From NCBI GenBank assembly GCA_034670305.1, contig JAXMNT010000023.1, positions 47,986 through 111,985 of the forward strand: 64,000 bases of DNA, read 5' to 3'. Origin of the DNA: Deltaproteobacteria bacterium. GTDB lineage: Bacteria; Myxococcota_A; Polyangia; Polyangiales; Houyiibacteriaceae. The notes beneath the pieces are model-generated. The model was not told the DNA's origin, made no database searches, and saw only the letters and a program-made list of their open reading frames with translations. Shown in pieces: positions 1-64,000 of this stretch. A program made the position numbers and the translations under genes. Each line of letters opens with the position of its first letter. Positions within the stretch are counted from its first letter, which is position 1.

Positions 1-2
1 CC

Positions 3-242
3 TGCCCGGCCGGCTGCGTGGGCGGCGCCGGCGTCGCGCGCTGCGCCACCGAGATCCCCGACGCGGGCCCTGCGCCCGATGCCGGCATGCCCACCGACGC
101 CTTCGTGCCCGAAGACGCATTCGTCGCGCCGCCATCGGTGGGCCGCGTCATCGGTGGCTGTGGCTGCCGCACCGAAGGCAGCCCGACCACCGCCTTGTGG
201 TGGCTCCTCGCTGCCGTGTGCCTCCGCCGCCGCGTTCGCTAG
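3..242 (+). CDS. 3' end of a MYXO-CTERM sorting-signal surface protein (5' truncated by window)
   Basis: PDAG/EDA linker, then GGCGCR, a hydrophobic stretch (ALWWLLAAVCL) and a basic tail RRRVR. Confidence 0.75.
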   Translation, partial: CPAGCVGGAGVARCATEIPDAGPAPDAGMPTDAFVPEDAFVAPPSVGRVIGGCGCRTEGSPTTALWWLLAAVCLRRRVR

Positions 243-326
243 GAAGCTGCCAGAGCCGCAAGAAAGAAAGTCGCGCCAGTCGACGCGGTACTGCGTTCAG
301 TAGGTGAACGGATGGTAGGAGGCACT

Positions 327-1352
327 ATGCGATGGACGACGATGTGCGGTGCGCTCTTGTGGGCGTGTGGTTCGGGGGGTGCTGCGATCCCGGAGGCAAC
401 CGGGGAGACGACCTCGGGCGGTGACGCCGACCGAGTTGCACACGCGGTGCCGCCCGAGGCGCAGGAGCCCACCATCGAGTGCGCCAGCGGACCCGCGCGC
501 ACAGCAGAAACGCGGTGGGTGCGTGGACTGCGGGACCGGGGCAGTGGCATCAGCACCAGCGTGACCCATGGAGATACATGGTTGCCGGAAGTCGAGGGGA
601 TCGAAGCGGCCTTCGCGGCGGTCACCCCGGAAGACACGGTGGTTCGCCATCGCGGGGAGATCCGGTTCCTGGACCTGCGCGACGAAGAGAACTGGGCCTT
701 GCTCGCGCAGATTCGCAGTGCCGTGACAGTGCTTGTGCCGACCCAGCTTCTCGACGACCCCGCGCGCGCGGCCTCCTTGCACGCACTCAGCGCGTGTCAG
801 GACGTGCTGGTGCAGGCGGAGTGGAACGATGCATCCGACGTCGAGGGGTTGCGCACGCTGACCCACATCGTCGGGCTGCAAATCGCTTCGACGGCCGACA
901 CGCGCGGTCCCACCATTCGCTCGGAGCAGATGCGGCGTCTCGCCGGGCTTCGGGATCTGCGGCTCCTGGCGTTCACCAACGTGGGCAACTACATCGAAGA
1001 CTGGATCGCCCAGTTCGTCCACCTGCGCACGTTCTTTCGCGGCACTTGTTCGGTATGCGACTACCTGAATGACGAGGGGCTCGGGCACATCGCTGCGCTG
1101 CCACGGATCGAATCCGTGTCGGCGCGCGGTTTCGCCCTCACCGACGCGGGCGTGGCGCACTTCGCGAATGCGCCCAACCTGCGAACCTTGCACCTCTTTG
1201 GTGACGGACTCACCCGCGCCGCGGTCGAGGCGGTGGGCAACCCGCCCAACCTCGAGGTCCTGTATTTGTACTCGAGCTCCGAGGAAGAACAGGAGCCGCT
1301 TCGGGCGAACCTGCAAGCGTGGATCGACGCGCACCCGCCCGCCGACCCCTGA
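327..1352 (+). CDS. Lipoprotein with leucine-rich repeats
   Basis: AGGAGG before ATG 327; lipobox-like LLWAC; LRR-type repeats (LRDLRLL, LTDAGVAHF, PNLRTLHL, PNLEVLYL). Confidence 0.7.
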   Translation: MRWTTMCGALLWACGSGGAAIPEATGETTSGGDADRVAHAVPPEAQEPTIECASGPARTAETRWVRGLRDRGSGISTSVTHGDTWLPEVEGIEAAFAAVTPEDTVVRHRGEIRFLDLRDEENWALLAQIRSAVTVLVPTQLLDDPARAASLHALSACQDVLVQAEWNDASDVEGLRTLTHIVGLQIASTADTRGPTIRSEQMRRLAGLRDLRLLAFTNVGNYIEDWIAQFVHLRTFFRGTCSVCDYLNDEGLGHIAALPRIESVSARGFALTDAGVAHFANAPNLRTLHLFGDGLTRAAVEAVGNPPNLEVLYLYSSSEEEQEPLRANLQAWIDAHPPADP

Positions 1353-1362
1353 CGCTTGCCAA

Positions 1363-1394
1363 GGCCGCGAGTCTCGCGACGCGAGCCAGGCCCG
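1363..1394. repeat. 32-bp REP-like dispersed repeat, copy 1
   Basis: 30/32 identical to 12584-12615; just downstream of a stop codon; internal CTCGC-GAC-GCGAG hairpin. Confidence 0.65.
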
Positions 1395-1507
1395 CGGTGG
1401 CACGAAGATCGTGCGTGGCGAATCGTCACGGGTGGGGCGAAGGGTCCGGGTCTCGGTGCGTTTGTCCCTGTTTTTACGGCGGAATGGGGTTTGCACCAAT
1501 TCTCCCC

Positions 1508-2104
1508 ATGACAGATTCCAACCACACTCACTTCGTTTGCGCCGTCGGCAGCGAAGACGACCTGCCGGTCATGCGCGAAGCGTACCGGCTGGCGCGCCAC
1601 TACGACGACGCGACCGTACACCTCGTCCACGTCATCTCGACTGCGGACGGATTCGATGCCCGCGGCGCCAACCTGGCGGAGCTGGACGAACGACTTCGAA
1701 TGTCGCGTGCGCACCTCTGGCAACTGCATGAACGTGCCGCGGGTTCCGCTGGCACACCCTTCGGGGTGCACGTCGACGTGCGGATTGGAGAGCGCGAGGA
1801 CGCGTTGATCCAAGCCGCTGACAGTTTGGCCGCGCAGGTCTTGTTGGTCGGTTGCCCGCCCGATGATCCCGCTGGCTACATGGCCTGGCATCCGACCTTG
1901 ACCGCCCGTCTCTCGTTCGCGGCACCGTGTTCGGTGTTGGTCGTCCGCCCCAACGAGACGCGCGATGTGCCGAAGCCGGTCGTCCAGCCGCCGCCCGCAC
2001 CGGGCGTGCACGAACGCGAGATCGAAACCATTCACACCTACCGCGGCGGACGCGTGGGTGAACAGCGCGCAAGCGTAGGAGGCACGTTTGGCAAACCTGC
2101 ATGA
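1508..2104 (+). CDS. Universal stress protein (Usp) domain protein
   Basis: N-terminal FVCAVG strand, VHLVHV, VRIGEREDALIQAA, VLLVG and APCSVLVVRP Usp motifs. Confidence 0.75.
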   Translation: MTDSNHTHFVCAVGSEDDLPVMREAYRLARHYDDATVHLVHVISTADGFDARGANLAELDERLRMSRAHLWQLHERAAGSAGTPFGVHVDVRIGEREDALIQAADSLAAQVLLVGCPPDDPAGYMAWHPTLTARLSFAAPCSVLVVRPNETRDVPKPVVQPPPAPGVHEREIETIHTYRGGRVGEQRASVGGTFGKPA

Positions 2105-2280
2105 ACTCGTGAGCTTCGGAAGGCTCGGTTGGCTCTTCTTCGAACAGGACCTCCGCCGACGGATCGTACGGCGGCGGAGGCACCGAACCGTCGATCCCGA
2201 CGCGCGCGATCCGCCTACGCCGACTCTGCGACTTCCCAGACGGCACCGTGGACCCCACGGGGTCGCTTTCGTTTTGGTGC

Positions 2281-2523
2281 TCAGGCCAGTTGTTTGCGCA
2301 CCGGGCGGCGGGCCAACCGGAACGCGAGCCAGAGGGCCACTGCCCCGGCGAGAGAAAGGACCACCGCCACGAGGGTCGGACCCGCCGTGTCGACCCTGGA
2401 GAGGTCGACGTCGCTGACGTCGGAGAAGGCCCGGAAGGTCAGGATGCCAAAGCCGTAGACCAACCCGACACCGAGGGAGGCGAGGCCGAGGCCGGCGACG
2501 GAGACTACGCCGAGCCACTTCAT
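2281..2523 (-). CDS. Small membrane protein (2 TM)
   Basis: MKWLGVV... with two hydrophobic segments; ATGA overlap with the upstream ORF. Confidence 0.5.
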   Translation of the reverse strand: MKWLGVVSVAGLGLASLGVGLVYGFGILTFRAFSDVSDVDLSRVDTAGPTLVAVVLSLAGAVALWLAFRLARRPVRKQLA

Positions 2524-2897
2524 GACGGCGCTCGCGTCCTGGCGGCGAATGTGAACGCCACCAGGCTCACCCCGAGCTGAAGGCCCCGGAACGGCAAGAG
2601 CACCGCCGCGACCAGCAGCGCAGCCCACAGCGCATCTCGAATCCACAGGACCGCGACGCCGCAGAGCAAGACCATCCAGGCGAGCTGGGCGGCGCGGAAC
2701 CACAGCACCCTGCGTTGGCTCGCGCGGATGTCGAGCACCAGCAGCACCGTGAGCACCAAGGGTGAGGCGAGGTAGGCCCAGGTCAGTGCGGAGACGTTGG
2801 GATGGGTGAAGAGCAGGGCGCTGAGCCCCACCTCCATGAGGACGACGAGGCCGAGAAGCGCTCGCGCGGTCTTGGCGTGGTTGGCGGGATGGGTCAT
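2520..2897 (-). CDS. Small membrane protein (~4 TM)
   Basis: MTHPANH... highly hydrophobic; stop overlaps the next start. Confidence 0.5.
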   Translation of the reverse strand: MTHPANHAKTARALLGLVVLMEVGLSALLFTHPNVSALTWAYLASPLVLTVLLVLDIRASQRRVLWFRAAQLAWMVLLCGVAVLWIRDALWAALLVAAVLLPFRGLQLGVSLVAFTFAARTRAPS

Positions 2898-3001
2898 GCG
2901 CCCTTGGATGAGCCTGGCGGGCACCCGCTGGAAGGGGGCAAAAACGCCCCCCCCTCGCGAAGAGGGATGGCCCCCGTCGGCCCGCCGTGCATGATCGGCC
3001 C

Positions 3002-3967
3002 ATGGCGGCGCTGGACACGCGGGTGCTGATGGAGGTGATGCTCGAGCGCTTCGGAGAGACCCTCGGGGCACTCGCCACCGCGGGCGGGCGTCGGGAGTCG
3101 CTCGCCCGGGCCGAGGGGCTGCTCTTCCTCCACACCACCGAGGCGCTCCGACGCCAGGGGCTCAGCGCCAAAGTCCTCACCGACCTCTTCGGCTTCGCCT
3201 CGCTGACGAGCCTTCGTCGAAAGCTGCGCAAGATCCGCGAAGCACGCTTGGACGACACCCGCTCGCTGCGACAGTTCATCCTCGGCCGCGTCGCCGAGCG
3301 GGGTGCCACCCGCGCCTCACTCCTCGCCGAGCTCGAGACGCGCGACTCGGCCATCGTGCGGGGACTCATCCGCGACCTGATGGCGGAGGGTGTGCTGCAG
3401 GAGTCGGGTGCCGAGGGGCTCGAGCTCGCGCGCGCCACGCCCGAAGCCGACCTCTCGGCGGCTGCGCTCGAGCAGCTCGTCCACGTCCTCGTCGGCGAAC
3501 GCTCGAGGACCGAGGCGGAACTCGAACAGTGTCTGGGCGTGTCGCGCGAACGGGTGACCGCCGCGGCCGAGCGGCTGGTCTCGCTCGGCGTGGCGGAGCG
3601 GCACGGTGAGAGCCTGCGGTCCGGCACGAGCTGGGACCTCTTCCCAGCCTACGAGACCGACGCCGCCACGACCGGGCTCATGCATCACTTCCACGGCGTG
3701 TGTCGCGCGATCGTCGGCACCGTCCGCAAGTGGGACGAATTCGAGAGCCCGGCCGGGCTCGTGCCGCCGGCGGTGATCACTGCGACCTTCGAGGTCACCG
3801 CGGACGACCCGCTGCGAGCCGAGCTCCTCGGCGCCCACGAGCGGTTCTGCGCTGAGATCCGCGCGCTCTACGAACGCCACCAGGCCGAGGGCGCGACCGG
3901 TGCCTGCACCACCCGCATCACCCTCTACGCCGGCACCGCCGTTGACCCGATCCCGCCGACCGAGTGA
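3002..3967 (+). CDS. Uncharacterised helix-turn-helix/winged-helix protein, probable regulator
   Basis: HTH-like segments (GLSAKVLTDLFG; RTEAELEQCLGVSRERVTAAAERLVSLGVA). Confidence 0.55.
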   Translation: MAALDTRVLMEVMLERFGETLGALATAGGRRESLARAEGLLFLHTTEALRRQGLSAKVLTDLFGFASLTSLRRKLRKIREARLDDTRSLRQFILGRVAERGATRASLLAELETRDSAIVRGLIRDLMAEGVLQESGAEGLELARATPEADLSAAALEQLVHVLVGERSRTEAELEQCLGVSRERVTAAAERLVSLGVAERHGESLRSGTSWDLFPAYETDAATTGLMHHFHGVCRAIVGTVRKWDEFESPAGLVPPAVITATFEVTADDPLRAELLGAHERFCAEIRALYERHQAEGATGACTTRITLYAGTAVDPIPPTE

Positions 3968-3976
3968 ACGCGAGCG

Positions 3977-6307
3977 CTAGCGCGAGCCGGCGGCATCCAC
4001 CAAGCGAGCGAGAAAACCTTCTTCCAATACGTCGAGCTGCTCCCGGGCCGCCTCCTGGATCCGACGGGGCGCGCCGGTGCCGACGATGCGAAACCCGCCG
4101 GCCTCATCGATCCGTGAATACATCGCCGACGCGCGATTCCCCCGCATCTGGGCTCGGAGCGTGTGGAGTGCCTCGATCGTGGATGAACGACCCTCGCGCG
4201 CGCTCCACCAGAACGCTGGCGCGAGCGATTCGATGTGTGCGATCGCTTCGGCGACTCGATCGGGCCGAGCTCGCTCCTGCTGAAGAAGCGCAAAGTCGAT
4301 CCACGCGCCAAGCCGGGCCGGCTGGGCCTGCACCGCGCGCGAGAGGTCGGCCTCGGCGGCGTCCAAGTCGCCTCGAGCGAGAAAGAGCTCGCCCCGATAG
4401 CAGTACGTGGCCTCGGCTTCGAGGTACGTGTAGTCCTCCAGCCCTTCTCTCCAATGGGCGAGCGCCAGTTCGTGCTCCCCGAGGAACAAGGCGGCGGCGC
4501 CGTAGCCGACGTATCCCCAGCGGGTCCGCGTCTCGCGCCAGAGCCGACCGAACAGCTCGTAGGCGCGCTCGTAGTCGCCGAGCCAAAGTAGGATCTCGGC
4601 GGCGTACGTTTGGTAGAAGGGCACGTTGGGGTGGGCGCTGGCGAGCTCCTGAAATTCGGCGAGCACGTCTTCTACGGGGCGACGCAGCAGCGTCTCTTGC
4701 AGCTGCTCGGCGCGCCGCCGGGAGGAGCTCAAGCCGTCCTCCCAGCGAAGCACGCCACCCCGCACCGTGGTGATCGTTTCGCTTCGATTGCCACCCAGCA
4801 ACGAGAGCGCCTGGCGCAGCGCCTTCAGTGCTTCGGCGTGGGTGGGTTCACTCGGTGGAGCGGCGGCTTGGAGGAGCGCGCGCAGAAGCTCATCGACGAT
4901 GAACCAGTTCCGATCGCGAACGCGCCGGCCGGGCGTGCGTTCTTCTTCAAGCAGCGCACGCACGAGCTGCCACGCCACTTGGTCGCCGAGGGACACCTCG
5001 CAGATCGCGAGGCACGCTTCGTCCAGTCGACCGAGGGCTCCGAGGACTTCCGCTCGCCAGAGCCGGGCGTGTTGATCGTCGGGATCGAGGCGGAGCGCGT
5101 GCTCCAGGTGTTCCAGCGCCAGGTCCGGCTCGCCGCACACATGGTGGGCCGCGCCACGCAGACGATGCAGGTGGGACGAGGGCGCGCCTTCGACCCGGGG
5201 CGCGAGCAGGTCCCTCGCATCCTTCGGCGCGTTTCTCCACAGCAGCAGCGTCGCCAGCACCAGCGCGACGCGGTCGTGATTCGTCTCGTCGGAGGGCGCT
5301 CGCAACAAAGACTGCAGCGTCGTTTCCGCCCGGCGAAAATCGCCCGCGGCGATTCGAGCTTCCGCGCATGCCAGCAGCTCGTCGGCGCTCTGCGCCGTCT
5401 CCTCCATGACCTCCGCCGCACGCATGGCGGCGGATCGATTGCGCGATGTGGCCGCCATCCGCGCGACGTGGTGCGCGCGACGAAACGCAAGATCGCGCCG
5501 GCCCTCGGAGAGCGGGAGTGCGCGTACGAGGCAGTCGATCGCGTCGTTCCGGTGGCCGAGTCGGTCGAGCAGTTGTGCGGACTCGAACGCGCCGGGCGCG
5601 CCTCCATCGTCTGCGGCCGCCATCGCGAGCGATCGGGCCGCGCTCACATCGCCGCAGAGGGCAGCGCGCAGTGCGCCGACCACGCGTGCCGAGCGGTCGC
5701 CCCGTTCACTCGGCACGCACCCGAGCGCCTCCGCGAACCGGCCGGCGGCCAGCAGCAGTCCCCAACGAAGCTCGTCCGCATCGGCCACCGCGGGGGGCGG
5801 GACCGTCGACTCGTCAGCACGATGTTTCTTGGGGGCACAGCCCCCAAACCCCGTCCCGGTGACACGGCTTGCTCGCTTTGCTCGGCTTCGCCGCGTCGAA
5901 TGTTCGGCGGAGCGCGTGAGGAGCGCGTCGGCGGCGGCGAGCGCGGGCTCGCATGGTTCCATGCCGCCAAGCGATGGGAGCGAGCGGAGCGTGCGGTGAA
6001 ACTGGACGGTCGCCTCCAGCCATCGGATCGCTTCGGGCGACTTCCGCAGCTGGCGTCGCACGGCGTGCGCCAGTCGTTTCAAATCGGTGGCGTCGGGCCC
6101 CCACCGCTCGCTGACCTTGGCGGGCGGCGAGAGTCCGACCAAGAACCACCGCTCCTGCGGAGCCTGGTAGAGAAACTCGACCCGGCCTTCGCGCAGATAG
6201 ACGGCCTCGGGTCGGAGCCCTCGTGGCCATCGCGCCAGCCAGGCGGGAAGCGCCAAACGAATCCTCCTCGAAGGGCGCCCTCGGTCCTCTCGCATCGGCC
6301 CGAACAT
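3977..6307 (-). CDS. Tetratricopeptide-repeat protein
   Basis: Multiple TPR motifs (ALEHLEHALRLDPDD, YCYRGELFLARGDLDAAEADLSRA); start uncertain. Confidence 0.75.
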   Translation of the reverse strand: MFGPMREDRGRPSRRIRLALPAWLARWPRGLRPEAVYLREGRVEFLYQAPQERWFLVGLSPPAKVSERWGPDATDLKRLAHAVRRQLRKSPEAIRWLEATVQFHRTLRSLPSLGGMEPCEPALAAADALLTRSAEHSTRRSRAKRASRVTGTGFGGCAPKKHRADESTVPPPAVADADELRWGLLLAAGRFAEALGCVPSERGDRSARVVGALRAALCGDVSAARSLAMAAADDGGAPGAFESAQLLDRLGHRNDAIDCLVRALPLSEGRRDLAFRRAHHVARMAATSRNRSAAMRAAEVMEETAQSADELLACAEARIAAGDFRRAETTLQSLLRAPSDETNHDRVALVLATLLLWRNAPKDARDLLAPRVEGAPSSHLHRLRGAAHHVCGEPDLALEHLEHALRLDPDDQHARLWRAEVLGALGRLDEACLAICEVSLGDQVAWQLVRALLEEERTPGRRVRDRNWFIVDELLRALLQAAAPPSEPTHAEALKALRQALSLLGGNRSETITTVRGGVLRWEDGLSSSRRRAEQLQETLLRRPVEDVLAEFQELASAHPNVPFYQTYAAEILLWLGDYERAYELFGRLWRETRTRWGYVGYGAAALFLGEHELALAHWREGLEDYTYLEAEATYCYRGELFLARGDLDAAEADLSRAVQAQPARLGAWIDFALLQQERARPDRVAEAIAHIESLAPAFWWSAREGRSSTIEALHTLRAQMRGNRASAMYSRIDEAGGFRIVGTGAPRRIQEAAREQLDVLEEGFLARLVDAAGSR
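5826..5878. repeat. 53-bp palindromic dispersed repeat lying in-frame within the TPR ORF
   Basis: 51/53 identical to the reverse complement of 39881-39933; core hairpin TTGGGGGC-ACA-GCCCCCAA. Confidence 0.8.
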
Positions 6308-6385
6308 ACATGAGCTTGCTGGAAGGTCCGGACGCGATTCGGCTCGGGTCGTCCAACGGGGGCTCTGTGAATCCGGTGACTGGGC

Positions 6386-7651
6386 CTACTGCCGCATCCA
6401 ACACCGGGCCTCTTGAACGACGCTGAAGGGCGTGCAGAACATGGAGTTGGTCTCGCAACGCCGACCTGCCGGCGCGCTGACGTAGCACGGGCTCTCGGCC
6501 GAGCCTCCCACGTCGCTGTCGAAGTGCCCGCCTTTGCCATCGAGGAGAAGCAGAAGCGCGAACGCGAACCAAAGGGCCACGTGGAACCGGTTGTGCTTGG
6601 GGTCGAGTGGGTTCGACCAGCCGGTTCGGCGGCCAAGCCAGGCGCCCATCCGCCCGCCCCATGCGTCGAAACGCAGGGCGAGGAGATTGACCACGGGCAG
6701 GAACGCGACCTTGGACCAAAAGTCGCTGTGACCCGTGGCGAAGAGCGCGGCTTGCAGCGCCACCATACCCAGCGCCACAGCAACGCCGAAGAGGACCCGT
6801 CCAGGCTGGGTCTTCGGCATGGTCGACGGGTCCGTGATGAGAAGACACAGGACCACCGTGACCGGCGCAAACACCGGACCGATGCTCTCGGTCAGCGAAA
6901 AGACCCAGGGCACCACCACCAAGGTCAGGCTGGCGGCCAGAGTCACGAGGACGATCGGCACCCGCAACTGAACGATCAGCGCGAGCACCAGGACGAGCTC
7001 GACGATGTTGGGCGGAGACGCGAACTCGTGGGCGAAGTCCGGGGTCGAGTGGACGAAGCCGAGATCCAGGATGGCCATCGCCATGAGTCCCACCGCCGAG
7101 GGGTTGAACACGGGCCGGCCATCTCGTTGAACGAAGTGCTTCGTCGCCAGTCCGAGAAAAACTCCAACCGAGCCCATCCACCAGTCCGAGCCAGAGTACT
7201 GCGCGAGCAGGTAGGTACTCAGCACGACCGGCAAAGGGCCTGCGCCCGCGCGCCACGTTCCGCGCGCCAACACGGACAGCGCCATGTCCGCGGGGAAGCT
7301 GAGCACCAAGAGTATCGTCACCGTCGGGATGAACTGGCGTCCGGTCGGCCAGTGCGCGAACCAATAGGCGAAGATGACAACCTGCAGCATGGCGGGCAGC
7401 AGGTGGGTGATCTTGAATCGCCAGGTGACGTCGACTTGCTGTTGGCGCCAGATCACCACCACAAGGGTCACGACGACCACCGTCGTCACGAACTGCAGGC
7501 TGGTCAGAAGTTGCTGGAACGCGAAGTCGTCGAAGAGCGCACCGATGGCAGGCACCTCGGCCACGGCCAGCACCGACGTGAACAAGAGGAGGGCGCTTGC
7601 CAGAAGGATGGGTCGGCCCTCGACAACCCGCTTCTGGTCCGCGTCGTTCAC
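6386..7651 (-). CDS. RnfD/NqrB-like polytopic membrane protein
   Basis: Many TM helices; TKHF...VFNPSAVG and ITDPSTMP motifs typical of RnfD-like (UnbU-like) proteins; start uncertain. Confidence 0.6.
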   Translation of the reverse strand: MNDADQKRVVEGRPILLASALLLFTSVLAVAEVPAIGALFDDFAFQQLLTSLQFVTTVVVVTLVVVIWRQQQVDVTWRFKITHLLPAMLQVVIFAYWFAHWPTGRQFIPTVTILLVLSFPADMALSVLARGTWRAGAGPLPVVLSTYLLAQYSGSDWWMGSVGVFLGLATKHFVQRDGRPVFNPSAVGLMAMAILDLGFVHSTPDFAHEFASPPNIVELVLVLALIVQLRVPIVLVTLAASLTLVVVPWVFSLTESIGPVFAPVTVVLCLLITDPSTMPKTQPGRVLFGVAVALGMVALQAALFATGHSDFWSKVAFLPVVNLLALRFDAWGGRMGAWLGRRTGWSNPLDPKHNRFHVALWFAFALLLLLDGKGGHFDSDVGGSAESPCYVSAPAGRRCETNSMFCTPFSVVQEARCWMRQ

Positions 7652-7750
7652 TTCGCTCAAGGCCCGAGTATCACACGGGGCGTTTCGATGGCGGAACGCC
7701 AAGCCAAGCACGCGTGCGCGCTCGGAATCGTGCCCGCGTGCGCGATCCGC

Positions 7751-8839
7751 CTACTCCTCGGAGGTGTCCGCGCCGTCCCCATCGTCGCCCGCGTCTTCGT
7801 GCAGCGGCACGCGCGCGGGGAGCTGGCGGTAGGCATACACGAAGTACGACGCCCCGAGCAGCACGCCGGGGATCCACCAGTAGAGCGCGACCGTGAGCGC
7901 GTGCGTGAGGTTCGCTGCATCGCTCAAGTGCAGCGAGCGCTCGGGGATCCGCGCCAAGAGCACGTATGGAAAGATCGCGTAGGCCGCGCTCCCGATCAAG
8001 AACGCGATCCACGCGGCGCTCGCCCGGAACGCCCGCGCCCACCGTTGGGTCCGAATCGCATGGCCGAGCACGGCGAGACTCACCGCGCCGAGGGCCGGGA
8101 ACACGATCCCCACAGGGCGCGCCCCGAGGTTGTGCGTGAGGTTCGGTTGCACCCAGGCGGTCGCACCGGTGAGCGCGACGGTCAGCACCAGCGCGGCCAC
8201 GTAGAGTCTCTTGGCGTCGTTGGCGGCCCGCCCAGCCACCACGCCTTCCAATCGACTCGCGAGCCACAGCGCACCATGGAGCGCGAGGACCGCGACGGTG
8301 GTCAGCCCGCAGAGCACGGTGAACACATCGAGTACGCCGGTCTGGCCCTCGGCCCCGGGCGCCGGCCAGAACACGTCGCTCCAGAGTGGCGCGAAGAAGA
8401 TGCCCTCTTCGTCGAGCGACACCCCACGCACCACGTTGCCGAGCGCGGCGCCGAGCCCGAACGCCAAGAGCGCACTCGCCACCGCGAACGAAGTGTCCCA
8501 CAAGCGGTCGAAGAGCCGGTGCGGCATCAGGTGGCGCATCTCGATGCCGAGCGCTCGAAATACGAGCAGCCAGAGCACCATCATCAAGGGTAGGTAGAAC
8601 CCGCTGAACGCCACGCCGAAGAGTCTCGGGAACGCGAGAAAGAGCGTGGCGCCGCCGACCACGATCCAGACCTCGTTGCCGTCCCACACCGGGCCGATGG
8701 AGCGGAGCACCTGGCGCCGCTCGTCGTCGGTCTTGGCCACCCGCAGATGCAGGATGCCGACGCCGAGATCGAATCCGTCGAGCACCGCGTAGGCGATGAG
8801 CGGAAGGGCGGCGAGCACGAACCAGGTCGTTTCGAGCAT
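7751..8839 (-). CDS. cydB: Cytochrome bd ubiquinol oxidase subunit II
   Basis: YAVLDGFDLGVG and IGPVWDGNEVW motifs; start abuts the cydA stop. Confidence 0.95.
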   Translation of the reverse strand: MLETTWFVLAALPLIAYAVLDGFDLGVGILHLRVAKTDDERRQVLRSIGPVWDGNEVWIVVGGATLFLAFPRLFGVAFSGFYLPLMMVLWLLVFRALGIEMRHLMPHRLFDRLWDTSFAVASALLAFGLGAALGNVVRGVSLDEEGIFFAPLWSDVFWPAPGAEGQTGVLDVFTVLCGLTTVAVLALHGALWLASRLEGVVAGRAANDAKRLYVAALVLTVALTGATAWVQPNLTHNLGARPVGIVFPALGAVSLAVLGHAIRTQRWARAFRASAAWIAFLIGSAAYAIFPYVLLARIPERSLHLSDAANLTHALTVALYWWIPGVLLGASYFVYAYRQLPARVPLHEDAGDDGDGADTSEE

Positions 8840-10173
8840 CAGTGCGACTCCGATGCCGAGCCAGTCGCGGGGCCCTTTTGGACGATCTTCACGAGCGCCA
8901 AGATGTAGACCAGCGAGAGCAACGCGTAGAGCCCCATGAAGCCGAGCAGTGTGAACAGCGTGTTGCCGCCCGACACCTGCAGCGAGGTGCCGTCGGCGGT
9001 GCGCATGACGCCATGAATCAGCCACGGCTGCCGCCCGAGCTCCGAGGTCATCCAGCCGGCCGTGTTGGCGATGAACGGGAAGGGCGTTGCGATCAAAAGC
9101 GCCCAGAGCAGAAGCCGCTTCTTGCGGAGCGTGCCGCGTTTGAGGAAGAACGCGGCCAGCACCATGAGCGCCATGAACATGGTCCCGAGCCCCACCATCA
9201 CGTGGTAGGCGTAGTAGAGCAGCGGCACGTTGTCGGGCCACTCCGCGCGCGGGTACTCGTTCAGGCCTTCAATGCGCGACGCCCACCGCTGGTGCGTCAT
9301 GATCGAGAGCATGCGCGGGGCGACGATCGGGTTGTCGATCGTCATCGTCTCCATGTTGGGTTGACCCACGATCACGAGGCCCGCGCCCTCTTCGGTCTCG
9401 AAGTGACCCTCCATCGCAGCGAAGGTGATCGGCTGATGTTCCGCGACCATCTTCGACTGCAGATCGCCGGTGGGCAGCGCGATCGCGATCGAGCTCAGCA
9501 CGCCGGCCACGATGCCCACCTTCAAGAAGAGCGCCGCGTGTTCGCGGTGTTCGTCGAGCAGCGTGTAGTAGGCCCCGATGCCGGTCATCACGAACGACGC
9601 GGTCACCACCGAGCCCACCATCGTGTGCGCGTACTGCACGAAGGCCCACGGGTTGGTGAGGTACGCGGAGAGACTCACGAGCGCGATGGTTCCGTCGTCC
9701 AGGACTTCGTGGCCGACGGGGTGTTGCATGAACGCGTTGGTCACGATGATGAACCAGCCGCTCATCCACGTGCCGACACACACCGCGACCGCGGCCGCGA
9801 AGTGGGCCCGCGCGCTCAGGCGCTTCTCTCCGTAGACCAAGAGCCCGAGGAACGCGGACTCCAGCACGAACGCGAACACGCCCTCCATCGCGAGCGTCTG
9901 CGAGATCACCCCGCCGGACGCTTCGCTGAAGCGCGCCCAGTTGGTCCCGAACTGGAACTCGAGCGGGATGCCGGTGACCACGCCCATCACGAACGCGAGC
10001 GCGAAGACCTTGATCCAGAACCGCGCCGCTTCGTTCGCGCGGACGTTGCCGCGCAGGCCCATGTACTTGAGCACCGCGATCAGGAGCGCGAGCCCCATCG
10101 TCAGCTGGGGAAAGAGGTAGTGGTACGTGATGGTGAACGCGAACTGAAACCGGTGGGCGGTCAGCGCATCCAT
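8839..10173 (-). CDS. cydA: Cytochrome bd ubiquinol oxidase subunit I (short Q-loop)
   Basis: RFQFAFTITYHYLF, GVVTGIPLEFQFGTNW, YHVMVGLG, GWMTSELGRQPW. Confidence 0.95.
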   Translation of the reverse strand: MDALTAHRFQFAFTITYHYLFPQLTMGLALLIAVLKYMGLRGNVRANEAARFWIKVFALAFVMGVVTGIPLEFQFGTNWARFSEASGGVISQTLAMEGVFAFVLESAFLGLLVYGEKRLSARAHFAAAVAVCVGTWMSGWFIIVTNAFMQHPVGHEVLDDGTIALVSLSAYLTNPWAFVQYAHTMVGSVVTASFVMTGIGAYYTLLDEHREHAALFLKVGIVAGVLSSIAIALPTGDLQSKMVAEHQPITFAAMEGHFETEEGAGLVIVGQPNMETMTIDNPIVAPRMLSIMTHQRWASRIEGLNEYPRAEWPDNVPLLYYAYHVMVGLGTMFMALMVLAAFFLKRGTLRKKRLLLWALLIATPFPFIANTAGWMTSELGRQPWLIHGVMRTADGTSLQVSGGNTLFTLLGFMGLYALLSLVYILALVKIVQKGPATGSASESH

Positions 10174-10319
10174 GGATGGGACTCCATTGCGGAGGAGTCT
10201 GGGACCAGAGCGTGGCTTTCTCCAGTTCTACGTGGTCTCTACGTGGTCGGCACCGTTCCGATGGGCACGATCAGCGCCGGGCGAAGGTCCAACGGCGGGT
10301 TGACTGGTATCCTTCGCGT

Positions 10320-12557
10320 ATGCGCTTCGCTTCTTCCTGGTTGTTGTGGTCGTCGATTCTCTTGGCTGGCTGTGGATGCGGACCGGAGCCGGGGGATGGG
10401 GGCGAGGGCGATCCCTGCACCGTGGCGTCCGATTGCAACATCGGATTGGCTTGCATCGACGAGACGTGTCGGCGCCGGGACGTGGACGGCGGGCCGAACG
10501 ATGGCGGCGGGGTCGACGCGCTGCGGGCGGACACCGGACCGGTCTGTCCACCGGCGCTTCGGTGCGTGGACGCCTGTTGCACCGAAGCCGAGGAATGCGT
10601 GGAAGGCTCGTGTCTGGCCGCATGCGAGAGCGGGCTGCGCTGCGGACCGGAGTCCACGTGCTGCGCGACCGGTGACTTCTGCATCGACGATGCCTGCGTG
10701 GCGCCGGGCGACGAGTGCACCGATGTGATCGACTGCCCCGCCGACGCGATCTGCGATCCGGGACTTGGACGTTGTCTCCCCCGAAGCAGCGAACGGTGTG
10801 AGTACTTCCCGCCGGCGGGCGTGTTCGAGCCGGCGCAGGAATGGCACTGGTCGGGCAGCGACGTCGAACCAGGGTATGTGCACGTGATGATGACGCCGGT
10901 GGTCGGCGACGTGACCGGCGACGGCGTGCCGGAGGTCGTGTTCATGACCTACGCCGCCGGCAGCAGCTACGGCGGGCGCGGCGTCCTGCGCATCGTACGC
11001 GGCAGCGACGGCACCGAGGTGAACTCGATCGTCGATCCGGTGCTCTGCGGCGACTCGGGTCTCGCGCTCGGCGACCTCGACGGCGACGGCACGCCGGAGA
11101 TCGTGGTCGGTGGTCCTTGCGCCAATGGCCAGATCCACGCGTTCCACGCGGACGGGTCCTTGGTCTGGCGGAGCATGCGACCAGACGACACGCCGTTCCT
11201 CACAACGCTCGACTTCGGCGCGATCTCGATCGCCGACCTCGAGGGCGACGGGCAAGCAGAGGTCGTGCTCGGTGGCACCGTGCTCGAGTCGACCGGTGTG
11301 CTGCGATTCGAAGGGCGCGGCACCGGGTACAACTGCTGCGGCGCCACCCCGCGCGCGATGTTGTCGACGGCCTACGACGTGGCGGGCGACGAAGACTTGG
11401 AGGTCGTGGGCGCCACCGCGGTGTGGAACGCGGACGGCACCCCTCTCTGGGATCTGCCGGCCCTCGAAGAGGGATTCATCGCGGTCGCAGACTTCTTCGA
11501 AGATGGGCTCGCGGACATCGTGGTGGTGCACAACGGGTTCACCTCCATCCGGCGCGCGAACGACGGCATGGTGGTCTGGGGACCGCACGCGCAACCGGGC
11601 GGAGGACGCGGTGGTCCGCCCACGGTCGCCGACTTCGACGGAGACGGGCTGCCCGAGATCGGCGTCGCGGGCGCGGCGAGCTACTCGGTCTTCGATCCAG
11701 ACGGCCACGTGGCCGGCGGTCCCATCGTGCTCTGGTCCCAGGTGACGCAGGACACGAGCTCCAACATCACCGGCTCGAGCGTGTTCGACTTCGACGGGGA
11801 TGGGCGCGCCGAGGTGGTCTACAACGACGAGTGCTACATGCGCATCTACTCAGGCACCGACGGCACGGTGCTCCGCGAGGTCGCGCAGCACTCGCACACC
11901 CTGGTGGAGTACCCCGTGATCGCGGACATCGACGCGGACGGCAACGCGGAGATCGTGTTCGCCGCCAACGCGCTCGTCGCACGCTGCGCGGCGATCCCCG
12001 GCTACCCGGGCAACCTCGCCGGGGTCCGGGCGTTCGGTGACGAACTCGACAACTGGGTCGGCACCCGACCGGTTTGGAACCAGCACACCTACGCCATCAC
12101 CGGCGTGCGGGCCGACCTCTCGATTCCGCCCCGGCCGGTGGTCAACCACACCCGGTTCAACAACTTCCGCCAGAACTCGCAGTCGTTCGACGCACCGAAC
12201 CTGGTGGTCGAACTCGGCGAAGCGGGGACCAGCTGCTCGCCGGAAGAGATCCTGCGCGCCACGGTGACCAACCGCGGTGCGGTGACGGTGGGCGCTGGGC
12301 TCGCGGTCTCCTTCTACGCCGGCACCGTCGCGGCGCCGGGCCGCCTCTTCGGCACCGTGCGCACCACCCGCGCCATCCCGCCTGGCTCGAGTGAAGAAGT
12401 GGAGTTGCGCTTCGATGTGGTCGAAGGCGAGTCCGGGGTCGACCAGCCGTACTTCGTGCGGGTGGACGACGTCGGGGACGGGCGCGGCGAACACAACGAG
12501 TGCCTCGAAGACGACAACGAACACGAAGGCACCTTCCGCTGCAGCGGCCTCGACTGA
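10320..12557 (+). CDS. Cys-rich lipoprotein with FG-GAP/VCBS repeats and a C-terminal CARDB-like domain
   Basis: LLAGC lipobox; Cys-rich N-terminus; repeated DxDGDGxPE motifs; ATVTNRG and NECLEDDN CARDB-type motifs. Confidence 0.8.
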   Translation: MRFASSWLLWSSILLAGCGCGPEPGDGGEGDPCTVASDCNIGLACIDETCRRRDVDGGPNDGGGVDALRADTGPVCPPALRCVDACCTEAEECVEGSCLAACESGLRCGPESTCCATGDFCIDDACVAPGDECTDVIDCPADAICDPGLGRCLPRSSERCEYFPPAGVFEPAQEWHWSGSDVEPGYVHVMMTPVVGDVTGDGVPEVVFMTYAAGSSYGGRGVLRIVRGSDGTEVNSIVDPVLCGDSGLALGDLDGDGTPEIVVGGPCANGQIHAFHADGSLVWRSMRPDDTPFLTTLDFGAISIADLEGDGQAEVVLGGTVLESTGVLRFEGRGTGYNCCGATPRAMLSTAYDVAGDEDLEVVGATAVWNADGTPLWDLPALEEGFIAVADFFEDGLADIVVVHNGFTSIRRANDGMVVWGPHAQPGGGRGGPPTVADFDGDGLPEIGVAGAASYSVFDPDGHVAGGPIVLWSQVTQDTSSNITGSSVFDFDGDGRAEVVYNDECYMRIYSGTDGTVLREVAQHSHTLVEYPVIADIDADGNAEIVFAANALVARCAAIPGYPGNLAGVRAFGDELDNWVGTRPVWNQHTYAITGVRADLSIPPRPVVNHTRFNNFRQNSQSFDAPNLVVELGEAGTSCSPEEILRATVTNRGAVTVGAGLAVSFYAGTVAAPGRLFGTVRTTRAIPPGSSEEVELRFDVVEGESGVDQPYFVRVDDVGDGRGEHNECLEDDNEHEGTFRCSGLD

Positions 12558-12583
12558 ACAGCCGCGAATGAACGGCTACGTAG

Positions 12584-12615
12584 GGCCGCCAGTCTCGCGA
12601 AGCGAGCCAGGCCCG
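12584..12615. repeat. 32-bp REP-like dispersed repeat, copy 2
   Basis: 30/32 identical to 1363-1394; preceded by GTAG; CTCGC-GAA-GCGAG hairpin. Confidence 0.65.
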
Positions 12616-12647
12616 TAGCGTAGAAAAACAGTCTACGATGCCGCGCC

Positions 12648-14663
12648 ATGACGTTGTTCCGTACTTCGATCGCTGCCCTTCCGTTTCTCCTCTCGGCGTG
12701 TGCTGAACCCGCGCCCGTTTGCCCCGAGCCGCCCGCGCCCACCGTGGGCGCCACGGAGGTGGTCGAGGTGGTGCCCGAAGCGCCGCCGGAGGAAGCGCCC
12801 GACAACCGGGTGGTGGTGCTCGACGGAACGCCGGAGGTGCCGGACAGTCTTCATCGGCGGCTGCAGCAGTACTCCAACACGCGCGCCGCTTCGCTCTCCT
12901 CGCTTGCCGCCGATGGGCGTTCGGCGCTCATCGCGACGCGTTTTGGCGAGACGCGGCAGCTCCACCTCGTGACCCAGCCGCTCGGCGCCCGCACCCAGGT
13001 GACCTTCAACGACGAACCGGTGCGCGGGGCTTCGCTCGTGCCCGGTCACCCGACGGACGTGCTCTACATGAGCGACATCGGCGGGTCCGAAGACCATCAG
13101 ATCTTCCGACTCGACCGAAGCACCGGGCAGGCCACGATGTGGACCGACGGTCAGCACAAACATGGGCACATGATCGTGAGTCACGACGGGGCGCAGATCG
13201 CCTACTCCGGCAACGGTCGCAACGGCACCGACATGGACATCCACGTGCGCGCGTACGGACCGGACGCCGAAGCGGTCCGGTTCGATCGCGAGGGCTACTG
13301 GTATCCGCTCGACTTCTCCCGCGACGGCAAGAAGCTGCTCGTCGGGCACTACGTGTCGATCATGGATTCGCGGGTCTGGCTGCTCGACCTCGAGACCCGG
13401 GCGTTCACGCGGCTGACGCCTGAGACGCCGAACGCGTACGAAGACGCGCGCTTCGGCGCGGACGGCCAGACCGTCTACGTCCTCACCGACCGCGATGGTG
13501 AGTTCCGCCAGTTGCACTCGCTCGATTCGAGCGCGCCCACCGAACCGTGGCGGGCGCTGAGCGGGGACATTCCGTGGAACGTGTCGGAGATGTCGCTTTC
13601 CGCGGATGGACGCACCCTCGCGTTCGTCACCAACGAAGATGGGTACGGGGTGCTGCGGCTGCTCGACACCCGAACCCGCCGCAACCGCATCGCGCGCAAC
13701 ATTCCGAAGGGTCTCGTCAGCGGTCTGCATTGGGCCGCGGATGCCCCGGTGCTCGGGTTCACGTTGGCCGGCGCCACCGAGACCGGCGACGTCTACACCT
13801 ACGACGCGCGGCGCAGTCGGCTCACCCGCTGGACCGCGAGCGAAGTCGGCGGGCTCGACACCAGCCACCTCGTCGAACCGGAGCTCATCCGCTACCCGAC
13901 CTTCGACGACCGTGAGATCCCAGCGTTCTACTACGCGCCGGAGCGCGCCAGCGCCGACGCACCCGTTCCGGTGCTGCTCTACATTCACGGCGGCCCCGAG
14001 TCGCAAGCGCGACCTTGGTTCAGCCCGCTCACCCAGTTCCTCGCGGTGGAACGCGGCGTCGCCGTGATCGCACCGAACGTGCGCGGCAGCGATGGGTACG
14101 GCCGCAGTTACCTCGGCCTCGACAACGGGGCGAAGCGGGAAGACTCCGTACGCGACATCGGCGCGTTGCTCGACTGGGTCGCGTCGCGCCCCGAACTCGA
14201 TCAGAACCGCGTGGCGGTCTACGGCGGCTCGTACGGCGGCTACATGGTGCTCGCGTCGCTCGTGCACTACGGCGAACGGCTCCGCGCGGGCATCGACGTG
14301 GTCGGCATCAGCAACTTCGTGACGTTCCTCGAGAACACCCGCGACTACCGCCGGGACCTGCGCCGGCAAGAGTATGGCGACGAACGCGATCCCGAGATGC
14401 GCGCGCACCTCGAACAGATCTCCCCGCTGCACCACGTGTCGGAGATCCAAAGCGCGCTCTTCGTCGCGCAAGGTGCGAACGACCCCCGGGTGCCGGCGTC
14501 CGAAGCGGAGCAGATCGTGGCCGCGGTGCGCGCGAGCGGGCGCGACGTCTGGTACATGCTCGCGCGCAACGAAGGCCATGGGTTTCGCCGCAAGGAGAAC
14601 CGCGACGTCTTCTTCGAACTCAGCGTGCTCTTTCTCGACCGGCACCTGGCCGCCGCGCCGTGA
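12648..14663 (+). CDS. S9 family prolyl oligopeptidase/acylaminoacyl peptidase, lipoprotein
   Basis: LSAC lipobox, beta-propeller region, IHGGPE, GGSYGG nucleophile, GANDPRVP, NEGHGF. Confidence 0.92.
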   Translation: MTLFRTSIAALPFLLSACAEPAPVCPEPPAPTVGATEVVEVVPEAPPEEAPDNRVVVLDGTPEVPDSLHRRLQQYSNTRAASLSSLAADGRSALIATRFGETRQLHLVTQPLGARTQVTFNDEPVRGASLVPGHPTDVLYMSDIGGSEDHQIFRLDRSTGQATMWTDGQHKHGHMIVSHDGAQIAYSGNGRNGTDMDIHVRAYGPDAEAVRFDREGYWYPLDFSRDGKKLLVGHYVSIMDSRVWLLDLETRAFTRLTPETPNAYEDARFGADGQTVYVLTDRDGEFRQLHSLDSSAPTEPWRALSGDIPWNVSEMSLSADGRTLAFVTNEDGYGVLRLLDTRTRRNRIARNIPKGLVSGLHWAADAPVLGFTLAGATETGDVYTYDARRSRLTRWTASEVGGLDTSHLVEPELIRYPTFDDREIPAFYYAPERASADAPVPVLLYIHGGPESQARPWFSPLTQFLAVERGVAVIAPNVRGSDGYGRSYLGLDNGAKREDSVRDIGALLDWVASRPELDQNRVAVYGGSYGGYMVLASLVHYGERLRAGIDVVGISNFVTFLENTRDYRRDLRRQEYGDERDPEMRAHLEQISPLHHVSEIQSALFVAQGANDPRVPASEAEQIVAAVRASGRDVWYMLARNEGHGFRRKENRDVFFELSVLFLDRHLAAAP

Positions 14664-14680
14664 GGTCGATCGGTCGTCTC

Positions 14681-15898
14681 GTGCACGACGGGTTCGCGCG
14701 CAGAGGTTTCGTGCACGACGGGGTCGCACGCAGCGCACGCGTGTCGCTCGGGTGGGCACTGCTCCTGTGCGCCGCATGTACGTGTGGGGGCGACCCGGAG
14801 GTCGACCCCACCGAAGACGACCGCGTCGAAGACCTGGAGGCGTGGACCGCGGCGGATCTGTTCCCCCTCGGCCTGGGCGATCGGTGGGGGTACCGACAGA
14901 CCGGTGGGCCCGAAGAGACGTCCGTGCGCCGGAGCATCACCGGCATCGACGACGGGGTGGCGGTGCGGTTTGGATCCGACCACACCCAGGCGTCGCGGTT
15001 TCGCGCCGAGGTCGATGGCAGCGTGCTCATGGTGTCGCCATCGGGAGAAGCGCTCGGCGTGTGGCTCGCCGCGCCGGTCGAGCTCGGCAGTCAGTGGACC
15101 TACGAACTCGGCGACACCTCGTGCCGGGTTCGCTACGCAGCGGTGGGAGAGACGTTCGAAGTGGCGGGGGTGCGGTTCGAGGGCTGCGTCGAAGTCGAGC
15201 GGGCGTGTCGTTTCCCCGAGGGCAAACCGATGCCGGTGGAGGCGATCGAAACCGTGCGTGAGTTGTATTGCGTCGGGGTCGGGCTCATGCGCGAGCGCAG
15301 CGAGTGGACACCGGCCGAGGAAGGGCACGCGGCTGCGCTGGAGGGTTTCGTGCCGACGGCCCTGACGCTCGACTACTACCGAGTCGCAGGTGCGCCGGCG
15401 CCGCCCTTGCCGGAGACGCTCGCCTGCGAAGACATCCTGCTGCTCGAGAGCGACGTGCGGGCCGCCTGCGGCGCGTCGTTCCACGAGACGCAACGAGCCC
15501 GCGTCGATGGGGCTTGCCGATTCCGTTTCGAGGCCGGGCCCGATGCGGCGGTGTTGGCGGATCAGACCGCGGTCGACATCGAGGTCCGACAAGCGGACGT
15601 GCCGTACGGGGAAGCCGCGCTCGACGCACTCATCGGCGATGGCCGCCGGATCGAGACCCGGGGTCAAGTGCGCGTGGCGTCGGCCGAGGTCGCCACCGGT
15701 GCGTTCGTCGAACCTACGCCGCCCGGTCCCGAAGCCGCGGCCGACCGGATCGAGTACCGCAATCAGGAGACGGCCCCGCTCGCATTCGCGTTCGCAGAAG
15801 GCAAGATCGCCGTCGTCGTTCGGGTCGAGAACCAAGGCTGCAGCTTCGACCACGTCCGCCGCCTCGAAGGCCTCTTCCGCTCGTTGTTCCGCCAATAG
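14681..15898 (+). CDS. Hypothetical lipoprotein
   Basis: Signal-like LLLCAACTC, LFPLGLGDRWGY, acidic globular sequence; start uncertain. Confidence 0.6.
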   Translation: MHDGFARRGFVHDGVARSARVSLGWALLLCAACTCGGDPEVDPTEDDRVEDLEAWTAADLFPLGLGDRWGYRQTGGPEETSVRRSITGIDDGVAVRFGSDHTQASRFRAEVDGSVLMVSPSGEALGVWLAAPVELGSQWTYELGDTSCRVRYAAVGETFEVAGVRFEGCVEVERACRFPEGKPMPVEAIETVRELYCVGVGLMRERSEWTPAEEGHAAALEGFVPTALTLDYYRVAGAPAPPLPETLACEDILLLESDVRAACGASFHETQRARVDGACRFRFEAGPDAAVLADQTAVDIEVRQADVPYGEAALDALIGDGRRIETRGQVRVASAEVATGAFVEPTPPGPEAAADRIEYRNQETAPLAFAFAEGKIAVVVRVENQGCSFDHVRRLEGLFRSLFRQ

Positions 15899-16170
15899 CG
15901 CGACGCGTTCGCTGCCCGCTTGGCGAAGAACTCGTCGGAACGCGCCTGAATCGCAGCGGGCCTCCGCGAGCGCCGGACTGGTTCGGCGATCGCCGAAGCC
16001 GAACCCCGAGGGGGCACGGGCAAGGGCACGGGCACGGGCAGCTGAGATGGGCATCGCTGGGCGTGGTTCGAAATGAATAAGTCCGGCAGGTGGTGCGTCC
16101 GGCGATGTCTCGCCGTATCCTCGCGTTTCACCGACGGTCCGCCGTCCCTGCTCCTGCCAGAGAGAACATC

Positions 16171-17313
16171 ATGACGAAGTCCGTCGTCTTCACGGCCGTG
16201 CTGGCCGCCCTCGCCCTTCCCTCGTTTGCCTCCGCTCAGCTCCAGATCGGCGGGCAACAGTCGAACTACGGCGGGACCTACATGCAGCGCGGCACCCCCG
16301 ATCCAATGGTCGTGGCGGTGGTCTCCGGGGGCGCGATCAACGCGTCCAACGCAGTGCGCGTCTCCGGCTGTCGCGGGTTCGTCAGCCGGGCGCCGGACCA
16401 CATCGTGACGTTGCCGAACCCGCGGCGGTTCCTCCGCTTCTTCGCCGAGTCGGCGGGCGACACCACGCTCATCATCAACGACCCGAACGGCAACTGGTAT
16501 TGCAACGACGACGCGGTCGGACGAAACCCGATGATCGACTTTCGCCGCGCGCCGGCCGGCCAGTACGACGTCTGGGTGGGCAGCTACAGCCCGCGCCAGA
16601 ACCAGCACGCGAACCTGGTGGTGACCCAGCGGCGCAACGTGCAGCCCGGCCAACAGCAGGTCGCGGTCCAGCAGCGGCCCCCGCAGTACCAGCAACCCCC
16701 GCAGTACCCGCAGGGCAATGTGCAGGTCACGGTGCAAGGCCAGGGCGGCTACGTGCAGGGTGGGGTGGCAGTCCAGCCCCAGTACGGACAGCCCCAGTAC
16801 GGGCAGCCCCAGTACGGGCAGCCCCAGTACGGGCAGCCCCAGTACGGGCAGCCCCAACCCCAGTACGGCGGCTACGACTTCCACGGGCAGTTCGAACAGA
16901 CCCCGGTCAACTTCAGCGGCGCCACCATCGACGCCGTCTACCAGCAGTGCATCCAGTTCACCGCCTCGGCGCGTCTGACGATGGTCGACGACGTGGTCGT
17001 CAACGGCGTCGCGGCCCGCAACGGCCCCGGCTACTGGGACAACGCCGCCCTCTGCGCGATCGTGGCGCTCAACGTCACGCCGCGTGGACAGACGCACGCC
17101 CACGTGAGTGGAAGCGTGGAGGGCCTGCCCTTCAACGTGGCGGGCGACATGCATACCGTGCAGCGCATCCTGACGACCTTCCTGCCCATCGCCGTCGCAC
17201 ACGACAACACGATCGACGACATCGTCATCAACGGTCAGGCGTTCCACAATGGGCCGGGCTACTGGACCGGCGCAGACGTGGCCGCGATGGCCGCCGCCCA
17301 GATTCACCACTAG
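16171..17313 (+). CDS. Secreted protein: PPC-like domain, QPQYG repeat linker, duplicated C-terminal NGPGYW module
   Basis: Signal peptide ending ASA-Q; GDTTLIINDPNGNWYCNDD...GQYDVWVG; Gln/Pro/Tyr repeats. Confidence 0.7.
   Translation: MTKSVVFTAVLAALALPSFASAQLQIGGQQSNYGGTYMQRGTPDPMVVAVVSGGAINASNAVRVSGCRGFVSRAPDHIVTLPNPRRFLRFFAESAGDTTLIINDPNGNWYCNDDAVGRNPMIDFRRAPAGQYDVWVGSYSPRQNQHANLVVTQRRNVQPGQQQVAVQQRPPQYQQPPQYPQGNVQVTVQGQGGYVQGGVAVQPQYGQPQYGQPQYGQPQYGQPQYGQPQPQYGGYDFHGQFEQTPVNFSGATIDAVYQQCIQFTASARLTMVDDVVVNGVAARNGPGYWDNAALCAIVALNVTPRGQTHAHVSGSVEGLPFNVAGDMHTVQRILTTFLPIAVAHDNTIDDIVINGQAFHNGPGYWTGADVAAMAAAQIHH
16774..16866 (+). repeat. Coding 15-bp tandem repeat (CAGCCCCAGTACGGG; QPQYG x5-6)
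   Basis: Read directly from the sequence. Confidence 0.9.
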
Positions 17314-17420
17314 CCGAACCGCTGAGCCGGCCCACGGTGGTCGGCCCACGACACTTCTTTTTCGACCGACCTGTCGAGAACCGGCCCTGCCGTTCGACTC
17401 CTCTGTGAAATGGAGGCGTC

Positions 17421-17867
17421 ATGGACGTTCACAACCCGGTATTTCAGCTCTACATCGGCTCGGTTCTGCTGCTCGGACTCAACCTGCTCTGGCTCGCGGT
17501 CGGCACTGCCGCGTCCCGCGCCACGCGCGACGAAGCGGTGAACCCGGAGGATGTCCGGATGAACAGCAAAGCCAGCATCGTGTTCCTCGCAGGCAACGAA
17601 GTCACCCAGCGCTACCGCCGGGCGCACTTCAACGCGCTCGAGAACAACCTGCTCTTCTTGGTCACCGCGTTCCTGCTGACCTTGACGCCCGTCGGCACGA
17701 CCGCCGTCGCGGTGCTCTTCGGCATCTTCGTCGGGTTCCGCTGGCTGCACAGCATCGCGTACGTCCGGTCCGTTCAGCCCCTGCGGACCGTGAGCTTCGC
17801 CATCGCGTTCTTCTCACAGGTCGGCGTGCTTGGCCTGCTCGGCTACAGCGTCTTCGCGGGGGCGTAG
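17421..17867 (+). CDS. MAPEG family membrane protein
   Basis: GGAGG RBS; NPED, RYRRAHFNALEN and RWLHSIAY motifs. Confidence 0.9.
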   Translation: MDVHNPVFQLYIGSVLLLGLNLLWLAVGTAASRATRDEAVNPEDVRMNSKASIVFLAGNEVTQRYRRAHFNALENNLLFLVTAFLLTLTPVGTTAVAVLFGIFVGFRWLHSIAYVRSVQPLRTVSFAIAFFSQVGVLGLLGYSVFAGA

Positions 17868-17870
17868 CGG

Positions 17871-18773
17871 CTACGAGAGATAACGTTCGCCGCCGTCGCA
17901 GAGGATCGTGACCACACGGCCTCCGTCGAGCCGGCGGGCGACCTCGAGGGCGGCATGCACGTTGGCCCCACTCGACGGACCGACGAGCAGCCCTTCTTCG
18001 CGCGCGAGTCGCCGCATCATCTTGTCGGCGGCCAGGTCGGTCACGGTGACGACGTCGTCGACGAGATCGAGGTCGAGCACGGGCGGCACGAAGCCGGCAC
18101 CGAGACCCTGGATGCCATGCAGTCCCGGGTTGCCGCCGCTCAGCACGGCGCTCGCCCGCGGCTCGACCGCCACGATGCGCACCGCGGGAAGCCGCGCCTT
18201 GAGCACCTTGGCGACGCCGCTGATCGTGCCGCCGGTACCCACCCCGGCGACAAACGCGCTGATCTCGCCCCCGGTCGCTTCCCAGATCTCTTCGGCGGTG
18301 CCTTCTTCGTGGGCACGCGGGTTGGCGGCGTTCTCGAACTGCGCGGGCATGAAGGCGCCGCGCTTCTTCACGATCGCCTCGGCGGTCTCCACCGCGCCGG
18401 CCATGCCTTCTTTGGCATCGGTCAGGACGACTTCGGCGCCGTAGCTCTTGAGCATGTCGCGCCGTGCCTGGCTCATGTCCTCGGGCATGACGATGACGCA
18501 GGTGTACCCGCGCACTGCGCAGATCATCGCGAGGCTGATGCCGGTGTTGCCGCTCGTGGCCTCCACCACCGTCGCGCCCTCTTTCAAATGCCCTGCGGCT
18601 TCCGCCGCGAGGATCATGGCGAGCGCGGGGCGGTCTTTCACCGAACCGGCGGGGTTGCGGGCTTCGAACTTGGCGAGCACGTCGGCGCCGCCCTTGGGCG
18701 AGAGTTTGGGGAGCCGGAGAAGGGGTGTTCCACCGACCAGATCGAGCACGCCCTCATGAATTCGATGGGTCAC
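17871..18773 (-). CDS. cysK: Cysteine synthase A (O-acetylserine sulfhydrylase)
   Basis: NPAGSVKDR PLP lysine, EATSGNTG, GVGTGGT, HGIQGLGAGF, GERYLS. Confidence 0.93.
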   Translation of the reverse strand: MTHRIHEGVLDLVGGTPLLRLPKLSPKGGADVLAKFEARNPAGSVKDRPALAMILAAEAAGHLKEGATVVEATSGNTGISLAMICAVRGYTCVIVMPEDMSQARRDMLKSYGAEVVLTDAKEGMAGAVETAEAIVKKRGAFMPAQFENAANPRAHEEGTAEEIWEATGGEISAFVAGVGTGGTISGVAKVLKARLPAVRIVAVEPRASAVLSGGNPGLHGIQGLGAGFVPPVLDLDLVDDVVTVTDLAADKMMRRLAREEGLLVGPSSGANVHAALEVARRLDGGRVVTILCDGGERYLS

Positions 18774-18818
18774 GCCCGGAGCATAGGGCAAACCGGCACG
18801 GCGGCCTCATCGATTTCG

Positions 18819-18840
18819 TTTGGGGGCACGGCCCCAAACC
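18819..18840. repeat. Degenerate intergenic copy of the GGGGGCAC palindromic repeat core
   Basis: TTTGGGGGCACGGCCCCAAACC resembles the core at 5828-5850. Confidence 0.5.
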
Positions 18841-18884
18841 TGGTGCACCCGAACGCGCCTCGGTCCGCTTCGTCGCTCTACTCG

Positions 18885-19736
18885 TCAGGGCTGGGCCGGC
18901 AAACCACACCACTCGAGGCTGCGTTGCCAGAGCTCGTCCGCCAACGCCGGGTCGAGTGCCTGCGGCGACGGTTCCATCGTCTTGCATTTGTCGTAGTAGA
19001 GCCCCGACTCGGCGCCCGCTTGGGCGTCGGTCGCGCAGTGCAGCGTGGTCTTGGCTCCGTCTTCGTTGCTGATCATGAACAGCTTCATGATCGAACGGAA
19101 CGGCCACGGCACGTGCCGCCAGACATCGCTCGCGACGACCCCGGGGTGCAGCGCGTAGGTGGTCACGCCGCTGCCTTCGAGCAGCCGCGAGAGCTTCTTG
19201 GCGTGCAGCACGTTGCTCAGCTTGCTCACGGCGTACTCCGGCAGCCCGGTGGTGCTGGCGGTCTTCTGCTGGAGCTTGTCGAACTCGATGCCCTTGGCCT
19301 GGTAGTGCGCCTTGCTCGCGACGATCACGATGCGCGCGGGGGCCGACTCCACGAGTCGCGGTCGCAGCAGCTCGGTGAACAGGAAGTGCGCGAGGTGGTT
19401 CACGCCGAACGCGATCTCGAACCCGTCGGAGGTGCGGTCGCGGGTGCCTGCCAGACCGGCGTTGTTCACCAGCACGTGGATCTTCGGTTCTTCCGCCAAG
19501 AGGGTCTCGGCGCTCTCGCGGACAGCGGCCAGCGAGCCCAGGTCGAGCTTGTGGAACGACACGTCTGCGTCCGGAACCGCGGCGCGGATCTCCTCCGCGG
19601 CCGCATCGGCCTTGTCCTGTGACCGGCACGCCAGCCGGACCCGAGCGCCTTGGCTGGCCAGCACCTGGGCGGTGACCTTGCCGATCCCTGTGTTCGCGCC
19701 GGTGACGACGCACGTCTTTCCCCTCATCGATTCCAT
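18885..19736 (-). CDS. Short-chain dehydrogenase/reductase (retinol dehydrogenase-like)
   Basis: TGANTGIG, NNAG, VNHLAHF, YAVSK, LHPGVV. Confidence 0.92.
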   Translation of the reverse strand: MESMRGKTCVVTGANTGIGKVTAQVLASQGARVRLACRSQDKADAAAEEIRAAVPDADVSFHKLDLGSLAAVRESAETLLAEEPKIHVLVNNAGLAGTRDRTSDGFEIAFGVNHLAHFLFTELLRPRLVESAPARIVIVASKAHYQAKGIEFDKLQQKTASTTGLPEYAVSKLSNVLHAKKLSRLLEGSGVTTYALHPGVVASDVWRHVPWPFRSIMKLFMISNEDGAKTTLHCATDAQAGAESGLYYDKCKTMEPSPQALDPALADELWQRSLEWCGLPAQP

Positions 19737-19938
19737 GGTGCCCTCTGTCGCGGAAGTCGGCGGAGCGTAACGGTCAACCGCCGATCGCGCGCGCTCTCAA
19801 TGCATTCAGGTGTTGGCGCTGTCGAAAACCCAGCGTTTGCCCGCCCCATGCGCGCGCGTCGGTCAAAATGAGGGTCGGTCCTGTCGAAACGCAGGGGTCG
19901 GCTTGAATGAACCCCCCCTTTCGTGTCGTCCTAGCCCC

Positions 19939-21348
19939 ATGGACACCCCACGCCGCACCCATCGCCGGATTCATGGACTCACGCTCTGCGCCGCCAGCCT
20001 CGTGCTGGGGGCCTGTGGCGGCGACGAATCGGAGTCCCCCGCCGAGGGGCTGCTCACGGAGGTCTCCCGGGCCGCCAACGCGTTCGTGGCGGGTCGCATC
20101 GGTGGCACGGTCGCGGCTGCGAACGATGTGACCGTCGAGGTGCTGCCCCACCGCAACGGCGACATCGAAGCGGTCTTCGTCGACGCGAACGGCGGGCTCG
20201 TGTCCGATGCCCAGCAGGTCGAGGTCGAGGTGATGGGCGAGGACGGACAGCCTCAGACCGTCACCCTGACGTGGGACCGGGCCACCAGCCGCTACCTCGG
20301 CAAAGCGCCAGGCAAACTCGCGGCCGACACCTCGGCGACCGTCCGGTTCTCCAAGCAGAACACGCCCCACACCGCGCAGATCGCGCGCGTGCACACCGCG
20401 CCCTCGGCCGCGTCCCACGGCGGCACGATCGTCGTTGCGGCGGACCACTCCGCCGAGGTCGCGCCCCAGCCGGACGGCTCGGTGCACGCCTGGATCGAAG
20501 GGCCGGAGGGCGACGTCGAGGGTCAGCTGGACGGCGACGTGCGGGTCTCGGTGCAAGGCGCGGACGGCGCGGCCCACACGGTGTCGTTGCGATGGGATGC
20601 GGAACTCGGCGCCCACGTGGGCCGGCCCGACACCCAGGTGACCTGGGCGCCGGGTCCGCTCGCGATCGAAGTGGACGCCGGCGGTCAGGTGGCCCGCTCG
20701 CGCGTCGAACGCGTAATCGTCGCCGGCGCGCCTGCCCACGGCGGAGACGTCGTCGTGGTCGGCGACTACCGGGTCGAGGTCGTGCCCCAAGAAGACGGAC
20801 GCATTCTCGCGTACGCCGTCGACGTGGAGGGCAATCCGGTGGAGCGCCGCACCACCTTGCACGTGCAGCTCGGTGCCGATCGGGTCGAACATCGACTTCG
20901 CTGGGATGGCGATGTCGGCGCCTACGTCGTTCGGGTCGACCCCACCATCGACGTGTCGGTGGCGCCGATCGGCGTCGTGGTCAGTCACCAGGGACGGCGC
21001 CACCGCGGCGGCATCTCGGTCCGTCACGGCCACGTGCGCGGCTGGCACCACCGCCGAGTCGAGGCGCGCGTGCACCTGCCAGAGGCGCAGGTTCGTGTGG
21101 ACGGGCATCCAGGCTTGATGCTCGGCCACGGCATGCGGGGCGGGCTCCGCATCGAAGGACCGGCTGTCCGAGTTCGTGGTCCCGGCCACAGCATCATGGT
21201 GAACACCGGTGGCCACTCGGTGATGGTGCGCGCGGGGCGTCCTGGCGGTTCGGTGCGGGTGCGGGCGGGCTCCCGAGGTCATTCGGTCATGGCCCGGAGC
21301 CGCGGCGGCATGGGCATGGGCATGGCCAGCGTCATGATCCGGTTCTGA
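19939..21348 (+). CDS. Lipoprotein with three internal beta-rich repeats and a His/Met/Gly-rich tail
   Basis: LGAC lipobox; repeats containing HGGxxVV and LxWD; GHSVMV tail repeats. Confidence 0.65.
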   Translation: MDTPRRTHRRIHGLTLCAASLVLGACGGDESESPAEGLLTEVSRAANAFVAGRIGGTVAAANDVTVEVLPHRNGDIEAVFVDANGGLVSDAQQVEVEVMGEDGQPQTVTLTWDRATSRYLGKAPGKLAADTSATVRFSKQNTPHTAQIARVHTAPSAASHGGTIVVAADHSAEVAPQPDGSVHAWIEGPEGDVEGQLDGDVRVSVQGADGAAHTVSLRWDAELGAHVGRPDTQVTWAPGPLAIEVDAGGQVARSRVERVIVAGAPAHGGDVVVVGDYRVEVVPQEDGRILAYAVDVEGNPVERRTTLHVQLGADRVEHRLRWDGDVGAYVVRVDPTIDVSVAPIGVVVSHQGRRHRGGISVRHGHVRGWHHRRVEARVHLPEAQVRVDGHPGLMLGHGMRGGLRIEGPAVRVRGPGHSIMVNTGGHSVMVRAGRPGGSVRVRAGSRGHSVMARSRGGMGMGMASVMIRF

Positions 21349-21515
21349 GAGGAAGGCGGAGGCTCGAATCGTGCGATTCCCCGGTGCGCGCTGAACCTCG
21401 GTTGAATGTGGCGGGGCTCCGTTCGTCCGACCTCTGTCTCACGCGGGTTCTGACCGTCGTCGTCTGCTGTGGCGGCCGTCGGGCGGTCTGGCGACGGGCG
21501 TGGTAAGAGGGCACC

Positions 21516-22520
21516 TTGCGCGTTTTCATCACCGGCATTGCAGGCTTCCTGGGAAGCCACGTCGCAGAAGATCTTCTGTCGCGCGGGCACGAGGTGTCGG
21601 GCAACGACCACTTCAAGGGCGGCTACGCGGACAACGTTCCGAGCGGCGCCACCTGCCACGAAGCCGACTGCTGCGACTTCGATCGAATGCGCGCGTTGCT
21701 CGAAGGCGTCGACGTCGTGGTGCACGCCGCCGCCGCCGCCTACGAAGGGTTCAGCGTCTTCAGCCCCGCGCTCGTCACTCGAGACAACAGCCAGGCGTCC
21801 GCCACCGTCTTCAGTGCCGCCGCCGCAACCGGCGTCCAGCGGGTCGTGTTCTGTTCTTCGATGTCTCGCTACGGCGACAGCGAGGTACCGTTCCACGAGA
21901 AGCAGCCAGTCCGGCCGTGCGATCCCTACGCGATCTCCAAGGTCGCCTCGGAGCAGTTGCTCACGCACCTCGCGGGCGTGCACGGGTTCGAACACGCAAT
22001 CGCCATCCCCCACAACATCATCGGCGCGCGCCAGAAGTACGACGACCCGTACCGCAACGTCGCCAGCATCATGGCCAACCTGATGCTCCAGGACCGGCAG
22101 CCGATCATCTACGGCGACGGCGAACAGATGCGCTGCTTCAGTCCCGTGCAGGACGTGGTCGGTTGCCTGACCCGCCTGGTGCTCGATCCCGACGTCGATG
22201 GACTGGTGGTCAACGTCGGGCCGGACGACGGGTTCATCACCATCAACGCGCTGGCGAAAGAAGTCGCGGCCGTGGTGGGCTTCGATGGACTCGACCCCCT
22301 CTACGTCGACCCGCGTCCGTGCGAAGTGAAACTTGCGACGTGCAGTTCCGACCTCGCCCGGACCCGTCTCGGCTTCGAACCGACCCGCACGCTCCGCGAT
22401 GGGCTCGAAGACATCGTCGCGTACATCCGCCGGCGGGGGCCGCGTCCGTTCGAGTACCACCTGCCGCTCGAGATCGTGACCGACGCGACCCCGAAGACCT
22501 GGAAAGACCGCCTGTTCTGA
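21516..22520 (+). CDS. NAD-dependent sugar epimerase/dehydratase (extended SDR)
   Basis: ITGIAGFLGSH, SSMSRYG, DPYAISK, IYGDGEQMRCF. Confidence 0.9.
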   Translation: MRVFITGIAGFLGSHVAEDLLSRGHEVSGNDHFKGGYADNVPSGATCHEADCCDFDRMRALLEGVDVVVHAAAAAYEGFSVFSPALVTRDNSQASATVFSAAAATGVQRVVFCSSMSRYGDSEVPFHEKQPVRPCDPYAISKVASEQLLTHLAGVHGFEHAIAIPHNIIGARQKYDDPYRNVASIMANLMLQDRQPIIYGDGEQMRCFSPVQDVVGCLTRLVLDPDVDGLVVNVGPDDGFITINALAKEVAAVVGFDGLDPLYVDPRPCEVKLATCSSDLARTRLGFEPTRTLRDGLEDIVAYIRRRGPRPFEYHLPLEIVTDATPKTWKDRLF

Positions 22521-22553
22521 CGCGGTAGGACGGGTCCCGGTAGACTGGGCGCG

Positions 22554-23087
22554 GTGGAACGCTCCACGAAAGCTGCGCTCGAACGGCGCCTCGCTGGGTT
22601 CGTCGCAACCTGCGGCGTGCTGCTCGCCGCGAACTACCTGCTCCCGTACGCGGGGCTCCGCGACGACAGCTGCCAGACGATGTTCTCGGAGCTGCAGTGG
22701 TCGCGCGAGGGGAACAACCACGCCTTCATGCCGCAGCACATGATCGGCGACTCGTGGGACTTCTTCTACGACGTCCACCTCGAGTGGGAGGACGACCCGG
22801 CGGTGTTCCGACAAGAAGCCCCCGAAGAAGAGGCGCGCCACGAAGCCCTGCGCGCGTGGATGCATCGACCCGAACGACGCCACAACCGCGACGCCCTGCG
22901 CCTGGTCGTGGATCGACTCTGTCGCGACGGCCGCCGCTTCTCCCTTCGGTTTCGCTCGGCCCACGACGGACCTGTCGTCGCTCCGGACGAAGTGTGCGCC
23001 GACCCATCTCTTCGGCGCGTTCGGTGGTGGATCCCCGTGCGCCGCTTCGAGACCGACGAACCCCTGCCGCCGTGGATGCGGCCATGA
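22554..23087 (+). CDS. Hypothetical membrane-anchored protein, partner of the downstream membrane protein
   Basis: N-terminal TM, PYAGLR...TMFSEL; ATGA overlap with the next gene. Confidence 0.6.
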   Translation: MERSTKAALERRLAGFVATCGVLLAANYLLPYAGLRDDSCQTMFSELQWSREGNNHAFMPQHMIGDSWDFFYDVHLEWEDDPAVFRQEAPEEEARHEALRAWMHRPERRHNRDALRLVVDRLCRDGRRFSLRFRSAHDGPVVAPDEVCADPSLRRVRWWIPVRRFETDEPLPPWMRP

Positions 23088-24130
23088 GCAGCGCCCGCAC
23101 GTTGCCGCTGCGCGATCCGCGCCTCGTCGCGATCGCGGCCCTGCTGCCGGTCGGGTTTGTCGGCCACACCATCCAGCTTCTGTCCGAGGACCGTCCTTGG
23201 GATCCCGCGCAGTGGCCGCGGTACGACTGGACACCCGGCTGGCACCTCGCGCTGCCTCCATGGCTGGTGGTCGCGTTTGCGGTCGGGCTCGGGGTGGCGG
23301 TGCTGGGGCTCGCCGTGGCTGTCTTCCGACGCGGCGACCCGCATCCGGCGCGCCTCAGCGATCGAACCTGGTTGCTCGCGACCGCGACGTTCTACTTCCT
23401 GCACTACCTGACGTACCCGTTTCGGATTCGAAACCACATGACGTTGATGTTCGCGATGCTCTTCGTGATCGCGGGCTGTCACGTCGTCGCGGGGCGGAGG
23501 TCGCGCACCGAGGAGCCCCGGACTCGGGTGCTCGATCGATGGATCGTGCGCGGCGTCGCGCTCGTGCTCGCGTTGACCTACACGTTCGCGGCGCTCCACA
23601 AGACGAACGTTCGGTTCCTCGATCTCACGCTGCCGACGGCGGCGCTGCGCGCGGTCGACGACTTCTGGATCTACGGCGACCTCGGTCACGCGGCGCCGCC
23701 CTGGGCCAAAGCGGTGGCGATCTACGGAACGCTGGTCGTCGAGTACTCCTTTGTCTGGTTGGCGTGGGCGTTCACCCGAACGCGCGTCTTCTTCGTCGTC
23801 GGATTGATGCTGTTTCATTTTCCGCACATCGCTGTGATGAACGTCGCGGACTACCCGATGATCGCGAGCGCGTTCTTTCCGGCGCTCTTCAGCGAAGCGC
23901 ATTGGCGGGTCCTGCAACGCCAACTCCCACCGTCGTTGTGGACGACGACCGGCGCAGCGGTTGGGGTCGGGGCGCAGCTGTGGTGGATGCCGTACTGGGG
24001 CGCGATGATGGTGTACGCCTTTGTGGTGGTCGCACTCTGGGGCGCGTGGATCGGCGCGATGGCGGCGAGCTTCTACATGCGCTTTCGACCCTCGGCGCCC
24101 GCCCCTGCGACAGGTGTCACACCCGTCTGA
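23084..24130 (+). CDS. Polytopic membrane protein, HTTM-like
   Basis: RNH and YTFAALHKTN motifs, GTLVVE, LFH; ~8 TM. Confidence 0.6.
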   Translation: MSSARTLPLRDPRLVAIAALLPVGFVGHTIQLLSEDRPWDPAQWPRYDWTPGWHLALPPWLVVAFAVGLGVAVLGLAVAVFRRGDPHPARLSDRTWLLATATFYFLHYLTYPFRIRNHMTLMFAMLFVIAGCHVVAGRRSRTEEPRTRVLDRWIVRGVALVLALTYTFAALHKTNVRFLDLTLPTAALRAVDDFWIYGDLGHAAPPWAKAVAIYGTLVVEYSFVWLAWAFTRTRVFFVVGLMLFHFPHIAVMNVADYPMIASAFFPALFSEAHWRVLQRQLPPSLWTTTGAAVGVGAQLWWMPYWGAMMVYAFVVVALWGAWIGAMAASFYMRFRPSAPAPATGVTPV

Positions 24131-24165
24131 TAGAGCTTCGCGCCAACCAACTCAGGAGGTTCACG

Positions 24166-24537
24166 ATGAGTGCGAAGGAAGTCGGAGAGAAGATGGTGGC
24201 GTTCTGTAAGAAGGGCGCCAACCTGGACTCGATCAACACGCTCTACCACGACGAGGTCGAGAGCATCGAAGCAGCCGAGGCACCGGGCATGGAGCGCCAC
24301 ACGAAGGGCATCGACGGAGTGCGCAAGAAGAACCAGTGGTGGATGGACAACCACGAGGTGCACGAGTCCGAGATCGAAGGCCCGTTTCCGCATGGCGACG
24401 ACCGCTTCTGCGTGATCTTCCGGTACGACGTGACCCACAAACCGAGCAGCGAGCGCTGGAAGATGGAGGAGGTGGGTCTCTTCACGTTGAAAGACGACAA
24501 GGTGATCAAGGAAGAGTTCTTCTACGCGATGGGATGA
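24166..24537 (+). CDS. SnoaL/NTF2-like family protein
   Basis: AGGAGG RBS; LYHDEVESIE, GPF, EEVGLFTLKDDKVIKEEFFY. Confidence 0.85.
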   Translation: MSAKEVGEKMVAFCKKGANLDSINTLYHDEVESIEAAEAPGMERHTKGIDGVRKKNQWWMDNHEVHESEIEGPFPHGDDRFCVIFRYDVTHKPSSERWKMEEVGLFTLKDDKVIKEEFFYAMG

Positions 24538-24572
24538 ACGCTTCTTGTCTTGCACCTCGGGGGAAAGCGCCG

Positions 24573-26705
24573 TCACTCGACCGAACGTAGATCCGCTCGG
24601 TCTTCTCCCCGCGAGAAGACCGGCGGGCGGCCGATCGGTGCCTCGACCGTGAGGCGCATCGGCCCGTCGAGGCGGGTCCCGGTCCAGACATCGAACCACG
24701 CGCCCTCGGGCAGGTAGACGCTGCGCGTGGTGGCGCCCTCTTCGGTGACCGGGGCCACCAAGAGCGCGTCGCCCAGAAGGTACTGGTCGCTGATCGACCA
24801 GGTCTCGCGGTCGTTCGGGAACTCGAGCATCAGCGCGCGCACGATCGGCGCCGAGTCGACCTGCGCCTCGTCGGCGAGCGTGCGGAACAGAGGCGCGAGC
24901 AAGTCGTGGATCCGTGCGAAGCGGCGGAAGTGCGCGGTGGTCTCCGCGTCGCTCTCCCACGACCAGTTCTCTTCCTTGTTGTTGCCTTCGTGGGTTCGAA
25001 AGATCGGTGTGAAGGCGCCGAGTTCGGTCCACCGCAGGAAGAGCTCCTTGCTGCTTGGTCCACCACTGAAACCGGCGACGTCGTGGGTGACGTGGAACTG
25101 TCCCGCGAGCCCCAGGTTCAGCATCGCTGGAACCACCGTCGGCAGGCCATCGGCCGCGTCGAAGGTCGCCTCTTGGTCTCCGACCCAGTGAATCTGCGCC
25201 ACCGATTGCACGCCGGTCCATCCGGCGCGCGCGATGAACGCGTAGTCGCCGTCGGGCCGCTCTTCGTCGAACACCTCGCGCGCCATGCGCTGCCAGTCGA
25301 TCGGGAAGGTGTTGTGGTACGCGCGTGGATCGCGCCCGTCGGAGAGCACCGCGTCGAGCGGGGTCCACTCCGAGAAGTCCTGCATCCAGCCATCGAACCC
25401 ATAGGTCTGGATCATGTTGCGGAGCGCGGCCTTCACGTACGCCTCCGCGGCGGGGTTCGTGAGGTCCGGGTGCGCGCTGCGTCCGTTCGGTGCGCCGAAC
25501 GCATAGCTGCCGCCTTCGGGCGATTGCATCAAGAGCCCCATCGCGTCCATCTCCGGAAAGTGGTCGTCGAGCTCCATCGCCACGAAGGGGTTCGCATAGG
25601 CCAGAAACCGATACCCGCGGTCGTGCAGCATCGAGACCATGCCCGGTAGGTCTGGGTAGAGTTCGTCGTCCGCCTCCCAGCGGTACTCGACTCCGAATCC
25701 GCCGCCGAAGTTCATCCGGATCCCCGTCCAGTCCTGCACCCAGAACGCGGCGACCGGGATCTCGGCGGCTTCGAGGGCGTCGACCTCGGCGAGCACGTCG
25801 TCGCGCCCGCCTTGGCTCGCGACCCACAGGCCGAATGACCAGTCTGGGATCGGCGCGGGACGCCCGACCACATCGCCGAGCTGCCGCACGACGTCTTTGG
25901 GCGTCGGGCCATGGAACACCGTCCAGGAGAGCGGGGCGTCCCCTTCGACGTCGAGCCACGCGACGCTGCCGTCGTCGAGGTTGTCTTCGGGCGCGCTCGC
26001 GGACTCGGTGCAGACGGTGGCGATCGTGCGGCGTTCGGTGTGCACCAGCACGCCATGGCCGCGCGCGTCGAGCCAATACGGCATCGGGAAGTAGGTGGTG
26101 TGCGCGTCGCCCATCACGTCGCGGATGCCACCGGTCCGGCCGATGCCTTGTTCGCTCACGAACAGATCGAGCACGTGGCCGCGTTGGTCGATCGCGTCGT
26201 ACTGCTCTCCGAAGCCGTGAAACGATCCTTCGTCATCGCACCGGAAGGGCAGCGCGATCGAATCGACCTCGAGGTCGGCTGCGACCGTGAAGGTCAGGCG
26301 CGTGCGCTCCGCTCCATCCGCGGCAATCGACAGCGTGCCGGCGGCCGTTCCATCGGCGCGCTGGTAGTCGATCTGCACCGCTTCGGCTTCGCTCACGAAC
26401 GGGGAGCCCGCCGGAATGAGCAACGCGTCTTCGACGTTGGATCGCCGAAAACTCCAGATGCCCAAGGGGCCTCGCGCGGTCTGGTCGAACGTCCGCAACA
26501 CCGGACCGAGATCCGGCGGAATGGTCGCGAGCGAACGGTCGCCGACCTCCACCCGAAGTTCGCCGGTGGGGTGCACGACGATCCGAGCGCCGTTGCCGAG
26601 GAGGAAACTGCGTGGGGCGGGTGGGTCCGCGCTGCAGGCGAGGCACAAGACGACCCACAGGGCTTGGTTCACGATCGAGGCGCGCGGGCGCAGAGAGAGA
26701 ATCAC
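24573..26705 (-). CDS. Glycoside hydrolase family 31 (YihQ-like), probable lipoprotein
   Basis: GFGEQ, SEQGIGR, WVQDWTG, GWMQDFSE nucleophile, HWVGDQ acid/base, ELFLRWTELGAF; start uncertain (26705 or 26672). Confidence 0.9.
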   Translation of the reverse strand: MILSLRPRASIVNQALWVVLCLACSADPPAPRSFLLGNGARIVVHPTGELRVEVGDRSLATIPPDLGPVLRTFDQTARGPLGIWSFRRSNVEDALLIPAGSPFVSEAEAVQIDYQRADGTAAGTLSIAADGAERTRLTFTVAADLEVDSIALPFRCDDEGSFHGFGEQYDAIDQRGHVLDLFVSEQGIGRTGGIRDVMGDAHTTYFPMPYWLDARGHGVLVHTERRTIATVCTESASAPEDNLDDGSVAWLDVEGDAPLSWTVFHGPTPKDVVRQLGDVVGRPAPIPDWSFGLWVASQGGRDDVLAEVDALEAAEIPVAAFWVQDWTGIRMNFGGGFGVEYRWEADDELYPDLPGMVSMLHDRGYRFLAYANPFVAMELDDHFPEMDAMGLLMQSPEGGSYAFGAPNGRSAHPDLTNPAAEAYVKAALRNMIQTYGFDGWMQDFSEWTPLDAVLSDGRDPRAYHNTFPIDWQRMAREVFDEERPDGDYAFIARAGWTGVQSVAQIHWVGDQEATFDAADGLPTVVPAMLNLGLAGQFHVTHDVAGFSGGPSSKELFLRWTELGAFTPIFRTHEGNNKEENWSWESDAETTAHFRRFARIHDLLAPLFRTLADEAQVDSAPIVRALMLEFPNDRETWSISDQYLLGDALLVAPVTEEGATTRSVYLPEGAWFDVWTGTRLDGPMRLTVEAPIGRPPVFSRGEDRADLRSVE

Positions 26706-26778
26706 CCGCGCAACGTAGCAGGTAGGTGCCGGTCGCCGCCCCACCTCGCGCGCGAATCTGGACCTCAGCCGCCGGTGC

Positions 26779-28017
26779 TCAGGGCCCGCCCCAGTAGTCG
26801 TCGAGTGCGACCGAGACGTCGCTGATGCGTCCGCTCTCGAAGAGCTCCGAGCCCTCGACGATCGTGGTGCAGGTGTTGTCGGTGGACTCGAGGTGTACGA
26901 GTCGCGAGACCGCTCCGTCTCGGCAGATCGCGAACGAGCTCGTGTCGTCGAACGGGTCCGGCACCGCGGCCCAGAACGCGCAGCGAAGATCGTAGTCGAG
27001 CCGGGTGGTGGCCTCGAGATCGCATCGGCCGCCCGGGCCGAGCGTGTTCTCGGTGCGCGGCACGATCGAGCGGTAGCTGAACACCTCGGAGCGCTCCGAT
27101 CGAATGCCGGTCCAGACGACCCGGTAGTTTTCGTTCCAGAAGAAGCTCGAGATCGTGGTGAGGAAGAAGCCTTCCCGATCGAGCGTGTGGTACGGCATCG
27201 TGACGGTCCCGCCAATCCACGGGTCCGCGTCGCCCGCCGCGAACGCACTCGGTTTGACGGCCCGAAGCTCCTCGCGGTCAAGCGGGTTCAACGTCGCCGA
27301 GCTGATGTTGCTGCCCCCGAAGTCGCGCGGCTCCACGGTGGTGCGCACCTCACCGGTGAGGGGTTCGTAGATCTGAATGGACTGGATCGCAGAGAACCCG
27401 CGGCGCCGGTTGGCCACGGCGATCCGCGCAGATCCGTCCGGGCCCGGCTCGTGGATCGGAAAGATGTCGCTCGGTTGGTCGCCGTTGGGCACCGACCAGA
27501 GGAATCGGTCGGTCAGTCCGTTGAGGCCCACGACCTCGTCGTCTTCGGCCGCGACCACCACCGTGGTGGGCGGCGCGAACCCGATCGCGAACGGGAGCTC
27601 GGGCAAGTTGCCATCCGCATCGAGTCCGCCGCACCGGCAGATGCCCGACGCGCTGAGCGAGAACCGCAGCACTTGGCCGCCACACGACTGGCCCCCGGGC
27701 AGGTCTTCGACCGACGCGATCAACCACGGGATCGGGCATGCATCGCTGGCGCAGGTCACAGGCAGTGCGCAGTCGCCGGGGATCCCACTGTCCTCGCCGG
27801 GTGCGTCTCGGCCGGGCGCGTCTTGGCCCGGTGCGTCGCGGCCCGGTGCGTCTTCGCCGGGCGCGTCGCGACCCACGAGGCCCCCATCGGTGCCCTCCAC
27901 GACGTAGCCCGACGCATCCGGCAAACAGCCGACCATGAGCAGCAACACCACCCAACATCCGGTCGAGCGAAGTCGAGCGAAGGCAGCGAGAGACGCCATC
28001 GGAACGGGGCGGGACAT
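26779..28017 (-). CDS. Hypothetical Cys-rich lipoprotein
   Basis: LMVGC lipobox; GxDAP pentapeptide repeats; paired cysteines. Confidence 0.6.
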   Translation of the reverse strand: MSRPVPMASLAAFARLRSTGCWVVLLLMVGCLPDASGYVVEGTDGGLVGRDAPGEDAPGRDAPGQDAPGRDAPGEDSGIPGDCALPVTCASDACPIPWLIASVEDLPGGQSCGGQVLRFSLSASGICRCGGLDADGNLPELPFAIGFAPPTTVVVAAEDDEVVGLNGLTDRFLWSVPNGDQPSDIFPIHEPGPDGSARIAVANRRRGFSAIQSIQIYEPLTGEVRTTVEPRDFGGSNISSATLNPLDREELRAVKPSAFAAGDADPWIGGTVTMPYHTLDREGFFLTTISSFFWNENYRVVWTGIRSERSEVFSYRSIVPRTENTLGPGGRCDLEATTRLDYDLRCAFWAAVPDPFDDTSSFAICRDGAVSRLVHLESTDNTCTTIVEGSELFESGRISDVSVALDDYWGGP

Positions 28018-28646
28018 CAGTTCTCCTCTTCTACGTCTGGTTCGTCCGGAGGTCCCTTTCGGAACAGCGAAATCAGGAACGCGGCGGGAATCGCGATCAT
28101 CGCCTCGAGATCGATCTCGATGCCCGCGGTCACTTCCCAGCGACCTGGTTCGTCCAGATGCACCCGGCCACTGACAAACACTTGAAGACCGAGACCGTAC
28201 GCGGAATGAAAGTTGTAGCTGCGGTAGCCCCACGCGAGGGTGGCGACCCCGATCGGACCGTTGGCGAAGGGCACCGACCGGGCCGCGTAGCCGGCGGCGA
28301 GGGTGAGGGTCAGCGGAAACCCGCGGGCGATCGGCATCAGCACCGCGATCCCGACCGCCGCCTCGGCGGTGTCGAAGCGCCAGGTTCTCAGATCGAGCGC
28401 CGGTCCGACCCGGAAGTGTTCGTCGCCAGGCGCGCCGAAGAGCGCTTCCATGCGCAGCAGGGTCTCGAAGACGAACTCCCGCTGCAGCTCACCGGTGGTC
28501 GCGCCGAATCCAAGTCCGTAGCGGGCGGAGACCTGCACATCGGCCCGCGCGACCGACGGTTCGAAACTCAGACTGGCGAGCGCCAGCGCAAGCACGCCCA
28601 CGCCCACGCTGGGCGTGAACCCCGTCCTGGTCCCGACCCGGTTCAA
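28017..28646 (-). CDS. Putative small outer-membrane beta-barrel protein
   Basis: Signal ending ARA-D; alternating aromatic/Gly strands; start uncertain. Confidence 0.5.
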   Translation of the reverse strand: MNRVGTRTGFTPSVGVGVLALALASLSFEPSVARADVQVSARYGLGFGATTGELQREFVFETLLRMEALFGAPGDEHFRVGPALDLRTWRFDTAEAAVGIAVLMPIARGFPLTLTLAAGYAARSVPFANGPIGVATLAWGYRSYNFHSAYGLGLQVFVSGRVHLDEPGRWEVTAGIEIDLEAMIAIPAAFLISLFRKGPPDEPDVEEEN

Positions 28647-28647
28647 C

Positions 28648-29460
28648 TCAGCGGGTGGTCCACACGAAGCGGTTGTCGACTTCGACGTCTTCTTCGGTCC
28701 CGTCTGGCCGCAACACCCGCACGGTGGAACGTTCGTGACCCACCCGCGAGATCTTGCTGACCGCGCGGGCGTCTCCGAGCTCGGTGATCGATTCGCCGTC
28801 GATGGCGACGATGGTGTCGCCCACCACGATGCCAGCGCGACCAATAGGCGATTGTTCCACGATCTCGATCAGCTTCAGCCCGTTGCGCCGCGACTCGTAC
28901 AGCGTGATGCCCGACCCTCGGTGCGCGCGTGGCGGCCCCACTCGAAACTCGAGGTTGGCGGTGCCCTCGAGCATGATGCGCGCGTTGGCGCCCGGGACCG
29001 CGGACCGCGGCAACCCGGTTCCGTTCCAGGTCCCGATCGGCTCTGGCCGGACGGTGTCGTGATCCCAGAGCTCGAGCCGCAGCGTCGACCGCGGGGTCAG
29101 CAAGAGGTTGTCGGTGATCGCTTCCGCGAACGTGGGCGCGAGAGAGTCGCGCACCGGCTCGGATTCGTAGACCAGCTCCCCCTCTCGGTAGAGCCGGACG
29201 AATACATCCGGCGGTGTTCCGTCGTCGTCCCACGCGAGCCCACTCCGCTGCCGCGGCGGAATGGTCGCGGAGGTGAAGGTCACCCGGACCAGGTTCGGCG
29301 GCGGGTTGCCGGCCGAGCTGTCGCTGACGGGCGCGAGCGAGGTCGAGCGCCTCGGATGGACGCATCCAACCAAAGCAGAGCAAACCAACGCCGCGGCGAG
29401 GACCGCGGGCGACACCGCGCGGGTGACGGAAGAAACGGTGGGCACGAGCCGAAACGCCAT
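28648..29460 (-). CDS. Lipoprotein with a C2-like domain and a C-terminal PDZ domain
   Basis: LVGC lipobox; PDVFV...LELWDHD (C2-like); SPIGRAGIVVGDTIVAIDG (PDZ). Confidence 0.7.
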   Translation of the reverse strand: MAFRLVPTVSSVTRAVSPAVLAAALVCSALVGCVHPRRSTSLAPVSDSSAGNPPPNLVRVTFTSATIPPRQRSGLAWDDDGTPPDVFVRLYREGELVYESEPVRDSLAPTFAEAITDNLLLTPRSTLRLELWDHDTVRPEPIGTWNGTGLPRSAVPGANARIMLEGTANLEFRVGPPRAHRGSGITLYESRRNGLKLIEIVEQSPIGRAGIVVGDTIVAIDGESITELGDARAVSKISRVGHERSTVRVLRPDGTEEDVEVDNRFVWTTR

Positions 29461-29702
29461 GCGGCGCATCATGTCACCGCTTGCCGGGCGACGCATCGTT
29501 TCGATCGAATGCGCCCTGCGCTCGGGTCGAGGGTCGAGTGCGCGCCGAAGACCATCAAAGTGCGGAGCACTTTGCGCGAAGCGAAGTTGGGGAGGAGGCC
29601 GGAGGGGCTTTGCCCCGCAGGCCGGAGGGGGATGCGCTCATCCCCCTCGGACAACAAACGCGTCGACTCGATACTCCGCGCCGGTCGCGATAGACTCCCG
29701 GC

Positions 29703-30152
29703 ATGCGCAGATGGACATCTTTGGCGGCGGTGTGTTTGGCGTCGCTCTGGGCGGGCTGCTCGGCGGGGCAACAGTCGGGCACGTTCTTCTGCACCCCCGG
29801 CGAGGTCATCGAAGCAGGCTGCGGGTGCAACGGTTACGGGTCCTGCTCTGGAGACCCGGTGCTCATCGCCTGCGACGGCACGTTCAGCCCCGCGCAATGT
29901 CTCGACCGCGAGAGTTCGGGTTCGCTCGCGCGCAACGACGACACCAGCGGGTGCGGGCTCTGTTCGTACCTCGCGGTCACGTGTCCCCCGAGCGGTTCGG
30001 TGACTTTGGTGAGCCGCGCGTTCGGAAGCGGCTCGTACCGGTGCTCCATCGAACGTTCGCGCAGCTCCCGACCGCCGCCCGGCGACCCCGAGCCGGACAC
30101 CGAAGATCCCGCCGGCCCCGTCTTCCCCGACGCCAGCGTCGACGCGCTCTAG
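29703..30152 (+). CDS. Small Cys-rich lipoprotein
   Basis: LWAGC lipobox; about ten Cys; NDDTSGCG. Confidence 0.6.
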   Translation: MRRWTSLAAVCLASLWAGCSAGQQSGTFFCTPGEVIEAGCGCNGYGSCSGDPVLIACDGTFSPAQCLDRESSGSLARNDDTSGCGLCSYLAVTCPPSGSVTLVSRAFGSGSYRCSIERSRSSRPPPGDPEPDTEDPAGPVFPDASVDAL

Positions 30153-30160
30153 CAGCGCTG

Positions 30161-31480
30161 CTAGCGCCCAGCCGCGGTCCGGCACCACGCTTCGACTTCG
30201 AGGATCGACGCTGGCACGTCGGCCGCCGGCTCGATCCCCGGCCCACTCGTGACGTGGATGCCGTTCCAGTCGTGGTTGCAGCCGTCGTGTCCGAGCGACA
30301 GCGGATCGAGCCGGGCCTGGCCATGCCCGACGGTCCCGATCGAACGGAAACCGAGGTCGCCGAACGCGCAAAAGAGATCGGGCGGCACGCCCCGGACGAC
30401 GTCGTAGAGTTCGTCGGGCGTCCACGTCTTCGTGTCGGCGGGCGCCTCCGACGCGATGAGCGCGCGCAATGTCTCGAGCGCGGCCGGCGCGTCGTTCGGT
30501 TCGACGGTCCCGGTCGGTTCCCGCCCTTTCACGTTGAGCCACAGCCGCGCGTAGTAGCCGCCTTCGCCCCACGCGCGGGTCTTCGTCCAGTCCACACAGT
30601 CGCGCAGCGGGGTGGCGGTGGTCGGGGTCTCGCGCAGCACCAGCCACCCATGCTGGATCAGCAGCTCGTTGATCGCGAAGCCGCCCTGCATCGCACGCGC
30701 GCCGTGGTCGCTGACCACGATCACCGTCGCGTGCCCAGCGTCGTTCAAGAGCCGTCCGAGTTCTTCGTCGACGGCCTTGTAGTAGCCGAGCGCGCGCTCG
30801 AACCACGGGTTGCCGGGCTCGTGACCAGGCGCGCCGGGGTCCAGGTGCCTCCACGCCGCGTGGTGCATCCGGTCGGGCCCCATCTCGACCATCATCTGGA
30901 AGTCGGGACGCCGCTCGGTCCACACGTGCCGCGCGATCGCGAAGTGCTGCGCGGTCATCGCGTGCAGCTCTTCGAAGATCCGGTTCAAGTCGCCGTCGCG
31001 AAACGACGCCACGTCCGACTGGTACGGGCCAAAGCGTGCATCGAGCTCTGCGCCGAACTTGGGCGGGAACGTCCAAGGCCCGTCCGCGTGAAGAAAACAG
31101 GACGCCATCACCCCGCGCACCGGCGCCGGTGGGGAGGTCAGCGGCACGAACAGCGCGGCGACCGAACGGCCGGCTTCGCCGAGGCGGTCCCACACCCGCT
31201 TGACCTTCACGTCGCGGCTCGTGGCCAGGCGCAGATCGTAGGTCGGCCGCGACCGCTCCACGACGCGGTTGCGAAACCCGTAGAGCCCGAGCGCGCCCGG
31301 ATCCTGACCCGACACCATCGACGTCCAGGCCGGCACCGTGATGGGCGGCATGGTGGATCGAAGCGGGCCCCAACGTCCTCGGCGACGGAGCGCGGTGAGG
31401 TTCGGCATCTCGGCGGCCCAGCGATCGAACGCGAGGGCCGGGGGCACACAGTCCAGACCGACGACGAGCACACGGGACAT
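30161..31480 (-). CDS. Alkaline phosphatase superfamily (type I phosphodiesterase/nucleotide pyrophosphatase) protein
   Basis: VVGLDC, STMPPITVPAW, DRMHH, VVSDHG, NHDWNG. Confidence 0.88.
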   Translation of the reverse strand: MSRVLVVGLDCVPPALAFDRWAAEMPNLTALRRRGRWGPLRSTMPPITVPAWTSMVSGQDPGALGLYGFRNRVVERSRPTYDLRLATSRDVKVKRVWDRLGEAGRSVAALFVPLTSPPAPVRGVMASCFLHADGPWTFPPKFGAELDARFGPYQSDVASFRDGDLNRIFEELHAMTAQHFAIARHVWTERRPDFQMMVEMGPDRMHHAAWRHLDPGAPGHEPGNPWFERALGYYKAVDEELGRLLNDAGHATVIVVSDHGARAMQGGFAINELLIQHGWLVLRETPTTATPLRDCVDWTKTRAWGEGGYYARLWLNVKGREPTGTVEPNDAPAALETLRALIASEAPADTKTWTPDELYDVVRGVPPDLFCAFGDLGFRSIGTVGHGQARLDPLSLGHDGCNHDWNGIHVTSGPGIEPAADVPASILEVEAWCRTAAGR

Positions 31481-31489
31481 CGGCGCACC

Positions 31490-32003
31490 CTAGCAGGTCG
31501 CTGAAAAGCGACCTGCTCCTTGCCGTTGCCCTTGCCCGTGCCCTTGCCCGCGTCGTGGACGCCGTGTGTTTCGCGACGGCGAGGCCGCGAATCGGAGCCC
31601 GATGCCCACGGACCGTCGGGCCGAGGCATCGAGGCCCGATATTGCTGGTCTCTCGCGGGGTTCCTGCGGGCCCAGACGCCTTCGGCTTTCTTGGGGCCCT
31701 GGGAAACGGCTCTGCAGCAGAGCCTCCCGCGCGAGAGACAATATATTGTCTCTCGCGCGCGAGGCTTCGGAGCAGGTCCGGAGCCGTTCCCGACGGGTTC
31801 CAGGACGGCCGAAGGCGTCCGCACCCGTCGGGACGCCGCGAGAGACCAGACAATATCGAACGGGCTCTCGCCCACCTTGAGCAGGTGCTCGTCGCGCTGA
31901 TCAAGCGATCTGACCGCTGATCCGCGGGCAAGGGCAAAGGCAAGGGCAGGGGCAAGGGGCAGGCTGCGACAACGCCCTGCGGGCGTTCTTCAGCAGCCTG
32001 CAG
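31490..32003. mobile_element. ~510-bp non-coding fold-back (MITE-like) element
   Basis: Begins at CTAG; imperfect terminal inverted repeats; subterminal GCCCTT/AAGGGC inverted arrays; central perfect 32-bp palindrome; left end repeated at 63875-64000. Confidence 0.75.
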
Positions 32004-32063
32004 GACCGCCCGCGACCTCCATTGGGCGTTTTCCAACCCGCGCCCACTGCGCTACAGGGCCCC

Positions 32064-32918
32064 ATGACTGAAATCCAGCGAGTGGCGGTGTTGGGCGCAG
32101 GAACGATGGGGCACGGGATCGCGCAGGTCTGCGCCGCCTCTGGCCTCACGGTGTCGTTGCGCGACCTGAACGACGAAGCCTTGCAGAAGGGGCTCGCCGG
32201 GATCCGCAGCAGCGTGGATCGACTCGTCGGCAAAGACCGGATGACCCGCGAGGCGGGCGACGCGCTGCTCGCGAAGATCTCGACGACGACTTCGGTCGAA
32301 GAAGCGGTCGCGCATGCGGACCTCGTGGTCGAAGCCGTGCCCGAAGTCATGAAGCTCAAGCTCGAGGTCTTTCAAGCCGTCGAGCAGCACGTGCCGAACC
32401 ACACGCTCTTCGCGACCAATACCTCTTCCCTGAGTGTCACCGAAATCGGCGCCGCCACCGGCCGCGCAGACAAGGTCGTGGGGCTTCACTTCTTCAACCC
32501 GGTCCCGGTGATGAAGCTGCTCGAGATCGTGCGGGGCCTCCGGACCAGCGACGCGACCATCGAGTCCGCGCGCACGCTCGCGGCGCGCATCGGCAAAGAA
32601 GCGATCGTCGTGAACGACTGGCCCGGGTTCGCCACCAGCCGCCTCGGCATCATTCTCGGCTGCGAAGCGATCCGGATGGTGGAGCAGGGCGTCGCCAGCC
32701 CGGCCGACATCGACAAGGCCATGGAGCTCGGATACCGACACCCGATGGGTCCGCTGCGCCTGACCGACTTGGTCGGACTGGACGTTCGGCTGCACATCAT
32801 GGAGCACCTGTTCGCGGAGCTCGGGGAACAGTTTCGACCGCCCGCGCTCCTGCGCCAGATGGTTCGCGCCGGCAAACTCGGTCGCAAGAGCGGCGAAGGC
32901 TTCTACGCCTACCCGTAG
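32064..32918 (+). CDS. hbd: 3-hydroxyacyl-CoA (3-hydroxybutyryl-CoA) dehydrogenase
   Basis: GAGTMGHGIA, EAVPE, TNTSSL, GLHFFNPVPVM, PMGPL, GRKSGEGFY. Confidence 0.9.
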   Translation: MTEIQRVAVLGAGTMGHGIAQVCAASGLTVSLRDLNDEALQKGLAGIRSSVDRLVGKDRMTREAGDALLAKISTTTSVEEAVAHADLVVEAVPEVMKLKLEVFQAVEQHVPNHTLFATNTSSLSVTEIGAATGRADKVVGLHFFNPVPVMKLLEIVRGLRTSDATIESARTLAARIGKEAIVVNDWPGFATSRLGIILGCEAIRMVEQGVASPADIDKAMELGYRHPMGPLRLTDLVGLDVRLHIMEHLFAELGEQFRPPALLRQMVRAGKLGRKSGEGFYAYP

Positions 32919-32961
32919 GCGGCGTCGGGCGGGCCTCACCCGTTTGTGGTAGGTGGTCGCC

Positions 32962-33792
32962 ATGAGAAGACTTCTCCTCCTTGGTCTGGTCGTGGGCTGC
33001 ACCGTGACGCTCACCGTCGACGCCACGCTCTACCGCCGACCCACCACCTACGATACCGCGGACAGCCCGCCGCCGCCGCTGCGCGCCGAAGCCAGCCCTG
33101 GCGAAGCGCCGGAGCTCGGCAGCATCTGGGTGAGCGGCCATTGGGAGTGGCGAGGGACGAGCTGGCGCTGGACGCCCGGCCGCTGGACCAAACCCCGCGA
33201 AGGCTACGTGTGGGAACCGCCGGTCTGCGTTGCGCTCGCCGGCACCTACCGATACCACCCGGGCTACTTCCGCCCGGCCGACGAGGAGCCGCCGGAGGAG
33301 TACCGAGCCCCGGGCCAGATCCAGCTGCACAACCCGTCGGGTGTGCGCCCAGACGTGCCGAGCCGCGTGCAGATCCGTCCGAACGAGCCGGCCCCCGAGA
33401 CCACCTGGGTCGCCCAGCGCCCCGATCCGGTCGCGCCGGACACCGAACGTGAAGTCGGCGCCAACCCAGAGCTCGGCGGCGGCGAGCCGCTCAACCCGCG
33501 CGTCGGCGCGGGCCAAGACGGCGTCACCGGTCCGACCGCGGGCGAAGCCGGCACCCAGACGGTGGAGCTGACCTGCAGCCTTCCGATCGCCCGTGTGCCC
33601 CGCGCGCAGGGCCGCTTCGTCATCAACGGCACCGGCTTCGATCTGGCGACGGTCGTGAAGGTCGGCGGCACGGTGCAGAGCATCCGCAGCACCCGCCCGA
33701 CCTCGCTCGACGTGAACATCGACCGCGGTGGCGTGGTCACCGTCCAGCGCGGCCAGACCCGCGTCGAGTGCGGTTCGATCGAACTGTTCTAG
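32962..33792 (+). CDS. Lipoprotein with WxxGxW repeats and an IPT/TIG-like C-terminal domain
   Basis: VVGC lipobox; IWVSGHWEW, WTPGRW, YHPGYF; INGTGF. Confidence 0.7.
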   Translation: MRRLLLLGLVVGCTVTLTVDATLYRRPTTYDTADSPPPPLRAEASPGEAPELGSIWVSGHWEWRGTSWRWTPGRWTKPREGYVWEPPVCVALAGTYRYHPGYFRPADEEPPEEYRAPGQIQLHNPSGVRPDVPSRVQIRPNEPAPETTWVAQRPDPVAPDTEREVGANPELGGGEPLNPRVGAGQDGVTGPTAGEAGTQTVELTCSLPIARVPRAQGRFVINGTGFDLATVVKVGGTVQSIRSTRPTSLDVNIDRGGVVTVQRGQTRVECGSIELF

Positions 33793-33856
33793 CAGGTCGC
33801 CCCGAAGGCGCCCTGGCCCTTGCCCTTGCCCTTGCCCCTGCCCTTGCCCTCGGTGA
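33789..33856. repeat. Truncated relative of the fold-back element left end
   Basis: CTAGCAGGTCGC identical to 31490-31501, then GCCCTT hexamers; 33827-33855 is the exact reverse complement of 42159-42187. Confidence 0.65.
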
Positions 33857-33956
33857 TTGTTCCGCGACCAAGAGCGCGGCCAACGCGCACCAACCCACAA
33901 CAAGCCAGCGTCGCGATGATCCCGTGACGCTGGTTTTGTGAGAGCCTCCCCGCGAG

Positions 33957-35678
33957 ATGAGCACCGGCTCCATCGTCGTGGTGCGCGAGTACTTCACGAC
34001 CGGCGATCCCCGTTTCCTCGAGGAGCTGTTCGCCTGCCAGGACCACGCGGCATTGGCGGGCTTCGCGCCGATGTTCTTCGGAGACCTGCGCCCTTGGGCC
34101 CGCGCCCAACTCGAGCGCTACATCGACGATGGGTGCGACCGGCCGTTTCACCGCGCGCTGGTCAAACGGGTCTTCAAAGCCGCCGAGCGTGCCGACGACG
34201 CGGAGCTCGTCGCCCGGTTCGCGGTGGCGTTCGACCGGCTCGTGTCGATGGAGCTGCGCACGGTCAAGAAACGCTTCTGGGGGCAAGGCCGCCGCGAAGT
34301 TCAGATCCTTCGCCGCAAAGGCAGCTACCCCGGTCGGCGCATCTGGTACGAGCCGAAGTCGGTGCAGAAGTGGAAGCCGCCGAGCCATGGTTCGGTCGGC
34401 GCGCAGTTCTCCTTGGCCACCCGTCAACATCTGCGGCGTCGCGCGCTGCGGTTTCTGCGCAAGCTCGGGCCACGGGACCCCGAGCGGTTCCTCGACTGTG
34501 CTTCGCTCAGCTTGCGGCTCTACGAAGACGCGCACTTCGACACCGGCGCGGACATCCCGGAGCGGTTCGCCCTGGTGAACTTGCTCTTTCAGTGGACCCC
34601 GGTGCTTTACCGCACGTCGCGCAAGATCTTCGTGACCCACGGCCGCAGCCTCGCGGATCTCCAAGCGTCGCTGCTGCACGAACACCTCTGGCTCGAGCAG
34701 CCCGAGCGCGTCGAGCAACTGCTGCCGCTGTGCCGCGCGCTTCTCGTCCGCCGCGCGCTGCTCGACTTCTACAACCGCGCGTTTCCCGACGCGCTGGACG
34801 AGGTGCCCTTCGAGCGACTGCGGCCACTGCTCGAGAGCGAACACCCGGACCTTCAGGCGTTCGGCATCGAGCGGCTGAAGAACGCAGAGGGACTCGAGCG
34901 GGTGTCGGTCGACGACTGGTTGCGACTGCTGCAGCTCGAGCATCCGGAGCTCTTGCCGATCGTGGTCCAGCAGATCGAAGCCCACGTGAGCCCGAGCCGG
35001 CTGACCGAAGCACAAAAGATGGCGATGGCGGTCCGGCCCGAAGTGCACGTCGCGCAGCTCGGACTTCGATGGCTGATCGAAGCCAACACAGATCTCGACG
35101 TGATGCTCCAGCTGCGGCACGCCACCTGTCCGGGTGTGCGTGCCGAAGCCGCGCTCTGGTTGGCGGATGCGATCGAAGAGCGGGGCAGCGTCGAGCAACT
35201 CCGCGAGATGCTCGATGCCCGCCACGACGACATGCGCTGCGCGGCGCAAGTGCTGCTCGAGCACGAACGGTTCCGCGACGAGACGAGGTTGTGGCTCGCG
35301 CTCGCGGAGTCGCCGTACCCGGAGATGCAGGCCCTGTTGACCCAGCACCTGGAAGAGCGCCGACGGGCGTTCGCAGGCGACGGGTCCGCAGTCCACCATC
35401 TGTGGGCCACGAGCCTGCTCTCCATCCATGGCGGCAGCCGAACCAAACGCCGGGTGCTCCGACAGATCGCGGACCGCATCGGCGAAGATCCGGGACAAGC
35501 CGAAGCACTCTTGCCCCTGCTTCGGATCTCGCTGCGTTCCGTGCGTCCCTCGGAACGCGGTGCGGGGTTGGCGGCGATTGCGCGGCTCGCGTTCACCGAC
35601 GCTTCGTTCGCAGCGCTGGTCGCGACGGAACTGCCCGAGCTTGATCTCGGGTTGAACGCCGAACCGGTGCCCGCATGA
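33957..35678 (+). CDS. Retron-associated alpha-solenoid (ARM/HEAT-like) protein
   Basis: Leu/Ala/Arg-rich helical repeats (LLESEHPDLQAFG, MLDARHDDMRCAA, LAESPYPEMQ); first gene of the RT operon; ATGA-coupled to the SWIM gene. Confidence 0.7.
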   Translation: MSTGSIVVVREYFTTGDPRFLEELFACQDHAALAGFAPMFFGDLRPWARAQLERYIDDGCDRPFHRALVKRVFKAAERADDAELVARFAVAFDRLVSMELRTVKKRFWGQGRREVQILRRKGSYPGRRIWYEPKSVQKWKPPSHGSVGAQFSLATRQHLRRRALRFLRKLGPRDPERFLDCASLSLRLYEDAHFDTGADIPERFALVNLLFQWTPVLYRTSRKIFVTHGRSLADLQASLLHEHLWLEQPERVEQLLPLCRALLVRRALLDFYNRAFPDALDEVPFERLRPLLESEHPDLQAFGIERLKNAEGLERVSVDDWLRLLQLEHPELLPIVVQQIEAHVSPSRLTEAQKMAMAVRPEVHVAQLGLRWLIEANTDLDVMLQLRHATCPGVRAEAALWLADAIEERGSVEQLREMLDARHDDMRCAAQVLLEHERFRDETRLWLALAESPYPEMQALLTQHLEERRRAFAGDGSAVHHLWATSLLSIHGGSRTKRRVLRQIADRIGEDPGQAEALLPLLRISLRSVRPSERGAGLAAIARLAFTDASFAALVATELPELDLGLNAEPVPA

Positions 35679-37321
35679 AGCTCGGGTACGTCGGCACGAG
35701 CGCCGTGGACCTCGGTCCGTACCGGTCGACGATCGGGTTCAAACCGAACCTCTGCCGCGAGCCGGTCTGGTTCGAGGGCGCGCTCCGGGACCCGGTGCGT
35801 TTCCGCGAGGTCATGAGCGCGCTGCACGAGATCGTGGTCGGGGACCTGCGCCCGCCCAAGAAGGATCGCAGCCGTCACGACGCGTACCTCCAGCGCAAAC
35901 AAGCCGACGAAGAGAAGCTGCGGGCGCAGCTCACCGAATCCGCGCAGTCCGAGATCCTCGCGGCGACGGTGGCCAAGCCGCTGCCCCCCGACTTTCAGAA
36001 GAAGTACCAGGAGGCCCATCAGATCTACTGGCACCTGCGCCGCAAGTGGGCGAGCGAACTGTGGCAGCACGACCGGGAACTCTTCCGGCACCTGGTTCCA
36101 TGCGATCCCGTCGTCACCGTGGCGCCCGACGTGGTGCTCTTCGAAGGCTTCAGCAAAGACGAGTCCAGCTACGGCTGCGTCAGCCTCGACCGCGGTGCGA
36201 TCGATGGCCAAAGCGTCTCGCTCGGCACCACCAACGTGGACTACTCGGTCGCGCTCTTCGAACACTTCCAGTCGCTGCGCAGCTACAAGGAGACGCGCCT
36301 GCACGTGGACCCGCAGGGGTTCGAGGTGAACACCGAAGGCAACGCGGACTACCGCGAAGAGAAGATCGAGCTGCCGCCGAGTTGGCTCGCGGGGTTCGGT
36401 CAGATCAGCGCGGCCGCGGCGCTCGATGCCACCGTCGTGCCGCTCTCCGTCGAAGCGCTCTACTCGCTGCTTGCCACACTTCGCCGCCGGCGTGCCCGCA
36501 CGAGCCCGCGCGCGATCCGATTCGAACTCGAGCCGGGCAAGTCGCCGCGCCTCGTGCTCGAACCGTGGGGCACCGCGATCGAATCGCGCGGACCCGCCTG
36601 GGGCGGCCGCAACGAACACATCCGGATCTGGGGCCGCCGGCGCCTGCTCGTCCTCGCGCGAGCGCTGCCCTTCGTCGACCGGTGCGAAGTGCATCTGCTC
36701 GGCACGGGGCTGCCGAGTTTCTGGGTGCTGCACCTCGGACCGATGCGGCTCACCCTGGCGCTCAGCGGGTGGACCACCAATGACTGGACGAGCGGCGCGG
36801 CGCTCGACGCATTGGCTGGCGAAGTCGATCCCGACGAGACCACCATGGAGCAGGTCTCGCAGGTGCTCTTTCGCGAACGCGCGACTTCGTTCGCGGGCAT
36901 CGCCTCCGACGTACCCGCGGGCGATGCGAAGATCGCGGCGGCGCTGCACCGCTTGGCCAAACGCGGCCAGTGTGTGTTCGACGTGGGTGCGGGCGTGTAC
37001 CGCTGGCGGCAGATCCTGCCCGAAGCGATCGGCGAAGCGCAGCTCGGTCCAGAGCCGGTCGAGAAGACCGAAGGCCGCAAACTCTTCGCCGGTCACAAGG
37101 TGCGCATCACCCGCGACGAACGGGTGGGCGACAAGCGGCTCCTGCAAGGCACCGTGCAGGGCACCAAGTGCGAGACCTTGCTCGACCTCGACGGCCGCAT
37201 GCGCCAAGCGGTCTGCATCTGTGCGCACCACAAGAAGTTCGGGATCAAACAGGGTCCCTGCCGGCATCTGCTGGCGCTCCGTCTCGAAGCGCCCGCCGAT
37301 GCCATGAAGGGCGCACCATGA
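35675..37321 (+). CDS. Retron-associated winged-helix + SWIM zinc-finger protein
   Basis: C-terminal CIC-x12-CRH SWIM motif; wHTH-like segment ending GVYRWR; DPVVTV...FEGFSKDES N-terminal motif. Confidence 0.85.
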   Translation: MKLGYVGTSAVDLGPYRSTIGFKPNLCREPVWFEGALRDPVRFREVMSALHEIVVGDLRPPKKDRSRHDAYLQRKQADEEKLRAQLTESAQSEILAATVAKPLPPDFQKKYQEAHQIYWHLRRKWASELWQHDRELFRHLVPCDPVVTVAPDVVLFEGFSKDESSYGCVSLDRGAIDGQSVSLGTTNVDYSVALFEHFQSLRSYKETRLHVDPQGFEVNTEGNADYREEKIELPPSWLAGFGQISAAAALDATVVPLSVEALYSLLATLRRRRARTSPRAIRFELEPGKSPRLVLEPWGTAIESRGPAWGGRNEHIRIWGRRRLLVLARALPFVDRCEVHLLGTGLPSFWVLHLGPMRLTLALSGWTTNDWTSGAALDALAGEVDPDETTMEQVSQVLFRERATSFAGIASDVPAGDAKIAAALHRLAKRGQCVFDVGAGVYRWRQILPEAIGEAQLGPEPVEKTEGRKLFAGHKVRITRDERVGDKRLLQGTVQGTKCETLLDLDGRMRQAVCICAHHKKFGIKQGPCRHLLALRLEAPADAMKGAP

Positions 37322-37342
37322 CGATGCGCCGTAGTCTCAGTT

Positions 37343-37596
37343 TTCATCTCTTCGAGGAGAACCATCCGCACGAGCCCATCATGCCTCGGCGTTACGCCGC
37401 GGTGGAGTTTCGCTTCCCATCCATCCCCACGCCCGATGCTCTTGGTTGGCCCCGCACGCCCACTCATCGCTACCCCACGAAGGGACCCCCCATTGCATGG
37501 GGGGTGCCGGTAGCGAGAGTGGGCAGCGGGGCCTGGGGTGATCGGCCGTGGTCCGGAGCACGAAGTCGAGTGGGTGGTTCTCCTCGAGAAGATGAA
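37343..37596 (+). ncRNA. msr-msd: Retron msr-msd non-coding RNA
   Basis: 25-bp a1/a2 inverted repeat (37343-37367 / 37572-37596), short msr hairpins, long msd hairpin 37427-37551, directly upstream of the RT. Confidence 0.85.
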
Positions 37597-37610
37597 GGGG
37601 GCTAGACAGC

Positions 37611-39275
37611 ATGGCCTTCAAAGATTGGCTGCGCGGCACCTGGAAGAAGGTGAAGGCCTGGCTCGCCTACAACCCGAGCAAGGTGCCGAAGCTGCCACCC
37701 CCGAAGGTGGTGACGCTGCCCGAACCGAAGGCGCCACCCAAGTCGTGGGGCACGCCAGCGGGCACGCCGTTCGATCCGACGTCTCCGGCGGCGCCGCCCG
37801 CGGCCTCGGCGAAGAAGAAGAAGCCGCAGCCGAAACCGATCGATCCGTGGGCGACCGGAACGCTGCTGAAGTTGTCGCCCGAAGAGTTGCGGGCGCGGGC
37901 CATGAAGATCCAGCCTTGGAAGACCGAGTGGATCGGCCGGGTAGACGTCATCCCGCCGCAGGGCGACGAACGCACGGCGCTCATCGATCGCGGGCTCGTG
38001 CTGCGCGGGTTCTTCACCGAAGAAGAACTCGCTGAGATCCACGAGCTCGGCGACCTGTGGCTCGAGCACCACGAAGCAGCGAAACTCGCGAAGGCCCGCG
38101 CAGCACAGAACGCGGACGCGGCGATCGCGGCGCTTCGCCAAGAAGAAGCCGAGCGGAAGGCGGAGAAGAAGCGCCTCGCGAAGGAGCGGCGGGAGAAACG
38201 CCGCGCGGCGATCGAACACCGGAAGAAGACCGACATCGTCTTTCTCGGCCGCGGTGTCTCCGGCCGGCTCGGGGACCGGCGTGCCCACGTCGAGAAGCTC
38301 GGCGCCGCGGGGCTGCCGGTGCTCGCGACGCCCGCCGATGTCGCCCAAGCACTCGGGCTCCAGATCCCGAAGTTGCGTTGGTTGGCCTTCGCCTCCGACG
38401 CACCGGAGCGCTCGCACTACGTGCAGTTCGAAGTGCCGAAGCGGCGTGGTGGCACGCGGGTGCTGGCGTCCCCGAAGCGCGACATGCGCGCCGCACAGTC
38501 GTGGATCCTGGAGAACATTCTCAGCAAGGTGCCGCTCCACGACGCGGCGCACGGTTTCGTGCCGGGGCGCTCCACCAAAACCTGCGCCGCTCCACACCGC
38601 GGTCGGCCGGTCGTGGTGAACTTGGACTTGAAGGACTTCTTCCCGTCGATCCTGCTTCGGCGCGTGTCCGGTTTCTTCGAGGCGCTCGGGTACTCGCCGG
38701 CGGCCGCCACCATCCTGGGGTTGCTCTGCACCGCGTCGCCGCGCCGGACTGTCCGCTACGATGGAGTCTCCTTCGAAGTCGCGGTCGGCGACCGTGCGTT
38801 GCCGCAAGGCGCCTGCACCAGTCCTGCGTTGAGCAACTTGATCGCCAAGCGGCTCGACGCACGGCTTGCGGGTTTGGCCAAGGCCCGCGGCTTCGTCTAC
38901 ACGCGCTACGCCGACGACCTCACCTTCAGTGGACCGAAGGACGAAGTGCCCCGCTTGCTCGCGCGCATCCGCCACGTGGTCGACGAAGAAGGGTTCGTCG
39001 TGCACCCCGACAAGACGCGGGTGCAGCGCAAAGGCGGCCGGCAGATGGTGACGGGCATCGTCGTCAACGACAAAGCCCGGCTCACCCTGCGCCGCGACGA
39101 AGTCCGGAAGCTTCGCGCGATCCTCCACAACGCGAAGAAGACTGGCCTCAAGGCGCAGAACCGCGACCAACACCCAGACTTCGTCGCCCACCTGCGCGGC
39201 AAGATCGCCTACCTCGGCATGGTGGACCGGGCCCGCGCCGACGAGTTCACCACCGCGCTCGAAGCGCTGCTCTAG
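37611..39275 (+). CDS. Retron-type reverse transcriptase with a long N-terminal extension
   Basis: HDAAHGF (region X), DLKDFFPSI, LPQGACTSPALSN, YTRYADDLTFS, VTGIVV (retron region Y VTG). Confidence 0.95.
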   Translation: MAFKDWLRGTWKKVKAWLAYNPSKVPKLPPPKVVTLPEPKAPPKSWGTPAGTPFDPTSPAAPPAASAKKKKPQPKPIDPWATGTLLKLSPEELRARAMKIQPWKTEWIGRVDVIPPQGDERTALIDRGLVLRGFFTEEELAEIHELGDLWLEHHEAAKLAKARAAQNADAAIAALRQEEAERKAEKKRLAKERREKRRAAIEHRKKTDIVFLGRGVSGRLGDRRAHVEKLGAAGLPVLATPADVAQALGLQIPKLRWLAFASDAPERSHYVQFEVPKRRGGTRVLASPKRDMRAAQSWILENILSKVPLHDAAHGFVPGRSTKTCAAPHRGRPVVVNLDLKDFFPSILLRRVSGFFEALGYSPAAATILGLLCTASPRRTVRYDGVSFEVAVGDRALPQGACTSPALSNLIAKRLDARLAGLAKARGFVYTRYADDLTFSGPKDEVPRLLARIRHVVDEEGFVVHPDKTRVQRKGGRQMVTGIVVNDKARLTLRRDEVRKLRAILHNAKKTGLKAQNRDQHPDFVAHLRGKIAYLGMVDRARADEFTTALEALL

Positions 39276-39354
39276 ATCCCGCCAGTTCAGTTCGCCTCGC
39301 CAGTGCGGCCCCCAATGACAGCCCCGGGTTCCCGCACCCGCCGCCCGACGCGCT

Positions 39355-40320
39355 TCAGCCGAGCGCCACCGCCAGTGCTTCGAGCAGCGCGCCGCGCCGA
39401 GTGCTCCGCGGCATCTCTCCGGCGGGCGTCTGAACGAACGCATCCAGCCAAGGTTCGATTGGACCGCGGGCGAGTATGCCGTCCAGTGCATAGAGCGAGA
39501 GCTCCTCGACCCCGCTCCCGCGACAGATCGCCACGTCGTCCGCGAGCTCGGACACATCGCGGTACGGACGTTCGTCCCCGAGCGCGCCACCACCCACCAC
39601 ACCGAGCGACACCGACGACGACCGCCGCGCCAGCCGCGCGAGCAGGTCCCGCGCGATGCGCCGGTCGACCAACCCGAGCGCGTACCCCTCGAAGAGACTC
39701 GTGTACGCCATCGGCTCGAACGCGCGCTCCGACAGCCCTTCGATCGAAGTGCCGAGCCATTGCTGCCAGCGGGCTCCGAACGAGAGCATCGGCGGCGCCA
39801 CGACATCCACCCGCCAGCCGCGCTCCCGAAGCGATGTGGACAGTGCGCGGTGAGAAGCAACTCTCGGGCGCCGGACGGGGAAGCGAGCCAGCGGTGTCAC
39901 CGGGACGGGGTTTGGGGGCTGTGCCCCCAAGAAGTACCCCACCAGTCGCGCGATGCGGGCGTCCAGCCGAAGCACCGACTGGCCATCGCGCAGCACCGAG
40001 CGGGTCCACGCGATCGGTGGCTCGACGTCGAGCAGCAGCGTGGTTGGCGCGAGGCCTTCGGTGAGCCGGTCCACGTGCGCCGCGAACGCGTGCACGTTGC
40101 CTGCGTTCGGCCACCGCCCATCGTGGTCGGAGAGCAGCGGCCAGAGCGTGAGTTTCGTGCCCGCGTCGGCGGCGCGCCCTTGCAACCGGCTGAACTCGGA
40201 CCGCGTCTCCGGCGCGTCGAACAGGGCCACCGCCAGCTCGATGCCGCGTCGCGCCAACGCGTCGAGCAAGGGAGGGTCGAGTGCAGCGAGCGGCACATGC
40301 TCCGAGTACAGCCGACGCAT
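39355..40320 (-). CDS. Hypothetical protein, possibly TIM-barrel/glycoside-hydrolase-like
   Basis: LWPLL, LLLDVEPP, PMAYTS, LYALDG; carries the in-frame 53-bp repeat. Confidence 0.6.
   Translation of the reverse strand: MRRLYSEHVPLAALDPPLLDALARRGIELAVALFDAPETRSEFSRLQGRAADAGTKLTLWPLLSDHDGRWPNAGNVHAFAAHVDRLTEGLAPTTLLLDVEPPIAWTRSVLRDGQSVLRLDARIARLVGYFLGAQPPNPVPVTPLARFPVRRPRVASHRALSTSLRERGWRVDVVAPPMLSFGARWQQWLGTSIEGLSERAFEPMAYTSLFEGYALGLVDRRIARDLLARLARRSSSVSLGVVGGGALGDERPYRDVSELADDVAICRGSGVEELSLYALDGILARGPIEPWLDAFVQTPAGEMPRSTRRGALLEALAVALG
39881..39933. repeat. 53-bp palindromic dispersed repeat lying in-frame in the 39355-40320 ORF
   Basis: Reverse complement is 51/53 identical to 5826-5878. 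Confidence 0.8.
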
Positions 40321-40392
40321 CACCTCTTTCGTGTAGCAGTGGCCCGTCGCCGCGACGAGTCCAAGCGGCAACGAGCCCCCGAGGCACAGGTG

Positions 40393-41022
40393 TCAGCCGG
40401 CAGGGTGCTGCGACCCAGCCGTCAATGCCTTGCGGGCCGGGGCGCGGCGTGCGTCCGCGGCGCCGGTGCGTTCGAGCCGCGCGAGGATCCGCGCTCGCTT
40501 CTTCGCCGACAGGGTGCGCACCGAGTACACGGTGGTCGAACGCACCGGCCCGAAGCCGACGTACTTCAAGGTCGCGGTCTTGAAGCTGCCGTGGAGCGCG
40601 CGGTTGTGGGCGAGCGTGTACCAGAAGCTCGGGCTGTCCATGCCGGTCACGAGGCGCGCCGAACGACCGGCGAGAAGACCCACTGGAAGCGGTCGTCCCT
40701 TCACGTTCTGGAAGGCCCAGCCCGGTAGGAACGCTCGGTCGATGAGCCCTTTGAGGGCAGCCGGCACGCCCGCCCACCACGTCGGGAAGACCCAGGCCAC
40801 ATGGTCGGCGCGTTGGATCGCTTCTTGGGCTCGAACCAGGTCCGGCTCCAGCGTCTGCCCCTCGCGAAAGCCGAATCGGAGCGTCGGGTCGAACTCGAGG
40901 TCCGCGACCTGAAGGCGGGACACGGTGCCGAACTCCGCTGCGCCCTTGGCGTAGGCGTCGGCCATCGCGCTGTGAAACGAGTTCGGATCCGGATGCGCTT
41001 GCACGATCAGTGTGTGGGTCAT
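40393..41022 (-). CDS. NAD(P)H-dependent oxidoreductase, flavodoxin-like fold (MdaB/KefF type)
   Basis: AHPDPNSF, FPTWWAGVPAALKGLIDR; divergent from LysR. Confidence 0.9.
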   Translation of the reverse strand: MTHTLIVQAHPDPNSFHSAMADAYAKGAAEFGTVSRLQVADLEFDPTLRFGFREGQTLEPDLVRAQEAIQRADHVAWVFPTWWAGVPAALKGLIDRAFLPGWAFQNVKGRPLPVGLLAGRSARLVTGMDSPSFWYTLAHNRALHGSFKTATLKYVGFGPVRSTTVYSVRTLSAKKRARILARLERTGAADARRAPARKALTAGSQHPAG

Positions 41023-41066
41023 GGCGAACAACCTAGTGATGCACAGGAACATGGGTAGACGAGTGT

Positions 41067-41081
41067 ATGCATCCCGTGCAT
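41067..41081. promoter_or_regulatory. Putative LysR T-N11-A binding box
   Basis: ATGCA-TCCCG-TGCAT dyad between divergent oxidoreductase and LysR genes. Confidence 0.5.
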
Positions 41082-41091
41082 GCATGAATGC

Positions 41092-42003
41092 ATGGCATCC
41101 ACCAACGGTTCCGCACCCCTTCACGCGTGGGACGATCTGCGCATCTTTCTCGCGGTCGTCCGCGCCGGTTCGTTCACCGACGCAGCCCGCAAGCTCGGGG
41201 TCGAGCAGTCCACCGTGAGTCGCCGCATCGCGGCGCTGGAGACGAACCTCGAAGCCCACCTCTTCGACCGGACCCCGCGGGGCCTGCGCAACACCCCACT
41301 CGCGCAACAGCTCCGAGCACGGGCCGAGCGGGTGGAGGCTGCGGTGCTCGCTTTCGACGACGACGCACGCGGCACGGAGCGCGCGGTCGCCGGCCAGGTT
41401 CGGCTCGCACTCACCGAAGGGCTCTCGCTCTCGGTGGTCGTGCCGACGCTGCTGCCCGAACTGCGCCGCACCTACCCAGAGATCACGGTCGATCTGCTGT
41501 GCGACTACCAGTCCGCCGACCTGCTCCAGCGGGAAGCCGACATCGCCATCCGGTTCTACCGACCGACCCGCGGCGACTTGGTGGCCAAGCGCGTCGCGCG
41601 GTTGCCGACCGCCATCCTCGGCCAGCGCGATTACATCCGAACCCGCGCGCCGCGCAAACACCACCGCACGGCCGACCGCTTCGACTGGGTCGGGTTTCAC
41701 ATGCCTGGTTTCCGCGCACCCGAAGAGCAATGGCACCAGCAGTGCGTGGGGGTGGAGCCCGCGATCCGTTCCAACAGCTACGTCTCCCAGGTGGCCGCGG
41801 TCCGCGCGGGGCTGGGCCTTGCGTTGCTCACCCGCTCGCTCTGCCGCATCCACCCGGAGCTGCGGGAAATCGAACTCGGTCTGCCCGAGGGCCCGGTGCT
41901 CGAACTGTGGCTGGTCACCCATCGCGCGATCCGAGACTTGCCTCGGGTCGCCGCGGTCTACGACCACCTCGAAGGCGGCCTTCGCGCGCTCGACGGCATG
42001 TAG
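41092..42003 (+). CDS. LysR family transcriptional regulator
   Basis: WDDLRIFLAVVRAGSFTDAARKLGVEQSTVSRRI HTH; READIAIR. Confidence 0.95.
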   Translation: MASTNGSAPLHAWDDLRIFLAVVRAGSFTDAARKLGVEQSTVSRRIAALETNLEAHLFDRTPRGLRNTPLAQQLRARAERVEAAVLAFDDDARGTERAVAGQVRLALTEGLSLSVVVPTLLPELRRTYPEITVDLLCDYQSADLLQREADIAIRFYRPTRGDLVAKRVARLPTAILGQRDYIRTRAPRKHHRTADRFDWVGFHMPGFRAPEEQWHQQCVGVEPAIRSNSYVSQVAAVRAGLGLALLTRSLCRIHPELREIELGLPEGPVLELWLVTHRAIRDLPRVAAVYDHLEGGLRALDGM

Positions 42004-42011
42004 CGGCCGTC

Positions 42012-42113
42012 GGCTTCGGCTCCGGCTTCGGATTCGGCTTCGGCTTCGGCTTCGGATTCGGCTTCGGCTTCGGCTTCGGCTTCGGCTTCGGCTTCGGCTT
42101 CGGCTTCGGCTTC
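42012..42113. repeat. Intergenic hexanucleotide tandem repeat (GGCTTC) x ~17
   Basis: Read directly; a few GGATTC/GGCTCC variants. Confidence 0.95.
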
Positions 42114-42231
42114 GAAGGGCAAGGGGAAGGCATCCTCTCCTGCGGATTCGGATTCGGACACCGAGGGCAAGGGCAGGGGCAAGGGCACGGGCAAGGCTGT
42201 CCGAGCGAAGCGGCGGCGGGACTTCCGACCA

Positions 42232-43149
42232 GTGCATGTCAAACTGCCCCCCTTCATGGAGGACCGGCGCGCCAAGCTCGAGCGGAAGCTCTACAAGAAG
42301 CTCAAGACGACCTGCACAGCCTGGCAGCTGCTGGCGCCGGGCGACCGGGTCATGGTCGCGATCAGCGGGGGCAAAGACAGCTACGTCATGCTCCACCTGC
42401 TGCACAAGCTGGTGCCGCGCCTCCCGTTCGAGGTCGAACTCATCGCCGTGCACCTCGACCAGGTGCAGCCCGGCTACGACGGCGCGCCGCTCGTGGAGTG
42501 GTTGCAAGCGTCGGGGCACCGGTTCGAGATCCTCCGCGAGAACACCTACGAGGTCGTGGTCGACCGCACGAAAGAGAACGGCACCTACTGTTCGCTCTGC
42601 TCACGTCTGCGGCGCGGCATCCTGTACACCGCGGCCGAGCGCCTCGGCTGCAACAAGATCGCGCTCGGCCACCACCGGGAAGACACGCTCGAGACCTTCC
42701 TGATGAACCTGTTCTACGCCGGCAAGATGCAAGCGATGCCAGCGGTCTACACGACCGACGACGGCCGCTTCGACGTCATCCGGCCACTCATCGAATGCGA
42801 CGAGGCGTCGATCGCCGAGCTCGCCGCGATCGAGGCGTTCCCGATCCTTCCGTGCAACCTCTGCGGCAGCCAAGACGGCCTCAAACGCGACGCGATGAGT
42901 GCGCTCCTCACGAGCCTCGAGAAGGACAACCCGCACCTGCGCTCGGTGATGCTCAACGCGATTCGCAACGTGCGGCCGACCCATCTTCTGGATCCAGAAG
43001 TCACCGAAGCCTGGGCCAAGCGCCCCGCCCACATCCCGCCGAAACAGCTGGCGGTCTCGACCACCCAGCACGCGGGCGCCGAACCCGTGATGTCCAGCGC
43101 AGCGCAGCCGGCGCCAAGCGGCAAACACCGACTCCCTTTGGCGGAGTAG
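42232..43149 (+). CDS. ttcA: tRNA 2-thiocytidine(32) synthetase
   Basis: SGGKDS PP-loop, CSLCSRLRRG, GHHRED, IRPL, PCNLCGSQ. Confidence 0.93.
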   Translation: MHVKLPPFMEDRRAKLERKLYKKLKTTCTAWQLLAPGDRVMVAISGGKDSYVMLHLLHKLVPRLPFEVELIAVHLDQVQPGYDGAPLVEWLQASGHRFEILRENTYEVVVDRTKENGTYCSLCSRLRRGILYTAAERLGCNKIALGHHREDTLETFLMNLFYAGKMQAMPAVYTTDDGRFDVIRPLIECDEASIAELAAIEAFPILPCNLCGSQDGLKRDAMSALLTSLEKDNPHLRSVMLNAIRNVRPTHLLDPEVTEAWAKRPAHIPPKQLAVSTTQHAGAEPVMSSAAQPAPSGKHRLPLAE

Positions 43150-43188
43150 CGTCCCCGGATACCGGCGCGTCGCTGGTAGAGTGCCACC

Positions 43189-44289
43189 ATGCGGATTCTC
43201 TACGGCGTCACCGGTGAAGGCATGGGGCACGCGATCCGGTCGCGGGTCGTGCTCGAACACCTCATTCACCAGGAAGGCCACGAGGTCGAGATCCTCGCGA
43301 GCAACCGCGCCGCGACCTACCTCGCCGGCGTGTTCGGCGAAGGGGTCTCCGCGGTCGGCTCCAAGGTGCGCAGCATTCACGGGCTGCACATCGTCACCGA
43401 GCAGAACCGGGTGCGGAAGGGCAAGACGCTCTGGTCGAACGTGCGCGAGGGTCTCAAGAACCTTCCGAAACAAGTCGGGACCTACTTCGATCTGCTGGAG
43501 GAGTTCGAGCCCGAAGCGGTGATCAGCGACTTCGAGAGTTTCTCGTACCTCTACGCGAAGGCGCACGACCTGCCCGTGTTCAGCATCGACAACCAGCAGG
43601 TCATGAACCGCTGCGAGGTGCCGGACGAAGTGGTCGGCGAAGACCGCGCCGAGTTCGACCTCGTGAAGGCGTTCGTCAAAACCAAACTTCCGTTCTGCGA
43701 CCACTATTTGATCGCGACCTTCTTCGAGCCACCGATTCGAAAGCAGCGAACGACGCTCTTCGGACCGATTCTGCGCGCAAGCATTCTGGACGCCCCAACC
43801 AGCGACGGTGACCACCTGCTCGTCTACTCCACAGTCCAGGAGAACACCGCGCTGCTCGATGCGCTCAAGCAGTCGGGCCTCGAGTGCCGGGTGTACGGCA
43901 TGCGAAGAGACCTCGAAGCCGACGAGACCGACGACAACCTCGTGCACCGTCCGTTCTCCGAAGAGACCTTCATCGCGGATCTCGCCTCTTGCCGTGGGTG
44001 TGTGGCGTCGGCTGGGTTCACCCTGATGGGTGAGTGCGTCGTGATGCACAAGCCGCTCTTGGCGGTGCCACTCGAAGGTCAGTTCGAGCAGACCTTCAAC
44101 GCCCGCTACCTGGCCCACCTGGGGTACGGGGCCATGGCGGAAGCGGTGACCGAGACTTCGTTGAACGCGTTCCTCGAGCGCACCGACGAGTTCTCGCGCG
44201 CGCTGGCCGGCACCACCCACGACCGCAACCAGGGTCTGCTCTCGCACCTCGACGCGCTGCTCGATCAGGCCGCCGCAGGCTTGTTCTAG
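43189..44289 (+). CDS. GT-B glycosyltransferase (MJ1255/VC2487-like)
   Basis: YGVTGEGMGHAIR, ISDFE, AGFTLMGE, GQFEQTFNA. Confidence 0.85.
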   Translation: MRILYGVTGEGMGHAIRSRVVLEHLIHQEGHEVEILASNRAATYLAGVFGEGVSAVGSKVRSIHGLHIVTEQNRVRKGKTLWSNVREGLKNLPKQVGTYFDLLEEFEPEAVISDFESFSYLYAKAHDLPVFSIDNQQVMNRCEVPDEVVGEDRAEFDLVKAFVKTKLPFCDHYLIATFFEPPIRKQRTTLFGPILRASILDAPTSDGDHLLVYSTVQENTALLDALKQSGLECRVYGMRRDLEADETDDNLVHRPFSEETFIADLASCRGCVASAGFTLMGECVVMHKPLLAVPLEGQFEQTFNARYLAHLGYGAMAEAVTETSLNAFLERTDEFSRALAGTTHDRNQGLLSHLDALLDQAAAGLF

Positions 44290-44344
44290 AACACGTTCGA
44301 CCAAGTTCGTCCTTCTCAAACCCACGGCGCGTCTGCACAATCCA

Positions 44345-44800
44345 GTGGTGGGGACGACACAGGAACCAGTCGTCGGTCGGACGATCGCGTATGGCGAAGT
44401 GCGTGCGACGATGGTGCTCGTGCACTCGGCGGTCACGCCGGACAGGCAGGAGTGGGCGGGCTATGTCGAGCGGCTGGCGTCGTACCAGCCCGAAGGTCCG
44501 CGCACGTTGCTGGTCGTCACCGCGGGCGGCGCGCCCAACGCTGCCCAGCGGCGTGCCCTCTTCAAGCTCGGCTACGAAGCGTTCGTGGTGGCGGTGATCA
44601 CCGGCTCGATGTTCCACCGCGGGATCATCACCGCCATCAGCTGGGGCGGCGCCAAGATCCGTGGGTACCGTCCCAGCGAGATGGATGTCGCGCGGACCTT
44701 CCTCGCCCTCGAACCCGCGCAGTGGAGCAGTGTTCGACGTCTCGCCGACGAACTCGGCGAGAAGCTCCGCATGGCGGCTCCGCAGCCGATGCCCCAGTAG
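44345..44800 (+). CDS. Hypothetical protein, STAS/SEC14-like
   Basis: GGAPNAAQR, RGIITAISW pattern common in myxobacterial small proteins; start uncertain. Confidence 0.5.
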   Translation: MVGTTQEPVVGRTIAYGEVRATMVLVHSAVTPDRQEWAGYVERLASYQPEGPRTLLVVTAGGAPNAAQRRALFKLGYEAFVVAVITGSMFHRGIITAISWGGAKIRGYRPSEMDVARTFLALEPAQWSSVRRLADELGEKLRMAAPQPMPQ

Positions 44801-44802
44801 CC

Positions 44803-46887
44803 TTACGCGGGCTCGTCCGAGTGGCCCGCTTCGGTGTACGCGTCCGCCTGCAGTGAGAACATGCGCGCGTAGAGGCCGTCCGCTTTCGCCAGCAGCTCCT
44901 CGTGGGTGCCGATCTCCACGATGCGGCCGCCCTCGAGCACCACGATGCGGTCCGCCATCTTCACGCTGCCGAAGCGGTGCGTGATGAGGATGCTGGTCGA
45001 GTCGTCTTTGAGCGCTTCGAAGCGTTCGAAGATCGCGTGCTCCGCTTCCGCGTCGATGCTCGCGGTCGGTTCGTCGAGAATCAGCACCTTGCTCTTGCGC
45101 ATGAACGCGCGCGCGAGCGCGACCCGTTGCCACTGACCGATCGAGAGCTGCTCGCCCCCGAACCAGCGGCCGAGCGGGGTGTCGTACTTCTTCGGCAGCT
45201 TCTGGATGACCTCGTCTGCGCCGGCACTCTCCGACGCGCGGAGCACCGCGTCGCGATCGTGCAAGCTCGGCAACCAGCCGAGCCCGACGTTCTCGGCCGC
45301 GCTGAAGTGGTAGTGCACGAAGTCCTGAAAGATGACGCCGATGCGCTGGCGCAGCTCGCCCCGGTCCATCGTCGCGACGTCCGAGTCACCGATCAGGATC
45401 GACCCTTCTTTGAGTGGATACAGTCCGGCGAGCAACTTCACGAGCGTCGTCTTGCCGGCGCCGTTGGGGCCGACGAGTGCGATGGTCTCCCCCGGCGCGA
45501 TCGTCAGATCGATGTCTTCGAGCGCGGCGCGCTTGCTGCCGGGGTATCGGAACGAGACCTTCTCGAACCGGATCTCCGGCGGCACGTCCGAGACGTCCGC
45601 GTCGCCGACTTCGAGCTGCGCCACGTCGTCGTCCGGGATGGCGAGGTACTCGAAGAGGTTGTTCATGTAGAGGTTGTCCTCCCACGCGCGCGCGATCGAA
45701 CTCATCGCGCTCTCGAACGACCCTTGCCCCTGCCGGAACACCGTCAGGTAGAGCGTCATGTCGCCGAGGGTGATCTGGGTGATCACCGTCGCGCTCACGA
45801 CCACCACGTAGATGGCGTAGAACACCCCGGTCGAGAGCAGCCCGAGCAGGGTCACCGCGATGCCTCGGCGCCGCGCGAACGCGCGGTCCTCGGCGTAGAA
45901 GCTCTCGTGCAGCGCGCGGTGTCGGCGGAGCAACTCCGGACCGAGCGCGAAGAGTTTGACCTCTTTGACGTACCAGTCGCTCGTGAGCAGTTGCTGCAGG
46001 TAGTACGCCTGCCGCTCCCGCATCGTGCGGCGCGCATGGATGAGGTACTGCTCGGACGCGTAGCGGGTCTCGGCGAGAAACGGCAGACCGGCGAGCGCGA
46101 GCGCGAGCACCGCCCAGCCACTGAACTGCGCCAGCAGGATGCCGTACCCGATGAGGGTCACGGTGTCTTTGGCCAGACGCAGTCCATGCGTGATCATCTC
46201 GACCGGCCGCCACCCGCTCTCTTTGCGGGCGCGCTCGAGCTTGTCCATGAAGCGCGCGTCTTCGAAGTGCTGCACCCCGAGCCGAAGCGCTTTGGCAAAG
46301 ATCAAATGGTCGACGTGCATGCCGAGCCGCGCCCGGAGCAGCAGCCCGAAGTACCCGCCGCCTTGGTTCGCGAGGTGTGCGGCCAGAATGAGCCCGAGCT
46401 CCACCCCCACCCACACGATGCTCGGCCCCGCCGGATGGTCCGGGTGTTCGATCGCTGCGACCACCGCGTCCACGATGCGTTTGCCGACGTACGCGATCGC
46501 GACCGGCAAGAGCGCGCCGAGCAAGTTGCAGAGCACGTACCGAAACGTGAGGCTCCGCTCCACCTTCCACGCGATCCCCACCGCCCGCCGGAGGTTGGAG
46601 AGCAACATGCGCAGCTGCGCCCACTGACTCCGAGGCGGCTCCTCGAAATCGGCATCGGGATCAACTTCAGGATCGGATTCGGCTTCGGAGTCGGCGGCCT
46701 CGGCTTCGGAGTCGGCTTCGGCTTCGACTTCGGCTTCGGAGTCGGCTTCGGCTTCGGCGTCGGCTTCGGCTTCGGCTTCGGCTTCGGAGTCGGCTTCGGA
46801 GTCGGCTTCGGCTTCGGCGTCGGCGTCGCCGTCCCCGTCCCCGTCCCCTTCCGGGATGACCTCGTCGTCTTCGATCTCCTCGCTCAC
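44803..46887 (-). CDS. ABC exporter, fused permease + ATPase, with an acidic low-complexity N-terminus
   Basis: GPNGAGKT Walker A, LSIGQWQR signature, ILDEPT, ITHR; TM N-half. Confidence 0.92.
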
Positions 46888-46930
46888 CGCGCGGGCTTAC
46901 CACATGCCCGCTGGGAACACAGACCTCCGA

Positions 46931-48205
46931 TCACCCAGACGAAGGCTGGCCCTCGAGCCACGCGAGCCGCCGCGCCAGAAGCGCCCGGATGGCGTCGGTC
47001 GGGGCCAGCTCCACCGCGACCGCCCGGTGACGCGCCGCCTGCTCCAAGCCGCCCGCCCGGTGGTGCAGGTCGGCCAACACCGCGGACCATTGGTAGGAAC
47101 CCGCGAGCCAGGTCGGCGGCTCGAACCCTTCGAGCGCAGCAAGCGCGGCGGCCGGTCCCTTCCACTGCGCCAGCGCGACTGCGTGGTTCAGCCGGTGCAC
47201 GGGCGAGACCGCGATCAGCGACGCATACCCCTCCACGACTTGGTCCCAGCGCGTCTCCTCAAAGCTCGCGGCCAGACAGTGCTCGGCGGCGATGCCCGCT
47301 TCCGCGTGGTAGCGGGAGAAGGTCTCCCCGCGCGCGGACCGTTCGAGCCAACTCAGTCCAGCGTGGATCTGCGCGGCGTCGAAGAGGCGGCGATCTTGTT
47401 CTTCCAACAGGAGCAGCCCGCCCGACGCGTCTTCACGGGCACCGGCCCGTGCGGCATGCAGATGCATCAGCGCCAGGAGCGCGCAGGTCTCGGGCGTGGG
47501 CGCCGCTTCGTTGTTGGATTCGTGCGCCGCAAGCACACCCGCCAACCGGATGGCCTCATCGCACAGCTCCCGCCGGAGTGCGGCGTCGGGGTGCGAAGAG
47601 AGATGACCCTCGGTGAACATCGTGTAGAGGACCGCGTGCACGGCCGGACGGCGCTGCTCGATCTCCGGGATCCCCTCGAGTTCGAGTGGGGCCTCGCGCA
47701 ACCGGGCCCGCGCGCGGCTGAGCCGCTTGTAGATGTTCGCTTCGGTCCGGAAGAGGCGGAGCGCAATCTCGCGGACGTCGAAGCCGCAGAGCGTCTTGAG
47801 CGCCAGCACCAGTTGCGATTCGACCGGCAGCGCTGGGTCGCAGCAGACCAGCAACATCCGGAGCAGCCCGTCACCGACTTCGCCCCGAAGATGGGTCTCT
47901 GGCGGCGAGGCGTCTTCGACTTCGTCCATCGGGTGCCGTTCGAGGATCCCCTGGCGCCGAGATGCGGTTCGCAGCTCGGAGCGCAGCTGGTTCTGCGCCA
48001 CCCGAAACAACCACGCGCCTGGATCGTCCGGCTGGCCGCGCACCGGCCAGGTCTCGAGCGCGGCTGCGAGCGCGGACTGCACCGCGTCCTCCACCTGCTC
48101 CAGGTGCTCTACGCCGACTTGGCGCGAGAGCACCGCCACGAGCCGGCCGTACTCGTGGCGGAAGAAGTGCTCTACGAGCGGAGCCGGCTGGGGCGTTTCG
48201 ATCAA
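46931..48205 (-). CDS. ECF RNA polymerase sigma factor with a C-terminal TPR-like extension
   Basis: EDAVQ, AWLFRVAQN, LRMLLVCCDPAL, LKTLCGF, EQDRRLFD; overlaps the YciI stop. Confidence 0.88.
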   Translation of the reverse strand: MIETPQPAPLVEHFFRHEYGRLVAVLSRQVGVEHLEQVEDAVQSALAAALETWPVRGQPDDPGAWLFRVAQNQLRSELRTASRRQGILERHPMDEVEDASPPETHLRGEVGDGLLRMLLVCCDPALPVESQLVLALKTLCGFDVREIALRLFRTEANIYKRLSRARARLREAPLELEGIPEIEQRRPAVHAVLYTMFTEGHLSSHPDAALRRELCDEAIRLAGVLAAHESNNEAAPTPETCALLALMHLHAARAGAREDASGGLLLLEEQDRRLFDAAQIHAGLSWLERSARGETFSRYHAEAGIAAEHCLAASFEETRWDQVVEGYASLIAVSPVHRLNHAVALAQWKGPAAALAALEGFEPPTWLAGSYQWSAVLADLHHRAGGLEQAARHRAVAVELAPTDAIRALLARRLAWLEGQPSSG

Positions 48206-48537
48206 GGACGGTGGATCTCGATGACCTCGACTCCAGAGCCCGGACTCACCAGACCCGGGCAGCCCTGCGCGATCTCGATCGCTTGTTCGAGGGTCTCGGC
48301 CGACACGATCATGTAGCCACCGACGAGCTCTTTGACCTCGACGAACGGACCGTCGGCGGGCGCTTCGCTGGCGACGAGTTTGCCTTCGCCGAGTTTGCCG
48401 CCGAGGTCGGTGAGGTTGTCTTTGAACTTCTCTTTCCACGCCCCGAACTTGGCGTACATCTCCTGCATCTGGGCAGGGGAGGGTTTGGACCGATTTTCGC
48501 TCGGCAGGCTTCGTTGCAGACACAAGTAGCTGGGCAT
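48202..48537 (-). CDS. YciI/DGPF family protein
   Basis: DGPFVEVKELVGGY motif; typical partner of this ECF class. Confidence 0.9.
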   Translation of the reverse strand: MPSYLCLQRSLPSENRSKPSPAQMQEMYAKFGAWKEKFKDNLTDLGGKLGEGKLVASEAPADGPFVEVKELVGGYMIVSAETLEQAIEIAQGCPGLVSPGSGVEVIEIHRP

Positions 48538-48664
48538 GATGGGTTTTCCTTTGGTCGTTGTGCGTCGTTGTGACCCACACCTTACGACGCGCGGGGCGGT
48601 GCACGTTGGACACCGCCCAAGAAAAGAAACAGGCAAGCCGCAAAGAAGCGAGGCGGCGACCGTT

Positions 48665-49159
48665 ATGCGACGCTCCGTGCTCATGAAACGACACCCCATC
48701 GAAGCGCGCATCGACGCGGCTGTGGCGCAAGCGCATGAGTTGGTGATCGGTCACCTCGTGCACAAGGCGTGGGATGACCACGACGACGGGCACGTCCTGC
48801 GCGCGGTTCTGGCCGCGCGGACCGGTCAGGCGCCGCTCGAGGCCAAGACGAACCTCCTCGAAGACGACCTCGGCAACGCGCTCGTCCGACGGCAGGGATG
48901 CATCGGCGCGGTGCCGGGGGACGGGTACACGACCTACCACGACCTGCTCTTCGCGGACGGCGCGCTCGTGAGCAGCTACTACGGGCACGACTACGGTCAT
49001 CCCGGCGCGTTCTACTTGCATGCGCCCACCGCCGAGGTCCTCGAGGAAGTGGCCGCGCTCGTGCGCGCCGCGGCCGTCGCTGCCGAACTCGAACTCCACG
49101 ACGAGCCGATTCAGCACGCCGTCCCGCGGTACCGAGTCGAACCACTTCGCGTCTACTGA
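48665..49159 (+). CDS. Hypothetical protein
   Basis: Protein-like composition; no motif recognised. Confidence 0.5.
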   Translation: MRRSVLMKRHPIEARIDAAVAQAHELVIGHLVHKAWDDHDDGHVLRAVLAARTGQAPLEAKTNLLEDDLGNALVRRQGCIGAVPGDGYTTYHDLLFADGALVSSYYGHDYGHPGAFYLHAPTAEVLEEVAALVRAAAVAAELELHDEPIQHAVPRYRVEPLRVY

Positions 49160-49199
49160 AGGTGCGGCGCACCCGCGTCCACCTTCTCCGAGATCCCGA

Positions 49200-49601
49200 A
49201 TGCCGCTTGCGGTACCGTCGGCTGCACTCAAGGCCGTCGGCGCGTTCCCGGACGACACCCTGGTGGAGATGCAGAAGGGGTTGTCCCGCATCACGGCGGA
49301 CCACGCCCGGTTCGCGGGGAGCACTGCGGCGATCGTGCGCAAGGCGGATGCCAAGAGCGCGCGGGCGCTGCACGCGGAGTACACCGTACAAGCCCTCTTC
49401 ACCGAACTCGGTTCGCGGCTCTATGGCGGGTCGGGCCGCTACGAGAACCGGACGCGTGCGTACCTACAACCGGAACACGCGACCGAGGCGCTCCAGAAGA
49501 TCGCGGTGCTGATCGAGAAGGGAGACACGTTGAGCGACGACGAGATCGAGGTGCTCGTGGCGCTGCTCACGCCGCCGGATCTGAAGGACGAGCGCGGGTA
49601 G
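49200..49601 (+). CDS. Hypothetical protein
   Basis: Helical protein-like composition; no motif recognised. Confidence 0.5.
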   Translation: MPLAVPSAALKAVGAFPDDTLVEMQKGLSRITADHARFAGSTAAIVRKADAKSARALHAEYTVQALFTELGSRLYGGSGRYENRTRAYLQPEHATEALQKIAVLIEKGDTLSDDEIEVLVALLTPPDLKDERG

Positions 49602-51855
49602 CCCGCCGACTTCGCGTCCACTGGGCAGCCGCCAGGGCGAGCAGCGCGAGCCAGGCCGCGAGCAGGGCCCACCGCCAGTGGCGGCTCGGCGGTTCGAACC
49701 GCATCTCCACGTGGTGGTTTCCTCGAGCCACTGGGATGGCGCGCACGAGGCCGTTCGCGCGTTCGATCGGCGTGGTCGTGCCGTCGACCTCCGCGACCCA
49801 ACCTGGGTAATACGCTTCGTTGACGACGACGTAGCCGGGCGCCTCGGCCTCCACATCGAAGGAGAGTGCGTCGCGGGTGCTCCGCCAGCCGGTCGCGTCG
49901 GTGTGCGCGAACCCGGCGGGGGGGGTCCACGTCCGGGCGTCTCCGTCTTCCAGCACCGCGATGGCGGCGGGCGCATCGACCTGCACCATAGAGAGCGCGG
50001 TGGGCCGGTCGGGGGCCCGGACCACCGCGGTTGTCCAGTAGGCGAGGGGCAGGGCGTCTGGGAACGACACGACGAGCGGCGATCGCGCGTAGCCCCCCGC
50101 GGCGACGAGGTCGGCGGAGCGGGGCGCGAAGTGGCGGTCCCAGCCGTGCAAGAAGTGCGGTCCCTGCAGCGCGATGTTCACGCCGAACTGTGGCAGCAGT
50201 TTCGGAGATTCTTGCAGCCGCGCGATGGTGCGCTCGAAGGACTTCAAGAGCAGCGGGTCTTGGTAGCCGCGGAACTCTCGGCGCCCAAGTCGGGTGCCGG
50301 AACGACACGAGATCCCGAACTCGTCGAGGTAGCGACCGTCGTGTCCCGCGTTCGGTGCGAGCGCGAGCGCGGACCGGTCGGTGCCGGGGTGCACGCCGCT
50401 GCGGGTGTGCCGCTCGGCTGGCAACGCGCCACTGACCTCGGCGAAGAGCAACGCCGCGATCGCCGCTCCGAACGCGGCCCGCTCGAAGTGCGCGCCGAAG
50501 AGCCGGATCAGCACGAAGAGTCCGACGAGCGCGAACGCGGGACCGAGCCCTTCCGCAAGAAGCACCCCACAGAGCAGCGCGCCGACCGCGACGATCCAGC
50601 GCTGCTCGAACCGGCGGACCCAGCCGAGCCAGCGGTCGAGGTTGGCGACGCCGCCCGCGAGCAGCAGCGCGGCGCAGGGCCCGAGCCACGCTTCGTAGCG
50701 GTGGGGCAACCGGAAGAGCGACACGCCCGGGATCCACTCGTGCGCCATCCCGAACACCGGGGTGTGGGCGCCGAGCGTGAGCAGGATGGCGAGCAGCCCC
50801 ACGCCGACCGCGAACCGGGAACCGAGTTCCCGTTCTCGGAGCGCGAGCGGTGTCAGGGCGAACACCATCCAGCCGACGAAGAGGTGGTTGCCCGGCTGTG
50901 GCCAAAGCAACGCGATGAGATCGTCGAACGAGAGCGCCTTGTCGGCGATGGACTCGAAGCTCCGGCCGGCCTGCACCGAATGTTCGGCCAGCTCGAGACC
51001 CGGCACGAAGACCGGTGAGACGAATCCGATCGCGAGCACCAGCGCGGCCATCGATGCGCGCACGAGGTCGAAGGTGCGCGCCCGCGCTTTCTGCGCGACC
51101 GACGGGTCGATCGGCCGGGTCCGGAGCTGCCGGAACGCACGCAGGCCAGGCCAGAGACGCGCGATGGTGTACAGCAACGTGAAGGTCGATGCGTGCCAGA
51201 GCGCCGGCGGGGAGCCGGTCCACGCGCACAGCCCGAACGCGAACGCGAGCAGCGCTCCGTCCCAGATCCGTCTGCGGCGGACGAGCCCTTCGGCGGCCCA
51301 CAACATCAGAGGCAGCCACGCGAGCGCGCTCGTGAGGTTGAGCTCCCAGTTGTGTCGCATGAACGGTGCGCACATCAGCATCGCGGCGCCCGCCACGCTG
51401 CTGCTCCACGGAAACTCGAGCCGGCGCAGCCACATCAGTCCGAAGCCGCCACACAGGACGAAGCCGAACACGACCCGGAACACCGCGAAGCCCCAGTGCG
51501 GGGAGGAGCCACCGACCGCACACAGCGACCAGTTCAACGGGTGGTAGGTGGCGGCTTGTGGGTCGGCGAAGTACGGGTAGCCGAGCCGGTCGTAGGGGTT
51601 CCAGAGCGGCAGCTCGCCTTCGTGGAGCGCGTCGCAGAGGTAGACCAGGTCCGGCCAGTACTGCTCAGGCACATCCCACTCGAAGAAGCGCGGCTCGCCG
51701 GTCACGAGGCCGAACACGATCGGCCAGAAGAGCGCCACTGCGACACCCACGATCGCACCCAGCGCGATCAGCCGGTCGCGGCGCGCCCGTTCGGCTTCCC
51801 ACCGAAGCGAAGGCGGTTTGGGCGTGGGCCGCTTCGATTCGGTTCGGGCACTCAC
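49567..51855 (-). CDS. YfhO-like membrane glycosyltransferase (GT-C)
   Basis: PLWNPY..GYPYFADPQ, many TM, NEAYYPGWVAEVDG, RANGLVRAIPV. Confidence 0.85.
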   Translation of the reverse strand: MSARTESKRPTPKPPSLRWEAERARRDRLIALGAIVGVAVALFWPIVFGLVTGEPRFFEWDVPEQYWPDLVYLCDALHEGELPLWNPYDRLGYPYFADPQAATYHPLNWSLCAVGGSSPHWGFAVFRVVFGFVLCGGFGLMWLRRLEFPWSSSVAGAAMLMCAPFMRHNWELNLTSALAWLPLMLWAAEGLVRRRRIWDGALLAFAFGLCAWTGSPPALWHASTFTLLYTIARLWPGLRAFRQLRTRPIDPSVAQKARARTFDLVRASMAALVLAIGFVSPVFVPGLELAEHSVQAGRSFESIADKALSFDDLIALLWPQPGNHLFVGWMVFALTPLALRERELGSRFAVGVGLLAILLTLGAHTPVFGMAHEWIPGVSLFRLPHRYEAWLGPCAALLLAGGVANLDRWLGWVRRFEQRWIVAVGALLCGVLLAEGLGPAFALVGLFVLIRLFGAHFERAAFGAAIAALLFAEVSGALPAERHTRSGVHPGTDRSALALAPNAGHDGRYLDEFGISCRSGTRLGRREFRGYQDPLLLKSFERTIARLQESPKLLPQFGVNIALQGPHFLHGWDRHFAPRSADLVAAGGYARSPLVVSFPDALPLAYWTTAVVRAPDRPTALSMVQVDAPAAIAVLEDGDARTWTPPAGFAHTDATGWRSTRDALSFDVEAEAPGYVVVNEAYYPGWVAEVDGTTTPIERANGLVRAIPVARGNHHVEMRFEPPSRHWRWALLAAWLALLALAAAQWTRSRRATRARPSDPAA

Positions 51856-51913
51856 GGGGTGGGCATCCGAGCTGCGCTGCGAATGGTGACGGTGCGGATG
51901 GCGGGCGTCGCAG

Positions 51914-53395
51914 TCACGGCTTCAAATACAGCTCGAGCGGCGGTGCGTCGCCGACCTGAAAGGTCTGGTGCCGGGTGAAGCCGAGCTCGGCCGCGAGGTC
52001 CCGAAGCTCCGGCGCGCGCCAGCTGCGGCTTCCGAAGAGGATCGCGTCGAAGGTCGCGTCACCGCGCGATCGCGGATGAATCGTCTCGAGCGGAGACTCC
52101 ACGTAACCGAGGTATGGGTAGCGCAGCTCGACCTGCATCGGCCACGGCGTGAGCACCCGCCGTACCTCGGGCTCGCGCGCGAGCGCTTCGAACGCATCTT
52201 GGTGCGAACCGATCGCATCCGCATAGACGAACGTCTGCTCCTCCGCGTCCGGTTCGGTTGGCGCCCACAGCCCAAGCACCCCGAGCCCGAACGAGAGCGC
52301 GACGGGCGCCACGCGCAGCAACGACCGGGGCGAGAAGGTCGTCGGCATCGATGCGAAGAGCGCACCGGCTGCCAGAACGAGCAGCCCGGGATGCGCGGGC
52401 AACGCGTAGCGCTCGAGCCAGAACATCTTGCTGAAGAAGACGAAGTTCGCGAGCACCAGCAGCACGATCGCAACCGCGGTGCTCTCCACCCGCAGCGCGC
52501 GCGCGGCTGTCGTTGGTTTGTATCCGCGCGCGACCGCGAACGCGATCACCGCGGCAACGAGCACGATCCAGCGCCCATGCCAGAGCAAGAGCGATGGCCA
52601 GACCGTCAGCAGGTTCGAGAGCTCGAGCGGCCGGTCCGCGAAGAGGTTCGCGTGGTGGGGAAACACGAAGTAGCCCGCGTGCACCTTCTGCCAGACGAAG
52701 AACCCGACCAGGGCCCACACCGGCAAGGTCGAGAGCGCGATGCGTTTCCACGCGTAGGCCTTCGCGCGGTAGCCCTCGAAGAGCAGCGCACCGGTGATCG
52801 CAGCGGCGGCGAACACGCCGGTCTCTTTGATCCACACCGCCAGACACCCGCAGACGATCGCCGCGCCGAGCTGTCTTCGCGCATAGAACGCAAACCCCGC
52901 GACCGCGAGGGTGGTCAGCGGCATCTCGGGCAAGAGCATGTTGCCCATGCTCATGAAGAGCGGCGTGGCCGCCATCAACGCGAGGGCGGCGAACCCGGTG
53001 CGGCGATCGAAGAGGGTCGCGCCGAGCAGGTAGGTGAAGAAGAGCGCGAGCACGGTGAACGGGAGGACGACCAGATGTCCGGTGGCCGGCTCGGGGCCGA
53101 ACGCGCGGAACGCGGCGCCGGCCATCGCATAGAGCAGCACCGGATGACCGCGGCTGTAGTCGTCGGGAAAGACGCCGGGCGTGACCACGAGGTCGTTCTC
53201 GGCGACCCACTTGCTGCCCGGTACGTAGACATCGGCTTCGTCCCACCAGTACGGCAGGTCGATCGGGCCCGGCCGCACGAGCGCGACCCAGGCCACCGAG
53301 AGCGCGAGCGCGGCCACGAGCGCGCGGGTGGCGCCCCGCTGGCCGTTCGCGCCGGGGCCCGCTCGGCCTGGAGCGGCTGTTGAACTCGAGCCCAT
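51914..53395 (-). CDS. ArnT/PMT-like (GT39/83) membrane glycosyltransferase
   Basis: WDEADVY after the first TM, GHPVL, IKETG, ERYALP. Confidence 0.8.
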   Translation of the reverse strand: MGSSSTAAPGRAGPGANGQRGATRALVAALALSVAWVALVRPGPIDLPYWWDEADVYVPGSKWVAENDLVVTPGVFPDDYSRGHPVLLYAMAGAAFRAFGPEPATGHLVVLPFTVLALFFTYLLGATLFDRRTGFAALALMAATPLFMSMGNMLLPEMPLTTLAVAGFAFYARRQLGAAIVCGCLAVWIKETGVFAAAAITGALLFEGYRAKAYAWKRIALSTLPVWALVGFFVWQKVHAGYFVFPHHANLFADRPLELSNLLTVWPSLLLWHGRWIVLVAAVIAFAVARGYKPTTAARALRVESTAVAIVLLVLANFVFFSKMFWLERYALPAHPGLLVLAAGALFASMPTTFSPRSLLRVAPVALSFGLGVLGLWAPTEPDAEEQTFVYADAIGSHQDAFEALAREPEVRRVLTPWPMQVELRYPYLGYVESPLETIHPRSRGDATFDAILFGSRSWRAPELRDLAAELGFTRHQTFQVGDAPPLELYLKP

Positions 53396-53409
53396 CGTTG
53401 CGATGCGGC

Positions 53410-54834
53410 TTAGAGCCGGTGGAGCTTGATCGTGTTGGTCCGACCGGAGGATGGCCACGCGGCGATGAGCGCGAACGCGTCCCCGCGTGTCGCAAGCTTC
53501 TCCCGCACGATGAGGGAGGTCGCGATGCGGAGCGTCTCGTCCAGACCTTCCGGAGGCACCTCGAGCCGCGGCATCACGCCCCACTCGAGCGCGAGCCGCT
53601 GCGCGACTTGGCTGTTCGACGTGACCGCGATGATCGGCGCCCGCGGCCGGAACTCGGCGAGCAGTCCGGCCGATCGTCCGTCGCGGGTGAAGCAGACGAT
53701 GGCTTTGAGATCCAAGTGGGTCGAGAGCACCGCGGCCGCGCGCGCGGCGGCTTCCGGGTGTTCCCAGTCTTCGTGGGCGACCACCTTCAGGTCGCGGAAC
53801 ATGCGCGAGAGCTCTTCCACCCACTCGCCTTCGACCTCCATCGCGATGGCGGCCATCATCTTCACGGACTCGACCGGGTAGCGGCCCGCCGCGGTCTCAC
53901 CGCTGAGCATCACCGCATCGGTTCCGTCCATGACGGCGTTCGCGACATCGGCCGCTTCGGCGCGGGTCGGGCGCGGGTTGCGGATCATCGAGTCCAGCAT
54001 CTGCGTGGCGGTGATGACGATCTTTCCGCGCAGGTTCGTCTCCCGGATGATGCGCTTCTGGATGAGCGGCACCTTCTCCGCGCCCATCTCTACCCCGAGG
54101 TCACCCCGCGCGACCATGGCGCCGTCCGCCTGATCCAGGATCTCGTCGAGCCGTTCGATCGCCTCCGGCTTCTCGATTTTGGCGATGACGGGGGTGCGTT
54201 CCCCGTCCTTGTTGATCGCGAGGGCCTGCGTCTCGGCGATCTCGGCGGCGGACCGGACGAAGCTCAACGCCAAGAAGTCGACCGCGAGCACGTCCACCGC
54301 GAAGCGGAGATCTTTCCGATCCTTCTCGGTCAGCGCGGGCGTGCTCAGGTTCACCCCCGGGAGGTTGAGTCCCTTGCGGTCGGAGAGCGGTCCACCGACC
54401 TCGACTTCGGTGACGACTTCGTGTTCACGGATCTCGGTCACCCGAAGCCGAAGAAGGCCGTCGTCGAGCAACACCGCGTCTCCGACGTTCACGTCCTGCG
54501 GAAGCGCCGGGTAACTGACGCTGACCTGGTCCTGGTTGCCCGGTTCACCCGCGGTCGTGAGGGTGAACGTCGCGCCGTTCTGGAGCTCGATCGGCCCACC
54601 GGGGAACTTGCCGACCCGCATCTTCGGACCGCAGAGATCCGCGAGGATCGCGAGCGGCCGCCGCGCCCGGCCGGAAGCCTCGCGCACCTTTTTCGCCATC
54701 TCTGCGTGCGACTCGTGGGTGCCGTGAGAGAAGTTGAGCCGGGCGCAGTCCATGCCCGCCGCGACCAACTGGTCGAGGATGGCAGGGTCGGAACACGCGG
54801 GCCCGAGGGTGCAGACGATCTTCGTACGACGCAT
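53410..54834 (-). CDS. pyk: Pyruvate kinase
   Basis: RRTKIVCTLGP, ARLNFSHG, IAKIEK, MVARGDLG, ATQMLDSM, MLSGETA. Confidence 0.97.
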   Translation of the reverse strand: MRRTKIVCTLGPACSDPAILDQLVAAGMDCARLNFSHGTHESHAEMAKKVREASGRARRPLAILADLCGPKMRVGKFPGGPIELQNGATFTLTTAGEPGNQDQVSVSYPALPQDVNVGDAVLLDDGLLRLRVTEIREHEVVTEVEVGGPLSDRKGLNLPGVNLSTPALTEKDRKDLRFAVDVLAVDFLALSFVRSAAEIAETQALAINKDGERTPVIAKIEKPEAIERLDEILDQADGAMVARGDLGVEMGAEKVPLIQKRIIRETNLRGKIVITATQMLDSMIRNPRPTRAEAADVANAVMDGTDAVMLSGETAAGRYPVESVKMMAAIAMEVEGEWVEELSRMFRDLKVVAHEDWEHPEAAARAAAVLSTHLDLKAIVCFTRDGRSAGLLAEFRPRAPIIAVTSNSQVAQRLALEWGVMPRLEVPPEGLDETLRIATSLIVREKLATRGDAFALIAAWPSSGRTNTIKLHRL

Positions 54835-55040
54835 GGCGGGGTCCTAACACGCCCGGCCCCCCGTTGGACACGGTGGTACGGCGTTCCTGGCCGCAGGCCC
54901 GAGGCCCCAGGCGTGGCGGAAATTAAAGGAGCCCGCGGCGGCGGGATCGGGTAGTAGCATCAGGCTGCGAGCACGGTTCCAGGCCGACCGGAACAGAAAC
55001 GGATTTTGGGGGTCCGTGTGCGCAGCAGCCTGGCACCACT

Positions 55041-56399
55041 GTGATCGAAGACGGCATCCCCACCCAAATCGGGCGCTACACCATCGACCGCCTCCTCGGC
55101 GCGGGCGCGATGGGATACGTCTTTCTGGGCCGGGATCCGGAGCTCGACCGCTCGGTCGCCATCAAGACGGTCCGCGACCTCAAGATGGCCGAGGACGCGC
55201 TCAGCACCTTCCTCGAGCGTTTTCGGAACGAGGCCCGGGCGGCCGCACGGCTGCATCATCCCAACATCGTTCAGGTTTACGACGTGGGCGAAGAGCCCGA
55301 GGTCGGCCCCTACCTGGTCTTCGAGTACGTCGCGGGCTCCACCCTCAAGCAGATCCTCAAGAGCAAGGGGCCGCTCGAGCCCGCGCGGGTGATCCGGCTC
55401 GCGACCGAGATCGCCGATGCGCTCTCGCTCGCTCACGAGAACGAGATCATCCACCGGGACATCAAACCGGACAACCTGCTGGTCACCCCGGACGGCCAGA
55501 CGAAGCTCGCGGACTTCGGCATCGCGCGCATCCCGAACGCGTCGCTCACCCGCGAAGGTCAGTTCCTCGGCACGCCCTGCTACGCCGCGCCGGAGACGCT
55601 GAGCAAGGGCCGCTACGGACCGCACAGCGATCTTTTCTCCTTCGCCGCGATGCTCTACGAGTCGATCTCGGGGGCGCGGGCGTTCCCGGGCCAGGACGCG
55701 GTCGGGGTCGCACACAAAGTCATTCACGACGACCCGGTTCCGCTGCGCCAGGCGGCAGACGAAGGCACCAAGATCCCGAAGTCGGTCGAGGCGGTGGTCA
55801 TGCGCTGCCTCGACAAGGATCCGGCCAAACGGTACCCGGACGCCGCGACCTTCGCCGAAGCACTCACGGATGCGTACGTCGAAGCGGGCCTCGTGCAGCC
55901 CGAAGAGATGTCCCGCCCGCCGAGCCGCCGCATCTCGCTCGGGCCGCGCACCGAGCAGCGCTCGTCGTGGCCGATGTGGGCGGTCGCGATCGGTGTGATG
56001 GCGGTCGGTGTGGCGCTCGTGTTCGCGTTCGACGACGGCGGCGGCCCCATCGAAGCGGCCCCGGACGGCGCGCTCGAGGATGCTGGATCGGAAGAGGTGG
56101 CGGACAGTGGGACCGGCATCGTGCTGGAGGACGCAGGCCTCCAGGACGTGGGCATCGACGCGGGACCGCCCGAAGCGGTCGACGCCGGTCCGCCGGACAC
56201 GGGCGCGAGCGAACTGACCCCGCACGAACGGGAAGAAGCGGCGAAAGACGCGCTCGACCGCGCCCGCGCCGCCATCTCGGATCGGGACGCCGACGCGGCC
56301 CGCGAAGCACTCGCCGAAGCGCGCCGGTACGATCCGGGCAACCCCGACATTCGAGAGCTGACGGCCCGCATCGACGCGCTCGAACCCGAAGGTTCGTGA
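55041..56399 (+). CDS. Membrane-anchored Ser/Thr protein kinase (Pkn type)
   Basis: LGAGAMG, VAIK, HRDIKPDN, DFG, APE; single TM; TPR-like tail. Confidence 0.95.
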   Translation: MIEDGIPTQIGRYTIDRLLGAGAMGYVFLGRDPELDRSVAIKTVRDLKMAEDALSTFLERFRNEARAAARLHHPNIVQVYDVGEEPEVGPYLVFEYVAGSTLKQILKSKGPLEPARVIRLATEIADALSLAHENEIIHRDIKPDNLLVTPDGQTKLADFGIARIPNASLTREGQFLGTPCYAAPETLSKGRYGPHSDLFSFAAMLYESISGARAFPGQDAVGVAHKVIHDDPVPLRQAADEGTKIPKSVEAVVMRCLDKDPAKRYPDAATFAEALTDAYVEAGLVQPEEMSRPPSRRISLGPRTEQRSSWPMWAVAIGVMAVGVALVFAFDDGGGPIEAAPDGALEDAGSEEVADSGTGIVLEDAGLQDVGIDAGPPEAVDAGPPDTGASELTPHEREEAAKDALDRARAAISDRDADAAREALAEARRYDPGNPDIRELTARIDALEPEGS

Positions 56400-57193
56400 G
56401 CGCAGAGCCCCAGGATCCGGATGCCCAGGATCCGGCGGCCCAGGATCCGGATGTCCAGGATCCGGATGTCCAGGATCCGGATGTCCAGGACGCTGCGCTG
56501 TTCCGCGGCGCCCCGATCGTGGGTTTCATCCGCCGGGACGAGACCCGGAAGATCCTCCGCATCCTGCTCCCGATGATGCTCCCGACCGCGCTCGGCGCGC
56601 TCACCATCGGCTACGCGTATGCGCAGCTGGACGCGATCGATCCGATGGGCATTCAACCTCGGACCGCCCGGACCGCTCAGCACCGGGGCCATGCGCCGCC
56701 CGGGGTGGATGCGCCGCACGGGGTGGATGCGCCGCGTGTGGATGCGCCGCACGGGGTGGATGTCGAACCCGAGCGGGACGGCATCGGCTACGTCGCGATC
56801 GCACCGGTAGCGCGCCACCGACCCGGCACGGTGCGTCGGCACGACGCGAGTCTGTGGTGGCTCTTCGGGCTCGGTCTCCTCCTCGTCGTCAGCGGCCCGG
56901 GGGTGGCGATCTGGGGGCTTCGGCGAAGCTGGAAGGACGATGCGTTTCTTCTGCTCCGGGTGGACGCACTCATCCATCGTGAGAACGGAGAGACGCTCCA
57001 GGTCCCGTGGGACGACGTCGAACGCGTGGAGTGGAGCGACGCGCCCCCGGGGGTGCGGCTGAAGATGCGGTCGGGGGCGCCGATCCTGATCCCCGAGGCC
57101 TTCGCAGGCGTGTCCGGGCCGGCGCTGGCCCAACAGCTCGAAGACATCCGTCGCAAGGCGAGCTTCGGGCTGCTTCCGCAACAGCGTCGCTGA
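56396..57193 (+). CDS. Hypothetical membrane protein with QDPDx and HGVDAP repeats and a PH-like C-terminus
   Basis: GTGA overlap with the kinase stop; two TM segments; VPWDDVERVEW. Confidence 0.55.
   Translation: MSAEPQDPDAQDPAAQDPDVQDPDVQDPDVQDAALFRGAPIVGFIRRDETRKILRILLPMMLPTALGALTIGYAYAQLDAIDPMGIQPRTARTAQHRGHAPPGVDAPHGVDAPRVDAPHGVDVEPERDGIGYVAIAPVARHRPGTVRRHDASLWWLFGLGLLLVVSGPGVAIWGLRRSWKDDAFLLLRVDALIHRENGETLQVPWDDVERVEWSDAPPGVRLKMRSGAPILIPEAFAGVSGPALAQQLEDIRRKASFGLLPQQRR
56410..56490 (+). repeat. Coding 15-bp tandem repeat (CAGGATCCGGATGTC; QDPDV x5)
   Basis: Read directly from the sequence. Confidence 0.85.
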
Positions 57194-57241
57194 ACGGCAT
57201 CCGCGTGTCCGTGGCCTCGGGCGCCGTGGTATCTACGAGTC

Positions 57242-59062
57242 ATGTCTCGCAAGCGGACACCGATCGTCGTGCCGGCACTGCTCTCGCTCTTGGCGTTGCC
57301 GTTCTGCGGGTACCTGGCGGGCCAACGCGTGCCGCCCCCGGCGATCGCGCAGACCGACTACGACCCGCAGCGCGCGACCGAACACAACTTGCTGCGCGAG
57401 TGGGGCCTCGAGCAGACCGACGAAGGCATCGCCGAGATCGACGGGCCAGTCGGCGAGCCGCTGTGGACCCTCGACCTCGAGGTCGCGCCCGGTGAGTGCG
57501 TGGGTCTGGTCACCGCTGCGGAGACCTCCTACCCGCCACGTCTCGACTTCGTGCGGGGCGACGAGGTCGTCGTCGACACCGTCGGGCGCGAGGGGCACCT
57601 CTCCACGTTGACCTACTGCGCGAGTCCCATGGGCAGCGAGTCCGACACGATCACCGCGCGGCTTCGCTACGGACGTGCCTATCAGGGCGGCTTCCACGGC
57701 AAAGACGGGGACGACCGCGCGGGACAGGTCCGTCACTGGCTCTACCGCGGCCACTCCGCGACGTTCGACTTCTTCACGCTCCCGCGAGGGGTCGCGAACG
57801 AGGAGATGCGCCAAGACCGCTGGGTCCGCGAGACGATCGGCTGGGCCCGGACGCTGGACGAAGAAAACGTCCTGGATGGAGAAACCCTGTTCGGGCCGAA
57901 CGAACTCACCTTGGACGGTGGCGCCCTGCTCCTCCCCGCCACCCCGGCGACCTACCGGACGCTGCAGTTGGCGGCGCTGCTCGACACGACCCGAGAGGTC
58001 GGCGACTACCGTCCGCGCGTCGCCTCGAACTCCCCCCGGCTCGGCACGCTCGCGTTCGATCCGTCGGGTCGGCGCGATCCGGTCGCGCGGGTGCAACTCT
58101 CCAACCACCGGGTGCTGCTCGTGGTGGACACGAACGAACTGGGCGCGCTCGAAGAGCCCTCTCGGGACCGCTCTGGCCCGTGCGCGGTGCTTCGATTCGC
58201 GTTGATGGACGCGCACGCCACACCGCCGACGATCGTGCGCACCTCCGTGGATTCGTGGGAGTCGACGAGTCTGACGGGCGACGGGACCTTCACGACGGAT
58301 CGGCTCTGCCCTGGAGAAGGCCTCGTCTACTACACGGTCGATTACACGGCGCAGATCCCCTACGTGCTTCGGGTCCACCACGGCAGCGCAGAAGCGGTGC
58401 GCGGTCGCACCAGCGTGCCGACCCTGCCCCCGCCTCCCGCGCTGACGCGTTTGCGGGCGGAGTGCGCAGACGACCAAGCGGCGTCGTGCCTGACGCTCGG
58501 GCGCTACCTGCGGGACGGCTACTTCGGGCACGTGGACGAAGTCGCGGCGCGCGAGGCGATTCGGTCTGCTTGTCTCGGCGACGCACCCGGAGGTTGCCGA
58601 GACTACGCGTTCATGGTGGTCGAGGACGATCCGCGAGAGAGCCGCCGGGCGCTTCTGCGTGCCTGCGAAGGAGAGGGCGCCGTGCTCCGCGAGGGCGCAC
58701 GGCGGGCCCGCGAAGAAGTGGCGCCGCCCGAGGAGATCGCGGAGGTCGAGCCGGAGAGCGCACACGACGCGGAGATGGCGACGGCTGCAGAAGGCGCAGC
58801 CGAGGGTGGAGAGGCGGACGCGGAAGGTGCGGCTGAAGATGCGGCGGCGGGCGCCGTGCCTCGGACGCCGGACACCGAGGACGCGGCGGACGCGGCCTAC
58901 GATGCCCTTGCGTGTGTGCTGCTGGCCGACCGGTACCGCACCGGATCGGCCGACACCGAGTTCGATCTCATCGAGGCGAAACGGCTGACCCGCCTCGCCT
59001 GCGACGGCGGCAACCAGCCCGCATGCGAGCGAATCAACACCTTCGCGCTGCTCGAACTCTGA
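57242..59062 (+). CDS. Secreted protein with C-terminal Sel1-like (Cys-bridged) repeats
   Basis: ASCLTLGRYLRDG, RSACLGDAPGGC, ACVLLADRYRTG, LACDGGNQPAC. Confidence 0.7.
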   Translation: MSRKRTPIVVPALLSLLALPFCGYLAGQRVPPPAIAQTDYDPQRATEHNLLREWGLEQTDEGIAEIDGPVGEPLWTLDLEVAPGECVGLVTAAETSYPPRLDFVRGDEVVVDTVGREGHLSTLTYCASPMGSESDTITARLRYGRAYQGGFHGKDGDDRAGQVRHWLYRGHSATFDFFTLPRGVANEEMRQDRWVRETIGWARTLDEENVLDGETLFGPNELTLDGGALLLPATPATYRTLQLAALLDTTREVGDYRPRVASNSPRLGTLAFDPSGRRDPVARVQLSNHRVLLVVDTNELGALEEPSRDRSGPCAVLRFALMDAHATPPTIVRTSVDSWESTSLTGDGTFTTDRLCPGEGLVYYTVDYTAQIPYVLRVHHGSAEAVRGRTSVPTLPPPPALTRLRAECADDQAASCLTLGRYLRDGYFGHVDEVAAREAIRSACLGDAPGGCRDYAFMVVEDDPRESRRALLRACEGEGAVLREGARRAREEVAPPEEIAEVEPESAHDAEMATAAEGAAEGGEADAEGAAEDAAAGAVPRTPDTEDAADAAYDALACVLLADRYRTGSADTEFDLIEAKRLTRLACDGGNQPACERINTFALLEL

Positions 59063-59206
59063 AACGAGCGGGTTTGGCTCGGATCGAGCTGCCCACCCGC
59101 AGACCGGTGGTTGCTTGCGGGGGCGGTTGACCCCAAAGACCCCCGGCGTACGACGGGGCGCGCTGTGCCACCGACGTCCCCATCAAACTGTTAGGCTCCG
59201 CTGCAC

Positions 59207-61821
<2,615 letters not shown>

Positions 61822-61825
<4 letters not shown>

Positions 61826-62520
61826 GCACGTTTCTTCCCTGGCTCCTGATCACCGGCGCGGTGGCGGCCTTCCTGTTCGCGCTCGGCAACCTTTGGGCGA
61901 GCTTCCGCGCGGCCTTCGGCGGCACCGATGGCGAAGTGCACGGGCTCGTCGAAGCGGCCTCGCGGCGCGCGCTCTTCGAAGAGAAGGACACGTTGCTCCG
62001 CCAGCTCTCCGAACTTCGATTCGACCGCGATGGCGGCAAGATCTCGGACGCCGACTTCGAGGCACTCGACCAGAAGCTGCGCGCCCGAGCCAAACAGGTC
62101 CTCCGCCTCATCGACTCCGACGTCGCGCCATTCATCTCGGAGGCGGAGGAGCGCATTCGCGAACGGCTCGGGTTCGAGGCGGCCCCCTACCGTCAGTCCG
62201 CGAAGCCGGTTTCGCACGAGGAAGAGTCCGACGCCGACGCCCAGGACGAGGACGCCCAGGACGAACCGCCGAAGCGCCGGCGGAAGACGAAGAAGTCCAA
62301 GCCGTCTCGATCCACCCGGTCCGCGGAAGACCCGCAAGACGACCCGGACGAACCCGAGTCGGCCGGGCTCGACTGTCCTGAATGCGAGACCGTCAACGAT
62401 GCCGACGCCGTCTTCTGCAAGAAGTGCGGCCACCGTTTCGAATCGGCCGCGGACGGTTCGGACGACGCGGAGGATGCGGCGTCCGAAGACGACGACGCGG
62501 CCGAGGAGGCGAACCCATGA
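61822..62520 (+). CDS. CcmI-like membrane protein with a C-terminal zinc ribbon
   Basis: ELRFDRDGGKISDADF motif; CPEC...FCKKCG; ATGA overlap with ccmF. Confidence 0.65.
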
Positions 62521-63878
62521 CCAAGCGCCTTCAGACCCTCGCCCTCGTGCTCTTCGCCCTCGGCATCGCGATGCCTGCCGCATCGCAGCCGCCGGCCGCA
62601 CCCGACGAAGCGCCCGAAGCACCGAACGACGCTCCGGCACAAGCCGACGAAGACGTGCCCGCCCGCGGACCCGCCGACGTGCTCTCCGGCACCCGTGGCC
62701 GACCCGCGGTCCCCGCGCCGACGGGCCGGCCGCGCTCGCTGGAAGTCGCGCGCGACAGGGCAAGTGCTGCGGTCCCGGTCGGCGTGATCGAGATCCTCGT
62801 CAGCACACCCGAAGGCGCGCCGGTCGAAGGTGCACCGATCCGGGTCGGCGTGATGCAACAGGACGGCGGGCGCGAGAGCCTCACCGGCGAGACCGACGCC
62901 GAGGGCCGGCTCCTGATGTCCGACCTGCCGACCGGCTCCGGCCAAGCGTACCGAGTGAACCTCTCCTACGAAGGCGCCACCTACGCATCGAACCCGTTCC
63001 GCCTCGAGCCGGACCGAGGACACCAAGTGTTCCTGCGTCAGGCGCCGGTCACCCGCGACACCAGCCGGCTGCTTCAGCGCATCGGCCAGACGATGCTCGA
63101 GTACCGCAACGAGCGGATTCACGTCACGCAACAAGCGCAGATCGACAACCTCGGACAGGAGACCGTCGTCTTCGGCGAGGACGGCTTGCACATCGATCTG
63201 CCGCGCGGCTTCACCGCGTTTCAGACCCAGCAGACGATGACCGACCAGCGGCTCATCGCCGACGACACCGGGTTCGCGTTGAAGGGGTCGCTTCCGCCCG
63301 GCCGCATCGCCCTCACGTGGGCGTTCGATCTTCCGATGGATGCCGACGCCGACGTGCACGTGCGCTTCCCGGTCCCGTTCCGCACCTGGCGCTACCGGGT
63401 CATCACCCAAGCCGCCGAAGGCATGGAACTCGAAGTCGAAGGGTTCCCGCCCTCCGAGGTCCGCGAAGGCGCGGGCCATCGATACCTCCACACCCAGCTC
63501 GAGCGGACCCCGGAGAGCCCGGAGCTCGAGCGCGTCGACATCCTGGTCAGTGGCATCCCGGGCCCCGGTCCGATCCGGTTCGCTGCGCTCGGCGGCGCGA
63601 TCATCTTGTTGCTGCTCGGACTCCTGCTCGTGACCCGCGGCGGTGACCGCAAGGGGGCGCTCGAGCGCGCCCGGCGCGAGCGCGAAGAAGAGCTGCTCGA
63701 AGAAGCGGTCGCGCTCGAAGCCGCACTCAAGGCCGAAGAGATCGGTCCCAAGTTCCGCGCGCGGCGGATGGAGGAGATCGTGGGCGAGCTCGCGTCGCTG
63801 CTCCATCTCGACGCAGGGTTCCGCCACGCCACCGGTGCCGACCGCAGCAAAGCACCCGCGAAGAAGAAGCAGAACTAG
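62517..63878 (+). CDS. Secreted/membrane-anchored ccm-cluster protein with a carboxypeptidase-regulatory-like domain
   Basis: Signal peptide, GAPVEGA...TDAEGR, C-terminal TM plus coiled coil; ATGA overlap. Confidence 0.6.
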   Translation: MTKRLQTLALVLFALGIAMPAASQPPAAPDEAPEAPNDAPAQADEDVPARGPADVLSGTRGRPAVPAPTGRPRSLEVARDRASAAVPVGVIEILVSTPEGAPVEGAPIRVGVMQQDGGRESLTGETDAEGRLLMSDLPTGSGQAYRVNLSYEGATYASNPFRLEPDRGHQVFLRQAPVTRDTSRLLQRIGQTMLEYRNERIHVTQQAQIDNLGQETVVFGEDGLHIDLPRGFTAFQTQQTMTDQRLIADDTGFALKGSLPPGRIALTWAFDLPMDADADVHVRFPVPFRTWRYRVITQAAEGMELEVEGFPPSEVREGAGHRYLHTQLERTPESPELERVDILVSGIPGPGPIRFAALGGAIILLLLGLLLVTRGGDRKGALERARREREEELLEEAVALEAALKAEEIGPKFRARRMEEIVGELASLLHLDAGFRHATGADRSKAPAKKKQN

Positions 63879-64000
63879 CAGGTCGCTGAAAAGCGACCTG
63901 CTCCCTTGCCGTTGCCCTTGCCCGTGCCCTTGCCCGCGTCGTGGACGCCGTGTGTTTCGCGACGGCGAGGCGCGAATCGGAGCGCGATGCCCAGCGGACG
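63875..64000. mobile_element. Second copy (left end) of the fold-back element, running off the window
   Basis: Near-identical to 31490-31614 (about five differences); its CTAG supplies the stop of the upstream gene. Confidence 0.8.

Follow-up and report, generated by a model that had tools for sequence, protein, structure and literature searches.

The segment at 37343-37596 on the plus strand of the 64,000-nucleotide stretch of DNA analyzed here (hereafter the window) is very probably the gene for the msr-msd noncoding RNA (ncRNA) of an Mx162/Mx65-like retron of type XIII, and we assign a probability of roughly 90% to this reading together with the mechanism that is proposed for it below. In this analysis, the assignment is based on structure, covariation, homology, a conserved G and gene context, whereas we infer the priming, the termination site, the length of the msDNA and the role of the effectors from established retron biology. 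An msr-msd gene beside an RT_XIII gene is the default expectation once an RT_XIII gene has been seen, and the type XIII msr-msd structure that the initial annotation had read at this place is supported by the adjoining RT_XIII, SWIM_XIII and HEAT-ARM_XIII genes, by homologues and by covariation.

The element occupies the gap between the SWIM_XIII gene and the RT_XIII gene, with the HEAT-ARM_XIII gene further upstream, and all three genes are encoded on the plus strand. The HEAT/ARM-repeat accessory gene (33957..35678) encodes a protein of 573 aa, residues 2-565 of which match the PADLOC model HEAT-ARM_XIII (E 7.9e-131), and searches of this protein against Pfam and NCBIfam gave no match. Its end is overlapped by 4 nt by the start of the SWIM zinc-finger accessory gene (35675..37321; 548 aa; PADLOC SWIM_XIII, E 7.9e-166), the product of which is a putative effector. 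A pattern search located a CxCx12CxH motif near the C-terminus of the SWIM protein (residues 514-531), and a C-terminal motif of this form is given for SWIM cluster 114 by Mestre 2020 (PMC7736814).

The retron reverse transcriptase (RT) gene (37611..39275) begins 15 nt downstream of the msr-msd element on the same strand and encodes a 554-aa protein that carries a long extension at its N-terminus. The protein contains a Pfam RVT_1 domain (E 1.3e-21, residues 275-472), and its top PADLOC model is RT_XIII (E 1.9e-153, 509.9 bits), followed by RT_other (380.7 bits), with the RT_II-A models far below; the NCBIfam retron RT matches to the window are all sub-threshold. Pattern searches of the RT located YADD (residue 433) and VTG (residue 480) and did not find the exact NA..H pattern of the NAxxH motif, for which a CAAPH stretch, as we presume from an unaligned mapping, may be the equivalent. 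Both the NAxxH motif and the VTG triplet mark retron RTs in Figure 1 of Mestre 2020 (PMC7736814). Residues 1-165 (37611-38100), which precede the RT_XIII model match, form a proline/lysine-rich extension of approximately 165 aa; Simon 2019 (PMC6868368) describes N-terminal extensions on myxococcal retron RTs and gives their function as unknown. Downstream of the retron, the minus strand carries a 708-aa ORF (40393-42519) with a C-terminal Flavodoxin_2 / FMN reductase domain, and a weak Coronavirus-nucleocapsid Pfam match of this ORF, under the cut-off, is probably low-complexity noise.

Type XIII includes the first retrons ever found. According to Mestre 2020 (PMC7736814), the type is made up of an RT of clade 10, a SWIM protein, in most cases also a HEAT/ARM protein, and an ncRNA structure of its own, and its members include Mx162, Mx65, Sa163 and Ne144; the HEAT/ARM gene stands before the SWIM gene in many type XIII retrons, though not in all. 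In the window, the RT belongs to clade 10 by PADLOC model score, and PADLOC likewise identified both the linked SWIM protein and the preceding HEAT/ARM gene. Judged by these protein models, the order HEAT/ARM - SWIM - ncRNA - RT matches the operon of type XIII retrons in Mestre 2020.

The two ends of the element form a terminal (a1/a2) stem of 31 nt. Its 5' arm (37343..37373), which is also apparent in the fold, and its 3' arm (37566..37596) were found by repeat search as a plus-strand inverted repeat with 84% Watson-Crick complementarity and 192 nt between the arms. When counted base by base, 29 of the 31 positions pair, including three G-U pairs (T37351-G37588, T37365-G37574 and G37368-T37571), and the two mismatches are A37370/A37569 and C37350/A37589. 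The inward pairing to 37373/37566 that had been read initially holds, as the inner end of the stem is the pair A37373-T37566, after which comes G37374.

A search of genome contigs with the RT revealed 20 loci with 41-65% identity, which are distributed among Sandaracinaceae, Polyangiaceae, Gemmataceae and others. In a sample of 201 genomes from the window's phylum, 25 genomes, the window's own genome (G000) included, had an RT match at E <= 1e-60, and Myxococcus was not named among the RT-matching control genomes (14 control genomes). The window's own genome contains three RT_XIII genes. The window and 11 loci were aligned with MAFFT (alignment A1; 12 sequences, 303 columns); as these loci were chosen for a visible long-range stem upstream of the RT, helix 1 is biased in A1. 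The alignment shows a conserved core after the stem, CGA-G-CCCAYCAUGC, which is followed by a hairpin, and a conserved block ahead of the 3' arm, GGUGAUCGGACGUGGUCC...GAAG-UCG, while both arms of the terminal stem, like the upper msd stem, vary in sequence among loci. To remove the selection bias of A1, nhmmer profiles were built from the conserved core only, with the outer stem arms excluded, and these profiles, combined with anchoring, yielded 23 copies from 18 sources. R1, a covariance model of A1, scored the window RNA at 202.4 bits (E 2e-49), among the best scores of the family, and detected 11 copies that had not been used to train it (E <= 1.3e-22). All 23 copies were then fitted to the structure of the model (alignment A3), and A3 hence leans toward that structure.

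The homologous RNAs are located in operons of related RT_XIII genes, mostly directly upstream of the RT. A strong RNA copy accompanies the RT at 15 of the 20 loci; the copy at L012 is cut by the contig end, the contigs of L013 and L016 contain no DNA upstream of the RT, L015 has no RNA copy in the available DNA, and L019 has only weak matches, which lie downstream of the RT. Weaker R1 matches were also observed beside more distant RTs, including two in the window genome (L022, 27.6 bits; L023, 35.5 bits). In L022 (G000:C67:16939-21141), with an RT_XIII of the same genome, GAGCC follows a terminal stem of 30 nt (1078-1107 / 1302-1331), and L023 (G000:C10:166721-170944) is the third RT_XIII gene of this genome, with its weak match of 35.5 bits. 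The weak R1 matches at L019 (6153-6367 and 6405-6625, E 2e-4 and 8e-4), a locus whose RT has 41% identity, may be divergent ncRNAs or chance matches, and its archaeal origin is given by the label of the metagenome-assembled genome (Candidatus Helarchaeota) only.

Pairing in the model structure is far more frequent than in shuffled or displaced alignments. In A1, 91.2% of 637 cells pair, compared with 70.8 +/- 1.2% in shuffles (none of 500 reached the observed value) and 33-48% with slid partners, and 36 of the 54 pairs show compensatory changes; in A3, 93.4% of 1195 cells pair, compared with 68.2 +/- 1.0% when shuffled and 36-47% with slid partners, and compensatory changes are seen in 40 of the 53 pairs. 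As the sequences of A1 and A3 are kin, the shuffle counts are not probabilities. Covariation in homologues, the absence of which had been named initially as grounds for abandoning the msr-msd reading, is present and supports, in these alignments, the terminal stem, the first hairpin of the msr and, within the msd, the basal stem and the initial pairs of the upper stem. For the terminal stem (A3 helices 1-4), 82-100% of cells pair, with compensatory changes in 27 of the 31 pairs and one-sided variation in one, so a 31-nt a1/a2 stem covaries over 23 copies; the three pairs beside G37374 never vary (C-G, G-C and A-U in 23/23 copies). In addition, the outer flanks, which had no role in the detection of copies, average -52.2 kcal/mol when paired with their own partner and -26.2 +/- 8.2 kcal/mol with swapped ones, and the outer flanks of the window pair at -47.4 kcal/mol, a stability that was equaled in 9 of 496 partner swaps.

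The candidate priming (branching) nucleotide is G37374 on the plus strand (context CGA-G-CCC), which is unpaired and is the first base after the end of the stem. A G occupies the aligned position in 22 of the 23 family copies, and G37565, opposite G37374, is invariant in all 23, with the G that faces the priming G being preceded by GAA in 20. Two such residues recall the 'two opposing G residues' of retron consensus structures in the legend to Figure 2 of Mestre 2020 (PMC7736814). In the account of Simon 2019 (PMC6868368), the priming G is positioned at or just past the inner stem end, usually in the context TAGC, with CAGC in Mx162 and Sa163 and GAGC in Mx65. The context of G37374 is of this xAGC form and, as GAGC, is the same as that of Mx65. 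The proposal in the initial annotation of a branching G at 37374 thus fits a conserved junction G in a GAGC context, and this family-conserved G after the stem would be the priming nucleotide.

The same account states that the stem may include the priming G or stop immediately 5' of it (Simon 2019, PMC6868368), which would allow a retron ncRNA at this locus to prime from another G within the stem end, such as G37372; the window copy could also be inactive and make no msDNA. One copy of the family (L020:4611-4843) is the lone exception without the junction G, so such copies persist, although the other copy in that operon keeps its G, and the presence of three RT_XIII genes in the genome might provide a redundancy that permits decay. 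Nevertheless, G37372 is paired, as an invariant G-C in 23/23 copies, and it is G37374 that forms the first unpaired base in 22/23 copies and stands in the reported xAGC context. Moreover, the three protein genes are open and have strong scores, and the RNA itself is, at 202.4 bits, among the best of its family. We consider both priming from another G and an inactive copy to be improbable, and retain an active retron primed at G37374.

Downstream of the putative priming G, an msr hairpin is located at 37383..37402 on the plus strand (GCC.CGGCG / TTA / CGCCG.GGT; A3 helices 5 and 6), in which 97-99% of cells pair and 4 of the 9 pairs are compensatory. The CGGCG-TTA-CGCCG hairpin read earlier at 37387-37399 is present and extends to these limits. 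A weaker hairpin, noted at the same time near 37404-37417, does appear in the window's own fold (37404-37416) but is not conserved, as 56.7% of its cells pair compared with 53.9% when shuffled and 130 of 500 shuffles reach 56.7%; with pairing no better than that of shuffles or slid partners, it was rejected as a conserved second msr hairpin. The hairpin at 37383..37402 is the only msr hairpin that is backed by covariation. It is followed by a 24-nt msr-msd linker (37403..37426, plus strand) with conserved C-rich positions (A1 columns C76-C86, invariant or nearly so), and the msDNA would probably have its 3' end in or near this linker. Retron ncRNAs consist of one to three msr hairpins and then a long msd stem-loop (Mestre 2020, PMC7736814); the window has one covarying msr hairpin and an msd hairpin of 126 nt.

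The msd hairpin, the predicted template for reverse transcription, extends over 37427..37552 on the plus strand and was identified by fold, repeat search and covariation. Its basal stem (37427-37437/37542-37552) is conserved, with 96-100% of cells paired and 5 of 9 pairs compensatory in A3 helices 7 and 8, whereas the long stem above it is variable. A bulge interrupts its 5' side at 37475-37481, the apical hairpin spans 37485-37505, and the apical part reads ACCCCCCAT-TGC-ATGGGGGGT. Repeat search recovered all four of the msd sub-stems listed in the initial annotation (37448-55/37526-33, 37458-65/37517-24, 37467-74/37509-16 and 37482-93/37497-508), and the asymmetric bulge that it had described near 37475-37484 corresponds to 37475-37481 in the minimum-free-energy fold; the base of the hairpin is indeed near the 37427/37551 given there, but was found at 37427/37552. 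A long hairpin is seen at the msd position in the folds of all 23 copies.

Between the msd hairpin and the 3' arm lie 13 unpaired nucleotides (37553..37565, plus strand) that end in GAAG, the predicted template start, and GAAG precedes the 3' arm in 20/23 copies. With priming at G37374, G37565 would be the first base copied, and the msDNA would contain the complement of the template 37427-37565 (139 nt) and, in addition, a short stretch overlapping the msr 3' end. Simon 2019 (PMC6868368) gives the msr/msd overlap as approximately 5-10 nt, and as 8 nt in Mx162; a stop between approximately 37417 and 37431 would produce an msDNA of 135-149 nt. As DNA, a 147-nt version of the predicted molecule folds at -50.8 kcal/mol (z = -6.1). 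Termination in Eco1 is not set by secondary structure and is affected by RNase H1 (Palka et al. 2022, PMC8989520), and because termination there is independent of secondary structure, the 3' end of the msDNA cannot be read from the sequence and its length is a guess. We therefore give the predicted length as approximately 135-150 nt, for which the initial figure of 130-150 nt was a reasonable estimate.

As an alternative, the element might be a regulatory or mobile inverted repeat unconnected with reverse transcription, such as a leader controlling RT translation, a REP/MITE-like palindrome, or a structure that terminates or attenuates the SWIM gene. It fills the SWIM-RT gap, only 15 nt separate its 3' arm from the start codon of the RT, so that it could affect translation, and the reverse strand folds nearly equally well. 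However, 192 nt lie between the arms, with conserved, covarying helices inside, and each strong copy is found within the operon of a related retron RT, whatever its place there. An intrinsic-terminator scan of 33500-39600 found no terminator-like site in the SWIM-RT gap, and a sigma-70 promoter scan of the same interval found none either, although both scans are uninformative in a G+C-rich genome. The element is not a dispersed repeat, as the only other R1 matches in the 64-kb window are two that are short and chance-like (E 0.048 and 0.33). A regulatory or mobile repeat appears highly improbable against this background, and the msr-msd reading is preferred. A point against the latter is that an Rfam scan of 36000-40000 on both strands gave no match at E <= 1.

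Fold energy supports a structured molecule at this locus and was rejected as a test of strand. The RNA of 37335-37605 folds at -157.3 kcal/mol, compared with -112.7 +/- 5.6 kcal/mol in 200 shuffles (z = -7.9; 0/200 as good), and the opposite strand folds at -152.3 kcal/mol (z = -8.3); because both strands fold almost equally well, strand is not decided by energy. A functional RNA from the minus strand, for which this fold of -152.3 kcal/mol is the only point in favor, can nearly be dismissed, as the cells of A3 comprise 111 G-U/U-G and 19 A-C/C-A, though in an alignment built on the plus strand, the three G-U pairs of the window stem would become A-C, and the plus strand also encodes the RT and both accessory proteins. 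The excess of G-U and the orientation of the RT fit an msr-msd RNA made from the plus strand. The sequencing runs with this locus amount to 11 rows from 5 studies, at contig level and from metagenomes only, with no RNA run listed; four of the rows may be the origin of this DNA.

Based on these features and on established retron biology, we propose the following mechanism for the window retron. The RNA would be made from the plus strand, probably within the transcript of the operon, and its ends (37343-37373 with 37566-37596) would pair, leaving G37374 unpaired opposite the template start at G37565. The RT (37611-39275) would recognize the msr hairpin at 37383-37402, and the 2'-OH of G37374 would prime the cDNA. 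Synthesis would proceed leftward from 37565 to 37427 through the msd hairpin and stop a few nucleotides into the linker. Removal of the copied template by RNase H would then leave a branched RNA-DNA molecule, the DNA of which, approximately 135-150 nt, would refold as a long hairpin. By analogy with other tripartite retrons, the complex of msDNA and RT presumably keeps hold of the SWIM and HEAT/ARM proteins or signals to them.

Comparison with known retrons is consistent with this assignment. Retron-Mxa1 (Mx162, Myxococcus xanthus) and Retron-Sau1 (Sa163, Stigmatella aurantiaca) are, like the window retron, of type XIII with an RT of clade 10 (Table 1 of Mestre 2020), and Simon 2019 describes an N-terminal extension of their RTs, a feature shared by the 554-aa RT of the window. 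Compared by description, the terminal stem and the msd hairpin are long in both, as in the window, and their msDNA, like the one predicted for the window, clearly exceeds 100 nt. The differences are that Mx162 has an msDNA of 162 nt with an 8-nt msr/msd overlap (Simon 2019), whereas that of the window is predicted to be shorter (approximately 135-150 nt), and that the reported priming context is CAGC in Mx162 and Sa163 and GAGC in the window. Retron-Mxa2 (Mx65, Myxococcus xanthus) shares with the window both the type and the reported priming context GAGC, but its msDNA is, according to the name of the retron, only 65 nt, whereas the window has 192 nt between the stem arms. Relatives with shorter spacing, 110-123 nt between the arms, occur in other genomes (L039, L041, L042, L043 and L046). 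The type XIII ncRNA of Mestre 2020 is described as a distinct structure tied to clade 10 RTs, SWIM and HEAT/ARM, and the window operon combines such an RT with SWIM and HEAT/ARM genes and a candidate ncRNA of this type, as far as a comparison with the text description goes. More distantly, Retron-Eco1 (Ec86) resembles the window in having an a1/a2 stem with a priming G (a candidate in the window) at its end, one or more msr hairpins, an msd hairpin and an RT gene just downstream, as far as its published description goes; it differs in the RT clade, in the effectors and in its TAGC priming context, and the window has one supported msr hairpin only. The main texts of the census preprint by Khan et al. 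and of a 2025 PLoS Biology retron paper do not mention type XIII, Mx162 or SWIM, and our literature searches found no functional study of a type XIII retron.

Some relatives of the window retron carry two full msr-msd genes per RT, as was observed in planctomycete type XIII operons and in one labeled Alcaligenaceae. The pairs are L010:2759-2990 and 4746-4983, L014:2516-2751 and 2762-3007, L011:2558-2794 and 4490-4725, L020:2664-2898 and 4611-4843, and L009:4365-4587 and 4622-4854. The gene order is HEAT-ncRNA-SWIM-ncRNA-RT in L010 and HEAT-ncRNA-ncRNA-SWIM-RT in L014 (Limnoglobus roseus PX52, NZ_CP042425.1, 695-6347), where both ncRNAs are situated between HEAT and SWIM and none is directly upstream of the RT. 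Because of L014, the place of the ncRNA in type XIII operons is not fixed. Between paired copies, the msr differs at 0/72 positions in L010, 3/72 in L011 and 3/72 in L014, and the upper msd stem at 11/56, 22/58 and 20/60 positions, respectively; the two copies of L009 are identical across the compared inner region. These operons suggest that one type XIII RT may make two msDNAs, and a literal text search of the literature did not turn up any account of natural retrons that carry a second ncRNA gene.

Across the family, the msr is constant, as are the basal stem of the msd and an RRGNCRAC-like apical motif at a set distance from the G, and the long msd stem between them varies freely by compensatory substitution, even among near-identical loci. 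The motif RRGNCRAC itself lies on the 5' side of the tip of the msd hairpin, 103-106 nt after the G, in 16/23 copies, with a variable stem below it, and its form in the window (37479-37486, GAAGGGAC) is one base shorter. It is conceivable, though we regard it as rather doubtful, that diversifying selection acts on the variable msd stem as a specificity element and that a single type XIII RT can produce two different msDNAs.

With the present analysis, a type XIII retron of an uncultured bacterium has been annotated in terms of its RNA, its candidate priming G, its predicted template and its three proteins. The family alignment and the covariance model provide coordinates for the mapping of RT-DNA and for retron engineering. 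Should the doubtful proposal of a specificity element prove true, the single-copy retron of the window would represent the simple form of a system in which the sequence of the msDNA stem matters for sensing.
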